Shown piece after piece: positions 1-64,000 of a DNA stretch of 64,000 nucleotides (its first letter is position 1; every line of letters starts with the position of its first letter). The stretch comes from a bacterium (GTDB lineage Bacteria; Actinomycetota; Acidimicrobiia; Spongiisociales; UBA5794). Made by a program: the position numbers and the translations under genes. The stretch is taken from contig JAAETI010000243.1 of NCBI GenBank assembly GCA_024228555.1, positions 24,528 to 88,527 of the forward strand, given 5' to 3'. The notes under the pieces were generated by a model. The model worked only from the letters and a program-made list of their open reading frames with translations. It was not told where the DNA came from and ran no database searches.

Positions 1-177
1 GCAAGTGTGTCTGCAACGCTCTCATGTCGAGTATCGAACTCGGCCAGATCCAGAAGAGCGGTGGACAAGAATTGCCGCTTGTCACCTCAGGCGACGACGT
101 TGCCCACATCGCCCGTTTTCTACGTCCGGGTGCCGAGACCTATACGGCTGCCGACGTCATCGACTATCTGCTGCGGG

Positions 178-1335
178 ATGTCGTTGCCCAGTAGCGCTCC
201 CGCTGCGGGACCCCTTGCCGGGATTCGGGTCATCGAGCTTGCCGGGATCGGTCCCGGACCATTCTGTGCCATGTTGCTTGCAGATCTCGGAGCCGAGGTG
301 ATCCGTATTGACCGCCCCGGTGGTTCGAGCTTCCTTGGCCTCGATCGCACCATGAGCCGGAGTCGCCGCTCTCTCGGTCTCGACTTGAAGAACGCCGATG
401 CTGTCGAGGTCTTGCTTGACCTTGTATCCACTGCCGATGTATTGATCGAGGGGCTGCGCCCCGGCGTGGCCGAGCGGCTTGGATTTGGGCCAGACACCTG
501 TCAGGAACGCAACGTGGGTCTTGTGTACGGCCGAATGACCGGGTGGGGTCAAGATGGTCCGAATCGAGATCGGGCTGGCCACGACATCAACTACATCGCA
601 CTGTCCGGGGCGCTTGATGCGATCGGACGGGCCGATGCCAAACCAGTAGTGCCGCTCAATCTGATTGGAGACTTCGGTGGTGGAGCCCTCTACCTCGCCA
701 CAGGGATCTTGGCCGCACTGATTGAGCGATCGACTTCGGGCCAAGGCCAGGTCGTTGATGCTGCCATGGTTGATGGGGCCGCCTCGCTGATGATGATGTT
801 CTACGAATTCAAAGCGATGGGCCTGTGGGAGGGGGAGCGCGGTTCCAATCTGCTTGACGGAGGCGCACCGTTCTACGATGTCTATGAGACGGCCGACGGT
901 GGGTTCCTGTCGGTTGGGCCGCTCGAACCGCAGTTCTTCAGAGAGTTCCTGATGGTGTTGGGAATCGATGATGTTGATCCCTCCGATCAGTACGACGTAT
1001 CGACTTGGCCGGAGTTGCGGATCAAGATTGCATCCGCCCTGGCCAAGGCGACACGTGATGAGTGGTCAAGCCGCTTTGCCGAAAGCGATGGATGTGTCTG
1101 GCCGGTTCTGTCGATGGCAGAGGCACCTCAGCACCCTCACAATGTGGCTCGGGGAACATTCGTTGCAGTCGACGGAGCAACGCAACCGGCTCCTGCGCCG
1201 CGGTTCTCCCGCACAGAGCTAGCGACCCCGACCGCGGCGCCCGTCGTCGGAAAGGACACCGACGAGATCATCACCGGTCTCGGCATTGCTGTCTCCCGCC
1301 TCGCTGAACTGCGCAAGGCCGGCGCAGTCTTCTAG
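178..1335 (+). CDS. CoA-transferase family III (CaiB/BaiF-like) protein
   Basis: N-terminal LAGIRVIELAGIGPGPFCAMLLADLGAEVIRIDRP and central GWGQDGP motifs are typical of family III CoA transferases. The start is moved to the ATG at 178 inside the longer ORF at 7. Confidence 0.8.
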   Translation: MSLPSSAPAAGPLAGIRVIELAGIGPGPFCAMLLADLGAEVIRIDRPGGSSFLGLDRTMSRSRRSLGLDLKNADAVEVLLDLVSTADVLIEGLRPGVAERLGFGPDTCQERNVGLVYGRMTGWGQDGPNRDRAGHDINYIALSGALDAIGRADAKPVVPLNLIGDFGGGALYLATGILAALIERSTSGQGQVVDAAMVDGAASLMMMFYEFKAMGLWEGERGSNLLDGGAPFYDVYETADGGFLSVGPLEPQFFREFLMVLGIDDVDPSDQYDVSTWPELRIKIASALAKATRDEWSSRFAESDGCVWPVLSMAEAPQHPHNVARGTFVAVDGATQPAPAPRFSRTELATPTAAPVVGKDTDEIITGLGIAVSRLAELRKAGAVF

Positions 1336-1378
1336 CTGGTCGCTGCTATCCGATGTTGTCGTTTGCGGTGTCGGTACC

Positions 1379-2797
1379 ATGGGCAAAAAGGAGGCCGATG
1401 TGTCCCGAACATTGATCAAGGGCGGAACGGTTGTTACCGCTAGTGAAACCGTACGGTGTGACGTCCTCATCGAGGGTGAGAAGGTTGTGGCACTGCTGGG
1501 CGGTGACGCCCCCGAGCCGACCGTGGACCGCGTCATCGATGCAACGGATCGGTTGATCTTTCCCGGCTCAGTGGATGCCCACACGCACATGGAGATCCCT
1601 TTCGGTGCAGCAACCTCGAAAGACACATTTGAAACGGGTACTCAGGCGGCGGCGTGGGGTGGCACCACCACCATCATCGACTTCCCGATCCAGATGAAGG
1701 GCGAATCCCTGATGGGGAGTTTCGAAGACACGATGGCTAAGGCTGCAGGCAGCTCTGCCATCGACTTTGGCTTTCACCAGATCGTTGGTGACGTCAACGA
1801 GCAGTCGCTCGCCGACCTTGATCTCGTCCTTGAGGAGGGCGTGACTTCCTACAAGCTGTTCACCGCATACCCAGGCGTCTACTACTCGACCGATGCCGAG
1901 GTCGCAAAGGTCATGCAATGGGCTTCCGGCAATGGTTCGACAATCCTGATGCATGCGGAGAACGGGTCGGCCATCGATCTGCTCCGCGAGCAGGCCGTCG
2001 CACGTGGTGATACGGCACCCTACGCCCATGCCGCTACCAGACCGGCCGCATTGGAGGGCGAAGCCGCCCATCGAGTGATTCTTCTCGCTGAGATGACAGG
2101 AGCGCCGGTCTATATCGTTCATATCAGCGCCAAGCAGGTAGTTGCGGAAATCGCCGCAGCGCGGGCGCGGGGCACCAACGCGTTTGGCGAGACTTGCCCG
2201 CAATACCTATACCTAGAGCTGGCGATGCTCGACCAAGGCTTCGAGGGCGCTAAGTATGTTTGTTCGCCACCGCTGCGCGACCCGGCGGAGGGGCATCAGG
2301 CAGCGCTGTGGCAGGGACTGAGCAACGGTGCCCTGCAGGTGATTGCCACCGACCATTGCCCGTTCGATTTCGAAGGGCAGAAGACCCTGGGCCGTGACGA
2401 CTTCACGCAAATACCAAACGGGTTACCGGTGGTCGAGCACCGGTTCCCATTGATGCTGCATGCGGCACTGGCTGAGCAGCGATTCTCGTTGAACCGGATG
2501 GTTGAGATAAGCGCTGCGGCACCTGCAAAGATGTTCGGGCTCTATCCGCAGAAGGGGACCATCGCGGTCGGCTGCGACGCTGATATCGCCATCGTGGACC
2601 CGGCCGCGACATCGGTGATTTCGGCGGAGACCCATCACATGAATGTCGATTACTCGTGCTTCGAAGGCATGGAACTCACGGGGAAGGTTGAGACCGTGTT
2701 CTCCCGAGGACAGCTGATCGTCTCGGATGATCGTTTTGTGGGGAGCAAGAGCCATGGGCGTTACCTGCGGAGGGGGCTCAACCAGTTGCTCTTCTAG
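1379..2797 (+). CDS. dihydropyrimidinase / D-hydantoinase (cyclic amidohydrolase)
   Basis: The metal-binding DAHTHMEIPFGAATSKD motif is followed by GGTTTIIDF, and the protein is about 470 aa. The ATG at 1379 follows the stop of the upstream gene. Confidence 0.85.
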   Translation: MGKKEADVSRTLIKGGTVVTASETVRCDVLIEGEKVVALLGGDAPEPTVDRVIDATDRLIFPGSVDAHTHMEIPFGAATSKDTFETGTQAAAWGGTTTIIDFPIQMKGESLMGSFEDTMAKAAGSSAIDFGFHQIVGDVNEQSLADLDLVLEEGVTSYKLFTAYPGVYYSTDAEVAKVMQWASGNGSTILMHAENGSAIDLLREQAVARGDTAPYAHAATRPAALEGEAAHRVILLAEMTGAPVYIVHISAKQVVAEIAAARARGTNAFGETCPQYLYLELAMLDQGFEGAKYVCSPPLRDPAEGHQAALWQGLSNGALQVIATDHCPFDFEGQKTLGRDDFTQIPNGLPVVEHRFPLMLHAALAEQRFSLNRMVEISAAAPAKMFGLYPQKGTIAVGCDADIAIVDPAATSVISAETHHMNVDYSCFEGMELTGKVETVFSRGQLIVSDDRFVGSKSHGRYLRRGLNQLLF

Positions 2798-2978
2798 CGA
2801 GGTCAGATTCAAGTATTGGACCGCTTTCTGTCGATAGCATCCCGTGAGAGGCTACGAGCGAGACGAGAGGTCCATCTTGGTGCTCGAGATTCAGGAAAGC
2901 GTCAACGCGGGGACATATTGGGTCGCTTCCGAAGATGTTGTCGCCGCCATCGTCGCTGGACCGTTCCCGGCCTCCGGG

Positions 2979-3893
2979 TCAGCTCAGCTGGCGCTCGTCG
3001 ATCGCATCGCTCGACTGACTGAATCGGCCAAGCGCGACGACTACAAGTAGCGCGACAAACGCCAGTCCGAGGACGACTGGAAGATTCGACTGGGGTGCCC
3101 CGAGCGCGGTGCTGTCGAGACCATCGGGCCAAGGCCACAGCACCCGGATCGAACCGGCCATGAGGCCGATCAGCGCTGCCATCACGGCGTCGTGATAGTG
3201 GTGCAGCGCCCAGCTCAGGGCCTGTGAGAACAGCGCCAAACCGATAGTCATGCCAATGATCATGATGCCCAGTGCTGCTATGTCGCGGTCATTGACGCTC
3301 TCGAGAACCGGCCCATACATCCCGAGAATGACGAGAAGGAACGATCCACTCACGCCGGGAAGAATCATCGCACAAACCGCGATCGCTCCTGCGCCGAAGA
3401 ACGCCCATAGTGCGGGGTCGTTGAGCTGTCCCACGGTCTCGTCCGAGGTGCCTTCGCTCAGTCCCAGGAGTATGAAGATCGCCACGGTCACGCCCACCAA
3501 TATGAACAGGTTGATTGTTGACCACGTCTTGACCAACTTCCATGCAACGACCACCGAGCCGGCAATTAGCCCCATGAACAGGCCGGCCATCTCCTCGGGT
3601 TGATCATGCAGGAGATTCTTGAGAACGCTCGCCAGCGAAATCACGGCGAGCAGGATGCCAAGGATGAGAGGGATCAGGAAGCCCCAGTCGACAGCACTGA
3701 GCCATCGTCTGGCCTCGGACCAGTTTCCCCTAACGATGTGGCCGAGGGCGGAGCTACCCGCCCTGATCGACTCTACGAGTTGCTCATAGATGCCGACGAC
3801 GAGCGCAATGGTGCCTCCGGACACGCCGGGCACGACGTCGGCGGCTCCCATCAGGAAGCCGCGTATGACAGTTAGGGGAGTCTTGGGGATCAC
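2979..3893 (-). CDS. polytopic membrane protein, DUF368-like
   Basis: A very hydrophobic 304-aa ORF with VPGVSGGTIALVVG and a second GVSGS motif, a duplicated pattern like DUF368/COG2035. Confidence 0.5.
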   Translation of the reverse strand: MIPKTPLTVIRGFLMGAADVVPGVSGGTIALVVGIYEQLVESIRAGSSALGHIVRGNWSEARRWLSAVDWGFLIPLILGILLAVISLASVLKNLLHDQPEEMAGLFMGLIAGSVVVAWKLVKTWSTINLFILVGVTVAIFILLGLSEGTSDETVGQLNDPALWAFFGAGAIAVCAMILPGVSGSFLLVILGMYGPVLESVNDRDIAALGIMIIGMTIGLALFSQALSWALHHYHDAVMAALIGLMAGSIRVLWPWPDGLDSTALGAPQSNLPVVLGLAFVALLVVVALGRFSQSSDAIDERQLS

Positions 3894-3978
3894 GGACGGG
3901 ATTGTAGGTCTTGGGGAGGCTGAACTGGTTCACCCTGACGCATCGCGGGTCCTGGTCTGGACCCGCGATGCGAGAGGC

Positions 3979-4776
3979 CTAGCCAACTGTGATAGTTACC
4001 GAGATGGTGCCGTCGTAGTCGCTGACTGCGGTGATCGGAGCACCCTGGTCGTCGCCAGTATTCGGTTCTGGTTGACGCGGTGCCTGGTTGGCCCCTTCGC
4101 CGGGCGTCTCGTCTACCTCGGTACCTGCATCCCAGAGACCGATGAGCTCGGTGACGTCGCCGGTGACGGGCATATCGCCATCAAAGAGGTTGATGCCGCT
4201 TGAGGCTGGCGCAAAGAACCAGTCGTTTGACTGGACAAACATCGTGGCGAACGACAGGTAGTCGCCGGGGGTTGCTTCGAAAGTGAACGAGTAGCTGGAA
4301 CCAGGCAGCGCTGGACCGGCCTCGTCACCACCGTCCGGGTTGGTGAACGCACCCGATGTCGAGACCGTCGAAAGCGCTGCCAACGACGTGACCAGACCGC
4401 TCGGGTCGCCGTCTTCTGCCAGCGCTTCAAGGCCTTCACCACGGTCGACCGTGCCATCGGCAAAGAGAGTCTCCATCGATGTGTGCACGATGAATGCGCC
4501 GGGCGCCAGTGGCGTCGCCAGTTTCGCCGCATCAGACGTGTTTGCGATGGTGACTGTGAAAGTCGACGGCATATGCTCGTCGGTCATTTCTTCGTCGGTC
4601 ATTTCTTCGTCGGACATTTCCTCGTCGGACATCTCTTCGTCGGTCATTTCCTCGTCGGTCATTTCCTCATCGGTTGCGGCAGCTGTGGTTTCGGATGCGG
4701 CATCACCTTCATCCGATCCTCCGCACGCCGCCAGCAGCAGTGCGAGTGCCAGAGCGATTGACAGTCGTTTCAACAT
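3979..4776 (-). CDS. secreted lipoprotein with Spondin_N-like domain and acidic (T/S)DEEM repeat
   Basis: Signal peptide with lipobox (LLAACGG). The acidic repeat TDEEMTDEEMTDEEMSDEEMSDEEMTDEEM is followed by a region resembling the reeler/Spondin_N fold (SYSFTFEATPGDYLSFATMFVQSNDWFFA). Confidence 0.55.
   Translation of the reverse strand: MLKRLSIALALALLLAACGGSDEGDAASETTAAATDEEMTDEEMTDEEMSDEEMSDEEMTDEEMTDEHMPSTFTVTIANTSDAAKLATPLAPGAFIVHTSMETLFADGTVDRGEGLEALAEDGDPSGLVTSLAALSTVSTSGAFTNPDGGDEAGPALPGSSYSFTFEATPGDYLSFATMFVQSNDWFFAPASSGINLFDGDMPVTGDVTELIGLWDAGTEVDETPGEGANQAPRQPEPNTGDDQGAPITAVSDYDGTISVTITVG
4576..4680 (-). repeat. 15-nt in-frame tandem repeat (about 6.5 copies) encoding the (T/S)DEEM units
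   Basis: The plus strand shows ctcgtcggtcatttc / ttcgtcggacatttc units repeated head to tail. Confidence 0.8.
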
Positions 4777-4903
4777 GGGTTCTCCTGGTTCGATTCACCA
4801 GAATCATGAGCGGTCAATCTTGCCGAATCCTTGCGGCAAGATTGCCGAACGATGAACACTCGTCAGTAGTGTTCTGCCCTGCGCCGAATGGAAGGTGGGA
4901 GAG

Positions 4904-5920
4904 ATGAATCCAAAGATCGTGCTTCATGATCATCTTGATGGTGGGGTCCGGCCCGCCACCGTGATCGACCTGGCCAACGAGGCTGGTGTGGGGCTACCGA
5001 CCGACGATGCTGACGAATTGGCACGATGGTTCACAATCGTGCCTGGCATGTCGATCGAGGCCGCTTGGCAACGCTTCTACCTGGTTATCGGCGTCTTGCA
5101 GACGGAGCACGGATTGCACCGTGTCGCCAGGGAGGCGGTCGAGGACCTGGCCGCGGATGGCGTCATCTATGCAGAGTCGCGGTTTGCTCCGCTTGGCCAC
5201 CTCGCCGGCGGGCTCTCTGCTGATGAGGTCATGGCGGCCGTCATCTCCGGTCTTGCGGAGGGGGAGAGGGCAACTGGATGTGTAGCGAGGACCATTGTTT
5301 GCGGTATCCGCGAGGACCATCCATCCCAATCTGTGGATGCTGCCGAGCTTGCTGTGGCCTGGAAGGGGAGAGGGGTCGTCGGTTTCGACCTTGCTGGAAA
5401 CGAGTTCGAGTTCGGTGCGGACTCCCATGCGGAAGCCTTTGCAGTGGCACGCTCCGGTGGTCTGGGAGTGACGGTCCACGCGGGCGAGATGGCTGGACCC
5501 GAGAGCATCGCCACCGCTCTGACCGCAGCGCATCCGAGTCGCATCGGTCACGGCCTGCATCTGATCGACGATTGTGAAGTAGTCGACGACCGGATTGCGA
5601 AACTGGGTCGGGTTGCGTCCAAGGTTCATGATGCGGGTCTGATGTTGGAAGTGTGCGTCACCTCGAACAGTTGCTTGGGAACGCCGGTCGTCGATCATCC
5701 GGTACGGATGTATCGCGATGCTGGATTTGCACTGTCGGTGAATCCCGATGATCGGGCGATCACCACAACTACGGTTGCCAACGAGTATGAGTTGTGGCGC
5801 AGCTGTCACGGGTTCACCAACAGCGAGTTCCGTGACGTCAACCTGCAGGCCGTCGAAGCGGCGTTCTGCGATGAAGTGACGAAAGCGCGGTTGCGTGGTG
5901 TGGTTGAGGCGGGTTGGTAG
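4904..5920 (+). CDS. add: adenosine deaminase
   Basis: KIVLHDHLDGG at the N-terminus, HAGE and a C-terminal SVNPDD are adenosine deaminase signatures. ATG 4904 is preceded by a GGAAGGTGGGAGAG Shine-Dalgarno; the alternative start is GTG 4895. Confidence 0.85.
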   Translation: MNPKIVLHDHLDGGVRPATVIDLANEAGVGLPTDDADELARWFTIVPGMSIEAAWQRFYLVIGVLQTEHGLHRVAREAVEDLAADGVIYAESRFAPLGHLAGGLSADEVMAAVISGLAEGERATGCVARTIVCGIREDHPSQSVDAAELAVAWKGRGVVGFDLAGNEFEFGADSHAEAFAVARSGGLGVTVHAGEMAGPESIATALTAAHPSRIGHGLHLIDDCEVVDDRIAKLGRVASKVHDAGLMLEVCVTSNSCLGTPVVDHPVRMYRDAGFALSVNPDDRAITTTTVANEYELWRSCHGFTNSEFRDVNLQAVEAAFCDEVTKARLRGVVEAGW

Positions 5921-5923
5921 CCG

Positions 5924-7102
5924 CTAGCTGGGGAGACGGAATTCGACGGCGCCACCCGGCCCTGGCTCGGCGTGGATCGAGCCACCGAGTGCGGTCACAA
6001 AACGATGGGCGATTGCCAGGCCCAGACCTGTGCCGCTGCCGTCGCGAGTCCTCGCAGCATCAGCGCGCGTGAAGCTCTCAAAGGCACGATCAACGAAATC
6101 CGGAGGAAACCCAGCTCCATCGTCGGTTACCCGCACCACAAGGTCGGGCGTATGGGCCAGCGAAACGACCACGTTGCTCTCGGAATGCCGGATTGCGTTG
6201 TCGATCAAGTTGCGCATGACTCGTCCGAGCGCCTCTGGTGCCGTGTCAGTGGTTATCGAGCCAGGGGCCTGCAGCTCGACGTTCACTCCCAGCCGGTGCG
6301 CGGTTGGTCGCAGTACCTCGATCGCCTCGTCCGCGATCTCCGTGACGTCCACGGAGAGCAGCCGCAGCTCCACAGCGCCCGCCTCGAGTCGGGCGAGGAG
6401 GAATATGTCGTCGACGAGGCGATGCAATGCTCCGATGTCTCGCTCCATAGAGTCGAGATAGCGCACAGGGTCGGGGGCAACGCCATCTTGCAGGGCTTCG
6501 ACTGCCGCCTGCAGCGAACCGAGCGGACTCCGCAGATCGTGGCCCACGGCAGTGAGGAATTCTCGCCTCGCCTCATCCTCGGCCTGGCGTCGCTGATCCG
6601 CAAGGCTGAGGTCTGCTGCCATTGCATCAAAGGCGATCGCCAGGTCGCCGACCTCATCGGACCGCTTGACCTTTGTTGTGGCTGTGAAATCGCCGTCGGC
6701 CACTTGCTGCGCCGTGGAGGCGATGCGACGCAGGTCCGAAGTTATGGGTCGGGAGACGGCAAAGGCAAACCCGAAGGATGCAACAAGCCCAAAACCAACC
6801 ACGACGAGCAGCAGTTGCAGATCGTGGCTCGAGAAGAACATTTCCTGGGCGGCTGCGATCGCGGTCCCGGCCACGATCAGAAATGAGGTCATTCCGACAG
6901 CAACGATGCTGAAACGGATCGATCGAGCGCGGGCCGACCAGCGCGGGAGCAGGTAGACGCCGAGTGCAGCCACAACCATCAAAGCAACGAATATGGCGCC
7001 GAGCCGGTTGCGCTCCATGGTGGTCGGGTTCATCGTCACTTCGAAGAGCACCAAGGCGAAGATGACTGCAGCGGGAAGCCAGAGGAAGGCTCTGAATCTC
7101 AC
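5924..7102 (-). CDS. sensor histidine kinase (two TM, HAMP, HisKA, HATPase_c)
   Basis: The H-box LTAVGHDLRSPL and the N/G-boxes (NLIDNAIRHS, DDGAGFP, GTGLGLAI) are present. Its start overlaps the regulator's stop by 4 nt. Confidence 0.85.
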   Translation of the reverse strand: MRFRAFLWLPAAVIFALVLFEVTMNPTTMERNRLGAIFVALMVVAALGVYLLPRWSARARSIRFSIVAVGMTSFLIVAGTAIAAAQEMFFSSHDLQLLLVVVGFGLVASFGFAFAVSRPITSDLRRIASTAQQVADGDFTATTKVKRSDEVGDLAIAFDAMAADLSLADQRRQAEDEARREFLTAVGHDLRSPLGSLQAAVEALQDGVAPDPVRYLDSMERDIGALHRLVDDIFLLARLEAGAVELRLLSVDVTEIADEAIEVLRPTAHRLGVNVELQAPGSITTDTAPEALGRVMRNLIDNAIRHSESNVVVSLAHTPDLVVRVTDDGAGFPPDFVDRAFESFTRADAARTRDGSGTGLGLAIAHRFVTALGGSIHAEPGPGGAVEFRLPS

Positions 7103-7797
7103 GGCTCGAACCGGTATCCGACGCCCCAGACGGTGGTGATCCAGCGTGGGTTCTCAGGATCGATCTCTAGCTTGCGGCGGAGTCGCCGCACATGAACGGT
7201 AACGGTGGAGGGATCCTGCCAGTCGGCAGATGAGTCCCACACCTGCTCGAGTAACTGACTTCTGGAGAAGACCTGTCGGGGGGACCTTGCCAGGAACGCA
7301 AGAAGATCGAATTCCTTCGGAGTCATCTCAATGGCAGCGTCAGCCAACGAGATCTCGCGCGCTTGCTCGTCGATCACGAGCCCGTCAAACTCGAGCACCC
7401 TCGGTGGCTTGGCGGCGGCCGGTGCGGTGCGGCGCAACACAGACCTCACCCGAGCGACCAATTCCCGCGGTGAGAACGGTTTGACGACATAGTCATCGGC
7501 ACCAAGCTCCAGGCCAAGGATGCGGTCGGTCTCTTCAGTTCGTGCGGTGAGCAGTATCACCGGTATGTCACCAGAACGACGCAACTCGGTCAGCACCGAG
7601 AATCCGTCAACTTCGGGGAGCATGACATCGAGTACGACAAGATCGGGCGGCGACTCCTCAATGTGTTTCAGCGCTGCGCTGCCGGTGCTGACCTCGTCGA
7701 CGCGAAACCCCTCTCGCTCGAGATAGGCCACGACTACCTCGCGGACCATTGGTTCGTCGTCGACTACGAGTATTTGCTCGGTTTCGGTTGCAGTCAT
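7099..7797 (-). CDS. OmpR-family response regulator
   Basis: Receiver domain (ILVVDDEP ... LVVLDVMLP) plus a winged-helix output domain (VWGVGYRF). The start is taken as the internal ATG at 7797 rather than 7959. Confidence 0.85.
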   Translation of the reverse strand: MTATETEQILVVDDEPMVREVVVAYLEREGFRVDEVSTGSAALKHIEESPPDLVVLDVMLPEVDGFSVLTELRRSGDIPVILLTARTEETDRILGLELGADDYVVKPFSPRELVARVRSVLRRTAPAAAKPPRVLEFDGLVIDEQAREISLADAAIEMTPKEFDLLAFLARSPRQVFSRSQLLEQVWDSSADWQDPSTVTVHVRRLRRKLEIDPENPRWITTVWGVGYRFEP

Positions 7798-7983
7798 TGG
7801 GAGGATCATATGACTGCCAACCGTGAGAACGGTCGTTTCCGTCCCAGTTCCGTGAATGTTCACACTTGCGGTTCCGCTGCTTGGTGAGATCGACCGCGGT
7901 CTTCTGTGGGTGATGGCCACACTACACAGTGTGGCCATTGGCATACCGAGGGTAGTCATGTATGGTGAGCCACGGAGGAATGG

Positions 7984-8682
7984 ATGCCGATCAATCTAGC
8001 CGGCAAACATTGCGTCGTATGTGGCGCGGCTGCTGCGGTGCGGGTAACCGGCACCAGCTTCTGTGCGTCATGCGGGTTGCGGCAACACCAAAGCACTGAT
8101 GCTGTATCGCCGACTGCTTCGAGACGATCACACCGTTTCGCCGTCATGGGGATCCTCTCGTCCGGGTTGCTGGCCAAGGTGCTCATGGGTGCGGTGGCGC
8201 TTGCGGCCGTCGGCGGCATGACGGCATCGCTGCGCAGCGAACCCGTTCCCGGTGCCGCCGATGTCGTACCGGTGGCAGCCGACGCAACCACCACGACCAG
8301 TGCGGTGGCCGTTCCTACCACGACGGTTCCTGTTGTCGTTGTACCCGAAGCTCCTTCCGGTGAGACGCCCGCACTGCCAAACGCAGGGGGATCGTCGTCG
8401 GCCACCGATTACGTAGTGGCCGTGCAGGCTTGGGTCGAGTGTGTTTCTAACGTGGCCCAGGCTCACCGCGGTGGTGCCTTTGATCCGACTTCATCCTGCG
8501 ATGAGCACCCGACGCCGGGGGATTTTGGGCTAGATGATCTCGACGATGACGCCGCGGAACCACCTGGTCATGATGAGGATGGTCGGGGGAACTCTGGGAA
8601 TGCGCCTGGTCATGATGAGGATGGTCCGGGGAACTCTGGGAATGCCCCAGGTCACAACGATGATGGCGATGACGACGGCTAG
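7984..8682 (+). CDS. zinc-ribbon / single-TM protein with Gly-Asp-Asn-rich C-terminal repeats
   Basis: N-terminal CVVCG...CASCG zinc ribbon, one hydrophobic helix, a Thr/Val/Pro-rich linker, and a C-terminal repeat NSGNAPGHDEDGPG. A strong GGAGGA Shine-Dalgarno lies 5 nt before the ATG. Confidence 0.5.
   Translation: MPINLAGKHCVVCGAAAAVRVTGTSFCASCGLRQHQSTDAVSPTASRRSHRFAVMGILSSGLLAKVLMGAVALAAVGGMTASLRSEPVPGAADVVPVAADATTTTSAVAVPTTTVPVVVVPEAPSGETPALPNAGGSSSATDYVVAVQAWVECVSNVAQAHRGGAFDPTSSCDEHPTPGDFGLDDLDDDAAEPPGHDEDGRGNSGNAPGHDEDGPGNSGNAPGHNDDGDDDG
8563..8679 (+). repeat. 42-nt in-frame tandem repeat (about 2.7 copies)
   Basis: The unit cctggtcatgatgaggatggtcgggggaactctgggaatgcg is repeated at 8563, 8605 and 8647 (last copy partial and degenerate). 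Confidence 0.8.
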
Positions 8683-8745
8683 GGCCGCCGCAGCGCACAC
8701 TTCATAGCCACCGCTTCGCACCCCTGCTGGCTAGCCTGCCTCGTC

Positions 8746-9582
8746 ATGTCCTCAAAGAACCGCTGGTCCCAGAATGATGTACTTGCTGCCGATGCGACCA
8801 AGAGCGCCCATCCCGAGTTGGCAGTGACTCCTGGTCTCGAGCTGACCCATCGCCCCTCGCGAGTGTCGGGATCGGTCACCGCCTTTACCGAGGGTCAACG
8901 TGTTGTCCTGTGCGACCAGGACGGCAACCTCCACGAGTTCAAGCCGCACAAGGGAGTGATGCTGCACAAGGGCAAGCCGGTACAGTTGGTGGCAGGGGAG
9001 TGGAAGAGCGACGCCGGTCTGCGTTTCACCGCATCGGGTTCGGTCGATGCTGGTCCAAGTCGGGCGCAGAAGGCCAAGGCAAGTCGCATCTGGGTTGAAG
9101 GTATCCACGACGCCGAGTTGATTGAGAAGATCTGGGGCGACGACCTGCGGATCGAGGGTATCGTTGTCGAACCGCTCCACGGCGCTGATGATCTTGCTGA
9201 ACGAGTCATCGAATTCCACCCAGCATCGAACAGGCGGCTGGGGGTGCTTCTCGATCACCTCGTCAGCGGTTCCAAAGAATCCAGGATTGCGGACGCAGTC
9301 ACAGACCCGAATGTGCTGATCTGTGGTCATCCGTACGTTGACATCTGGCAGGCTGTGAAGCCAGCAGCACTTGGGATCGCTGCCTGGCCGGAGGTTCCGA
9401 TCGGGCAGCCGTGGAAGGAAGGGATCATCGCAGCGCTCGGTCAGCAGGATCAGCCCGGCCACTTCTGGCAAGCTGTGCTCGGCCGGGTGTCAACCTACAG
9501 GGACATCGAGACCCCTCTCATCAACTCTGTAGAACAGCTCATTGATTTCGTAACCGTCCGGCCAGCTACATTCGCCCCATGA
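8746..9582 (+). CDS. conserved actinobacterial hypothetical protein (DUF3097-like)
   Basis: Hydrophilic 278-aa ORF whose stop overlaps the dtd start (ATGA). Family assignment is from memory only. An antisense ORF (8752..9471) occupies the same span. Confidence 0.5.
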
Positions 9583-10034
9583 GAGCTGTTATTCAACGGG
9601 TAGCTCGAGCATCTGTTGCCGTCGCCGACCGGACAGTCGGCGAGATCGATCAGGGGCTGCTGGTTCTGTTGGGTGTCGGCCACAATGACGGTACCGCAGA
9701 AGCTGAAGCACTCGTCGACAAGCTGCTCGGTCTGCGGATATTCCCCGACGCAGACAAGCGGATGAATCTCTCCGTGGTCGATGTCGGTGGGGCCGTCCTC
9801 GTGGTCAGTCAGTTCACCTTGCTCGCCGATATCCGCAGGGGGCGACGGCCATCGTTTACCGATGCCGCCGCACCCGAATCCGCAGCCGCTCTCGTTGCCG
9901 ACGTCGTTCGACTTGTGGAAGAGCGTGGGGTCACCGTCGCCACCGGTGAGTTCGGAGCGATGATGGATGTTGAGCTGCTCAACGATGGCCCCGTGACCAT
10001 CGTGATGGATGTCGCCGAAGGCAGGGTTCAGTGA
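9579..10034 (+). CDS. dtd: D-aminoacyl-tRNA deacylase
   Basis: MRAVIQRV start, SQFTL motif, about 150 aa. Confidence 0.9.
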
Positions 10035-18575: not shown

Positions 18576-20327
18576 ATGGGCGATGACGCAAACAAAACGA
18601 GCATTGGCTCGGGGAGTGGAGTTGCGCGCGAACTCGACCTCGTCGGTGGTCGTCGCGAGTTTCGCATCGCCGGCGTCACCATTGCAGGACGGCGGCGCCG
18701 TCCTTCGGGAGAAGCTGCTCCCTTGCCGAGGAACCTGCACCGTGCCGGCCAACTGTGGTTGCTGTCCGGTCTGATGATGGTGGTCATTTGGATTTCACTC
18801 TTCTTGATCCCGACATCGACCGAGTGGTGGTCCGTCCAGGACCACAAGCTTCTGACCCGACTCGTCGACATTCGCACTGACGCTCTCACGACGGTGGCGA
18901 AGGCGTTCAATTCGCTTACCTCGGAGTTGTTCATCCGAGTGCTGCGTGTCGTGACTGTTCTTTCCCTGATCTTTGTGAAGAGATGGCGCCACTTTTTTGC
19001 AGTCCTGATCACGCTCGCTATCACTCAGGGAACGGGCGAACTCGTGCAGGATTGGGTGGGGCGTCCCAGACCGTTGGTGCCGATCCTGGTGGACTGGAAG
19101 GGTGCCTCACATCCTTCTCTGCCGGTCGGTGGGCTGGCGGTGACCTTCGGAGTCATGGCCTATTCGCTGCTGCCCGCGAGCCGGTGGCGGCGGGGCGTCC
19201 TTGCCGGATCCGGAGTGCTGATGTTCGTCATTGCATTGTCACGGATCTACCTGGGTGTTGATCATCCGTCCGACGCCTGGGTCTCGCTCCTTTTTGCTCC
19301 CGCCGTGGCTGTTGTGGTATTCCGGTTGTTCGCCCCCGAAGCGGTGTTCCCAGTGTCATGGAGGCGAGGAGTCACGGCCCACCTAGATGTCTCGGGGCGT
19401 CGCGGTGATGCGATCCGCAAGGCGGTGCGGGATCAGCTGGGCATCGAGGTCGTTGGGATAGAACTCTTTGGTGCGGAAGGGTCAGGGGGGTCGACACCGA
19501 TTCGGCTCGAGCTTGCCCCCGATGACACGCATGGCGAGGACTATCTCTTTGGCAAGCTGTATAGCCAGACTCACCTCAGATCCGACCGTTGGTACAAGGT
19601 AGGCCGCACCATTCTCTATGGAGCTCTTGAAGACGAGATGCGGTTCAGCTCTGTGCGCAGACTCGTTGAGTACGAGGACTACATCCAACGCCTGATGCGA
19701 GACTGTGGTATTCCTTCGGCCGAGCCATTCGGGATCGTGGAGATCACCCCAGATCGCGAATATCTGATGATCAGCCAGTTCTTGTTCGGTTCCGAAGAGC
19801 TAACCGATGCGGAAGTCGATGTTGACCTCATCGACGACGCTCTTGGTGTCATCAGGCAGATGTGGGATGCCGGCCTGGCCCACCGCGACATCAAGCCGGC
19901 CAACGTCATGGTGCGCGACAACAAGGTGGTGCTCATCGATGTCGCGTTCGGTACAGTCCGGCCTTCCCCGTGGCGGCAGGCGGTTGACCTGGCCAACATG
20001 ATGGTGATTCTGGCACTGCGCTCCAACGCAGAGCTTGTCTACGAGAGGGCTCTCCTGCAATTCGATCCATACGACATCGCCGAGGCCTTTGCGGCCACAC
20101 GAAGCGTCACTTTGCCCTCCCAATCGCGTAGCTCGCTCGCCCTGTTCAAGCGCGAGCATGGTGTCGACATCGTGGAGGAGTTCCGCAGGTTGGCTCCCGA
20201 AGCAGAGCCCATTTCCATCCAGCGCTGGAGTGCCCGTCGCATCGGACTCACTTTGGTGGCAGCGGCTCTTGCCATAGTCATCCTCGGCACGATCGTGTCT
20301 GAGGTGTCTGGGCAGGGATTGCTGTGA
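18576..20327 (+). CDS. membrane PAP2 phosphatase fused to a protein/lipid-kinase-like domain
   Basis: N-terminal TM region with PAP2 motifs (VGRPRP, SHPS, SRIYLGVDHPSDA). The C-terminal half has a catalytic loop HRDIKPANVMV and LIDVAFG. GGAGGAGAG Shine-Dalgarno before the ATG at 18576. Confidence 0.7.
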   Translation: MGDDANKTSIGSGSGVARELDLVGGRREFRIAGVTIAGRRRRPSGEAAPLPRNLHRAGQLWLLSGLMMVVIWISLFLIPTSTEWWSVQDHKLLTRLVDIRTDALTTVAKAFNSLTSELFIRVLRVVTVLSLIFVKRWRHFFAVLITLAITQGTGELVQDWVGRPRPLVPILVDWKGASHPSLPVGGLAVTFGVMAYSLLPASRWRRGVLAGSGVLMFVIALSRIYLGVDHPSDAWVSLLFAPAVAVVVFRLFAPEAVFPVSWRRGVTAHLDVSGRRGDAIRKAVRDQLGIEVVGIELFGAEGSGGSTPIRLELAPDDTHGEDYLFGKLYSQTHLRSDRWYKVGRTILYGALEDEMRFSSVRRLVEYEDYIQRLMRDCGIPSAEPFGIVEITPDREYLMISQFLFGSEELTDAEVDVDLIDDALGVIRQMWDAGLAHRDIKPANVMVRDNKVVLIDVAFGTVRPSPWRQAVDLANMMVILALRSNAELVYERALLQFDPYDIAEAFAATRSVTLPSQSRSSLALFKREHGVDIVEEFRRLAPEAEPISIQRWSARRIGLTLVAAALAIVILGTIVSEVSGQGLL

Positions 20328-21187
20328 GCAGACCTCTTGTCACCATCGTTGCTGCTCTAGTGCTGCTGAGTGCGGGCTGTGGGAGGCTTGGTCTCGGCCT
20401 ACCGGCTTGTGACACTCCACCCGGCGATCCAAGCACCGCCTCGGTCATCACGGCGCAGGCGGTGCCACGAGCCGACTACGCACCCTGTCTCAACTCGCTG
20501 AAGCTGGGTTGGGATGAGGTCGAGTTCGAAGTCGAGAGCAACCTGATGATCCTTGAGTTTGGCCGTACCCGCGAATTCGAGTTCCAGTCCTTCCTCGAGG
20601 TTCGGCTTACCCCGTCGTGCGACGTGGGTGATGCAGTTCCCGTGCCAAGTGGCATGGATGACGTCGAGCGCTTTGACAACATCGACCAGGTGGTGGCGGG
20701 AATAGGAGTAACAATCATTCCCGACGGGGAACGCCCGCGGATCTTTGCGCAGAGTCTGGTCGATGACCTAGGAGGCGTACGTGTCGAGGGTCGGCAGGTG
20801 AGCTTCACAGTTGACACTGACATCGACTTCTCGGTGCGGTCTCGAGTGAACAAGGCATTGTTCACCGATGAATTCGTGTGGATTATCAACGACCTTGATA
20901 TTGACGAGGGAACGCTCGAGTTGCGGAGCACGCCCGATGGCGAGGGCGCACGCGGGCTCGAGGTCGACGAAGCGTTGGATCTAATGGAAGACACGACACC
21001 TGAGGTGAGATACCAGGGCCAATGGTTCTACGTCTTCAATGGCGGGTGCATCACCTACGACTTCGATGCAGAAGGCACGCTTGCCACGACCATCGAGCAG
21101 GACGCCGTCGAGACGATCGGGTTCTATCCCAACGCAGAATTGCGTGAGGCGGGACTGCAAGCCGGCTACGACCTGGTTGGCGAGTAG
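20324..21187 (+). CDS. secreted lipoprotein, unknown function
   Basis: Signal peptide with lipobox (LLSAGCG). Its ATGA start overlaps the upstream gene. Confidence 0.55.
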   Translation: MSRPLVTIVAALVLLSAGCGRLGLGLPACDTPPGDPSTASVITAQAVPRADYAPCLNSLKLGWDEVEFEVESNLMILEFGRTREFEFQSFLEVRLTPSCDVGDAVPVPSGMDDVERFDNIDQVVAGIGVTIIPDGERPRIFAQSLVDDLGGVRVEGRQVSFTVDTDIDFSVRSRVNKALFTDEFVWIINDLDIDEGTLELRSTPDGEGARGLEVDEALDLMEDTTPEVRYQGQWFYVFNGGCITYDFDAEGTLATTIEQDAVETIGFYPNAELREAGLQAGYDLVGE

Positions 21188-21193
21188 GTTGCG

Positions 21194-21910
21194 ATGATGA
21201 CGAATCCCGTGGAGCCCGCCAACTCCGAACATCATGGTATCGAGCACCTGATCCTCGACGATCATCGTTGGGCGGAGCGGATTGCGATTCTGTTGTGGGC
21301 CATCGCGGGGCTTTCCTTTGTCGCAATGGCGGTTCCGGCGACGCGGGACGTCCTCGATTCCTTCGACACCTGGTTCTATGAGCTCACCTATCCCATCAAG
21401 TGGGGTCCGCTGACCGCGGTCTCGCATGCCTTGGCCTTTTTGGGAAGCGCATGGTTCGTTTGGCCTCTGCGGCTGGTCGTCAGCGTCATTCTCTACGGCA
21501 AGAAGAGATGGCTGGCGCTTGCGGCATGGATCATCCCAATCCTCCTATCGGAGCCTCTGATAGGGACGCTCAAGGCGGCATACGATCGCCCCCGTCCTCC
21601 CGAGAGTCTGGTCGAGGTTGCATCCGGGGCATTTCCGTCAGGTCACGCCGTGGCTGGTGCGGTGGTTGCGATATCGCTTGTCATCGTGTTGGTGCCTGCT
21701 GGGGCAACCAGACGCAACTTGGAGATGGTGGCAGCGGACTTCGCAATTCTGATGGCCGGCAGCCGGGTCTACCTTGGTGCGCACTGGCTCACCGACGTGT
21801 TCGGGGGAGTGGCGTTGGGGGCTGCATGTGCCATCGGTGGTGCCGCGATTGCACAACGATGGTTTCGCTACCGCGGACTGGGCGATCGATCCCCGACCGA
21901 AGTCACGTAG
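21194..21910 (+). CDS. PAP2-family membrane phosphatase
   Basis: PAP2 motifs RPRPPE, PSGHA and SRVYLGAHWLTD, with multiple TM helices. Confidence 0.75.
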   Translation: MMTNPVEPANSEHHGIEHLILDDHRWAERIAILLWAIAGLSFVAMAVPATRDVLDSFDTWFYELTYPIKWGPLTAVSHALAFLGSAWFVWPLRLVVSVILYGKKRWLALAAWIIPILLSEPLIGTLKAAYDRPRPPESLVEVASGAFPSGHAVAGAVVAISLVIVLVPAGATRRNLEMVAADFAILMAGSRVYLGAHWLTDVFGGVALGAACAIGGAAIAQRWFRYRGLGDRSPTEVT

Positions 21911-23001
21911 GCGTCGCCCGCCAACTCTGCTCTCTGCGTCTCGCTTATCCGCCAGGTGCGATTGCGTTGCCAGATCACGTAGGAGGCGGCGCCAAGGGGG
22001 ATGGGCAACACGTAGGTGATGGCTCGGAACACGAGGATGGCGGCAACGACTTGCGCCTTGGTGGCTTCATCCAGATCAATGGTCAGTGCTGCGGCGTAGC
22101 CAAGCTCAACTATCCCGACACCCCCCGGAGTGATCGGGAGTGCAGAGATCAAACGCACGAAAGAGAAGGCGGCAAGCACCTGGATCCATGAAAGCTCACT
22201 CTGGCTGACCCCGGTGTGCCGCAATGTGATCAACAACACCGCATACAAGGAGAGATGGCTGACCAGGGTGGCCAGGGTCAGGTGAAGCCAGCGGTGTTGG
22301 AGGAGGCCGATTGTGTTGGTGCGGAAGGCGGCGGCGCGGTCGCTCCAACCCGAGACCGGCCCACGCCGCACGATCTTGCGCAGCTTGGTCGTGAATCTCT
22401 CCAGCGCAGTACCAACGGAGCGGGCCAGTCGGTCGCTCTTGAGGATCATCCAGAGGCCCGCGGCCACCCCGACTAGGGCGGCGAGTCCAACCCCGGATGC
22501 CGTGATCCATGCGCTCGATACGTCGCTTTCGATCGCCAGGAGACCGAGGGCGATAACCGGCATTCCGAGTTTCACGAAGTTGTTCCAGATGCCGGTAACT
22601 ACGGCGGAGCGGGTGATGTCGGCAACCTTGAAACCCCATGAAGTCAGCATGGCGAGGGTGACGCCTACTCCGATTGCTCCGCCACCGGGCAGCGTGTTGG
22701 AAACTGCTGTGGAGGACTGGTTGACAACCGCTGCTTCACGGAGACGTAGCCCGGGCAGTGCGGCAACCAGCACGAACCAGTAGGTGGCCAGGTTCCAAAA
22801 CGCGACCAATGCCAGAGATGTGGATTCGAGCCAGGTGAGGGTCCGAATGGTGGCCCACACTTCGTCGTAGTCGGCGATTTGGGGCATGACACCGACAAAG
22901 ATCCCGACGACGACCACAACAGAGATCAGCGACTGGACTACTCGTTTCCACCGCGACTGTGAGGTTGTCTCGGAGGGATCGACGGTGGCTTTGTCTGACA
23001 C
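21868..23001 (-). CDS. lysylphosphatidylglycerol-synthase-TM / flippase-like membrane protein (UPF0104 family)
   Basis: 377-aa polytopic protein whose conserved ITPGGVGIVE segment is typical of the LPG_synthase_TM family. GTG start with GAGG 9 nt upstream. Confidence 0.65.
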   Translation of the reverse strand: MSDKATVDPSETTSQSRWKRVVQSLISVVVVVGIFVGVMPQIADYDEVWATIRTLTWLESTSLALVAFWNLATYWFVLVAALPGLRLREAAVVNQSSTAVSNTLPGGGAIGVGVTLAMLTSWGFKVADITRSAVVTGIWNNFVKLGMPVIALGLLAIESDVSSAWITASGVGLAALVGVAAGLWMILKSDRLARSVGTALERFTTKLRKIVRRGPVSGWSDRAAAFRTNTIGLLQHRWLHLTLATLVSHLSLYAVLLITLRHTGVSQSELSWIQVLAAFSFVRLISALPITPGGVGIVELGYAAALTIDLDEATKAQVVAAILVFRAITYVLPIPLGAASYVIWQRNRTWRISETQRAELAGDAYVTSVGDRSPSPR

Positions 23002-23126
23002 GATCAGAACCTCAGAATGGATCTCCGCTTGCGAGATTACACGGTGTCCACCGGCCGACCTTCAGCAGTGGTGAGAACGGTCGCGAAACAAAACGCAAAG
23101 CCGCGAAATCAAGTAACCATTTTCGC

Positions 23127-23156
23127 TTGACCAGAGTGATTAGTCTGGCCTATCTT
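23127..23156 (+). promoter_or_regulatory. candidate sigma-A type promoter (TTGACC-N18-TATCTT)
   Basis: -35 at 23127-23132 and -10 at 23151-23156, in the divergent intergenic region. Confidence 0.4.
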
Positions 23157-23162
23157 GATCTT

Positions 23163-23435
23163 GTCGTTGAGGCGGGAGACCGCAGCAGCGGCGCCGGGGT
23201 CCCGCAAGGGGTCACGGAGATCCGGAAGGGACATCGGCCCGCAAGGGAAGGTGGCCGCCCCGCAAGGGAAGTCCGGGGACGAGCCCCAGTGGTTCGACCC
23301 CACGGACCTAGAAAGATCGGCCGGCCGAAGCCTCGGTTTCGGACGGTATCTCAGTTGAGTCGAAAGGCTCCGACTGAGAAGGAAAACCCCGAGAGGGTCG
23401 AAGCTTCGGCTGAAACTCCCTCGGGGTTTCTCCAT
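23163..23435 (+). ncRNA. candidate structured small RNA (about 270 nt), family unassigned
   Basis: Bounded by the promoter above and a strong terminator. Contains three CCCGCAAGGG(G/A)A GNRA hairpins (23201, 23238, 23259), a GGGG-ACGAG-CCCC hairpin, a T-loop-like GUGG-UUCGACC-CCAC, and a 6-bp CTCAGT/ACTGAG helix. No ORF. Confidence 0.4.
23387..23435 (+). terminator. compound intrinsic terminator, near-copy of the module at 17838-17885
   Basis: CCCCGAGAGGG - AGC-UUCG-GCU - AAACTCCCTCGGGG followed by TTTCTCCATTTCC. It also reads as a terminator on the minus strand. Confidence 0.6.
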
Positions 23436-23577
23436 TTCCGGACCGACAACCCACCCCCTCCAGGAACGAACGTGCGTACCCGGCCGCGCATATGTCGCGA
23501 CGATGTACGCAAGAACGGTCGGTGCCCGTAGTTGTACGGTATGCGGATGTTGGGGCAAGACAGCGTAAGATTGTCGT

Positions 23578-24210
23578 ATGTCATTTCCAGATAGCATCCT
23601 CACCGACGGCGAGACCATTGTCCGACAGTTCCGACCCCACTGGAGGATGCTGGCCATCCCCGCACTGTGGTTGATCGCGGCTATTGCATCGATCTTCATC
23701 GTATTCCAGGTCATTGAGGCTGAAGGATGGGTTGCTCTCGTCCTCATCGTGCTGATCTTGGCGTCTCTTGTCCCTCTGGTGGTCAGCCCGGTCATCAGAT
23801 GGATGTTCACTATTTACCTCCTCACCAGCGAGCGGCTGATCACCCGAAGTGGGATGATTGCACGCTCCGGCATCGAGTTGCCCTTGGAGAACATCAATAA
23901 CGTTCTGTTCAACCAGAGTGTCATCGAGAGGATGCTCAAGTCTGGCGATCTGCTCATCGAGTCGGCTGGGGAGAGCGGTCAGAGTGAATTCACCGACATC
24001 CCGAACCCGGAAGAGTTCCAATCGTTGCTGTATCGGACCCGTGAAGAGCAGGGCCGCAATACTGCCGCCGAGGAATCAGCGATCGCTGCCGATGTCAGCC
24101 GTGACCCGACGGAGCAACTCGAGCGGGCCGCTCGACTTCGTGACGAAGGCGTGCTCTCGGAAGACGAGTTCGCAGAGATGAAACGCAAGATTCTCGGCGT
24201 TGGCGAGTAG
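23578..24210 (+). CDS. membrane protein with bacterial PH (bPH_2/YdbS-like) domain and C-terminal SHOCT domain
   Basis: Two TM helices after a conserved N-terminal segment, and a C-terminal LRDEGVLSEDEFAEMKRKILG SHOCT-type motif. Confidence 0.6.
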   Translation: MSFPDSILTDGETIVRQFRPHWRMLAIPALWLIAAIASIFIVFQVIEAEGWVALVLIVLILASLVPLVVSPVIRWMFTIYLLTSERLITRSGMIARSGIELPLENINNVLFNQSVIERMLKSGDLLIESAGESGQSEFTDIPNPEEFQSLLYRTREEQGRNTAAEESAIAADVSRDPTEQLERAARLRDEGVLSEDEFAEMKRKILGVGE

Positions 24211-24293
24211 CCACCGGGATCGGTCGGGCCATTTAGCGGATCACCCTGTTCGGCTAGCGCTTCTCCCTGTACATTGAGTGCAGAGGAGGACAT

Positions 24294-24758
24294 ATGTCTG
24301 CTGAGAAGCTTCGTGAATACCTCCTGACCAACGGTGTGCCCTACGAGGTGCATGAGCACCCGCTCGCCTTTACGACGTCTCGTGTCGCAGAGGTCGAGCA
24401 TGTCCCCGGCAAGGACATCGCCAAGCCGGTCATTCTGATGGCCGACGACCATTTTGTGATGGCGGTTGTTCCCGGCCACAAGCATGTGGATCTCGCCAAA
24501 GCCCAAGATGTCTTTGGCTGTGAGGACCTGCGGCTTGCGGATGAATCGGAGTTTGCCGCGGCGTTCGCAGATTGTGAACGCGGTGCCGAACCACCGATTG
24601 GGCACTTGTATGGCATGAGAACCATCGTTGATCTGCGTCTGGATTCACCACGGGTTACCTTCCGCGGTGGCAGCCACACTCAAACGATCACGATGGGTTT
24701 GGAGGACTACCGGGTGGTGGCCCGAGCCGCCGTCGGTGATGTCGCAGCCGGTCGCTAG
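24294..24758 (+). CDS. YbaK/ProX-type aminoacyl-tRNA deacylase domain protein
   Basis: About 150 aa with overall YbaK-like pattern and conserved Lys/Gly positions. AGAGGAGGA Shine-Dalgarno before the ATG. Confidence 0.7.
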   Translation: MSAEKLREYLLTNGVPYEVHEHPLAFTTSRVAEVEHVPGKDIAKPVILMADDHFVMAVVPGHKHVDLAKAQDVFGCEDLRLADESEFAAAFADCERGAEPPIGHLYGMRTIVDLRLDSPRVTFRGGSHTQTITMGLEDYRVVARAAVGDVAAGR

Positions 24759-24810
24759 TAAACCCAGCAGGTCCCTGCTGAAGCGATTGCCGGTTGGGCG
24801 GTTCAGCGCG

Positions 24811-26004
24811 TCATCGGAAGCGATCGAATTTGGCGACACATTCGATATGGAATGTCTGCGGGAACATGTCGACAGGGGTGACCCAGTCCAGGTCGTAACC
24901 AAGCTCGTCGAGAATCGCGGTGTCCCGCGCCAGGCTGGCGGGATCACACGAGACGTACACCAGCGTACGCGGCTCAGCGGCGGTGACCGCATCGACCCCA
25001 TCGATACCTAGACCTTTGCGCGGAGGATCGGCTACTACGACATCCCAGTATTCGTCGATTCCCTCGATGGCTTCGTCCATAGATGACCGAAGGATCCGGT
25101 AGTCGTCGATACCGGCCCGGTTGAGGTTGGCCTGGAGGTCCTGTGCGGCCGTCTTGTCTCTCTCGATCGCCACTACCCGCCCCGCATCCCGTCCTACCGT
25201 CGCGGCGAACAGCCCGCCTCCTGCATAAGCATCGAGGAGGGTGTCCTCCGGTCTTACGCCGGCGGCTTCAGTGACGAGACGTACCAGTCGCTCCGCCCCT
25301 GCAGTGTTGTTCTGGAAGAAGGCCTTTCCGCTAATGCGGAAAGGGACGCCTGCCACGGTCTCTTCGAGGACTGCGTCGCCATGGACGGCACGCAGCGTGT
25401 CATCCTCAACGACGGCGACGGCGACGGCGCAACCCCATGATGACGCCTGCCGGGGGACGGCGCCTTCGATGATGATGAGGACGTCGCCTGTTGTGGTTGC
25501 GGTTCGCATCGTGAGGCCCTTGACCCCCGAGAGGTCACCAAGATCGACCAGGAGCGCCGCCAGATTGGGATGGAGGATCTGACACTCGGAAAGCGGTATC
25601 AGGTTGCGGGATCGCCGCTGGTGGAGAGCGGTGCGGCCGTTGTGGACACGAAAGTCCATCCGGTTGCGGTACTGGAACGGTGACCCGGTCGCCACGGTCG
25701 GGCGGACCGGTGGGTTTGGATGACGGCCCAGATGCTTCATTTGTCCGGAGACGATGGCTTGCTTCCATTCCAGCTGGGCGGTGTACTCCCCATGTTGCCA
25801 TTGGCAACCTCCGCAGGTCCCAAAATGCCCACACAACGGTTCGGTGCGCTCAGGCGCAGCCTCGATCACCGACGCTATCTGCACCTTGCCCCAGGCTGGC
25901 TTGTCGACCTCAATTGTCCCCGACACCAACTCGCCGGGGAGTGCGCCGTCAATGAAGTACGCCTTGCCGTCACGCCGGGCCACGGCCGAGCCACCGTGCG
26001 CCAT
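24811..26004 (-). CDS. 23S rRNA (uracil-C5)-methyltransferase RlmD/RumA family
   Basis: TRAM-like N-terminus, an Fe-S Cys cluster CGHFGTCGGCQWQH, and a SAM-binding LLDAYAGGG motif. Confidence 0.8.
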   Translation of the reverse strand: MAHGGSAVARRDGKAYFIDGALPGELVSGTIEVDKPAWGKVQIASVIEAAPERTEPLCGHFGTCGGCQWQHGEYTAQLEWKQAIVSGQMKHLGRHPNPPVRPTVATGSPFQYRNRMDFRVHNGRTALHQRRSRNLIPLSECQILHPNLAALLVDLGDLSGVKGLTMRTATTTGDVLIIIEGAVPRQASSWGCAVAVAVVEDDTLRAVHGDAVLEETVAGVPFRISGKAFFQNNTAGAERLVRLVTEAAGVRPEDTLLDAYAGGGLFAATVGRDAGRVVAIERDKTAAQDLQANLNRAGIDDYRILRSSMDEAIEGIDEYWDVVVADPPRKGLGIDGVDAVTAAEPRTLVYVSCDPASLARDTAILDELGYDLDWVTPVDMFPQTFHIECVAKFDRFR

Positions 26005-26093
26005 GTCGTCGGTGCGAAATTGCAGTTCTTTGATGGCGGTCTCCTCGAGGCTTACTCACTGAGCTATCAGACTGGGAGACTACTCTCCCGCCC

Positions 26094-26450
26094 ATGCGTG
26101 CATTCCACCAGAGCTGGTTCTGGGTTGCGGTAGCGACAACCGGGGTCGTAGGGCTGTGGGGCCTCCTTCTTGGGCTGACCAAGCGACCGGCGCCACGGCT
26201 GTTCTTCCATGCCCGCTGGGTTGCGTTTGGGGCAATGGCAATCCAGGTTGGGGCAGGGCTGATTCTCTACAGCAGGGGAATGCGGTCCGGCAACGACTTC
26301 CACATCTTCTACGGGATTGTGATCGCCTTTGTGTTTGCGTTTGCCTATATCTACCGGGCGGCTTTGGCTCGCCGTCCGGAACTCGGATACGGGTTGCTAC
26401 TGCTGTTCATCATGGGTCTTGGGTTCCGCGCCTGGTCGAACGTCTTCTGA
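26094..26450 (+). CDS. small 4-TM membrane protein, unknown function
   Basis: Hydrophobic 118-aa ORF between convergent neighbours. Confidence 0.45.
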   Translation: MRAFHQSWFWVAVATTGVVGLWGLLLGLTKRPAPRLFFHARWVAFGAMAIQVGAGLILYSRGMRSGNDFHIFYGIVIAFVFAFAYIYRAALARRPELGYGLLLLFIMGLGFRAWSNVF

Positions 26451-26526
26451 GTTAACCGCTCTAGGTGACACCTAGGGCCCGTCCATGCGGTTACGATGCT
26501 CGCCTAGCCAGGCAGAGGAGGGGCCA

Positions 26527-27312
26527 ATGCTGCTCGAAGGAAAGAGACTTGTCGTCACCGGTGTTCTCACCGACGACTCCATTGCATTCCATGCGGCCCG
26601 CGTTGCCCAGGAAGAGGGGGCCGAGATTGTCCTCACAGGATTCGGCAGGGCGTTGCGCTTGACGCAGAGGGCTGCGAAGCGACTTCCTGCTGTTCCCGAC
26701 GTTCTCGAACTCGACATCACGAGTGAAGAGGACATGGCAGCCGTCGTTGCCAATCTCACAAAGCGCTGGGGAGCGGTCGACGGAGCCGTGCATGCCATTG
26801 CGTATGCGCCGAATGATGCCCTGGGCGGGAACTTCCTGAGCACGCCGGCTGATAGCGCCGCCACTGCATTCCTGACGTCGGCGTTTTCGTTCAAGACGCT
26901 TGCCGTCGGTCTGCAACCCTTGATGAAGAAAGCCGGTGGCGGGTCGCTGGTCGCCTTGGACTTCGACAACAGCCAGGCGTGGCCGCTCTATGACTGGATG
27001 GGGGTCGCCAAGTCTGCCCTGCAATCGGTAACTCGCTATTTGGCGCGTGATCTTGGGGCCGACGATATTCGCGCCAACTTGGTCGCAGCGGGCCCGCTGG
27101 GCACCGTTGCCGCCAAATCGATCCCGCACTTCGAGCTCTTTGAGCGCGAATGGGCTGCGCGAGCTCCGCTGGGTTGGGACGCCCACGACGCTGCTCCCGT
27201 CGGTGAGATGGTTGCCGTGCTCCTATCGGACTATTCCCGAATGACCAGCGGTGAGGTCATCCACGTCGACGGCGGATTTCATGCAATCGCGGCGGGCTCT
27301 GAATCTTCGTAG
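26527..27312 (+). CDS. fabI: enoyl-[acyl-carrier-protein] reductase (NADH), FabI/InhA type
   Basis: MLLEGKRLVVTGV... is an SDR with InhA-like layout. GGAGG before the ATG at 26527. Confidence 0.85.
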   Translation: MLLEGKRLVVTGVLTDDSIAFHAARVAQEEGAEIVLTGFGRALRLTQRAAKRLPAVPDVLELDITSEEDMAAVVANLTKRWGAVDGAVHAIAYAPNDALGGNFLSTPADSAATAFLTSAFSFKTLAVGLQPLMKKAGGGSLVALDFDNSQAWPLYDWMGVAKSALQSVTRYLARDLGADDIRANLVAAGPLGTVAAKSIPHFELFEREWAARAPLGWDAHDAAPVGEMVAVLLSDYSRMTSGEVIHVDGGFHAIAAGSESS

Positions 27313-29141
27313 CGGGCCCTGGCAACCTTGGGCAGGGCGACGGTGAACGTGGCTCCACCACCGGCGGTCGGCTGGAACCACACCCGTCCGCCAATGACCT
27401 CGGAGAGGCCACGGACGATCGAGAGACCGAGGCCGGTGCCACCCGCCGACCGGGTGTAGTGCGGGGCGAGCTGGGTGAATCGATCGAAGATGTGGTCGTG
27501 GAGCTCGTAGGGGATGCCCTCGCCGTGATCGATGATCGAAAGCCAGACCTCGTTGCCGTTGAGCATCGCAACGATGTCAATCGGGCTACCCGGGGCGTAC
27601 TTGAGAGCGTTGCCGACCAGGTTGACCAGGATGCGATGCAAGTGGTCAGGGTCGGTCTCGACGGAATCGACGCCGGGTCCGGTCTGAACGTAGGTGACCT
27701 CGGCCGCATCCGGGATGTGGGCGACGGTGTCTTCGATAAAGTCCTGCAGATGGATGAGCTCGGGCCGGACCGGCAGCGCCTGGTTGTCGAGCCGGGACAC
27801 CACCAACAAGTCCTCGATCAGTGAGCGGAGCCGGTTGGCCTGCCTGCTGGCCGTATCGATGAGTTGCTGTGCACTCGGGTCGGGGTGGGCGAGTTGGGGG
27901 CGCTGCAGAGTGCTCAGCGATCCGATGATTGCGGTGAGGGGAGTGCGCAGCTCGTGGCTGACCACGCTGACAAAGTCTGTCTTCAACTGGGCGAGCTCGA
28001 TCGCCTTTTGGCTGGTCTCTTTCGCCTCTTCATACCTGGCGAGCTGGTTGAGTACCAGAGCCGACGGGCCGGCAAGCGACTCCAACAGTGCCAGATCGTT
28101 GACGGTGAAGTGGGCGTCTCGCTTCTCAGCCGTTATCAGAACCCCGATGGGCCGGTTCTCGATACGAAGGGGAACGGCCGCCAGTTCATGGCTTCCCAGC
28201 TCCAGCAGGAACCCGTCGGCTTCCTCCGCACGCTCTTCGAGGTTGTTGAAGACTGCGGGTTCACCGCTAGTGAAGACCTGCTGTGCGATGCTCGGTTCCG
28301 ACAGTGGTAGGGAATACCCTTCGGCCCGCAACGTCTGGCCGGCAACCCAAATCGGCGACATGACTTCGAGGGCTTCCTCGTCCCTTCGATACAGCAGCAC
28401 GACGCCCACCCTCGCTTCAAGGGCATTGGCGAGCCGGCCGACCAACTCGGGAAGGACCTCGGACAGATTGCTGCCGACCCCGATCGTTCTCGAAACGTCA
28501 TAGAGGCGCTGTAGTTCCTGCTCCTTCTCGGACAGGAAACGTTCCCGCTCTTCGAATGTGTGGACCCGCTGTGCGGCCACCTCGACATGGCGGTGCAGGT
28601 TGCCGGCCCCGATCGCAATGAGGGACGCAGCGATGGCAAAGGCCGCCGTGCGCCAGGCACCAATACTGTTCGGGAGGTCGGTCTGGCTTGTGATGTAGCT
28701 AAATGCGCCCGTGGCGGCGATGGCGATTCCGGCCACGTAGATACCGCGCAGCGAGATGACGGCTGGGAGGATGATCATCCCGAGGAGGGCGATGGCCACT
28801 ACTGCACCGTCGCTCTCGTTGCCGAGAATGACAACCGCGATGACGCCGAGCGTCGCCCAGAAGAGGATTACGAGATCGGCGACAATCGAGCGGAGGACAC
28901 GACCCCAGGGCACGATCGTGAGTAGCGCAAGCGCCAGACCGAAGAACGGGACGCTGTCAGTCCAGAATGACTTGCCGGCCTGGTTGCGGGCAACGACCAC
29001 CACGACGAATGCCACCCACGACAGCAGCAGCGCGATATACACCGCTCGGATGCGGTGGCGAATCGGTGGTATGTCGGTCGTCAAGGGGACCTTTCCCAGA
29101 TATATGTACGTTGCACCCTCGCCACGGTAACCTCTCCCCAT
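27279..29141 (-). CDS. membrane sensor histidine kinase with GAF domain (KdpD C-terminal-like); no cognate regulator adjacent
   Basis: N-terminal 4-5 TM helices, a GAF region, H-box VSHELRTPLT and HATPase motifs (NLVGNALKYA, DHGEGIP, GTGLGLSIV). Confidence 0.8.
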   Translation of the reverse strand: MGRGYRGEGATYIYLGKVPLTTDIPPIRHRIRAVYIALLLSWVAFVVVVVARNQAGKSFWTDSVPFFGLALALLTIVPWGRVLRSIVADLVILFWATLGVIAVVILGNESDGAVVAIALLGMIILPAVISLRGIYVAGIAIAATGAFSYITSQTDLPNSIGAWRTAAFAIAASLIAIGAGNLHRHVEVAAQRVHTFEERERFLSEKEQELQRLYDVSRTIGVGSNLSEVLPELVGRLANALEARVGVVLLYRRDEEALEVMSPIWVAGQTLRAEGYSLPLSEPSIAQQVFTSGEPAVFNNLEERAEEADGFLLELGSHELAAVPLRIENRPIGVLITAEKRDAHFTVNDLALLESLAGPSALVLNQLARYEEAKETSQKAIELAQLKTDFVSVVSHELRTPLTAIIGSLSTLQRPQLAHPDPSAQQLIDTASRQANRLRSLIEDLLVVSRLDNQALPVRPELIHLQDFIEDTVAHIPDAAEVTYVQTGPGVDSVETDPDHLHRILVNLVGNALKYAPGSPIDIVAMLNGNEVWLSIIDHGEGIPYELHDHIFDRFTQLAPHYTRSAGGTGLGLSIVRGLSEVIGGRVWFQPTAGGGATFTVALPKVARARYEDSEPAAIA

Positions 29142-30150
29142 GGCTCGCGTGCTCTTACTGTTCGGCGGAAGGTCGGACGAACATGAGGTTTCATGTTCGT
29201 CGGCCGTTGCCGTGTTGCAGGCTCTTCGTGATGCCGGGCATCAGGTTATCTCGGTCGGGATCGATCGTTCGGGATCATGGTTTCTCGCTGATGACAGTAG
29301 GAGCCCGATGGTGGCTGCGGGGCGGCCGGTTTCATTCCGAGTTCCTGAGGGTCGTCTCTTGGCAGGGGGCGACGAGATCCTGTTCGACGTTGCCTTCCCC
29401 GTTCTGCACGGACCCTATGGCGAGGACGGGACGATCCAGGGCGCTTTCGAGATGGCGGACACGCCGTACGTGGGGTGTGGGGTCACCGCTTCCGCTCTGG
29501 CGATGGAAAAGGATTTTGCCAAACAGGTGTTCAGCCAGCAGCGCATCCCTACCGCCCGTTGGGTAGCCGTCCACAGCGATGACTTCGTGAACGCGACGTC
29601 GGTTGTCGAGCTGATTGTGCGTCGGCTCGGACTTCCTGTATTCGTGAAGCCTGCCGAACTCGGGTCATCTGTAGGGGTTGCCAAGGCAGGGACCGAGGCT
29701 GAGCTCAAGGACGCTATTGACGATGCCCTTCGATATGGCGAGAAGGCAATTGTCGAAGAGTTCATCGATGGACGCGAGATCGAGGTAGCGGTCCTGGGCG
29801 GCCGGGCTTCTGTGCCGGGGGAGATCGTGATCCAAACCGACTGGTACGACTACGAGGCCAAGTACAACGATGAGACAAGCCAGTTCGTTGCCCCGGCGCG
29901 GCTGACTCCGCCGCAGTCGACCGTCGTGAGAGACCTGGCGGAACGCGCCTTCCGCGCACTTGGCTGCAATGGCTTGGCTCGGGTCGACTTCTTCTTCGAG
30001 GAACGAGGCAGAGGGTTCGTCATCAACGAGATCAACACAATGCCGGGCTTCACGCCTATCTCGGGCTTCCCAACGATGTGGCAAGCCAGCGGGATGACTT
30101 ATAGCGAGCTTTGTGACGAGTTGGTGCAGCTGGTGCTGCGCGGTGACTAG
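29140..30150 (+). CDS. ddl: D-alanine--D-alanine ligase
   Basis: MARVLLLFGGRSDEHEVS start and ATP-grasp motifs. Its start overlaps the convergent kinase gene by 2 nt. Confidence 0.9.
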   Translation: MARVLLLFGGRSDEHEVSCSSAVAVLQALRDAGHQVISVGIDRSGSWFLADDSRSPMVAAGRPVSFRVPEGRLLAGGDEILFDVAFPVLHGPYGEDGTIQGAFEMADTPYVGCGVTASALAMEKDFAKQVFSQQRIPTARWVAVHSDDFVNATSVVELIVRRLGLPVFVKPAELGSSVGVAKAGTEAELKDAIDDALRYGEKAIVEEFIDGREIEVAVLGGRASVPGEIVIQTDWYDYEAKYNDETSQFVAPARLTPPQSTVVRDLAERAFRALGCNGLARVDFFFEERGRGFVINEINTMPGFTPISGFPTMWQASGMTYSELCDELVQLVLRGD

Positions 30151-30201
30151 ACACTGACGAGCGCGGCCAAGCGGCCGAGATACAGTCTGCTACTGGTGGC
30201 C

Positions 30202-30435
30202 CTAGAGCCGAACTACCGGGCAGGTGAGGGTACGCGTTATGCCTTCGACGGCCTGGATGCGGGCAACCACCAGCTTGCCAAGCGAATCAACATCTTCAGC
30301 CTGGGTGTGCACAACCGCATCGTAGGGACCTGTTACCGCTTCGCTCTGAGTTACGCCTTCGATCTCTGCGATTCGCTGCGCAACCTCAGCCGCCTTGCCG
30401 ACTTCGGTTTGAATCAGGACATATGCCTCGACCAT
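30202..30435 (-). CDS. stand-alone Lrp/AsnC C-terminal (RAM) domain protein
   Basis: A 77-aa ORF (MVEAYVLIQTEV...) matching the AsnC_trans_reg fold pattern. Confidence 0.6.
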   Translation of the reverse strand: MVEAYVLIQTEVGKAAEVAQRIAEIEGVTQSEAVTGPYDAVVHTQAEDVDSLGKLVVARIQAVEGITRTLTCPVVRL

Positions 30436-30498
30436 GGGGACTCCTCATGCCGCTTCACCTAGGACTGATACTACCCAGGAAGTTGAGGAGGGGCGGAG

Positions 30499-30711
30499 CT
30501 ACTGTCCGTCGGCTCCGAATCGGAGGTTGCTGGCAACGAGATCGCCGTCGACATCGACCGCATCGAAGATGATCCGCTGTCCTTGCCGAAGCATGCGAAA
30601 CAAAGATCCCTCCAGAGAACCGGGGCGAAGCGTGACTTCGCTGCCATCGCTGTCACAACGGATGACACCGATGCCGGTTACGGGATCGTAGACCTTGACG
30701 ACACCTTGCAT
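30499..30711 (-). CDS. small cold-shock-domain-like (OB-fold) protein, divergent
   Basis: MQGVVKVYDPVTGIGVIRCDSDGSEVTL...GQRIIFD parallels the CspA pattern (G.VKW.N...GFGFI..DDG.DVF.H......L.EGQ.V.F) but lacks the RNP motifs. It starts 2 nt after the rpmB stop. Confidence 0.45.
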   Translation of the reverse strand: MQGVVKVYDPVTGIGVIRCDSDGSEVTLRPGSLEGSLFRMLRQGQRIIFDAVDVDGDLVASNLRFGADGQ

Positions 30712-30713
30712 GG

Positions 30714-30902
30714 CTAGGCCTTTTCGACCTTTCCAGCTTTGATGCAAGATGTGCACACACGGATGCGCTTGCTGTTGTTGCCGTGGCGAACGCGAACACG
30801 CTGAATGTTCGGCAACCAGCGGCGGCTAGAGCGCTTGTGCGAGAAACTGACTTGTTTGCCGACCCACGGCTCTTTGCCGCAGACCTCGCAACGATATGAC
30901 AT
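30714..30902 (-). CDS. rpmB: 50S ribosomal protein L28
   Basis: [37 protein letters not shown]..., 62 aa. Confidence 0.9.
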
Positions 30903-31047
30903 GTCGGAAAAACCTCCTGAGGCGGCGGGGGAGTGTACCAGCGTTTTGTCCCGTTCCGGAATGCGGCTGCCCAGATTGGGACGCAACAAACAGACCTCGG
31001 GGCTGAGATGCTCTGCAAGGATACCAATAGCTGATACTTTCTTCCCA

Positions 31048-33228
31048 ATGGCTGGCCGATCTCTTGCGTTTCTCTCTGGTGTCTCCACCGACCTGGTGAA
31101 GGGGATCGGACCGCGCACGGTCAAAAAGCTGAACGGTGCCGGCATCGCATCGGTAGCGGATTTGCTGCTGCATGTACCGCGACGATATCTGGATAGATCG
31201 CAGCTCTTTGACCTGTCTGCGGTGCCCCTCAACGAGGAGGTAACAGTGGGTGGGACCGTCCTCAGCGTTAGGAAGCGACGAATCTCAAAGAACCGGACGA
31301 TGATCGATGCGCAGATCACCGACGGCACCAACGTCATCACCGGCATCTGGTTCAACCCCTATCTGAAGATCGCCGAAGGTGCGGAGGTTGCCCTGTCCGG
31401 TAGAGCCGAGCGGTTCAGGGGACGACTTCAGATGAAGAGCCCTGACATGGATCGCCTGGATGCCGAGGATTCTCTGATTACGGGTCGCGTCGTTCCCATC
31501 CATCCGTCTGCAGGTGGCCTCACGTCGTCGCGGATGCGGGTTTCGATCAGCAATGCCCTGCAGCGATCGCGTCCGGTCACCGAGGTCCTGCCCGCCGCTA
31601 TGTGCTCGAGAAACGACCTGATGAGCCGTGACCAGGCGCTTGCATCGATTCACTTCCCTGAAACCAAAGACGAGACCGAACCGGCTCGGCGGCGTTTGGT
31701 ATTCGACGAGCTGTTTCGTCTCGAGATTTCGCTTGCTTTGCGCAAGCAACACCAGATCGACAAGGCAACCGGCGTCTCCCATGACCCTTCTGGCGAGATG
31801 GTGGGGGCCTTTGTCGATGCCCTTCCTTACGAACTGACGGGGGCCCAAGCTCGTTCGATCGATGAGATCCAGGGCGACATGGCATCACCGCATCCGATGC
31901 ACAGGCTTCTTCAGGGGGAGGTGGGATCGGGGAAGACGGTGGTTGCGGTCGCCGGTCTATTGACCGCCGCGCAAGGCGGCTACCAGGGCGCAGTGATGGC
32001 TCCTACCGAGGTGCTTGCGGAGCAGCACTATCTAGGGATTCGGGAGCTTCTCGTTGAAGCCGGTCTCGCCGCACCTGAGACCGACCCGGCAGGCGGCGCC
32101 GGTACAGGGAGCCTCTTCGCAGAAGGCGACGAGCCGACGGCGGGGCTAAAGATGGCCCTGCTCACCTCGAACAATGCCGAGGTCAACTTCCTCCCTGCGG
32201 GCACCGCCAATCGGAGCGACGTCATCTCGGGGATCGCATCGGGGGAGATCGATCTCGTCGTCGGGACCCACGCTTTGATCCAGGAAGGGGTCACCTTCTC
32301 CAAGTTGGGGATGGCCGTAGTCGACGAGCAGCACCGCTTTGGCGTCTACCAGCGCGTCCAGTTGCGAGACAAGGTCGAGGACTACGACCCCGACCTTCTG
32401 ATCATGACGGCGACACCGATACCGCGCACTCTGGCGATGACGCTCTACGGCGATCTTGACGTATCGGTGCTCGACGAGATGCCACCAGGCAGAACTCCGG
32501 TCCGCACTATCCACAAGCCGAAGCAGGCGGCAGCTCTCAACGAGGTGTATGACTTGGTGCGGTCCGAGACGGCTGCCGGACGGCAGGTGTTCGTTGTGTG
32601 CCCGTTGGTCGAGGACAGCGACAAGCTCGAGGCAGCATCGGCCACCGCTGAGTACGAACGCCTCCGAAACGTCTTCCCCGACCTCCGCCTTGGGCTCATC
32701 CACGGCCAATTGCGTCCCGTAGACAAAGACGGGGTGATGCACCGGTTCCGGGCTGGAGACATCGATGTGCTCGTCGCAACCACCGTCATTGAGGTCGGTA
32801 TCGACATCCCAAACGCGACAGTCATGATCATCGAAGATGCGGATCGGTTTGGATTGAGCCAATTGCACCAACTCCGAGGACGCGTGGGGCGAGGTGTCCA
32901 TGCCTCAACGTGCGTGCTTGTCGCCGACCCGACCACCACTGATGGCGAGGAGAGGCTCGCAGCCATGGTCGAGACCACCGATGGATTCCGCCTCGCAGAG
33001 GAAGATCTGCGGATCCGAGGGCAGGGGACAGTCTTTGGGGCGAAGCAAGCGGGTGCCAAGGACTTGAAACTCGCCGACATCTTGCGCGATGCAGCAATCC
33101 TCATCACGGCACGCGAGGAAGCCTTTGCGCTGGTTGCGGGAGACCCGACGCTCGATGATCATCCGCTCATCCGCGATGAGGTACGAGCGATGTTGGGAGA
33201 CGATGTGGACTGGTTGTTCCGCTCATGA
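31048..33228 (+). CDS. recG: ATP-dependent DNA helicase RecG
   Basis: Wedge domain, helicase motifs [15 protein letters not shown] and [12 protein letters not shown]. The start is the internal ATG at 31048, because the longer ORF would overlap rpmB. Confidence 0.9.
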
Positions 33229-33767
33229 GGATCATCTCGGGCAGCGCCCGCAGCCGTCGCCTTGTCGGTCCGCCTGGTCAGACGACACGCCCGATGACCG
33301 ACCGGGTGCGTGAAGCGTTGTTCTCGTCGATCTTGGCTTGGATACCCGATGGCGTTGTGTTGGATTTGTACGCAGGAACTGGCTCGATGGGGCTGGAGGC
33401 ATTGAGCCGTGGAGCCGCCGCGGCAACGTTTGTCGAGCGTGATCGAGCGGCATTGGCAGCGCTCCGCTCCAATCTCGAGACCGTTGGCCTCGGTGGACAG
33501 GTCGTCGCCGACGACGTTGACCGCTACTTGCTGCGAGCCAAAGGGCCGATCGACGTGGCATTCGTTGACCCCCCGTATGCCGTGGCGCTACCGTCGCTCG
33601 TAGAGACAATGACGAAACTGTCTCCGCTATTGGCGCATGACGGAATCGCAATCGTTCATCGGCGTTCGGGGGAGGACCCGCCCGAGTCGATTGCCGGGCT
33701 TGTTCTCGCCGATGAGCGTAGATACGGAAGCGCTGTTCTATGGCGCTACGCAAAGGAGAAAACGTGA
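33225..33767 (+). CDS. rsmD: 16S rRNA (guanine966-N2)-methyltransferase
   Basis: [13 protein letters not shown]... with LDLYAGTGSMGLEALSRGA and DPPY motifs. Confidence 0.85.
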   Translation: MRIISGSARSRRLVGPPGQTTRPMTDRVREALFSSILAWIPDGVVLDLYAGTGSMGLEALSRGAAAATFVERDRAALAALRSNLETVGLGGQVVADDVDRYLLRAKGPIDVAFVDPPYAVALPSLVETMTKLSPLLAHDGIAIVHRRSGEDPPESIAGLVLADERRYGSAVLWRYAKEKT

Positions 33768-34243
33768 TTGCGGCGCTGGTACCGGGGAGCTTCGACCCCC
33801 CGACAAACGGTCATCTCGATGTGATCGAGCGGTGTGCAGGTCTGTTCGACACCGTCTTGGTTGCGGTTATCCGCAACCCCAAGAAGGCTCCCATGTTCAC
33901 CACAGAGGAGCGTGTGGAAATGTTGACTGCTTGCACCTCGGAGTGGGAGAACGTAAGTGTGGGGAGCTTCTCTGGCTTGTTGGTCGACTATGCGGAGCAT
34001 GAGAAGATCGACGTGATCGTGAAGGGTCTGCGGGCGATGACCGACTTCGATTACGAGTTCCAGATGTCGCAGATGAACCGGCACCTGTCGGGGATTGTGA
34101 CGCTTTTTGTCGCAACCAAGGCAGAATACGGGTACTTGTCGTCATCCTTGGTGAAGCAAGTTGCCGGATTGGGCGGGGCAATCGACAAGTTGGTGCCGCC
34201 ACTGGTAGCCGCCGCGATAGAAGAACGGGTGTCAAATGACTGA
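33766..34243 (+). CDS. coaD: phosphopantetheine adenylyltransferase
   Basis: PGSFDPPTNGHLDVIERC motif. GTG start at 33766 with an AAAGGAGAAAAC Shine-Dalgarno. Confidence 0.9.
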
Positions 34244-34820
34244 CCAACCACCACAGCAAGATCCGCCTCCGATTCCCGGGCATGTTCTTGATCTCGTAGA
34301 GCAATCTCAAGCCGATACACGAGCCGCTCTCGACCAGCTCATTCTCGAGGTCGAAGCCGCCAAGAACGTTCCGCTGTCAAACAGCGTCATGTTGCCGCGG
34401 GAAGAGTTCATCGAGAGGATGCGATCGATTCGGTCCACCGTTGATCGGCTTCTGGGTGAAGCGGTCGAAGGGCTACCCGAAGAACTGCGCGCCGCCCGCT
34501 GGATGGTTCGTGAACGCGAGGCCTACATCGCCAGGACCAACGAGAGTGCTCGCGAGATGCTGGTCAAAGCCAAGCAACGAAGCGAGGAACTGGTCTCCGA
34601 GAGCTACATCGTTAGTGAAGCCGTTGAAGAAGCGAACACGCTGATCAGGCATTCCGAAAAGGAAGCAGAGCGGATCCGTCTCGAGGCTGAAGACGGTGCG
34701 GAGCGGTCGTTGTCGGAAGCCGAGGCAATCCTCGGCGAACTTCTTCGGTTCGTCCACGAATCCCGGGCGGCCCTCCACGAACCGCTGCCGCCTGCCGACG
34801 ACGTTCCACTGTCGCAGTAG
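34236..34820 (+). CDS. hypothetical coiled-coil protein
   Basis: Charged, helical 194-aa ORF lying between coaD and yceD. Confidence 0.45.
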   Translation: MTDQPPQQDPPPIPGHVLDLVEQSQADTRAALDQLILEVEAAKNVPLSNSVMLPREEFIERMRSIRSTVDRLLGEAVEGLPEELRAARWMVREREAYIARTNESAREMLVKAKQRSEELVSESYIVSEAVEEANTLIRHSEKEAERIRLEAEDGAERSLSEAEAILGELLRFVHESRAALHEPLPPADDVPLSQ

Positions 34821-34829
34821 ATTTCCCTC

Positions 34830-35333
34830 ATGAGCAGCCCGTTCGTTTTCCATATTGGTGATCTGCGTTCCGGCAGGGCCGAGCCGCGCGACATCTCCTC
34901 GGAGGTATCGGTCGACTGGCATCTCGAGCTATCCAAGGTGCTCCCGGAGCCGGTGCTTCGATTCTCCCTTGAGCTCTCTCCAATTGGTGGCGGGATCGCA
35001 GTTCTCGGCGAAATCGAAGCCACGGTCGCCCATACCTGCAACCGCTGTCTCGACGAATGGCAAGAAAACGTCGTTCGTAACGTTGCGCAGCTCATCACAA
35101 CTGATGGTGATGAGGAAGACGACTACCGCCTTGTTGGAGAGGAATTCGACTTCGAGAATATGGTCCGTGACGAGCTGATGCTCGACCTCCCACTGGTCCC
35201 ATTGTGTACAGAAGACTGCAAGGGACTTGTTGCGGAGGCCGGAAGCGACTTGAATACGGACCTCTCCGAAGACGAGGTCAACGAAAGTTCGCCCTTTTCG
35301 GTTCTCAAAGATCTGTTGGATACAGGGGATTAA
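34830..35333 (+). CDS. YceD/DUF177 family protein
   Basis: CNRCLDEW ... PLCTEDCKG metal-binding motifs, in the conserved position upstream of rpmF. Confidence 0.75.
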   Translation: MSSPFVFHIGDLRSGRAEPRDISSEVSVDWHLELSKVLPEPVLRFSLELSPIGGGIAVLGEIEATVAHTCNRCLDEWQENVVRNVAQLITTDGDEEDDYRLVGEEFDFENMVRDELMLDLPLVPLCTEDCKGLVAEAGSDLNTDLSEDEVNESSPFSVLKDLLDTGD

Positions 35334-35377
35334 TCCCTGCTGAACACAGGGGTTCGGTCCCCAAGAACGAGGCTCCC

Positions 35378-35554
35378 ATGGCGGTCCCAAAGAAGAAGAT
35401 GTCGCGCTCCCGCACCCGGCGGCGCAAGGCTGGTTGGAAAGTAAGCGCACCGTCCACGGTCGCTTGTCAGCGCTGTGGCGAACAGCACCTGCCCCACCGC
35501 TTGTGTGCCAACTGCGGTACTTACGACGGGCGCGAAGTCGTCGACGTAAGCTAA
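35378..35554 (+). CDS. rpmF: 50S ribosomal protein L32
   Basis: MAVPKKKMSRSRTRRRKAGWK ... CQRCGEQHLPHRLCANCG. Confidence 0.9.
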   Translation: MAVPKKKMSRSRTRRRKAGWKVSAPSTVACQRCGEQHLPHRLCANCGTYDGREVVDVS

Positions 35555-35558
35555 CCAA

Positions 35559-36542
35559 ATGTCCACCATCGCCATTGATGCCATGGGCGGCGACTACGCC
35601 CCCAAGGAGATAGTGCTCGGTGGTGTCGATGCCTCTCACAATGGCCACGACATAGTTCTGGTTGGCGATCAAGAGCGCATCAAACCGATTCTCGATGAGG
35701 CAGGCTCGGACCTACCGGTGGTCCATGCCTCCGAAACGATCGACATGTCTGATGATCCGGCTATCGCCATTCGGGAAAAACGGGATGCGTCGATCTCGGT
35801 TGCTGCCAGGTTGGTCAAGTCGGGCGAAGTCGATGGCCTCATCTCAGCCGGATCCACCGGCGCTGCGATGGCGGCGGCAACGTTCATGATCGGTCGACTC
35901 CCCGGTGTATCTCGCCCTGCGATCGCCTCGTACTTTCCTTCAGGATCGGTTGTCCTCGACATGGGGGCCAATCTGTCCTGTCGCCCTACTGATCTCGCCC
36001 AGTTTGCGGTGATGGGGGCGGCGTTGGCGCGGGCGCATTACGGTGTTGACGAGCCTACGGTCGGTTTGCTCAACATCGGCGGAGAGGCCGGCAAGGGCCG
36101 GGTTCTGGAACAAGAGGCGTACAAGCTTCTCGAAGCCCTGCCTCACGTCGAGTTCGTCGGGAATGTTGAGGGCACCGATTTGCCGCTGGCGAAGTCGAAC
36201 GTCATCGTTTGCGATGGCTACAGCGGCAACATCCTCATCAAGACCGCCGAGGGTGCCGCCAAGATGGTATTTGGATTCATGCTCGAAGCCGTCTCTGCTC
36301 CCGAATATGCAGATGCGCTGCAGGCACTCGCTCCTGCGGTGATGGAGTTACGGGAGCGGCTCAACCCGGAGCGCCACGGTGGCGCCCACCTGCTCGGGGT
36401 CAATGGTGTCGTCGTCCTCACCCACGGTTCGTCACGACGTTTGTCGATTTCGACGGCAGTGGAGACTGCGGTCGAGGCGGTTGAGGGGCGGGTTCCCGCC
36501 ATGATCGCGGATGGTCTTGCAAAGAGCGAAGGCCTTCTGTGA
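35559..36542 (+). CDS. plsX: phosphate acyltransferase PlsX
   Basis: MSTIAIDAMGGDYAPKEIVLG start. Confidence 0.9.
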   Translation: MSTIAIDAMGGDYAPKEIVLGGVDASHNGHDIVLVGDQERIKPILDEAGSDLPVVHASETIDMSDDPAIAIREKRDASISVAARLVKSGEVDGLISAGSTGAAMAAATFMIGRLPGVSRPAIASYFPSGSVVLDMGANLSCRPTDLAQFAVMGAALARAHYGVDEPTVGLLNIGGEAGKGRVLEQEAYKLLEALPHVEFVGNVEGTDLPLAKSNVIVCDGYSGNILIKTAEGAAKMVFGFMLEAVSAPEYADALQALAPAVMELRERLNPERHGGAHLLGVNGVVVLTHGSSRRLSISTAVETAVEAVEGRVPAMIADGLAKSEGLL

Positions 36543-37213
36543 GTTCCGGTGTCGGCGGAGCGCTCGGCTACGAATTCGATTCCGACGAACTGGCGACCCT
36601 GGCGCTCACTCATCGCTCCTATGCAGCCGAGCACGAACTCGATGTTTCCTATGAGCGGCTCGAGTTTCTCGGTGATGCGGTTCTGCAACTCGCTGTAACT
36701 CGTCACCTCTATGACGCCTACGCACACCTCGCCGAGGGCGAATTGGCGAAGGTCCGCGCTGCCGTTGTGAACCAGAAGGCTCTCGCCACTGTCGGCAGGA
36801 ACCTCGGGATTGGCGAGTTCATGCTGCTCGGTCAAGGCGAGGAGCGGTCCGGGGGGCGAGACAAGGATTCGATCCTTGCCGACGTTGTCGAGGCTCTACT
36901 CGGAGCCATCTATCTAGACGGAGGCTACGAACCCGCATCCGATCTGGTGCTCAGATGGCTCGTTCCCCTCATCGGAGAGCGGGCCGCCTCACCTGGTGAA
37001 CTGGATTTCAAGACCCGTCTTCAGGAAGTGTTGGCGCAGCGCGGGCTTCTCCCCAGATACGTCATCAGCGAGTCTGGCCCCGACCACGCCAAGAGCTTCA
37101 CTGCAGAGCTATGGGTCGAAGGAGAGATCATTGCGACAGGAAGTGGTAGCTCCAAGAAGCGTGCCGAGCAGTCGGCCGCAAGCAACGCCGCAGCTTCGCT
37201 CTTCGAGAGCTAG
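36539..37213 (+). CDS. rnc: ribonuclease III
   Basis: ERLEFLGDAVLQL catalytic signature and a C-terminal dsRBD. Confidence 0.9.
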   Translation: MSSGVGGALGYEFDSDELATLALTHRSYAAEHELDVSYERLEFLGDAVLQLAVTRHLYDAYAHLAEGELAKVRAAVVNQKALATVGRNLGIGEFMLLGQGEERSGGRDKDSILADVVEALLGAIYLDGGYEPASDLVLRWLVPLIGERAASPGELDFKTRLQEVLAQRGLLPRYVISESGPDHAKSFTAELWVEGEIIATGSGSSKKRAEQSAASNAAASLFES

Positions 37214-37216
37214 ATC

Positions 37217-38047
37217 GTGCCCGAACTTCCCGAAGTCGAGACAACCCGGCGGTCTTTGGAACCGGTTCTGACTTCCAGGCTGATCACTGGTGTCACGGTG
37301 GCGCGACCGCGAATGGTGCGTCGGCAGGCCAATCCCGAGGACTTCAGTCGGCGGATGTTGGGGCAGAGGATCATGTCGGTGGGACGTCACGGGAAGTTCC
37401 TGATGACCACACTCGAAGACGACATCATCTGGGTCACCCATCTGGGAATGTCGGGTCGGATCAGCTTGGCAGCCACTGACGACGACGTGGTCGCACATTC
37501 AAACGTGATCGTGTCATTGGACTCTGGTGAGGACTTCAGGTTCATCGATCCGCGCACCTTCGGGTTCGTCGCTGCGCTGACTCCTGAAGAGCTTCAGGCT
37601 TCATCGATGGGTCGGCTCGGACGGGATGCCCTCACGGATTTGCCCCGGGCCAAGCAACTCCATGCCCTGTTGGCGGGGCGACAGGCACCGATGAAGGCGC
37701 TGCTGTTGGATCAGAGCTTGGTGGCCGGCATCGGCAACATCTACGCCGATGAAGCGCTACATCGTGCAGGTATCTCGCCCCTTCGCTCCGGTGGTTCGCT
37801 CCAACTTGACGAGGTGGCAGCATTGCGCAAGGCCATCAGGGCAACGCTGCAACACGCCCTGAAGTATGGAGGATCGTCGCTCGACGACCTTGCGTACCTG
37901 TTGCCCGACGGTCGCACCGGTGAGTACACCAACCGGTTGCGGGCCTACGGTCGGGAGGGGGAGCACTGCCGTCGTTGTGGCACCGAGATGGTCAAGAACA
38001 TCATCAGGGACCGCAGTTCAACATGGTGCCCCGGCTGCCAGACCTAG
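37217..38047 (+). CDS. mutM: formamidopyrimidine-DNA glycosylase
   Basis: MPELPEVETTRRSL N-terminus and a C-terminal zinc finger CRRCGTEMVKNIIRDRSSTWCPGCQ. Confidence 0.9.
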   Translation: MPELPEVETTRRSLEPVLTSRLITGVTVARPRMVRRQANPEDFSRRMLGQRIMSVGRHGKFLMTTLEDDIIWVTHLGMSGRISLAATDDDVVAHSNVIVSLDSGEDFRFIDPRTFGFVAALTPEELQASSMGRLGRDALTDLPRAKQLHALLAGRQAPMKALLLDQSLVAGIGNIYADEALHRAGISPLRSGGSLQLDEVAALRKAIRATLQHALKYGGSSLDDLAYLLPDGRTGEYTNRLRAYGREGEHCRRCGTEMVKNIIRDRSSTWCPGCQT

Positions 38048-38075
38048 CTAGACGCAGACGACGGCAGGCTATTTG

Positions 38076-38095
38076 AAATCACATAGATGTGATTT
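38076..38095. promoter_or_regulatory. perfect AT-rich 9-bp inverted repeat AAATCACAT-AG-ATGTGATTT upstream of smc
   Basis: It sits in the 70-nt fpg-smc gap and is the only strongly AT-rich palindrome in the window. Confidence 0.3.
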
Positions 38096-38116
38096 GCTTG
38101 GTAAACTCACGAAACC

Positions 38117-41100
38117 GTGTTTCTCAAGACCCTATCTCTCGCCGGATTCAAGTCCTTTGCGGACCGGACGCGCCTCGACTTCGAGGCTGGCGTCAATGTC
38201 GTCGTTGGGCCAAATGGGTCAGGTAAATCGAACCTCCTAGACGCCCTTGCTTGGGTGATGGGTACCCAAGCCACCCGGGCGTTGCGTACCGAGAAGATGG
38301 AGGATGTCATCTTTGCCGGCACTGCGACCCGACCTGCGTTGGGGCGTGCCGAGGTGACCGTCACTTTTGATAACTCGGATGAATTCCTGCCGATTGGGCT
38401 CAACGAAGTGCGTATGACCCGGCGTCTGTTCCGGGACGGAAGCTCAGAATACGAGCTGAACGGAGCACCGTGTCGCCTCATGGACCTGCACGAGTTGCTT
38501 TCGGACGGTGGTGTGGGCAGGAGCCAGCACGTTCTGGTGGGGCAGGGCCAGATCGGGTCGATTCTCAATGCCCGTCCTAACGAACACCGGGCGGTAATCG
38601 AAGAAGCAGCCGGTGTGACCAAGCACAAGAGCAGGCGCGACCGATCCGTGCGGCGCCTCGAGCAGACCGAAATCGACTTGTCGCGACTCAACGACATCCT
38701 TGATCAGCAACGGTCCCGGCTCCGACCTCTGAAGAGGCAGGCAAACGCTGCCGCCAGACACGGTTCGGTCAGAGAAGAGATCAGGGCACTCCACCTTTGG
38801 TTGGGTGGCGAGAAGCTGCGTGTCTTGCGCGAACGCCAGCACAATGCGTCGACCGAGCATCAGGCATTGACCGGTCACGTCGCCAAGGACGGCGGAGAAC
38901 TCGATGCGCTCAACCTCCAGCTAAACACTCTGCGCGACGAGGCCGGCGATGTTGGCACCGCACTGGAACGTGATACTTCGGCCGTCGCCCGTCTGGAGAC
39001 AGTTGCAGAACGCTTCCAGCGGATTGGGCTCGTTGCGAGGGAACGGCGCTTCTCCCTCGAGAGCCGACAGCGGGGGGCAGGCGAGCGCCGGGCCGACCTG
39101 GAGCTCGAACTTGCCGAACTGGAACAAGAGATTGCTGCTGCCCGTGCCGCCGAGACCTCAGCGACCGAGCTGACCGATCGGCGCGAGACAGTTCTGCGGC
39201 AACTCGAGGATGAGGAGCGATCACTCGCCGAGCAGACCCAGTTACCCGCCGAAGGTGTGGTAGCCAACTTGCGCGGCGACCTGCGGTCCCTGGAGAACGC
39301 GGCCGAGCGTGACGCAAAGGAGTCCGAGGCCTTGACCAGGAGGCGCGAGCTCATCACGGAGCGTCTCGCTGAAGAAGAGGGCGATGCCGCCACTCTGATT
39401 GGGGCCCTCCAAGAGACCGACGCTGCGGTCACCGGGGCCCAGCCCGCATACACGGCCGCAGGCGATGCGGCGGCTGTTGCTCGCGAAACGACCGACCGGG
39501 CGGACGTTGAGCTGAGGGACAAGCAGATAGCGGTGGCAGGAGCCAAAGCTCGCATTGAAGCCCTCGAATCAGCGCTTTCCGGACTAATCGATCCGGTTGC
39601 TCTGGAGCGGGCGGGTAGTGCCGACGGGGTCGTTGGTGCGCTGGTGAGCCGGCTCGATGTGCCGGCGGAACTTGCAGTCGCAGTTGACGGAGCGCTCGGC
39701 GAGTGGCGCGATGCATTTGTTGTCTCCAGCAGGACCGCGCTGCAGAGCGTGACCACAGCTATGAAGTCTGACGGCCTTGGTGGCGTCGGATTTGTTGCGG
39801 TCGATTCGAACGGAGTCTCAGACGCACGGGCGGTAGCAGCCGAGTGGGGTGTGGAGGCACTCATCGACCGGCTTGGTGAGAACGCAGATCAAGGAATTGC
39901 CTCCAGGTTGCTGGGTGACGTCGTCGTTGCGGAGGGATGGTCATCAGCTTGGGGCATAGTGTCCCGCCACCCCGAGGTGCGAGCGGTGACACCGGAAGGC
40001 GATGTGATTACTGCTGCCGGCATGCGATTGGCGCAACCGGATGGTGCCGGTCCCGCTGCTCTGGAAGCCGCAGGCGTCGCCCTGGAGCAAGCCGAGATCG
40101 ACCTGGCCCGAGCTGAGACGCTGCGGACGACCGCGGAACGAGAATTCGCAGTGTTGCGGGACCACGAACGGTTAGCCCTCGAGGCGCTCGAAACGCTCGA
40201 AGCGCGGCTCGCCGGACAAACCGAGGCGTTGGCTCTCACGGAGCGGGCGCGTGCGGTCAGTCATGAGGAATTGGAGCGGATCGATGCCAGAGCAAGCGGC
40301 ATTGCTGCTGCAGTCACCGGTCGTCAGGAAAGGCTCGGCGAGCTACGCACTCGTATCGCGGAGTTCGAGGGTGAAGAGAAGTCCCGTCAAGAGGCGTGGG
40401 AAGCGCTGAACCGGCGCCGTGACGAGGTGGCGCGTCGTCGCGATGAGGCGCGGCGGCTTCGTGAAGAGGTAGTTGCACAGCTTGCTTCCGTAGCTGAGCG
40501 GCGGCGGCTGCTCGAGAATCGTTGTGAGACCGCTAAAACCGACTTGGTTGCCGTTGACGACAGTCCGATTGACCCTGCGATGATCGAGCGTCTGGAGCGA
40601 ATCGAGGGTGATGCCAAGCGGGCGTTGCACGTAGTCCGCTCGCACATTGGTACGCTGCGAGAGCGCCAGTTGGCGTTGCGCAGCGAGATGGGCGAAGCCG
40701 ACGAGCGGCTTGCCGAGGCGTATGGGCGGCAGACAGAGCTCGAGACGGGGCTCTCGGCCGCAAAGGAACGCATCTCCACTCTTGCCATCGAGCTCGCCGA
40801 GATTGCCGTTCGTGACGAAGCTGTTGCCGAGGGTCTGCGGCGTGATGCCGACGTCACCGAAGAGATGGCGCTTGCCGCAACCCAGCCGGAAATCGACGAG
40901 GACACCAAACCCGAGGATCGTCTCCAGACTCTCGAAGCGCAGTTGCGGCGTATGGGCCCGATCAACCCGTTGGCCGCTCAGGAGTACGAGGAGCTTGCTG
41001 CTGGTGTGGAATTGCTCGAAGGGCAACTCGGCGACCTCGAGGAGTCACGAGCGGAGCTCCGCAAGGTGATCAAGGCTCTTGATGCCGAGATGGCGACCCT

Positions 41101-41575
41101 GTTCCATCAGGCCTTCGAAGAGATCTCTGCCTTCTACGAGGAGAATTTTGCTCTCGTGTTCCCCGGTGGCAAGGGGAAGCTGACGCTCACCGAGCCCGAC
41201 CAGATGCTCGAGACTGGTGTGGATATCGAGGCACAGCCGCATGGCAAGAAGGTTGGGAAATTGAGCTTGTTGTCAGGTGGCGAGAAGTCGCTGGCAGCAC
41301 TGGCATTCCTGTTCGCCGTGTTCCGGGCCCGACCCTCACCGTTCTATGTGCTTGACGAGGTGGAAGCAGCCCTAGACGACGCAAACCTGCGGCGATTCTT
41401 GCGCTTGGTGAGGACGCTTCGCGAGAGTGCTCAGGTTGTCATCATCACCCACCAGCAGCAGACCATGCAAGCCGCAGACATCCTCTATGGCGTGACGATG
41501 GAGCCGGGGGAGTCGTCCCAGGTGATCGCAAAGCGAATCCACGAGCGCGCCACCGCGAGTGACAACGCGGTGTGA
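38117..41575 (+). CDS. smc: chromosome segregation protein SMC
   Basis: MFLKTLSLAGFKSFADRTRL...GPNGSGKSN N-terminus, long coiled coils, and a C-terminal LSGGEKSLAALAF..DEVEAALD. Confidence 0.95.
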   Translation: MFLKTLSLAGFKSFADRTRLDFEAGVNVVVGPNGSGKSNLLDALAWVMGTQATRALRTEKMEDVIFAGTATRPALGRAEVTVTFDNSDEFLPIGLNEVRMTRRLFRDGSSEYELNGAPCRLMDLHELLSDGGVGRSQHVLVGQGQIGSILNARPNEHRAVIEEAAGVTKHKSRRDRSVRRLEQTEIDLSRLNDILDQQRSRLRPLKRQANAAARHGSVREEIRALHLWLGGEKLRVLRERQHNASTEHQALTGHVAKDGGELDALNLQLNTLRDEAGDVGTALERDTSAVARLETVAERFQRIGLVARERRFSLESRQRGAGERRADLELELAELEQEIAAARAAETSATELTDRRETVLRQLEDEERSLAEQTQLPAEGVVANLRGDLRSLENAAERDAKESEALTRRRELITERLAEEEGDAATLIGALQETDAAVTGAQPAYTAAGDAAAVARETTDRADVELRDKQIAVAGAKARIEALESALSGLIDPVALERAGSADGVVGALVSRLDVPAELAVAVDGALGEWRDAFVVSSRTALQSVTTAMKSDGLGGVGFVAVDSNGVSDARAVAAEWGVEALIDRLGENADQGIASRLLGDVVVAEGWSSAWGIVSRHPEVRAVTPEGDVITAAGMRLAQPDGAGPAALEAAGVALEQAEIDLARAETLRTTAEREFAVLRDHERLALEALETLEARLAGQTEALALTERARAVSHEELERIDARASGIAAAVTGRQERLGELRTRIAEFEGEEKSRQEAWEALNRRRDEVARRRDEARRLREEVVAQLASVAERRRLLENRCETAKTDLVAVDDSPIDPAMIERLERIEGDAKRALHVVRSHIGTLRERQLALRSEMGEADERLAEAYGRQTELETGLSAAKERISTLAIELAEIAVRDEAVAEGLRRDADVTEEMALAATQPEIDEDTKPEDRLQTLEAQLRRMGPINPLAAQEYEELAAGVELLEGQLGDLEESRAELRKVIKALDAEMATLFHQAFEEISAFYEENFALVFPGGKGKLTLTEPDQMLETGVDIEAQPHGKKVGKLSLLSGGEKSLAALAFLFAVFRARPSPFYVLDEVEAALDDANLRRFLRLVRTLRESAQVVIITHQQQTMQAADILYGVTMEPGESSQVIAKRIHERATASDNAV

Positions 41576-41589
41576 GGTTCGCCCGGCGA

Positions 41590-41611
41590 CCAGCTCCCGG
41601 GCAGGAGCTGG
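41590..41611 (+). terminator. candidate hairpin after smc (8-bp CCAGCTCC/GGAGCTGG stem), weak U-tract
   Basis: Stem halves at 41590-41597 and 41604-41611. Confidence 0.3.
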
Positions 41612-42014
41612 AGCGTGGTCTTGCGTCTCTACGGTCCCCTCGAACCCTGGTTCGACAAGACATGGAAGCCCGGTGACGTCGAAGCCGTGGATTAGTCGAG
41701 CTCGACGCTACGTCACGATGTCGCGATGACGCACCAGCAGCCGATCGATTGTTGGTAGTTCGTTATCGTTCAGTTTCGGATTCCCGGTGCGCCAGCGTTG
41801 CTGCCGCAAATGAACGCATGCCCCTCACTGGGCAGATGTGTGACAAGACGAGCCGCTGCACAACACGCAGTGCTTCGCCACCCAGATCAACGATTCCGGA
41901 GCGAGAACACCCACACAGCGCACGATGCCTCGGGGAGCGGTTCCCCATGCATCGGGTGCTATTCGTCTGGAGGCGACCTACCCCTTCAGGACGGCTTCTT
42001 CTATCGTGGTGACG

Positions 42015-42587
42015 ATGGATCCGATCGAGGCGCTTCACCGAGCGCACCAGGAGTTTGCCACCCGGGTGGAGATGGTTGCCGGCACTCAATGGGAGTATCA
42101 GAGTGCCTGTGACGAGTGGACTGTGGGAGACCTCGTCGATCATGTTATAGGAGGCAACGTATTCACGACCAAGGTGTTGCGAGGTGCGACGGCGGACGCT
42201 GCCATGGAAGCGGCAGTACTTGTCGCCGAATCATCGGTGGGCGACAGGGAGGCTGCCTATCGGGCAACCGCTACCGAGATGCTCGAGCTCTTTGATTCAG
42301 AGTACGTTGCGGACCGGGTTTACCACCATGCCAGCGGTGAGGTATCCGGGCGAGTCGTGGTCGCTCTACGCACCAACGACATCGCGTTGCACGCATGGGA
42401 TCTGGCGCACAGCATTGGTGTTGCCGAGTATCTGGACCCCGCGGTGGTAGAGGTGGTGTGGAAGAACATGTCCCCACACGCCGATGACCTTGCCGCCAGT
42501 GGCCGCTTTGGCAAAGGTGCGAGCGGTGATCTCGGGGAAGAAGCTCCATTGCAGGACCGATTGCTCGACATCTCTGGCCGCCGCTAG
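42015..42587 (+). CDS. mycothiol-dependent maleylpyruvate-isomerase-N-terminal-like (DinB_2/TIGR03083-like) protein
   Basis: MDPIEALHRAHQEF...WTVGDLVDHVIGGN pattern is typical of this actinobacterial family. Confidence 0.6.
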   Translation: MDPIEALHRAHQEFATRVEMVAGTQWEYQSACDEWTVGDLVDHVIGGNVFTTKVLRGATADAAMEAAVLVAESSVGDREAAYRATATEMLELFDSEYVADRVYHHASGEVSGRVVVALRTNDIALHAWDLAHSIGVAEYLDPAVVEVVWKNMSPHADDLAASGRFGKGASGDLGEEAPLQDRLLDISGRR

Positions 42588-42888
42588 AAATGATCGCGCC
42601 AAACGTGACCACGGTTGGCAAACTCGTAATTGCAGTCCGAGAACACCCTGATCCTGCGCCATAACGCACGCCTTGCCAAACCACGCATACCGGCACCTAG
42701 CGCTCGGGGTGGCGAACGCCGACCGTGACGGTCATAGTCCCGAAGACCCCATCTGTCGGCCGGATTTGGGGACGCGGTCGTCGCTCGATGATGTGTGGCG
42801 ATAGCCATAGCGCTGTCGGACGATGCCGCATAGGCTGCGGAGTAGCGCACTAACCTGCGGCTGATTCTGCCGCCCGGAGGTCCCTGTA

Positions 42889-43893
42889 ATGGAATTTGTC
42901 TATATCGCTGTCGCGCTCGTGATCATCGGGCTGGTTGTGTTCTGGTTCATCAGGTCACGCGACACCGATGCGCCGACGGCTCCAGCTGCGACTGCCGCAC
43001 CAACGGCGACCCGCAGCCTGCGTGATCGTCTGGCCAAGACCCGTGGTGCGCTTTCGGATCGGCTCGGTGGTGTGTTGTCCGGCGGCAAGCTCGATGACGA
43101 GTTCTGGTCGGACATCGAGGATTCGCTCGTAGCCGCCGACGTCGGTGTTGCCGCAGCCAGCTCCGCGGTTGCCGCCGTACGCAAACGTGGTGTCGAGGAC
43201 CCAGCAGACGTCCGCGGCTTGCTTGCAGATGAGCTCGTTTCGCTGCTCGGTGGAGAGGATCGGGGGTTGGCGAAGACCGCGTCACCGTCAGTGCTGCTGG
43301 TAGTCGGCGTCAACGGCAGCGGGAAGACAACCACCATTGCCAAGTTGGCTCAGCAGCTCAGCACGCCCGAATCGCCGGTGCTGCTTGGCGCCGCCGATAC
43401 CTTCCGGGCAGCCGCCGCCGATCAGCTCAAGACGTGGGCGAACCGGATCGGCGTCGACATCGTCACCGGACAAAGCGGCGCTGACCCCGCATCCGTTGCC
43501 TATGACTCGTATCACGCAGCGAAGGCGAGAGGTGCCGGGATCGTGATGGTCGACACCGCCGGCCGCCTCCACTCCAAGTCCAACCTGATGGATGAACTCG
43601 GGAAAGTTGCCCGTGTGCTGCGCCGTGAAGCCGGAGAGATCGACGAGGTCCTGCTGGTCCTCGACGGAACAACGGGGCAGAACGCAATCGACCAGGCAAA
43701 GGCGTTCACCGATGTCGTCGGAGTCTCCGGGATCGTCCTCACCAAGCTCGACGGGACGGCCCGTGGTGGTGTAGCCATCGCCGTCGAACAGGACCTTGGG
43801 ATCCCGGTGAAGTACATCGGTGTCGGGGAAGGTGTCGAAGACCTGATACCGTTCCAGCCGGAGGCCTTTGTCGACGCCCTCCTAGGAACATGA
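42889..43893 (+). CDS. ftsY: signal recognition particle receptor FtsY
   Basis: N-terminal TM/acidic region, SRP GTPase motifs GVNGSGKTTT and DTAGR, and a TKLDGTARGG motif. Confidence 0.9.
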   Translation: MEFVYIAVALVIIGLVVFWFIRSRDTDAPTAPAATAAPTATRSLRDRLAKTRGALSDRLGGVLSGGKLDDEFWSDIEDSLVAADVGVAAASSAVAAVRKRGVEDPADVRGLLADELVSLLGGEDRGLAKTASPSVLLVVGVNGSGKTTTIAKLAQQLSTPESPVLLGAADTFRAAAADQLKTWANRIGVDIVTGQSGADPASVAYDSYHAAKARGAGIVMVDTAGRLHSKSNLMDELGKVARVLRREAGEIDEVLLVLDGTTGQNAIDQAKAFTDVVGVSGIVLTKLDGTARGGVAIAVEQDLGIPVKYIGVGEGVEDLIPFQPEAFVDALLGT

Positions 43894-44282
43894 ACGAAGA
43901 GCTCTACGACAAGGCGAGGGACGCTGCGGCAAACGCCTACGCCCCGTATTCCAACTTCCATGTGGGGGCCGTCGTCGTTGCCGATGACGGACGGGTATTC
44001 GAAGGCTGCAACGTTGAGAACGCCGCCTACGGTTCGGGTATATGTGCCGAGGGCAACGCCATCAGCTCTGCCGCGGCGTCCGGCGTCCGCAAGATAGATA
44101 CCGTCGTTATTGCCTGCCTTGATGCAGGGGAGTGCTATCCGTGCGGCAATTGCCGGCAACTCATGCGGGAATTCTCCGTCGACACCGTCGTCGTTCAGGA
44201 CGGAAGCGGAGCGCTGCGGGTGCACTCGTTCGACGAGATTTTGCCCCATTCCTTTGGCCCAGATTCCCTTGGGGATGGCTGA
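43890..44282 (+). CDS. cdd: cytidine deaminase
   Basis: CAEGNAI and PCGNCRQ zinc-binding motifs, 130 aa. Confidence 0.85.
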   Translation: MNEELYDKARDAAANAYAPYSNFHVGAVVVADDGRVFEGCNVENAAYGSGICAEGNAISSAAASGVRKIDTVVIACLDAGECYPCGNCRQLMREFSVDTVVVQDGSGALRVHSFDEILPHSFGPDSLGDG

Positions 44283-44324
44283 TAAAGGACTAAGTTCCTC
44301 GTCAGAGTTACCGACAATCACTTT

Positions 44325-44606
44325 ATGGGTAATAAGAGCGGACGCGATTTCGTTGAGGGCTGGCTTAGCCCCTGGACTCGCAACATGATGTTGGTTGTCG
44401 GTTTCGGCCTCGTCGTATTCAGCCTGTTCACCATCTGGAGCGGTATCAACGCCAACGATGGGTCAGCCATCGTTGCTGGAGTTGGTGTCGGATTCGTTGG
44501 TTGGTTGATCTCGACCCTGGTCCCTGATCCCGTGCCGGCGCCACGCAAGTCAATGCGGCGTCGTGCAGCGATGCTCGCCCGCGTTGGCGGACACCAGTTG
44601 CCGTAG
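44325..44606 (+). CDS. small 2-TM membrane protein
   Basis: Hydrophobic 93-aa ORF. Confidence 0.4.
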   Translation: MGNKSGRDFVEGWLSPWTRNMMLVVGFGLVVFSLFTIWSGINANDGSAIVAGVGVGFVGWLISTLVPDPVPAPRKSMRRRAAMLARVGGHQLP

Positions 44607-44669
44607 CGAGCTCGAAGCCGAACCCGGCGGCGGGCTCGTTTTGCTCGTCCCGACCACTAGGTTGGACTC

Positions 44670-45113
44670 GTGATCCGACAGATCGACGCCCTTCCGATTG
44701 ATATTGACGCCCTCGTCAGCGCCGCCGACGCCGAGGGTCTTGGGATGGTCGACCAGCTTGTCACCGACTTCGTGAGCGGTGCGAATAGATTCGATCAACT
44801 GGGTGAGGGGCTCTGGGTCGCTGAGGAGCACCACCGCCTCATCGGCGTTTGCGGACTCAACCAAGACCCGTTTGCCCGATCCGAAGAGAACGCCGGCAGA
44901 GTCCGCCGACTGTACGTCATACCGCAGTGGCGCAAAAAGGGCGCTGCCTCGCAGCTGGCGGACGCTGTTGAGCTTCATGCTCGTAAACACTTCGCTCTGT
45001 TGACCGCATTCACCTCAGACCCCGCTGCCCGCGCTTTTTACGAGGCGCGCGGCTACGAGACGGTGGTTGGAGTGAACAAGCGTTCCTTCCAACTGTGTCT
45101 CAACCAGCTCTAA
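44670..45113 (+). CDS. GNAT family N-acetyltransferase
   Basis: RRLYVIPQWRKKGAASQL acetyl-CoA-binding motif. Confidence 0.75.
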   Translation: MIRQIDALPIDIDALVSAADAEGLGMVDQLVTDFVSGANRFDQLGEGLWVAEEHHRLIGVCGLNQDPFARSEENAGRVRRLYVIPQWRKKGAASQLADAVELHARKHFALLTAFTSDPAARAFYEARGYETVVGVNKRSFQLCLNQL

Positions 45114-46063
45114 CGAGCCTCGAGAGCCGAGATCAGAGCTGGCATAACCTTGTGTACATCGCCGACGATGCCGAGGTCGGCAACCGAGAAGATTGGTGCC
45201 TCAGCGTCTTTGTTGATAGCGATGATGGTGGATGAGTCTTTCATACCAACCAGGTGCTGCATTGCACCACTGATACCGCATGCGATGTAGACATCGGGCT
45301 TGACGGTCTTACCAGTCTGGCCGATCTGAAGTGAGTAGGGCACCCAACCTGCATCGACAACAGCTCGAGTTGCGCCAACCGCTCCACCGAGCAGACCGGC
45401 GAGCTTCGTGACGGATTCCCACTTGTCGTCCGCACCGCCCATGCCGCGACCGCCGCCGATGACGATCGATGCCGCTTCGAGATCAGGGCCGTCGCTCTCC
45501 TCGACGTGACGTTCCAAGACGACAGCCGAACCGGCGTGTCCAACATCGGGCACCTCAACCGCAACAACCTCAGGGCTGCCGCCATCGCCGCGCTCTGCGG
45601 AGAACGCCTTGGGGCGGGCAACCACGATGACCCGACCTGTAGTAGCGGCGGTCATCACCTTGGTGGTACCACCGAGTATTTCGTTGGTGACGATGACCTG
45701 GTCGCCGGTGGGGTCGATGTCGGTGGCATTGGAAAGGACGGGGCTTCCCGTGCGAGCGCTGAGCCGGCCGGCAACGTCACGCTCGGTACTCCCCATACCA
45801 AAGAGCAGCAGATCCGAGCTTGCGCCTTCGACCAGATTGGCCAAGGCCGCCGCGGCCAGCGGTGCCGGCAACGCATCGCCGGTGTCGAGATGGTGGACTG
45901 TCGATGCGCCGTGTGCGCCTAGCGCCGCAAACGCGGCGTCATTGCCGACACCGACATAGAGCACTGCGGTGTCGCCCCACCCGCGTGCCTTGCTGAGGAG
46001 CTCAAGCGATGACGAACTCGGTGCTCCATCGACTTCTTCGCAAAATACCCAGGTAGTCATCAA
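45110..46063 (-). CDS. etfA: electron transfer flavoprotein subunit alpha
   Basis: FAD-binding region [27 protein letters not shown]. Confidence 0.9.
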
Positions 46064-46833
46064 ATCACCTTCGCTTCTTCGAGCTTTGCAACGATCTTGA
46101 GGTAGCCCTCGCCCTCGTCCTCGACAATCTCCCCGGCCTGACGAGCCGGGATGGGCTCCACAGACTGGATTATCTGCTGCGACACGGGCTCAACACCGAG
46201 GTCGGCGCACGTCTTGGTTTCAACAGGCTTCTTCTTCGCCTGCATGATCCCCTTGAAGTTGGGATAGCGAGGCTCGACAACGCCGGAGGTGACCGTGAGT
46301 AGCGCAGGCAAGCTTGCCTCGACCACGTTGTAGCCAGCCTGAGTCTGACGTTCGACGCGAATCTTGTCGCCATCCCTTTCGACCTTGCGGGCAAAGCTCA
46401 GGCTGGGGACATCGAGAAGTTCTGCAAGCTGTTGCGGCATGACGCCCGCATAGCCATCGGTCGACTCGGTACCGGCAATCACCAGATCGAAGCCGTCCTC
46501 CTTGAGAGCGGCGGCCAACACCTTTGCAGTGGTTAACGCATCGGCGCCACGCAGCGACCCATCATCGATGATGATGGCGCGATCGGCACCCATCGCTAGT
46601 GCTTGGCGGATGCCTTGCAGGGTGCCCGATGGTGACATCGAGACGAGCGTCAGGGTGGCGTCCTCGCCGATCTCCTCGACGAGTTGGAGACCAACCTCTA
46701 CTCCGTAGCGGTCGGTGTCGTCGAGGACCTGATCGTCTGGTCTGGCAACGAAATTGGTTCCGGGATCCAACTCATATGGTGTGGCTGGATCAGGTATCTG
46801 CTTCACGCAGACGGCAATCTTCATCTCTGGCAT
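46060..46833 (-). CDS. etfB: electron transfer flavoprotein subunit beta
   Basis: MKIAVCVKQIPD start. Its stop overlaps the etfA start. Confidence 0.9.
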   Translation of the reverse strand: MPEMKIAVCVKQIPDPATPYELDPGTNFVARPDDQVLDDTDRYGVEVGLQLVEEIGEDATLTLVSMSPSGTLQGIRQALAMGADRAIIIDDGSLRGADALTTAKVLAAALKEDGFDLVIAGTESTDGYAGVMPQQLAELLDVPSLSFARKVERDGDKIRVERQTQAGYNVVEASLPALLTVTSGVVEPRYPNFKGIMQAKKKPVETKTCADLGVEPVSQQIIQSVEPIPARQAGEIVEDEGEGYLKIVAKLEEAKVI

Positions 46834-46864
46834 CTCCTCAAGCGAAGTTCCCGCAGATGATACT

Positions 46865-47716
46865 TCAGTTCGAAACAGGCTCGGAGATCAGCGCCGGCAG
46901 CAAGGTGTTGATGAGTTGGGTGAACTTGGCTTTGGCCAATTCGGCCGCTTCTTGCACCTCTTCATGGGTAACCGGTTGGTTAGATGCTCCGGCCGCAAGA
47001 TTGGTGACCAGCGAGATTGCGCCGACTCTTCGACCCATATGGGCAAGAGCAACGGCCTCCGGGACTGTTGACATACCGACCAGGTCACCACCCATACGTC
47101 GCACCATCTCGATCTCGGCCGGGGTCTCGTATGACGGGCCGGTAAACCAGGTGTAGACGCCTTCTTTGTACGCAACACCAGCCGCATCGAAAGCCATCTT
47201 CATCTCGGAACGGAGTGCGCTGCTGTAGGCATCGCTGACGTCGGGGAAGCGGGTTCCAAGACGCTTGTCGTTGGCACCGATCAGCGGATTCTGCCCGGTG
47301 AGGTTGATGTGGTCGCTCAGGGCTACCAGGTCGCCCACCGAGAGACCGCGCCTGACTCCACCACAAGCATTCGTCAGTAGCACTGTGTGACAGCCGGCCA
47401 TGGCTGCGGCCCTGACGCCGAAGACGACATCGAAGAGATCCCAACCCTCGTAGAAGTGCACGCGGCCAGAGAAGACCAGGGCACCTTTGCCTGCAACGTC
47501 GATCGAGTACAACGTCCCGGAATGGCCCTCCACCCGTGGTGTTGGGAAGTGGGGGATCTTTGTATACGGGATCGCTACTGCGTTTGGCAGAGCGGCCGCA
47601 TAATCGCCCAGTCCCGATCCGAGAACCAGCGCCGCCGAGTGCTCTTTCCGACCTGACAGATCGGCGATAGCTGCAGCAGCTTCTTCGAGTTGTTCGTAGC
47701 CCACGTAAGCCTCCAT
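46865..47716 (-). CDS. punA: purine nucleoside phosphorylase (PunA/trimeric PNP type)
   Basis: ALVLGSGLG ... HSGTLYS ... SGRVHFYEGW motifs. Confidence 0.85.
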   Translation of the reverse strand: MEAYVGYEQLEEAAAAIADLSGRKEHSAALVLGSGLGDYAAALPNAVAIPYTKIPHFPTPRVEGHSGTLYSIDVAGKGALVFSGRVHFYEGWDLFDVVFGVRAAAMAGCHTVLLTNACGGVRRGLSVGDLVALSDHINLTGQNPLIGANDKRLGTRFPDVSDAYSSALRSEMKMAFDAAGVAYKEGVYTWFTGPSYETPAEIEMVRRMGGDLVGMSTVPEAVALAHMGRRVGAISLVTNLAAGASNQPVTHEEVQEAAELAKAKFTQLINTLLPALISEPVSN

Positions 47717-47777
47717 GATCCGCTTCTCACACGGAAGTCAGGCTAGTCCACGGGACGTTGCGAAACCGGTTGGTCGG

Positions 47778-49088
47778 TCAGTCGATGCGGCTGATGACCA
47801 GTTCTGGCTTGTCAACCGAATCGCCGATACTCCACGCTCTACTGAGGAGTGGCTTGGCTGCTTCGAGTCTGGCTTCATCGCTGTAGGCGATGGTCGCCAG
47901 CGGTTGTCCCTTGTCGACCTTGTCACCAAGTTTGGCGTGGATTGAGATGCTGACCCCGGGATCGACCTCGTCCTCCTTGCGGGATCGGCCCGCCCCCAGC
48001 CTCACACCGGCGTTGCCGATGTCAAGAGCATCGCACTTGGCAACGTAGCCTTCTGTGGGTGCCACCAGTTCGTAGCGCAGCGGAGCCATTGCCAGAAGTG
48101 AGCGGTCCTCGGCCACGGCCGGGTTGCCGTCCTGGGCAACGATGACTTCTTGGAACTTCTCCATGGCGGCTCCCGTGTCGACAGCCTTCTTGAGACGGGC
48201 AAGAGCACTCTGCCGATCGGTATCGATCCCGCCAAGGACGAGCATGTCGGCGCCGAGGCTGTAGGTGAGTTCAACCACGTCTGCCGGGCCGCCCCCAGCC
48301 AGCACATCAAGTGATTCGGCGATTTCGTTGGCGTTCCCTACCTCGACGCCTAGAGGCTGATCCATTCCGGTCAACGTGGCAACAACCTTGGTTCCATGCG
48401 AAGCCCCGATGCCGACCATCGTCTCGGCGAGCACAGTGGCCTCTGCCGCGTTCTTCATGAACGCACCCGAACCTGTCTTGACGTCCAGAACGAGTCCGTT
48501 GATGCCTTCCGCCAGCTTCTTTGACATGATCGAAGAAGCGATCAGGGGGAGTGAAGGCACGGTTCCGGTTCCGTCGCGCAGGGCGTAGATACGTTTGTCG
48601 GCCGGCGCCATCGTTTCGGATTGACCGCCGAGCACGAGGCCGAGACGTTCGACGATCTCGACGAACTCCTTCTTATCCAGACGGGTCCGGAACCCGGGGA
48701 TGGACTCGAGTTTGTCCAAGGTCCCACCGGTGTGGCCAAGACCACGGCCAGACATCATCGGAACCGCAACTCCGCATGCAGCAACCATGGGTGCCAGCGG
48801 AATGCTGATCTTGTCGCCCACGCCGCCTGTGGAGTGCTTGTCGATCTTGGCGGATGCGATGTTGCTGAGATCCAGAACCTCGCCCGATTGCAGCATGGCC
48901 TCTGTCCACGGGCCGAGTTCCTCCGCATTGAATCCGCGGATGAAGATGGCCATCAAGAGAGATGACATCTGATAATCGGGGATGTGATCTGCGGTGTATT
49001 CAGAGATGATCCACTGCAGTTCGTCGGGAAGCAGAGTCCCGTTGTCCCGCTTGCGCTCGATGAGTTCGATGATTGAGTGGTGCTTCAT
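47778..49088 (-). CDS. deoA: thymidine/pyrimidine-nucleoside phosphorylase
   Basis: IIELIERKRDNG and HSTGGVGDK signatures. Confidence 0.9.
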   Translation of the reverse strand: MKHHSIIELIERKRDNGTLLPDELQWIISEYTADHIPDYQMSSLLMAIFIRGFNAEELGPWTEAMLQSGEVLDLSNIASAKIDKHSTGGVGDKISIPLAPMVAACGVAVPMMSGRGLGHTGGTLDKLESIPGFRTRLDKKEFVEIVERLGLVLGGQSETMAPADKRIYALRDGTGTVPSLPLIASSIMSKKLAEGINGLVLDVKTGSGAFMKNAAEATVLAETMVGIGASHGTKVVATLTGMDQPLGVEVGNANEIAESLDVLAGGGPADVVELTYSLGADMLVLGGIDTDRQSALARLKKAVDTGAAMEKFQEVIVAQDGNPAVAEDRSLLAMAPLRYELVAPTEGYVAKCDALDIGNAGVRLGAGRSRKEDEVDPGVSISIHAKLGDKVDKGQPLATIAYSDEARLEAAKPLLSRAWSIGDSVDKPELVISRID

Positions 49089-49143
49089 GCCCCGATTATG
49101 GCCGAGGTTCAGCTATCTGGAGAGTCCCATATTGTGGGATGCG

Positions 49144-49425
49144 TCACTCTTGTGGCCTTACCCTGCCGTTGACCACTCTGACACCCTCGGTGCGGAGCAG
49201 CTGTGCCTGTTCCTTTTCGTTGCGGGGCGCGAGTCGTCCGGCCGCATTTACAACCCGCCACCAGGGCAAACCGGGAACTGTGCGCAGCAGATTCCCAACG
49301 GCGCGTGCTGCCCCTGGATACCCGGCCTCGGTCGCCACCTCGCCATAAGCGATGACCTCACCTGGCTGCAATGCTTCCAACACCGAGATGACAGCCTCAG
49401 TGAAATCCTCACTCTCGCCGCTCAC
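49144..49425 (-). CDS. alkyltransferase-like (ATL) protein: an MGMT-fold DNA-binding domain with Trp replacing the active-site Cys
   Basis: Helix-turn-helix region IAYGEVATEAGYPGAARAVGNLL, followed by LPWWRVV where Ogt/Ada proteins have PCHRV. Confidence 0.7.
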   Translation of the reverse strand: MSGESEDFTEAVISVLEALQPGEVIAYGEVATEAGYPGAARAVGNLLRTVPGLPWWRVVNAAGRLAPRNEKEQAQLLRTEGVRVVNGRVRPQE

Positions 49426-50030
49426 ACCGCCTCCAGCACCAGAACCTGGGGATGGAGGCCGCCTTCGGCATCGTCGCGGCGAAAGTCAATCGACAGCCGA
49501 CGGAAGCCCGGCGTTTTTAGCTGTGTGAAATCCTCGTCGGAGTATATGGCGAAGAACCGGGGCGGGTCCGTCCATTCGTCATCGAACACGCCTTCGTGAT
49601 TCATGCCGCCGTAGACAACGATCAAGGCGATTCCGCCGGGACGCAATGAACGCCTGACAGCAGCAAGGGCGCTCGGGAAGAGGTCCTTTTTGACATGCAG
49701 GAGTGAGTTCATGGCAAATACGCCGTCGAATTCGCCAACGTGGAAGTCGGGGTCGGTGAAGTCTCCAACCCTGGCATCGAGACCTCGGCTCATCGCAAGA
49801 TCGACGTTTGCAGGGGAAAGGTCGATCGCAACGATGGGGAAGCCCTGCTTGGCCACATATGCGGCACCCTGACCGGCTCCAGCGCCTAGCTCGAGGATCG
49901 ATGCTCCCGGATCGAGACGACTTAGAAAGCCATCGACGACGTCGGAACGCCATCCCTCAAACACGTTGGTGTTGCGGCGTTCTGCATCGAAGTCGTACGC
50001 ATCACGCAGCGTGTCGATGTGTTCATTCAT
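49422..50030 (-). CDS. class I SAM-dependent methyltransferase
   Basis: ILELGAGAGQGAAYVAKQGFPIVAIDLS SAM-binding motif. The start is the ATG at 50030, 5 nt after the upp stop. Confidence 0.7.
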   Translation of the reverse strand: MNEHIDTLRDAYDFDAERRNTNVFEGWRSDVVDGFLSRLDPGASILELGAGAGQGAAYVAKQGFPIVAIDLSPANVDLAMSRGLDARVGDFTDPDFHVGEFDGVFAMNSLLHVKKDLFPSALAAVRRSLRPGGIALIVVYGGMNHEGVFDDEWTDPPRFFAIYSDEDFTQLKTPGFRRLSIDFRRDDAEGGLHPQVLVLEAV

Positions 50031-50034
50031 TGGC

Positions 50035-50667
50035 TTAGAGCGGTGGTCGGTCGATGGTGCCGAACAACCGGTCGCCCATGTCGCCGAGACCGGGGACGAT
50101 GTAATACGTGTCGTTGAGACCAAGGTCGGCAGCAGCGGCGACGATGCGAACATCGGGATGGTCTTTGTACATCCGGGCGACACCCTCGGGTGCGGTCACC
50201 ACACACAGGCACGTGATGTCGGTGGCTCCGGCTTCCTTGGCCTTGTCAACAGCCCAGGAAAGCGAACCGCCCGTGGCGAGCATCGGCTCGAGGATCAGCA
50301 CCGAAGCGCCATCGACCTGGGGGAGATTGACATAGTACTCAACGGGTTCTGCGGTTTCCTCGTCGCGTTGCAGCCCGGCGAAACCGACCTTGACGTTTGG
50401 CATCAGGTCGACCACGGCGTCGAGCATTCCGAGGCCGGCTCTGAGGACGGCAACTGCAACGACGTCAGCGAGGACGTAACCCTTTGTTTCACCCATCGGT
50501 GTCTGGACGGGGCCTGCAATCGTCGGGACTCCCTTGGTGGCTTCCATCACGAGGACGTTGGTGAGACGCCTGGCGGCGGCCCGGAAGTGGTCGTTGCCCG
50601 TAGAGCCATCACGAAGGTTGGTCAGATAGTGCCGGGCAAGTGGATGGTCCACAACGGTCAAGTTCAT
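50035..50667 (-). CDS. upp: uracil phosphoribosyltransferase
   Basis: MNLTVVDHPLARHYLTNLRD start and a VLILEPMLATGGS PRPP-binding motif. GGAGG Shine-Dalgarno upstream of the ATG at 50667. Confidence 0.9.
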   Translation of the reverse strand: MNLTVVDHPLARHYLTNLRDGSTGNDHFRAAARRLTNVLVMEATKGVPTIAGPVQTPMGETKGYVLADVVAVAVLRAGLGMLDAVVDLMPNVKVGFAGLQRDEETAEPVEYYVNLPQVDGASVLILEPMLATGGSLSWAVDKAKEAGATDITCLCVVTAPEGVARMYKDHPDVRIVAAAADLGLNDTYYIVPGLGDMGDRLFGTIDRPPL

Positions 50668-50865
50668 TCGCATTCCTCCAGCGCAAGGTCGGTTCGTCGC
50701 AGGGTAGTTGTTGCGATCGCAGGCGGATTCTCCGCAAGTCGTTCTCAATGCTGGACGACTCTGCTTCGTTGGGCGGAGAAGCGACCTGCGCTGTCGCGCA
50801 GCTGCAGTTCGCTTTGCGAACTGCCAACGAACCAGCTCTGCTGGTTCGCCTACACTCCGCCCGAC

Positions 50866-52203
50866 ATGTTTGACACAATTAGCGATCGATTCGGCGACGT
50901 ATTCGCCAAGCTACGCGGCAAGGGGCGGCTCTCAGAGGCTGACGTCGATGCGGCGCTGCGCGAAGTGCGTCTCGCTCTGCTCGAAGCAGATGTCAACGTC
51001 GTCGTCGTCAAGTCATTCCTGGCCCGCGTCAAGGAACGGGCCCTCGGCGAGGACGTCGCCAAGAGTTTGACCCCTGGACAACAGGTGATCAAGATCGTCC
51101 ATGAGGAGCTGATCAACACACTCGGTGAGGAAGCTCCACTCAAACGCCCTGCAGCGCCACCACTCGTGATCCTCATGGCCGGCCTACAGGGTTCGGGTAA
51201 GACGACTTCAGCGGCAAAGCTCGCCAAGCTGCTGAAGCGCAAGGGAAAGAGGCCGTTGTTGGTCGCCGCTGACTTGCAGCGCCCCGCCGCCATCGATCAG
51301 CTGGAGACGCTTGGCAAGCGAGTCGGAGTGCCCGTCTTCGTCGACAGGAAGACCAAAGCTCCCAAGCTGGCCAAGGCTGCGCTGAAGCACGCCCGACTCG
51401 AGGGCAACAACGTCGTCATCATCGATACGGCCGGTCGTCTCCAAGTGGATGACGAACTCATGAAGGAGCTGGCCGCGGTGCGCAAGGTGGCGGATCCTGA
51501 CGAGACACTGCTGGTCGTCGATGCGATGACCGGTCAGGAAGCCGTCAACGTTGCCAAGGGTTTCCTCGACTACACCGAGTTGACTGGTTTGGTGATGACC
51601 AAGCTCGATGGCGACGCCCGTGGTGGGGCCGCCATTTCGGCTCGTGAGGTTACCGGCTGTCCGATCAAGTTCGTCGGTCTGGGGGAGGGTCTTGACGATC
51701 TAGACGTGTTCTATCCAGAACGTATGGCTTCCCGGATTCTCGGGATGGGTGATGTGCTCACACTCATCGAGAAGGCAGAAAGCGCGTACGACGAGGAGAC
51801 GGCGGCCGTCGCCGCCGAGAAGCTGCGAACTGCGAGCTTCGACCTCGAAGACTTCCTGGAGCAGTTCCAACAGCTAAGAAAAATGGGACCGCTGCAAAAC
51901 TTGGTTAGTATGCTGCCCGGCGCCGGACAGGCGCTTCGTGACGTTGAGGTGAATGAGAAAGACCTGAACCGTGTCGAGGCCATCATCAGGTCGATGACTC
52001 CCACGGAGCGTCACAACCCGAAATCCATCAACGGAAGTCGGAAGCGGCGCATCGCGGCCGGATCGGGAACCCGACCGCAGGACGTCAATGCGGTCCTCAA
52101 ACAGTTCTCGGAAGCACAAAAGATGATGAAAATGATTGCCGGAGGAAAGAGCCCGATACCGGGGCTGAGTCTTCCGGGACTAGGTCGAAGCAAGAAGAGG
52201 TGA
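50866..52203 (+). CDS. ffh: signal recognition particle protein Ffh
   Basis: MFDTISDRF start, GTPase motifs GLQGSGKTT and DTAGR, and a Met-rich M domain. The long upstream in-frame extension (49966 onward) is rejected. Confidence 0.95.
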   Translation: MFDTISDRFGDVFAKLRGKGRLSEADVDAALREVRLALLEADVNVVVVKSFLARVKERALGEDVAKSLTPGQQVIKIVHEELINTLGEEAPLKRPAAPPLVILMAGLQGSGKTTSAAKLAKLLKRKGKRPLLVAADLQRPAAIDQLETLGKRVGVPVFVDRKTKAPKLAKAALKHARLEGNNVVIIDTAGRLQVDDELMKELAAVRKVADPDETLLVVDAMTGQEAVNVAKGFLDYTELTGLVMTKLDGDARGGAAISAREVTGCPIKFVGLGEGLDDLDVFYPERMASRILGMGDVLTLIEKAESAYDEETAAVAAEKLRTASFDLEDFLEQFQQLRKMGPLQNLVSMLPGAGQALRDVEVNEKDLNRVEAIIRSMTPTERHNPKSINGSRKRRIAAGSGTRPQDVNAVLKQFSEAQKMMKMIAGGKSPIPGLSLPGLGRSKKR

Positions 52204-52208
52204 AGTAG

Positions 52209-52658
52209 ATGTCGGTCAAGATCCGCCTGACGCGGATGGGCAAGAAGAAGCAACCGTCGTATCGCGTCGTAGTGGTGGATTCGCGCAAACCGCGCGATGG
52301 GGCATATCTCGAGCAAATCGGTCGTTACGACCCACGCGCCGAGCCTTCACTCGTCGAAATTGACAACGAGCGAGCCCTGGACTGGTTGCAGAAGGGCGCC
52401 CAGCCCACAGAACGTGCCAAGAAGTTGCTGGAGATCTCCGGTGCCTGGACTCGCTTCGCCATCGATCGCGGCGAGATTCACACCGTCGGTACCGCGGCGA
52501 CCGCACCTGAGCCAACAGCGGCACCCGAGCCGGCTCCAGAGCCCACGCCAGAACCATTAGCCGTCGTTGAGGCCGAAGAAGAGCCAGCCGAAGAGCCGGC
52601 GGCAGAGCCGGCGGCAGAAGACAGCGCAGACGACAGTTCAGAAAAGGTGGATGAGTAG
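52209..52658 (+). CDS. rpsP: 30S ribosomal protein S16 with low-complexity C-terminal extension
   Basis: MSVKIRLTRMGKKKQPSYRVVVVDSRKPRDG start, with a Pro/Ala/Glu-rich tail. Confidence 0.9.
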   Translation: MSVKIRLTRMGKKKQPSYRVVVVDSRKPRDGAYLEQIGRYDPRAEPSLVEIDNERALDWLQKGAQPTERAKKLLEISGAWTRFAIDRGEIHTVGTAATAPEPTAAPEPAPEPTPEPLAVVEAEEEPAEEPAAEPAAEDSADDSSEKVDE

Positions 52659-52909
52659 TGGAACAGGGTGAGATAGTCGAGAAGGTTGTTCGCTACGTAA
52701 CCGAACAGATCGTTGACGACGCTTCCAGCGTCGAAGTTGAGGTCATTTCTGATGGTGAGGACTCGGTTGTTGCCGAGGTGCGCACCGCCAAGAAAGACAT
52801 GGGTCGCGTCATCGGACGCCGGGGACGGGTGGCGCGTGCTATTCGCTCGGTTGCCAGAGCCGGTGGCGACGAAGAGGGTCTTGACGTGCAGGTTGAGTTC
52901 CTCGACTAG
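52658..52909 (+). CDS. KH-domain RNA-binding protein
   Basis: GRVIGRRGRVARAIRSV KH motif. Its ATG overlaps the rpsP stop. Confidence 0.8.
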   Translation: MEQGEIVEKVVRYVTEQIVDDASSVEVEVISDGEDSVVAEVRTAKKDMGRVIGRRGRVARAIRSVARAGGDEEGLDVQVEFLD

Positions 52910-52937
52910 CACCCCGTCCGGTTCGTCGGATCAGTCA

Positions 52938-53441
52938 ATAAAGATTGGCTACGTTCGGCGCGCCCACGGGATCAAAGGCGCCGTAATCGTACGGCCGCTA
53001 ACCGACGATCCGAGCAGGTTTGCGGTTGGGGAGGTCTTGGCTACCGACCGCACCGAGCCGTCCTCAGTCACCGTCAGCACGTCCCAGCCACACAAAGATG
53101 GCTTATTGGTAGGTTTCGAGGGTATTCGTGACCGCAACCAGTCGGAGGCCCTACGGGGCCTCTCGTTCTTTATCGATCCACAGGAACGCCGCGACCTCGA
53201 AGACGACGAGTATTGGCCTGAGCAGTTGGTTGGCTTGTCGATGGTCGATGGCGAGGGTCGTGGACTCGGAGAAGTGGTCGAGGTCATCACCGGTGCCGCC
53301 CAAGACCGTCTCCGGGTGCAAGCGGATTCCGAATTCTTTGAAGTCCCGTTTGTGGCCGCCATCGTTTCCGTGGTCGACGTTGCGGGCGGGGTGGTCGTTG
53401 TCGATCTGCCGGACGGGATGGTCGAGCCGCAACCGTCGTAG
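52938..53441 (+). CDS. rimM: 16S rRNA processing protein RimM (start uncertain; no canonical in-frame start after the upstream stop)
   Basis: IGYVRRAHGIKGAVIVRPLTDDP PRC-barrel pattern. Confidence 0.7.
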   Translation: MKIGYVRRAHGIKGAVIVRPLTDDPSRFAVGEVLATDRTEPSSVTVSTSQPHKDGLLVGFEGIRDRNQSEALRGLSFFIDPQERRDLEDDEYWPEQLVGLSMVDGEGRGLGEVVEVITGAAQDRLRVQADSEFFEVPFVAAIVSVVDVAGGVVVVDLPDGMVEPQPS

Positions 53442-53543
53442 ACGTCGGGGGACGGGGCCTTCCAACGCCTCCGGAGCGTATGTCGTTTGACATTTGGTCG
53501 ATGTTCATCGAATATACGAAAAATCTCGTGCATTGTGACAGAT

Positions 53544-54893
53544 ATGACTGAATCAAAACTCAACCCGGGGATGAAGACCTTCGTCGCGGTCTGGGCCGGT
53601 CAGTTTGTCTCTCTCGTCGGCACCGCATTAACAGGGTTTGCGCTTTCGATCTGGGTCTACCTGGAGACCGGTTCGGCCACCCAGCTGTCGTTTGTCCTCC
53701 TCGCCTCACAGCTTCCCCAGATCCTCTTCACCCCGATCGCAGGTGCCCTCGTCGACCGGTGGGATCGACGCTGGGCGATGATCGTTGCTGACACCGGTGC
53801 AGGGGTGGGCACGCTGGCGATCGCACTGCTCCTGTTCACCGGCAACCTCGAGATCTGGCACCTCTACATCACCTTGGCCATATCTGGCATCTTCCAGTCC
53901 TTCCAGTGGCCGGCCTATTCGGCTGCAACGACGCTGCTTGTGTCGAAGGAGCAATACGGGCGGGCCGCCGGAATGGTGCAGATGGCTGAGGCCGTCGGCC
54001 AGGTCATCGCCCCCGCTCTTGCCGGTGTCCTGTTGGTCTTTGGGGGGTTGAAGATGATCATCTTCATAGACGTTGCCAGCTTCCTCGTTGCGGTTGCCAC
54101 GCTGCTGATCGTTCGATTCCCCAAGCCGGAGCAATCAAAGGCGGGAGCCGAGGCCTCCGGTTCGCTGTTGAGTGAGGCCAGGTTTGGGTGGACCTACATC
54201 AAGGAACGACACGGACTTATGGCCCTGCTCGTCTACTTCTCGAGCGTCAACCTGGTGTTCGGCTTTGTCGGGGTGCTTTCGTTCCCGCTGATCCTTGGCT
54301 TTGCCGACGAGGTCGCTGTTGGCAATATCTTCAGTGCCGCCGGTGTGGGGATGGTGGTTGGCAGCATCATCATGAGCGTGTGGGGTGGCCCAACGCGTCG
54401 TGTGCTTGGTGTGCTCGGCGCAGACCTGGTTCTCGGGTTTGCGCTGATTGGCTTTGGCATGAGCGCCTCATTGACCCCGGTGATCATCGGAGCGATCGTT
54501 GGCTTCACGGTCATTCCAATAGCCAACGGATCGAGTCAGGCGCTTTGGCAGGCGAAGGTTGAGCCAGATGTGCAAGGAAGGGTGTTTGCGGTACGCCGGG
54601 TAGTAGCCCAGATCGCCGGTCCCGTTGCGTTGTTGATGGCTGGGCCACTGGCTGACAACGTCTTCGAACCCATGCTTCAAGAAGGCGGCGCACTGGCGGA
54701 CAGCGTCGGCAGTGTCATCGGGGTGGGACCCGGCAGAGGAATTGCGTTCTTGTTCATCATCCTCGGAGGACTATCGATCGTGTTCACAATCATCGCCTAC
54801 ATGTACCCACGGCTACGCAACTTGGAAGACGAACTCCCCGACTACGACGAAATCGAGGCGGTGCCCGAGCTAGCGACCGAGCTGGCGACCTGA
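53544..54893 (+). CDS. MFS transporter
   Basis: About 12 predicted TM helices with a DRWDRR-type MFS loop motif. Confidence 0.8.
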   Translation: MTESKLNPGMKTFVAVWAGQFVSLVGTALTGFALSIWVYLETGSATQLSFVLLASQLPQILFTPIAGALVDRWDRRWAMIVADTGAGVGTLAIALLLFTGNLEIWHLYITLAISGIFQSFQWPAYSAATTLLVSKEQYGRAAGMVQMAEAVGQVIAPALAGVLLVFGGLKMIIFIDVASFLVAVATLLIVRFPKPEQSKAGAEASGSLLSEARFGWTYIKERHGLMALLVYFSSVNLVFGFVGVLSFPLILGFADEVAVGNIFSAAGVGMVVGSIIMSVWGGPTRRVLGVLGADLVLGFALIGFGMSASLTPVIIGAIVGFTVIPIANGSSQALWQAKVEPDVQGRVFAVRRVVAQIAGPVALLMAGPLADNVFEPMLQEGGALADSVGSVIGVGPGRGIAFLFIILGGLSIVFTIIAYMYPRLRNLEDELPDYDEIEAVPELATELAT

Positions 54894-55023
54894 AGCCCCC
54901 CAGCCCTTTGTGTTCTTGCGTACGTAGGCGCGGCATAAGCGATATGTGCTACGCAAGAACGGTCCAATCCGGCGGTTGATGGGACCGTCGTTGCATGGTC
55001 GGGAGCGGTGATACCGTTGCCCA

Positions 55024-56163
55024 ATGTTCTCGTCGCCAGATCGTGACCTTGCGGTCGACTTCATAACCGGTCGTCGCCCCACCGAGGGCCTCTTTGCAGA
55101 AGCGCGACGGCTTCGTGATGAAGGCAAAGGCCGAACCATCACCTACTCGCGCAAGGTCTTTGTTCCTCTGACCACGCTGTGTCGCGACACCTGTACCTAC
55201 TGCACATTTGCCAACCCTCCTGGCGCCGGTGGCGAATACCTGACTCCCGAAGACGTAATGACCATCGTCACAGCGGGAGAGTCTCATGGTTGTACCGAGG
55301 CGCTATTCACCCTTGGTGACAAGCCGGAGGATCGTTGGCCGCAGGCCACCGAGTTCCTGGAGCGACATGGAGCGACGTCGACCATCGACTACGTGAGAAT
55401 GCTCACCGAGCGGGTCAACACCGAGACGTCGCTGTTTCCTCACGCCAACCCCGGTCTCATGGACGACGACGTGCAGGCAGCACTACGTCCGTCGAACCCC
55501 TCGATGGGTCTGATGCTCGAGAACATCTCCCCGCGGCTGATGGAGCCAGGTATGCCCCATCACAACTGTCCTGATAAGGATCCCGAACTACGGGTGGCCA
55601 CCATCGAAGCGTCAGGGCGGCAGCGGGTACCCTTCACATCCGGTGTCTTGGTCGGAATCGGAGAAACGCCCGACGAGGTAGTCGATTCGCTGTTCGCTCT
55701 AGCGGAACTGCAAAGCAGGCACGGCTCCATCCAAGAGGTGATCGTGCAGAACTTCCGTGCAAAAGCGGACACCCGAATGCGCCGCGACGCAGAGCCAACG
55801 GTTCAGTACTTCGCCAGAGTCGTTGCGGTGGCGAGGTGGATATTCGGCCCGGAGATGAATCTGCAGGTTCCCCCAAATCTCACCGAGGATTTTGGCGTCT
55901 ATCTCGATGCAGGAATCAACGACTGGGGCGGAGTCTCCCCACTCACGATCGATTGGGTCAACCCTGAGGCGCCGTGGCCGAACCTCGACAAACTGGACCG
56001 GGTGACCCAGGAGCAAGGCTTCACTCTCCAACCCCGGTTGCCCGTTTATCCCGAATTCATCGATGAGCACTGGATCGACCAGGGGCTGCTACCGAAGGTG
56101 CGATCCGCAGTCGGGGGAGAAGGCTACGCTCGGCTCTCGATGATGGAGGAGTCCAACGGATGA
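55024..56163 (+). CDS. cofG: FO synthase subunit 1 (CofG), radical SAM
   Basis: CRDTCTYC radical-SAM cluster, about 380 aa. Its stop overlaps the cofH start (ATGA). Confidence 0.8.
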   Translation: MFSSPDRDLAVDFITGRRPTEGLFAEARRLRDEGKGRTITYSRKVFVPLTTLCRDTCTYCTFANPPGAGGEYLTPEDVMTIVTAGESHGCTEALFTLGDKPEDRWPQATEFLERHGATSTIDYVRMLTERVNTETSLFPHANPGLMDDDVQAALRPSNPSMGLMLENISPRLMEPGMPHHNCPDKDPELRVATIEASGRQRVPFTSGVLVGIGETPDEVVDSLFALAELQSRHGSIQEVIVQNFRAKADTRMRRDAEPTVQYFARVVAVARWIFGPEMNLQVPPNLTEDFGVYLDAGINDWGGVSPLTIDWVNPEAPWPNLDKLDRVTQEQGFTLQPRLPVYPEFIDEHWIDQGLLPKVRSAVGGEGYARLSMMEESNG

Positions 56164-58037
56164 GAGAGTCGATCACGTTCCTCAGGCTCCGGCCGACCGA
56201 AACGGTCAACGAGCTTTGGGTTGCCACCCGTCGCCGCGAGGGGACAACAGCAGTAGAGATTGATGGGCTCACCGAAGACCAACGTCAGGCAACTCTCGCC
56301 GGCGGCCTTGTTCCGGTGTCGATCGGACTCGCCGACACTGACCCACTTGCATGGGTGATTGAGCCAGGTGAGGTCAAGGCCACGCTGCGGAGGAAGATCC
56401 CTGGCTGGCGCCTCACCGTCAGCGACAACGGTGATCGCGCAGCGGTTCTCGATGCGGTTGCCCGCACCCGATGTGGGTTCCTCAGAACCGGCCGTAGCAA
56501 GGTGGCCGACGCCGTTGCGCTTGCCAACCTCCCCGGGCTCGATGTCCGGGTGTCTGTGTTCGTTGACTCCCCCGACGATGCGGTACGTGCTGTCGCCAGC
56601 GGTGCCCGTGACTTGCTGTTACGTGGCTGGGACACCGATGCCGTCGGAAATCTGCGCAAGAGATTCAACGAGTATGAACTGATTGAGCGGGGGGCAATTC
56701 CGCCGGCGGTCACCGTCGATGAGGCCCGAACAGAACTCGACGAAGAGCTGTTCACTGCCTATCTCGGCCAAATCGACGGCAGCGGGGCCGTCCGCCCCCG
56801 CTACGAGTGGGCGCCGGGGATGGACATGGACCCTCCCATTCCAGAAGGTCGGGTTTCTGCGCAGTGGGCGGATCCGGCGTGGACGGGGGAGCAGCACGAG
56901 CTGGATCCAACATCTCTCGAGCCGGAGTTCGCTGCCATCCTGCAGCGTTCCCTTGATGGCTCAGCGCCAACTCGTGATGAGATCGAGCGGCTCTTCCGCG
57001 CCCGCGGTACGGAGGTTGATGCGATCGCAACGGTTGCCGACCGTTTGCGGAAGCGGACCAACGGTGACGTGGTCACCTATGTCGTCAACCGCAACATCAA
57101 CTACACGAACCAGTGCACGTTCAAATGTGGTTTCTGCGCATTCTCCAAGGGTCCGCGTTCGCTGAACCTGCGTGGCGAACCGTATCTGATGGCGATACCG
57201 CAGGTTGTGGAGCGCTCGGTTGAAGCGTGGAACAGGGGAGCGACGGAGGTATGTCTTCAAGGTGGAATCCACCCCGAGTTCACTGGTGATTTTTATGTGA
57301 ATCTTGTCGAGTCGATCAAGGAGTACCTACCGGAAATGCACATCCACGGCTTCACGCCGTTGGAGGTGTGGCAGGGCGCCGAGACTCTCGGCGTTCCGGT
57401 TCGTGACTATCTGATTCGACTCAGCGACGCAGGGCTGGGCACGCTGCCCGGTACCGCGGCCGAGATTCTCGACGACGATGTGCGGCTGCATCTGTGTTCG
57501 GACAAGATTCGCACGTCGCAGTGGGCCGAGGTGATGATTACCGCACACGAGCTTGGCTTGAAATCGACGGCAACCATCATGTTCGGGCATATCGATTCGC
57601 CGGTCTCGTGGGCGAACCACTTCGAGGTGCTGCGTTCGATCCAGCGCCGCACCGGAGGCATCACCGAAATCGTCCCGCTGCCGTTTGTGCATATGGGTGC
57701 CCCGATCTTCTTGCTTGGCCAAGCTCGGCCTGGGCCAACTTGGGATGAAGTGCTCCTCATGCACTCGGTCGCCCGTATCGCCTTCGATGGTCTTGTCGAC
57801 AACATCCAGGCCTCATGGGTCAAGCTCGGTCTCAATGCAGGCGGTCGTCTTCTCAACGCCGGATGCAACGACCTGGGCGGTACCTTGATGGACGAAACCA
57901 TCTCAAGAGCTGCCGGCGCTTCCCACGGTACGTTCATGGAATCATCCGACATGGAAGACCTAGTCCGCTCCGTCGGCCGCACCCCCGCAAGACGCAACAC
58001 GCTCTACGAAGTCCTAGAAACGTCCGCACCCAAGTAA
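56160..58037 (+). CDS. cofH: FO synthase subunit 2 (CofH), radical SAM, with about 200-aa N-terminal extension
   Basis: NYTNQCTFKCGFCAFSK cluster and a C-terminal CofH-like region. The first roughly 200 aa are an unassigned extra domain. Confidence 0.8.
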   Translation: MRESITFLRLRPTETVNELWVATRRREGTTAVEIDGLTEDQRQATLAGGLVPVSIGLADTDPLAWVIEPGEVKATLRRKIPGWRLTVSDNGDRAAVLDAVARTRCGFLRTGRSKVADAVALANLPGLDVRVSVFVDSPDDAVRAVASGARDLLLRGWDTDAVGNLRKRFNEYELIERGAIPPAVTVDEARTELDEELFTAYLGQIDGSGAVRPRYEWAPGMDMDPPIPEGRVSAQWADPAWTGEQHELDPTSLEPEFAAILQRSLDGSAPTRDEIERLFRARGTEVDAIATVADRLRKRTNGDVVTYVVNRNINYTNQCTFKCGFCAFSKGPRSLNLRGEPYLMAIPQVVERSVEAWNRGATEVCLQGGIHPEFTGDFYVNLVESIKEYLPEMHIHGFTPLEVWQGAETLGVPVRDYLIRLSDAGLGTLPGTAAEILDDDVRLHLCSDKIRTSQWAEVMITAHELGLKSTATIMFGHIDSPVSWANHFEVLRSIQRRTGGITEIVPLPFVHMGAPIFLLGQARPGPTWDEVLLMHSVARIAFDGLVDNIQASWVKLGLNAGGRLLNAGCNDLGGTLMDETISRAAGASHGTFMESSDMEDLVRSVGRTPARRNTLYEVLETSAPK

Positions 58038-58122
58038 GCCCTTTTGGGAGCGCTCACGTCTTCCCCCTCCCGATCCGGCCTCTCCCTACTGGTCGCTGCG
58101 CCGATCTCGTGGAGGGCTGTTG

Positions 58123-58192
58123 GAGTTCGCTCCGTGAACTCCCAAGGAACTGCCATTGGCAGTTCCCGCAATCCCCCCTTGATGGGGGGATC
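58123..58192. repeat. double-hairpin unit (GGAGTTC/GAACTCC, then GGAACTGCC/GGCAGTTCC) plus a G/C hairpin (ATCCCCCC/GGGGGGAT)
   Basis: The hairpins lie at 58123-58143, 58147-58167 and 58172-58192. The unit shares the core ACTCCCAAGGAACT with the downstream repeats. Confidence 0.7.
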
Positions 58193-58234
58193 GGACGAGC
58201 GCAGCTCGTGGGAGGGGGGTGAGGAGGTTAGGGG

Positions 58235-58374
58235 GTCTGTCGGTATGGAGTCTTCGCAGGAGACTCCCAAGGAACTCAGCGAAGTTGAGTTCTCATCTAC
58301 CGGGGTCTGTCGGTATGGAGTCTTCGCAGGAGACTCCCAAGGAACTCAGCGAAGTTGAGTTCTCATCTACCGGG
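58235..58374. repeat. perfect 70-bp tandem duplication, each copy carrying two 7-bp hairpins (MIRU-like minisatellite)
   Basis: The unit gtctgtcggtatggagtcttcgcaggagactcccaaggaactcagcgaagttgagttctcatctaccggg occurs at 58235-58304 and 58305-58374. The second copy overlaps the stop of the convergent gene. Confidence 0.85.

Positions 58375-64000: not shown

What the first reader, a model, noticed from the sequence alone, without database searches (positions are those of the whole stretch)
23120..23445. Candidate ~270-nt small structured RNA with three ccc(GCAA)ggg hairpins, in the divergent region upstream of the PH-SHOCT gene
In the 576-nt gap between the divergently transcribed genes 21868..23001 (minus) and 23578..24210 (plus) there is a good sigma-A-like promoter (TTGACC-N18-TATCTT, 23127-23156) and, 230 nt downstream, a strong intrinsic terminator (23387-23435). 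The terminator ends 140 nt before the next start codon. The bounded segment has no ORF and is dense in canonical RNA motifs:
- three near-identical CCCGCAAGGG(G/A)A units (23201, 23238, 23259), which are GNRA tetraloops on 3-bp G:C stems;
- GGGG-ACGAG-CCCC;
- a T-loop-like GUGG-UUCGACC-CCAC;
- a 6-bp CTCAGT/ACTGAG helix enclosing AGUCG-N8-CGACU;
- an AGC-UUCG-GCU hairpin nested in the terminator.
A segment GGGAAGUCCGGGG superficially resembles the RNase P P4 strand (GGAAAGUCCGGGC), but the rest of RNase P is absent (no ACAGAAC...CCGGCUUA). It is either an independent sRNA or a terminator-attenuator leader for the downstream membrane-protein gene.
Basis: seen in the sequence. Interest (0 to 1): 0.6.

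Follow-up and report, generated by a model that had tools for sequence, protein, structure and literature searches.

The report
New modular small RNA family, Acidimicrobiia
The flagged segment is very probably a real, stand-alone gene for a highly folded RNA of about 270 nt. It belongs to an apparently undescribed RNA family of uncultured Acidimicrobiia whose members share the same promoter boxes and an almost invariant 3' hairpin; what they do is unknown.

Summary
Window 23163-23436 (+) lies between a conserved sigma-A-type promoter and a -30 kcal/mol 3' hairpin, and folds into nine helices. Covariation supports them: 94% paired, 63 of 88 pairs with compensatory changes in 32 homologues, 0 of 500 shuffles as good. 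It is not coding and matches no Rfam 15 family. It is not a leader. The downstream PH-SHOCT gene has its own TANNNT box 12-13 nt before the ATG in 45 of 47 loci, so it is read as leaderless, and relatives of the RNA occur in unrelated gene contexts. The RNA belongs to a modular family. The promoter has tandem CGCGAAA boxes, the proximal one exactly 18 nt upstream of -35 in 104 of 105 promoters. The body is a variable array of GNRA/UUCG hairpins, giving RNAs of about 145 to 850 nt. The 3' hairpin, CCCCGAGAGGG...CUCGGGG, is nearly invariant. A second member of about 800 nt lies at 17077-17885, under a spurious ORF. The most likely function is a stable trans-acting RNA that binds a protein; this is inferred, not shown. 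There are no expression data.

The parts
23082..23108 (+). Two direct CGCGAAA boxes (23082-23088 and 23102-23108), 20 bp apart; presumed binding site of a transcription factor
   Evidence: The proximal box is exactly 18 nt upstream of -35 in 104 of 105 distinct family promoters. A second box lies 20 nt further upstream in more than 90% of them. Conservation is visible. Binding by a factor is inferred.
23127..23156 (+). Sigma-A-type promoter: -35 TTGACC (23127-23132), 18-nt spacer, -10 TATCTT (23151-23156). The predicted start is about 23163.
   Evidence: Promoter scan. TTG and TAnnnT are invariant in homologues while the spacer varies. The start site is inferred from the spacing and from where RNA conservation begins.
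23163..23436 (+). The RNA itself ('RNA-A', about 270 nt)
   Evidence: Covariance-model hit of 309.7 bits at 23159-23440. 94.3% of pairs are kept in 32 homologues and 63 of 88 pairs have compensatory changes. No coding signal. No Rfam family.
23163..23192 (+). P1: 5'-terminal hairpin with an internal loop and a GAGA tetraloop
   Evidence: Helix 1: 10 of 11 pairs have changes on both sides. Coordinates.
23198..23213 (+).
   Evidence: Helix 3: 6 of 6 pairs have changes on both sides.
23219..23318 (+). P3: long-range helix GAUCC/(G)GAUC closing a junction that holds P4, P5 and P6
   Evidence: Helix 4: A-U changes to G-C at the second pair in 9 sequences. Coordinates.
23232..23253 (+). P4: hairpin with a GCAA loop (second GNRA unit)
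   Evidence: Helix 5: 6 of 7 pairs have changes on both sides.
23259..23268 (+). P5: CCC-GCAA-GGG (third GNRA unit)
   Evidence: Helix 6: 98.8% paired.
23271..23307 (+). P6: nested hairpin GUCCGGGG-A-CGAGCC-CCAGU-GGUUCG-AC-CCC-A-CGGAC.
Evidence: Helices 7 and 8 are 96-97% paired, and A-U changes to G-C at 176:254.
23320..23347 (+). P7: hairpin with a CUCG loop here and UUCG in most homologues
   Evidence: Helices 9 and 10: 6 of 7 inner pairs have changes on both sides.
23350..23378 (+). P8: CUCAGUUG-A-GUC-GAAA-GGC-UC-CGACUGAG hairpin
   Evidence: Helix 11: 8 of 11 pairs have changes on both sides.
23381..23436 (+). P9: the family's invariant 3' module, which is also the presumed intrinsic terminator. 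It consists of the CCCCGAGAGGG/CUCCCUCGGGG stem with a conserved G.U pair, GA-containing internal loops, an apical GC-UUCG-GC, and the tail UUUCUCC.
   Evidence: Seven stem pairs and the G.U pair are identical in 32 of 32 sequences while all other helices vary. Free energy is -30 kcal/mol. The pattern occurs twice in the window against about 0 expected. Conservation ends right after it.
23566..23580 (+). The PH-SHOCT gene's own -10 box (TAAGAT, 23566-23571) and its ATG (23578); read as a leaderless mRNA
   Evidence: TANNNT lies at -12/-13 from the ATG in 45 of 47 loci, with no Shine-Dalgarno sequence. The leaderless reading rests on established knowledge of actinobacterial leaderless transcripts.
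16998..17885 (+). Second family member ('RNA-B', about 800 nt). Boxes at 16998 and 17018; -35 TTGACT at 17043-17048; -10 TACTTT at 17067-17072; RNA about 17077-17885, dense in UUCG hairpins; same 3' module at 17838-17881.
   Evidence: 41 bits; z = -5.4; conserved in L012 and L013 with hairpin-wise changes. The overlapping ORF 16967-17515 (-) has no Pfam hit. Its only tblastn matches are 53-58 aa fragments in four close relatives, which share the DNA anyway.

Best explanation

Every member is a cassette with three parts:
1. A promoter with two CGCGAAA boxes in direct repeat on the same helix face. The proximal box is fixed 18 nt upstream of a TTGAC -35 element, which suggests one shared activator.
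2. A body that starts with a 5'-terminal hairpin and continues as a variable number of short G+C-rich hairpins capped by GNRA or UUCG tetraloops. This gives total lengths of about 145 to 850 nt.
3. A nearly invariant 3' hairpin followed by a short U tract, which ends the transcript.

Shown here: the conservation pattern, the covarying structure, the absence of coding signal, the separate promoter of the downstream gene, and the family's presence in several contexts.

Inferred: the RNA acts in trans, is co-regulated with its paralogues, and works by binding a protein. The invariant 3' hairpin would be the specific handle and the hairpin array a scaffold or stabiliser. Base-pairing with mRNAs is less likely because almost all loops are closed tetraloops.

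The confidence of 0.6 covers the whole statement. The claim 'independent structured ncRNA of a new family' alone is about 0.85. The protein-binding mechanism alone is about 0.35.
For: Promoter and limits of the unit:
- box-to-(-35) spacing is 18 nt in 104 of 105 promoters.
- Conservation drops right after the 3' hairpin.

Structure:
- RNAalifold on 16 MAFFT-aligned homologues gives 88 pairs, 20 with compensatory changes. On that alignment 97.4% of cells pair, 0 of 500 shuffles do as well, and slid controls pair at 36-56%.
- In 32 homologues 94.3% of cells pair and 63 of 88 pairs have changes on both sides, again with 0 of 500 shuffles as good.
- Fold z-score is -4.4 on the + strand and -1.3 on the - strand.

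Not coding.

Not a leader:
- The PH-SHOCT gene has a -10 box at leaderless distance in 45 of 47 loci.
- RNA-B converges on the next gene.
- The ~150-nt members sit next to unrelated genes.

Family:
- The covariance model finds one or two copies in about 45 of 74 genome loci.
- 113 of 135 modules have the promoter signature upstream.

The 3' stem is invariant in 32 of 32 sequences while the other helices vary.

Loops are mostly UUCG (329), GCAA (140), GAAA (129) and GAGA (91).
Against: - No expression data of any kind. The transcription start, the 3' end and the abundance are all inferred from sequence.
- The U tract is short, so termination efficiency is unknown.
- No partner protein or transcription factor was identified.
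- RNA-A is immediately upstream of the PH-SHOCT gene wherever that locus could be seen. This holds even when the other neighbours changed, and it could reflect a local functional link that this explanation does not account for.
- The alignment used was fitted to the model's structure, which inflates the pairing counts. avoids that but covers only close relatives.
Confidence: 0.6

Rival explanations
1. It is a cis-acting 5' leader (riboswitch or attenuator) of the PH-SHOCT membrane-protein gene. The 3' hairpin would be a regulated terminator, and read-through would switch the gene on.
For: - The RNA lies directly upstream of the PH-SHOCT gene, on the same strand, in nearly every locus. This holds at 35-45% protein identity and after a 4-gene insertion upstream.
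- The U tract is weak, so some read-through is plausible.
Against: - The gene has its own TANNNT box 12-13 nt before the ATG in 45 of 47 loci and no Shine-Dalgarno sequence.
- The gap between hairpin and ATG is unconserved and varies from 37 to 329 nt.
- I saw no conserved alternative (antiterminator) pairing, but this was judged by eye only.
- The same promoter and 3' hairpin frame RNAs that converge on the next gene or sit in unrelated contexts.
Confidence: 0.07
2. It is the functional counterpart in Acidimicrobiia of Ms1 or 6S RNA: an abundant RNA that binds RNA polymerase.
For: - It has a similar size (Ms1 is about 300 nt), its own sigma-A-type promoter and its own terminator, as described for Ms1 (PMC4191392).
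- Ms1 searches did not cover Acidimicrobiia (PMC9130861).
- Rfam Ms1 gives a faint match to P6: 10.5 bits, E = 2.9.
- S. coelicolor Ms1 shares the 16-mer GGCCCCACGGACCGAG with the family consensus; 15 of the 16 bases match the window itself.
Against: - The Rfam score of 10.5 bits is far below the threshold of 162.
- The match of the family profile to S. coelicolor Ms1 scores -1.3 bits, and about 7 of 500 shuffles do as well.
- The consensus structure is a chain of hairpins with local 5' and 3' hairpins. It is not a rod with a central bubble.
- The flanking genes are not HAD-IB hydrolase and oxidoreductase.
- The family has several copies per genome and lengths from about 145 to 850 nt, unlike Ms1 or 6S.
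Confidence: 0.1
3. It is a base-pairing regulatory sRNA whose conserved purine-rich single-stranded stretches (GGAAGG, GAGAAGGA) pair with target RNAs.
For: - Purine-rich motifs are strongly strand-biased in the family's bodies: GGAAGG occurs 125 times against 5 for its complement, and AGAAGG 44 times against 0.
- The stretch GAagGa before the 3' strand of P3 is conserved.
Against: - Nearly all loops are closed GNRA or UUCG tetraloops, so little sequence is free to pair.
- Apart from the 3' hairpin, bodies share little primary sequence between classes.
- No target was sought or found.
Confidence: 0.12
4. It is not an RNA gene but a repeated DNA element, either a mobile or REP-like repeat or a protein-binding DNA site.
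For: - The 3' hairpin sequence and the CGCGAAA boxes recur at several places per genome.
Against: - Position and orientation are syntenic across deep divergence.
- Changes keep RNA base pairs, including G-U pairs on one strand only.
- I saw no terminal inverted repeats, by eye only.
- In 2.9 million viral contigs there is one hit, and it is unrelated.
Confidence: 0.03

Closest known systems
Ms1 RNA (Rfam RF02566; Mycobacterium, Streptomyces scr3559)
   Same: - An actinobacterial stand-alone RNA of about 300 nt with a sigma-A-type promoter and an intrinsic terminator (PMC4191392, PMC9130861).
- A faint local resemblance of its 5' hairpin to P6.
   Different: - The Rfam score is 10.5 bits against a threshold of 162.
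- There is no rod with a central bubble.
- The flanking genes are different.
- This family has several copies per genome, variable length, promoter boxes and an invariant 3' hairpin, none of which is described for Ms1.
Csr/Rsm-type protein-sponge sRNAs (CsrB/C, RsmX/Y/Z)
   Same: From my own knowledge of that system:
- several paralogues per genome;
- very different lengths built from a variable number of repeated hairpins;
- all driven by the same upstream activator site (the GacA box there, CGCGAAA boxes here);
- each ending in a terminator hairpin.
   Different: - The repeated hairpins here carry closed GNRA or UUCG loops, not GGA loops.
- There is no sequence similarity.
- Whether CsrA exists in these genomes was not tested.
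- Here the conserved element is the 3' hairpin.
OLE RNA with its neighbouring oapA membrane-protein gene
   Same: A structured non-coding RNA kept immediately upstream of a gene for a small membrane protein of unknown function. In OLE, the protein binds the RNA (my own knowledge).
   Different: - No Rfam hit to OLE.
- This RNA is much smaller.
- The PH-SHOCT protein is acidic, with no evident RNA-binding region.
- Paralogues occur away from that gene.
IMES-2 RNA motif (Rfam RF02035)
   Same: An environmental RNA motif. It gave a weak match over P8 and the 3' hairpin, including a CCGAGAGG element.
   Different: The score is 12.6 bits against a threshold of 54.7 (E = 1.4). In IMES-2 the CGAGAG element is a hairpin loop, not one arm of a long stem.

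Membership tests
Ms1 RNA (RF02566) | Scores at or above the Rfam gathering threshold (162 bits) | tested here: not met
   10.5 bits, E = 2.9, covering model positions 10-58 only. The hit was absent in a second run with different limits.
Ms1 RNA (RF02566) | [quoted passage not shown] | tested here: not met
   In the consensus structure the 5' and 3' ends each form a local hairpin, and the body is a junction plus serial hairpins.
Ms1 RNA (RF02566) | Flanked by a HAD-IB hydrolase gene and an oxidoreductase gene (PMC9130861) | tested here: not met
   The flanks are an LPG-synthase-like gene and the PH-SHOCT gene; ancestrally a lipoprotein gene and the AdnAB genes. The rest of the window was not screened for a HAD-IB gene.
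Ms1 RNA (RF02566) | Binds RNA polymerase core | not testable with these tools
   Needs co-immunoprecipitation.
6S RNA (RF00013 and relatives) | Match to an Rfam model, and a rod shape with a central bubble | tested here: not met
   No 6S hit even at E up to 10. The structure is as described above.
Riboswitch or terminator-attenuator leader | Forms the 5' untranslated region of the gene it controls | tested here: not met
   The downstream gene has its own -10 box at leaderless distance in 45 of 47 loci. Family members lie in unrelated or convergent contexts.
Riboswitch or terminator-attenuator leader | A conserved alternative pairing that competes with the terminator | tested here: inconclusive
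   I saw no conserved complement of the CCCCGAGAGGG arm in alignments A3 and A6. This was by inspection only, with no dedicated search.
Bacterial RNase P RNA | Match to an Rfam model, and the conserved P4 partner strand | tested here: not met
   No hit. The GAAGUCCGGGG string pairs locally within P6.
Csr/Rsm-type sponge RNA | Repeated GGA motifs exposed in hairpin loops | tested here: not met
   Loops are mostly UUCG, GCAA, GAAA and GAGA. GGA-containing strings occur mainly in linkers and stems.
Csr/Rsm-type sponge RNA | CsrA/RsmA protein encoded in the same genomes | not tested
   Only partial contigs were held, and no search for CsrA was run.
raiA, OLE, GOLLD, ROOL, HEARO and other large structured RNAs in Rfam | Match to the Rfam model | tested here: not met
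   No hit at gathering score in the window or in 12 diverse loci. None is listed at E up to 10.

The most novel reading that the evidence does not exclude
The CGCGAAA-box promoter and the invariant 3' hairpin define an 'RNA regulon'. In this reading a set of co-induced, very stable hairpin-array RNAs of different sizes all present the same 3' handle to one dedicated RNA-binding protein, and so sequester or scaffold it. That would be a new RNA-protein regulatory system in a phylum where Hfq and ProQ are generally thought to be absent (my own knowledge; not tested here).
Probability: 0.25. Interest if true: 0.8.

Novelty: new variant of a known kind. Interest (0 to 1): 0.62.

Why it matters
- Post-transcriptional regulation in Actinomycetota is poorly understood, and nothing of this kind is on record for Acidimicrobiia, which are abundant in sediments and waters but rarely cultured.
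- The family has a sharply defined promoter signature, a covarying structure and an invariant 3' hairpin. Each of these is directly testable: a DNA site to fish for the regulator, an RNA hairpin to fish for the partner protein, and a model to annotate genomes.
- It also removes a spurious 182-aa ORF call over the ~800-nt paralogue.

Tried and rejected
- **Rfam 15.** At gathering score there were no hits in the whole window or in 12 loci. In E-value mode on the region there was only noise: microRNA models on the hairpin, IMES-2 at 12.6 bits and Ms1 at 10.5 bits.
- **Ms1 homology.** I took the RACE-verified S. coelicolor Ms1 sequence from the supplement of PMC9130861. It shares a 16-mer with the family consensus, but the profile score is -1.3 bits and about 7 of 500 shuffles do as well. 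Rejected as evidence.
- **RNase P, SRP and T-loop readings.** The 'GAAGUCCGGGG', 'UCCGGAAGG' and 'GGUUCGACC' strings are explained by local pairings that covary.
- **Coding potential.** Rejected.
- **Phage or mobile origin.** One unrelated hit in the viral contigs.
- **Third promoter-box match at 39482.** It lies inside a 1152-aa ORF and has no 3' module, so I treat it as chance.
- **Shared neighbours for the ~150-nt class.** None found.
- **Literature.** Two full-text searches for a structured RNA in Acidimicrobiia found only a mention of raiA.

Full report
**1. What is in the sequence**

Window 23120-23445 lies between the divergent genes 21868-23001 (-, LPG-synthase-like membrane protein) and 23578-24210 (+, bPH_2 plus SHOCT).
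- The promoter scan finds a single site in 22800-23800: TTGACC-N18-TATCTT at 23127-23156.
- The + strand of 23160-23440 folds to -143.5 kcal/mol, z = -4.4 against dinucleotide shuffles. The - strand gives z = -1.3.
- The 3' hairpin at 23381-23433 has a free energy of -30 kcal/mol, but its tail is only UUUCUCC. The consensus terminator scan did not call it on the + strand.
- ORFs of 190, 233 and 67 aa overlap the segment, so 'no ORF' is not literally true.

**2. Known families**

- Rfam 15 gives no match at gathering score anywhere in the 64-kb window, nor in 12 related loci.
- In E-value mode the region yields only noise: microRNA models on the long hairpin, IMES-2 at 12.6 bits (threshold 54.7) and Ms1 at 10.5 bits (threshold 162).

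**3. Homologues**

- The PH-SHOCT protein has hundreds of relatives. Where a source names them, they are Acidimicrobiia or unclassified MAGs.
- I fetched 74 genome loci through this protein.
- nhmmer and then a covariance model find the RNA directly upstream of that gene, on the same strand, in about 45 loci. Scores run from 310 bits down to about 50.
- Alignments show conservation beginning about 80 nt upstream of the predicted start. It is interrupted in the promoter spacer, continues through the RNA, and ends abruptly after the U tract.

**4. Structure**

RNAalifold on 16 MAFFT-aligned homologues predicts 88 pairs, 20 of them with compensatory changes.
- On that alignment 97.4% of cells pair. 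None of 500 column shuffles reaches the observed values, and sliding the partners drops pairing to 36-56%.
- On 32 homologues aligned to the model, 94.3% of cells pair and 63 of 88 pairs change on both sides. That alignment is fitted to the structure, so it leans towards it.

The helices, with coordinates:

| Helix | Window coordinates | Feature |
|---|---|---|
| P1 | 23163-23192 | 5'-terminal hairpin |
| P2 | 23198-23213 | GCAA loop |
| P3 | 23219-23223 with 23314-23318 | long-range helix closing a junction that holds P4, P5 and P6 |
| P4 | 23232-23253 | GCAA loop |
| P5 | 23259-23268 | GCAA loop |
| P6 | 23271-23307 | nested hairpin |
| P7 | 23320-23347 | CUCG loop here, UUCG in most homologues |
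| P8 | 23350-23378 | GAAA loop |
| P9 | 23381-23433 | 3' hairpin |

They compete with P6 and P8, which pair in 93-97%.

**5. Not coding**

- Substitution load is flat over the three codon positions (177/183/194).
- Most indels are 1 nt.
- No frame stays open in all homologues.

**6. Not a leader**

- In 45 of 47 loci the PH-SHOCT gene has a TANNNT hexamer 12-13 nt before its ATG and no Shine-Dalgarno sequence. In the window this is TAAGAT at 23566-23571.
- From established knowledge of actinobacterial leaderless mRNAs, this is the signature of a promoter that starts transcription at the start codon.
- The gap between the hairpin and the ATG is unconserved and ranges from 37 to 329 nt.

**7. 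A family, not a single locus**

The model also hits window 17578-17890 at 41 bits. Reading upstream shows the same promoter architecture: boxes at 16998 and 17018, TTGACT at 17043-17048 and TACTTT at 17067-17072.
- It is followed by about 800 nt dense in UUCG hairpins (z = -5.4).
- It ends in the same 3' hairpin.
- The RNA is conserved with hairpin-wise changes in L012 and L013.
- The 182-aa ORF called over it has no Pfam hit. Its only tblastn matches are 53-58 aa fragments in four close relatives, which share the DNA anyway.

The ancestral gene order is AdnB(-) AdnA(-) [RNA-B +] lipoprotein(-) [RNA-A +] PH-SHOCT(+). The window's clade has a 4-gene insertion between the lipoprotein gene and RNA-A.

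**8. Unbiased scan**

- Most hits lie in the same AdnAB to PH-SHOCT neighbourhood, often with two copies per locus.
- Over all loci, 113 of 135 3' modules have CGCGAAA-N-TTGNNN-N16-19-TANNNT upstream.
- Implied RNA lengths cluster at about 150, 225-330, 410, 490 and 560-850 nt. A few longer values probably reflect modules that my strict pattern missed.
- In 105 distinct promoters the box-to-(-35) spacing is 18 nt in 104. A second box lies 20 nt further upstream in more than 90%; in the window these are at 23082 and 23102.
- The ~150-nt class sits in unrelated contexts: thioesterase and ECF sigma genes in L085, and TetR, MMPL and luciferase-like genes in L119.

**9. What is conserved**

- Across 32 RNA-A homologues every helix varies except the core of the 3' hairpin. 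Seven pairs and one G.U pair are identical in all 32.
- Hairpin loops in the family are mainly UUCG, GCAA, GAAA and GAGA. Purine-rich strings such as GGAAGG are strongly strand-biased.

**10. Interpretation**

The promoter boxes, the 5'-terminal hairpin, the closed tetraloops and the invariant 3' hairpin point to a set of co-regulated, very stable RNAs that act in trans.
- The variable number of hairpins and the several paralogues behind one activator site recall the Csr/Rsm sponge RNAs. The loops are not GGA loops, however, and no partner protein is known.
- I therefore commit to a protein-binding RNA recognised through its 3' hairpin, at about 0.35. The claim 'independent structured RNA of a new family' stands at about 0.85.
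- The tight adjacency of RNA-A to the PH-SHOCT gene remains unexplained.

**11. Ms1**

- The RACE-verified S. coelicolor Ms1 sequence (supplement of PMC9130861) shares GGCCCCACGGACCGAG with the family consensus.
- The profile match scores -1.3 bits, and about 7 of 500 shuffles do as well.
- The structure, the flanking genes and the copy number differ from Ms1 (PMC4191392, PMC9130861).
- It is not a member. A similar function cannot be excluded without binding data.

**12. Limits**

- There are no expression data.
- Only partial contigs of uncultured organisms were available.
- The record titles of L001 and L014 name other phyla, although the loci are syntenic with the Acidimicrobiia ones.
- Promoter, start site and terminator are inferences from sequence and conservation.

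Noticed in passing
window 16998-17885 (+): A second non-coding RNA of about 800 nt has the same CGCGAAA-box promoter and the same 3' hairpin, and is dense in UUCG hairpins. The 182-aa ORF 16967-17515 (-) over it looks spurious.
   Followed up: partly
window 23566-23580, and the same position in 45 of 47 loci: The PH-SHOCT gene has a TANNNT box 12-13 nt before its ATG and no Shine-Dalgarno sequence, so it is probably a leaderless mRNA.
   Followed up: yes
window 18492-23001: Four genes (a PAP2-kinase-like fusion, an unknown ORF, PAP2, and an LPG-synthase-like gene) are inserted between the lipoprotein gene 17890-18591 and RNA-A. More distant Acidimicrobiia loci lack them.
   Followed up: partly
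L007 2033-2053 (alignment A2 columns 100-120): One homologue carries an extra 21-nt GNRA hairpin (GCAGAACCCCGAAAGGGGTTC) inserted after P1. This is an example of gain of a single hairpin module.
   Followed up: no
L083, L085, L101, L108, L110, L119, L173, L176, L180, L183 and others: A class of about 150 nt has the same promoter boxes and 3' hairpin but lies in unrelated gene contexts (ECF sigma and thioesterase; TetR, MMPL and luciferase-like).
   Followed up: partly
L084, L088, L092, L102, L141, L147, L151, L152: Two 3' modules lie only 460-550 nt apart on the same strand, so two family RNAs sit in tandem upstream of the PH-SHOCT gene in some lineages.
   Followed up: no
L001 and L014 record titles: The records are titled Gammaproteobacteria and Gemmatimonadales, but the loci are syntenic with, and 78-79% identical in PH-SHOCT protein to, the Acidimicrobiia loci. 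The MAGs are probably mis-binned or mis-labelled.
   Followed up: no
window 23388-23398 and 17839-17849: The 5' arm of the 3' hairpin (CCC-GAGA-GGG) could by itself form a mini GNRA hairpin of the same type as the CCC-GCAA-GGG units. Whether this alternative fold matters is unknown.
   Followed up: no
window 39482-39509: A third exact match to CGCGAAA-N18-TTG lies inside a 1152-aa ORF and has no 3' module downstream. I treat it as chance.
   Followed up: yes
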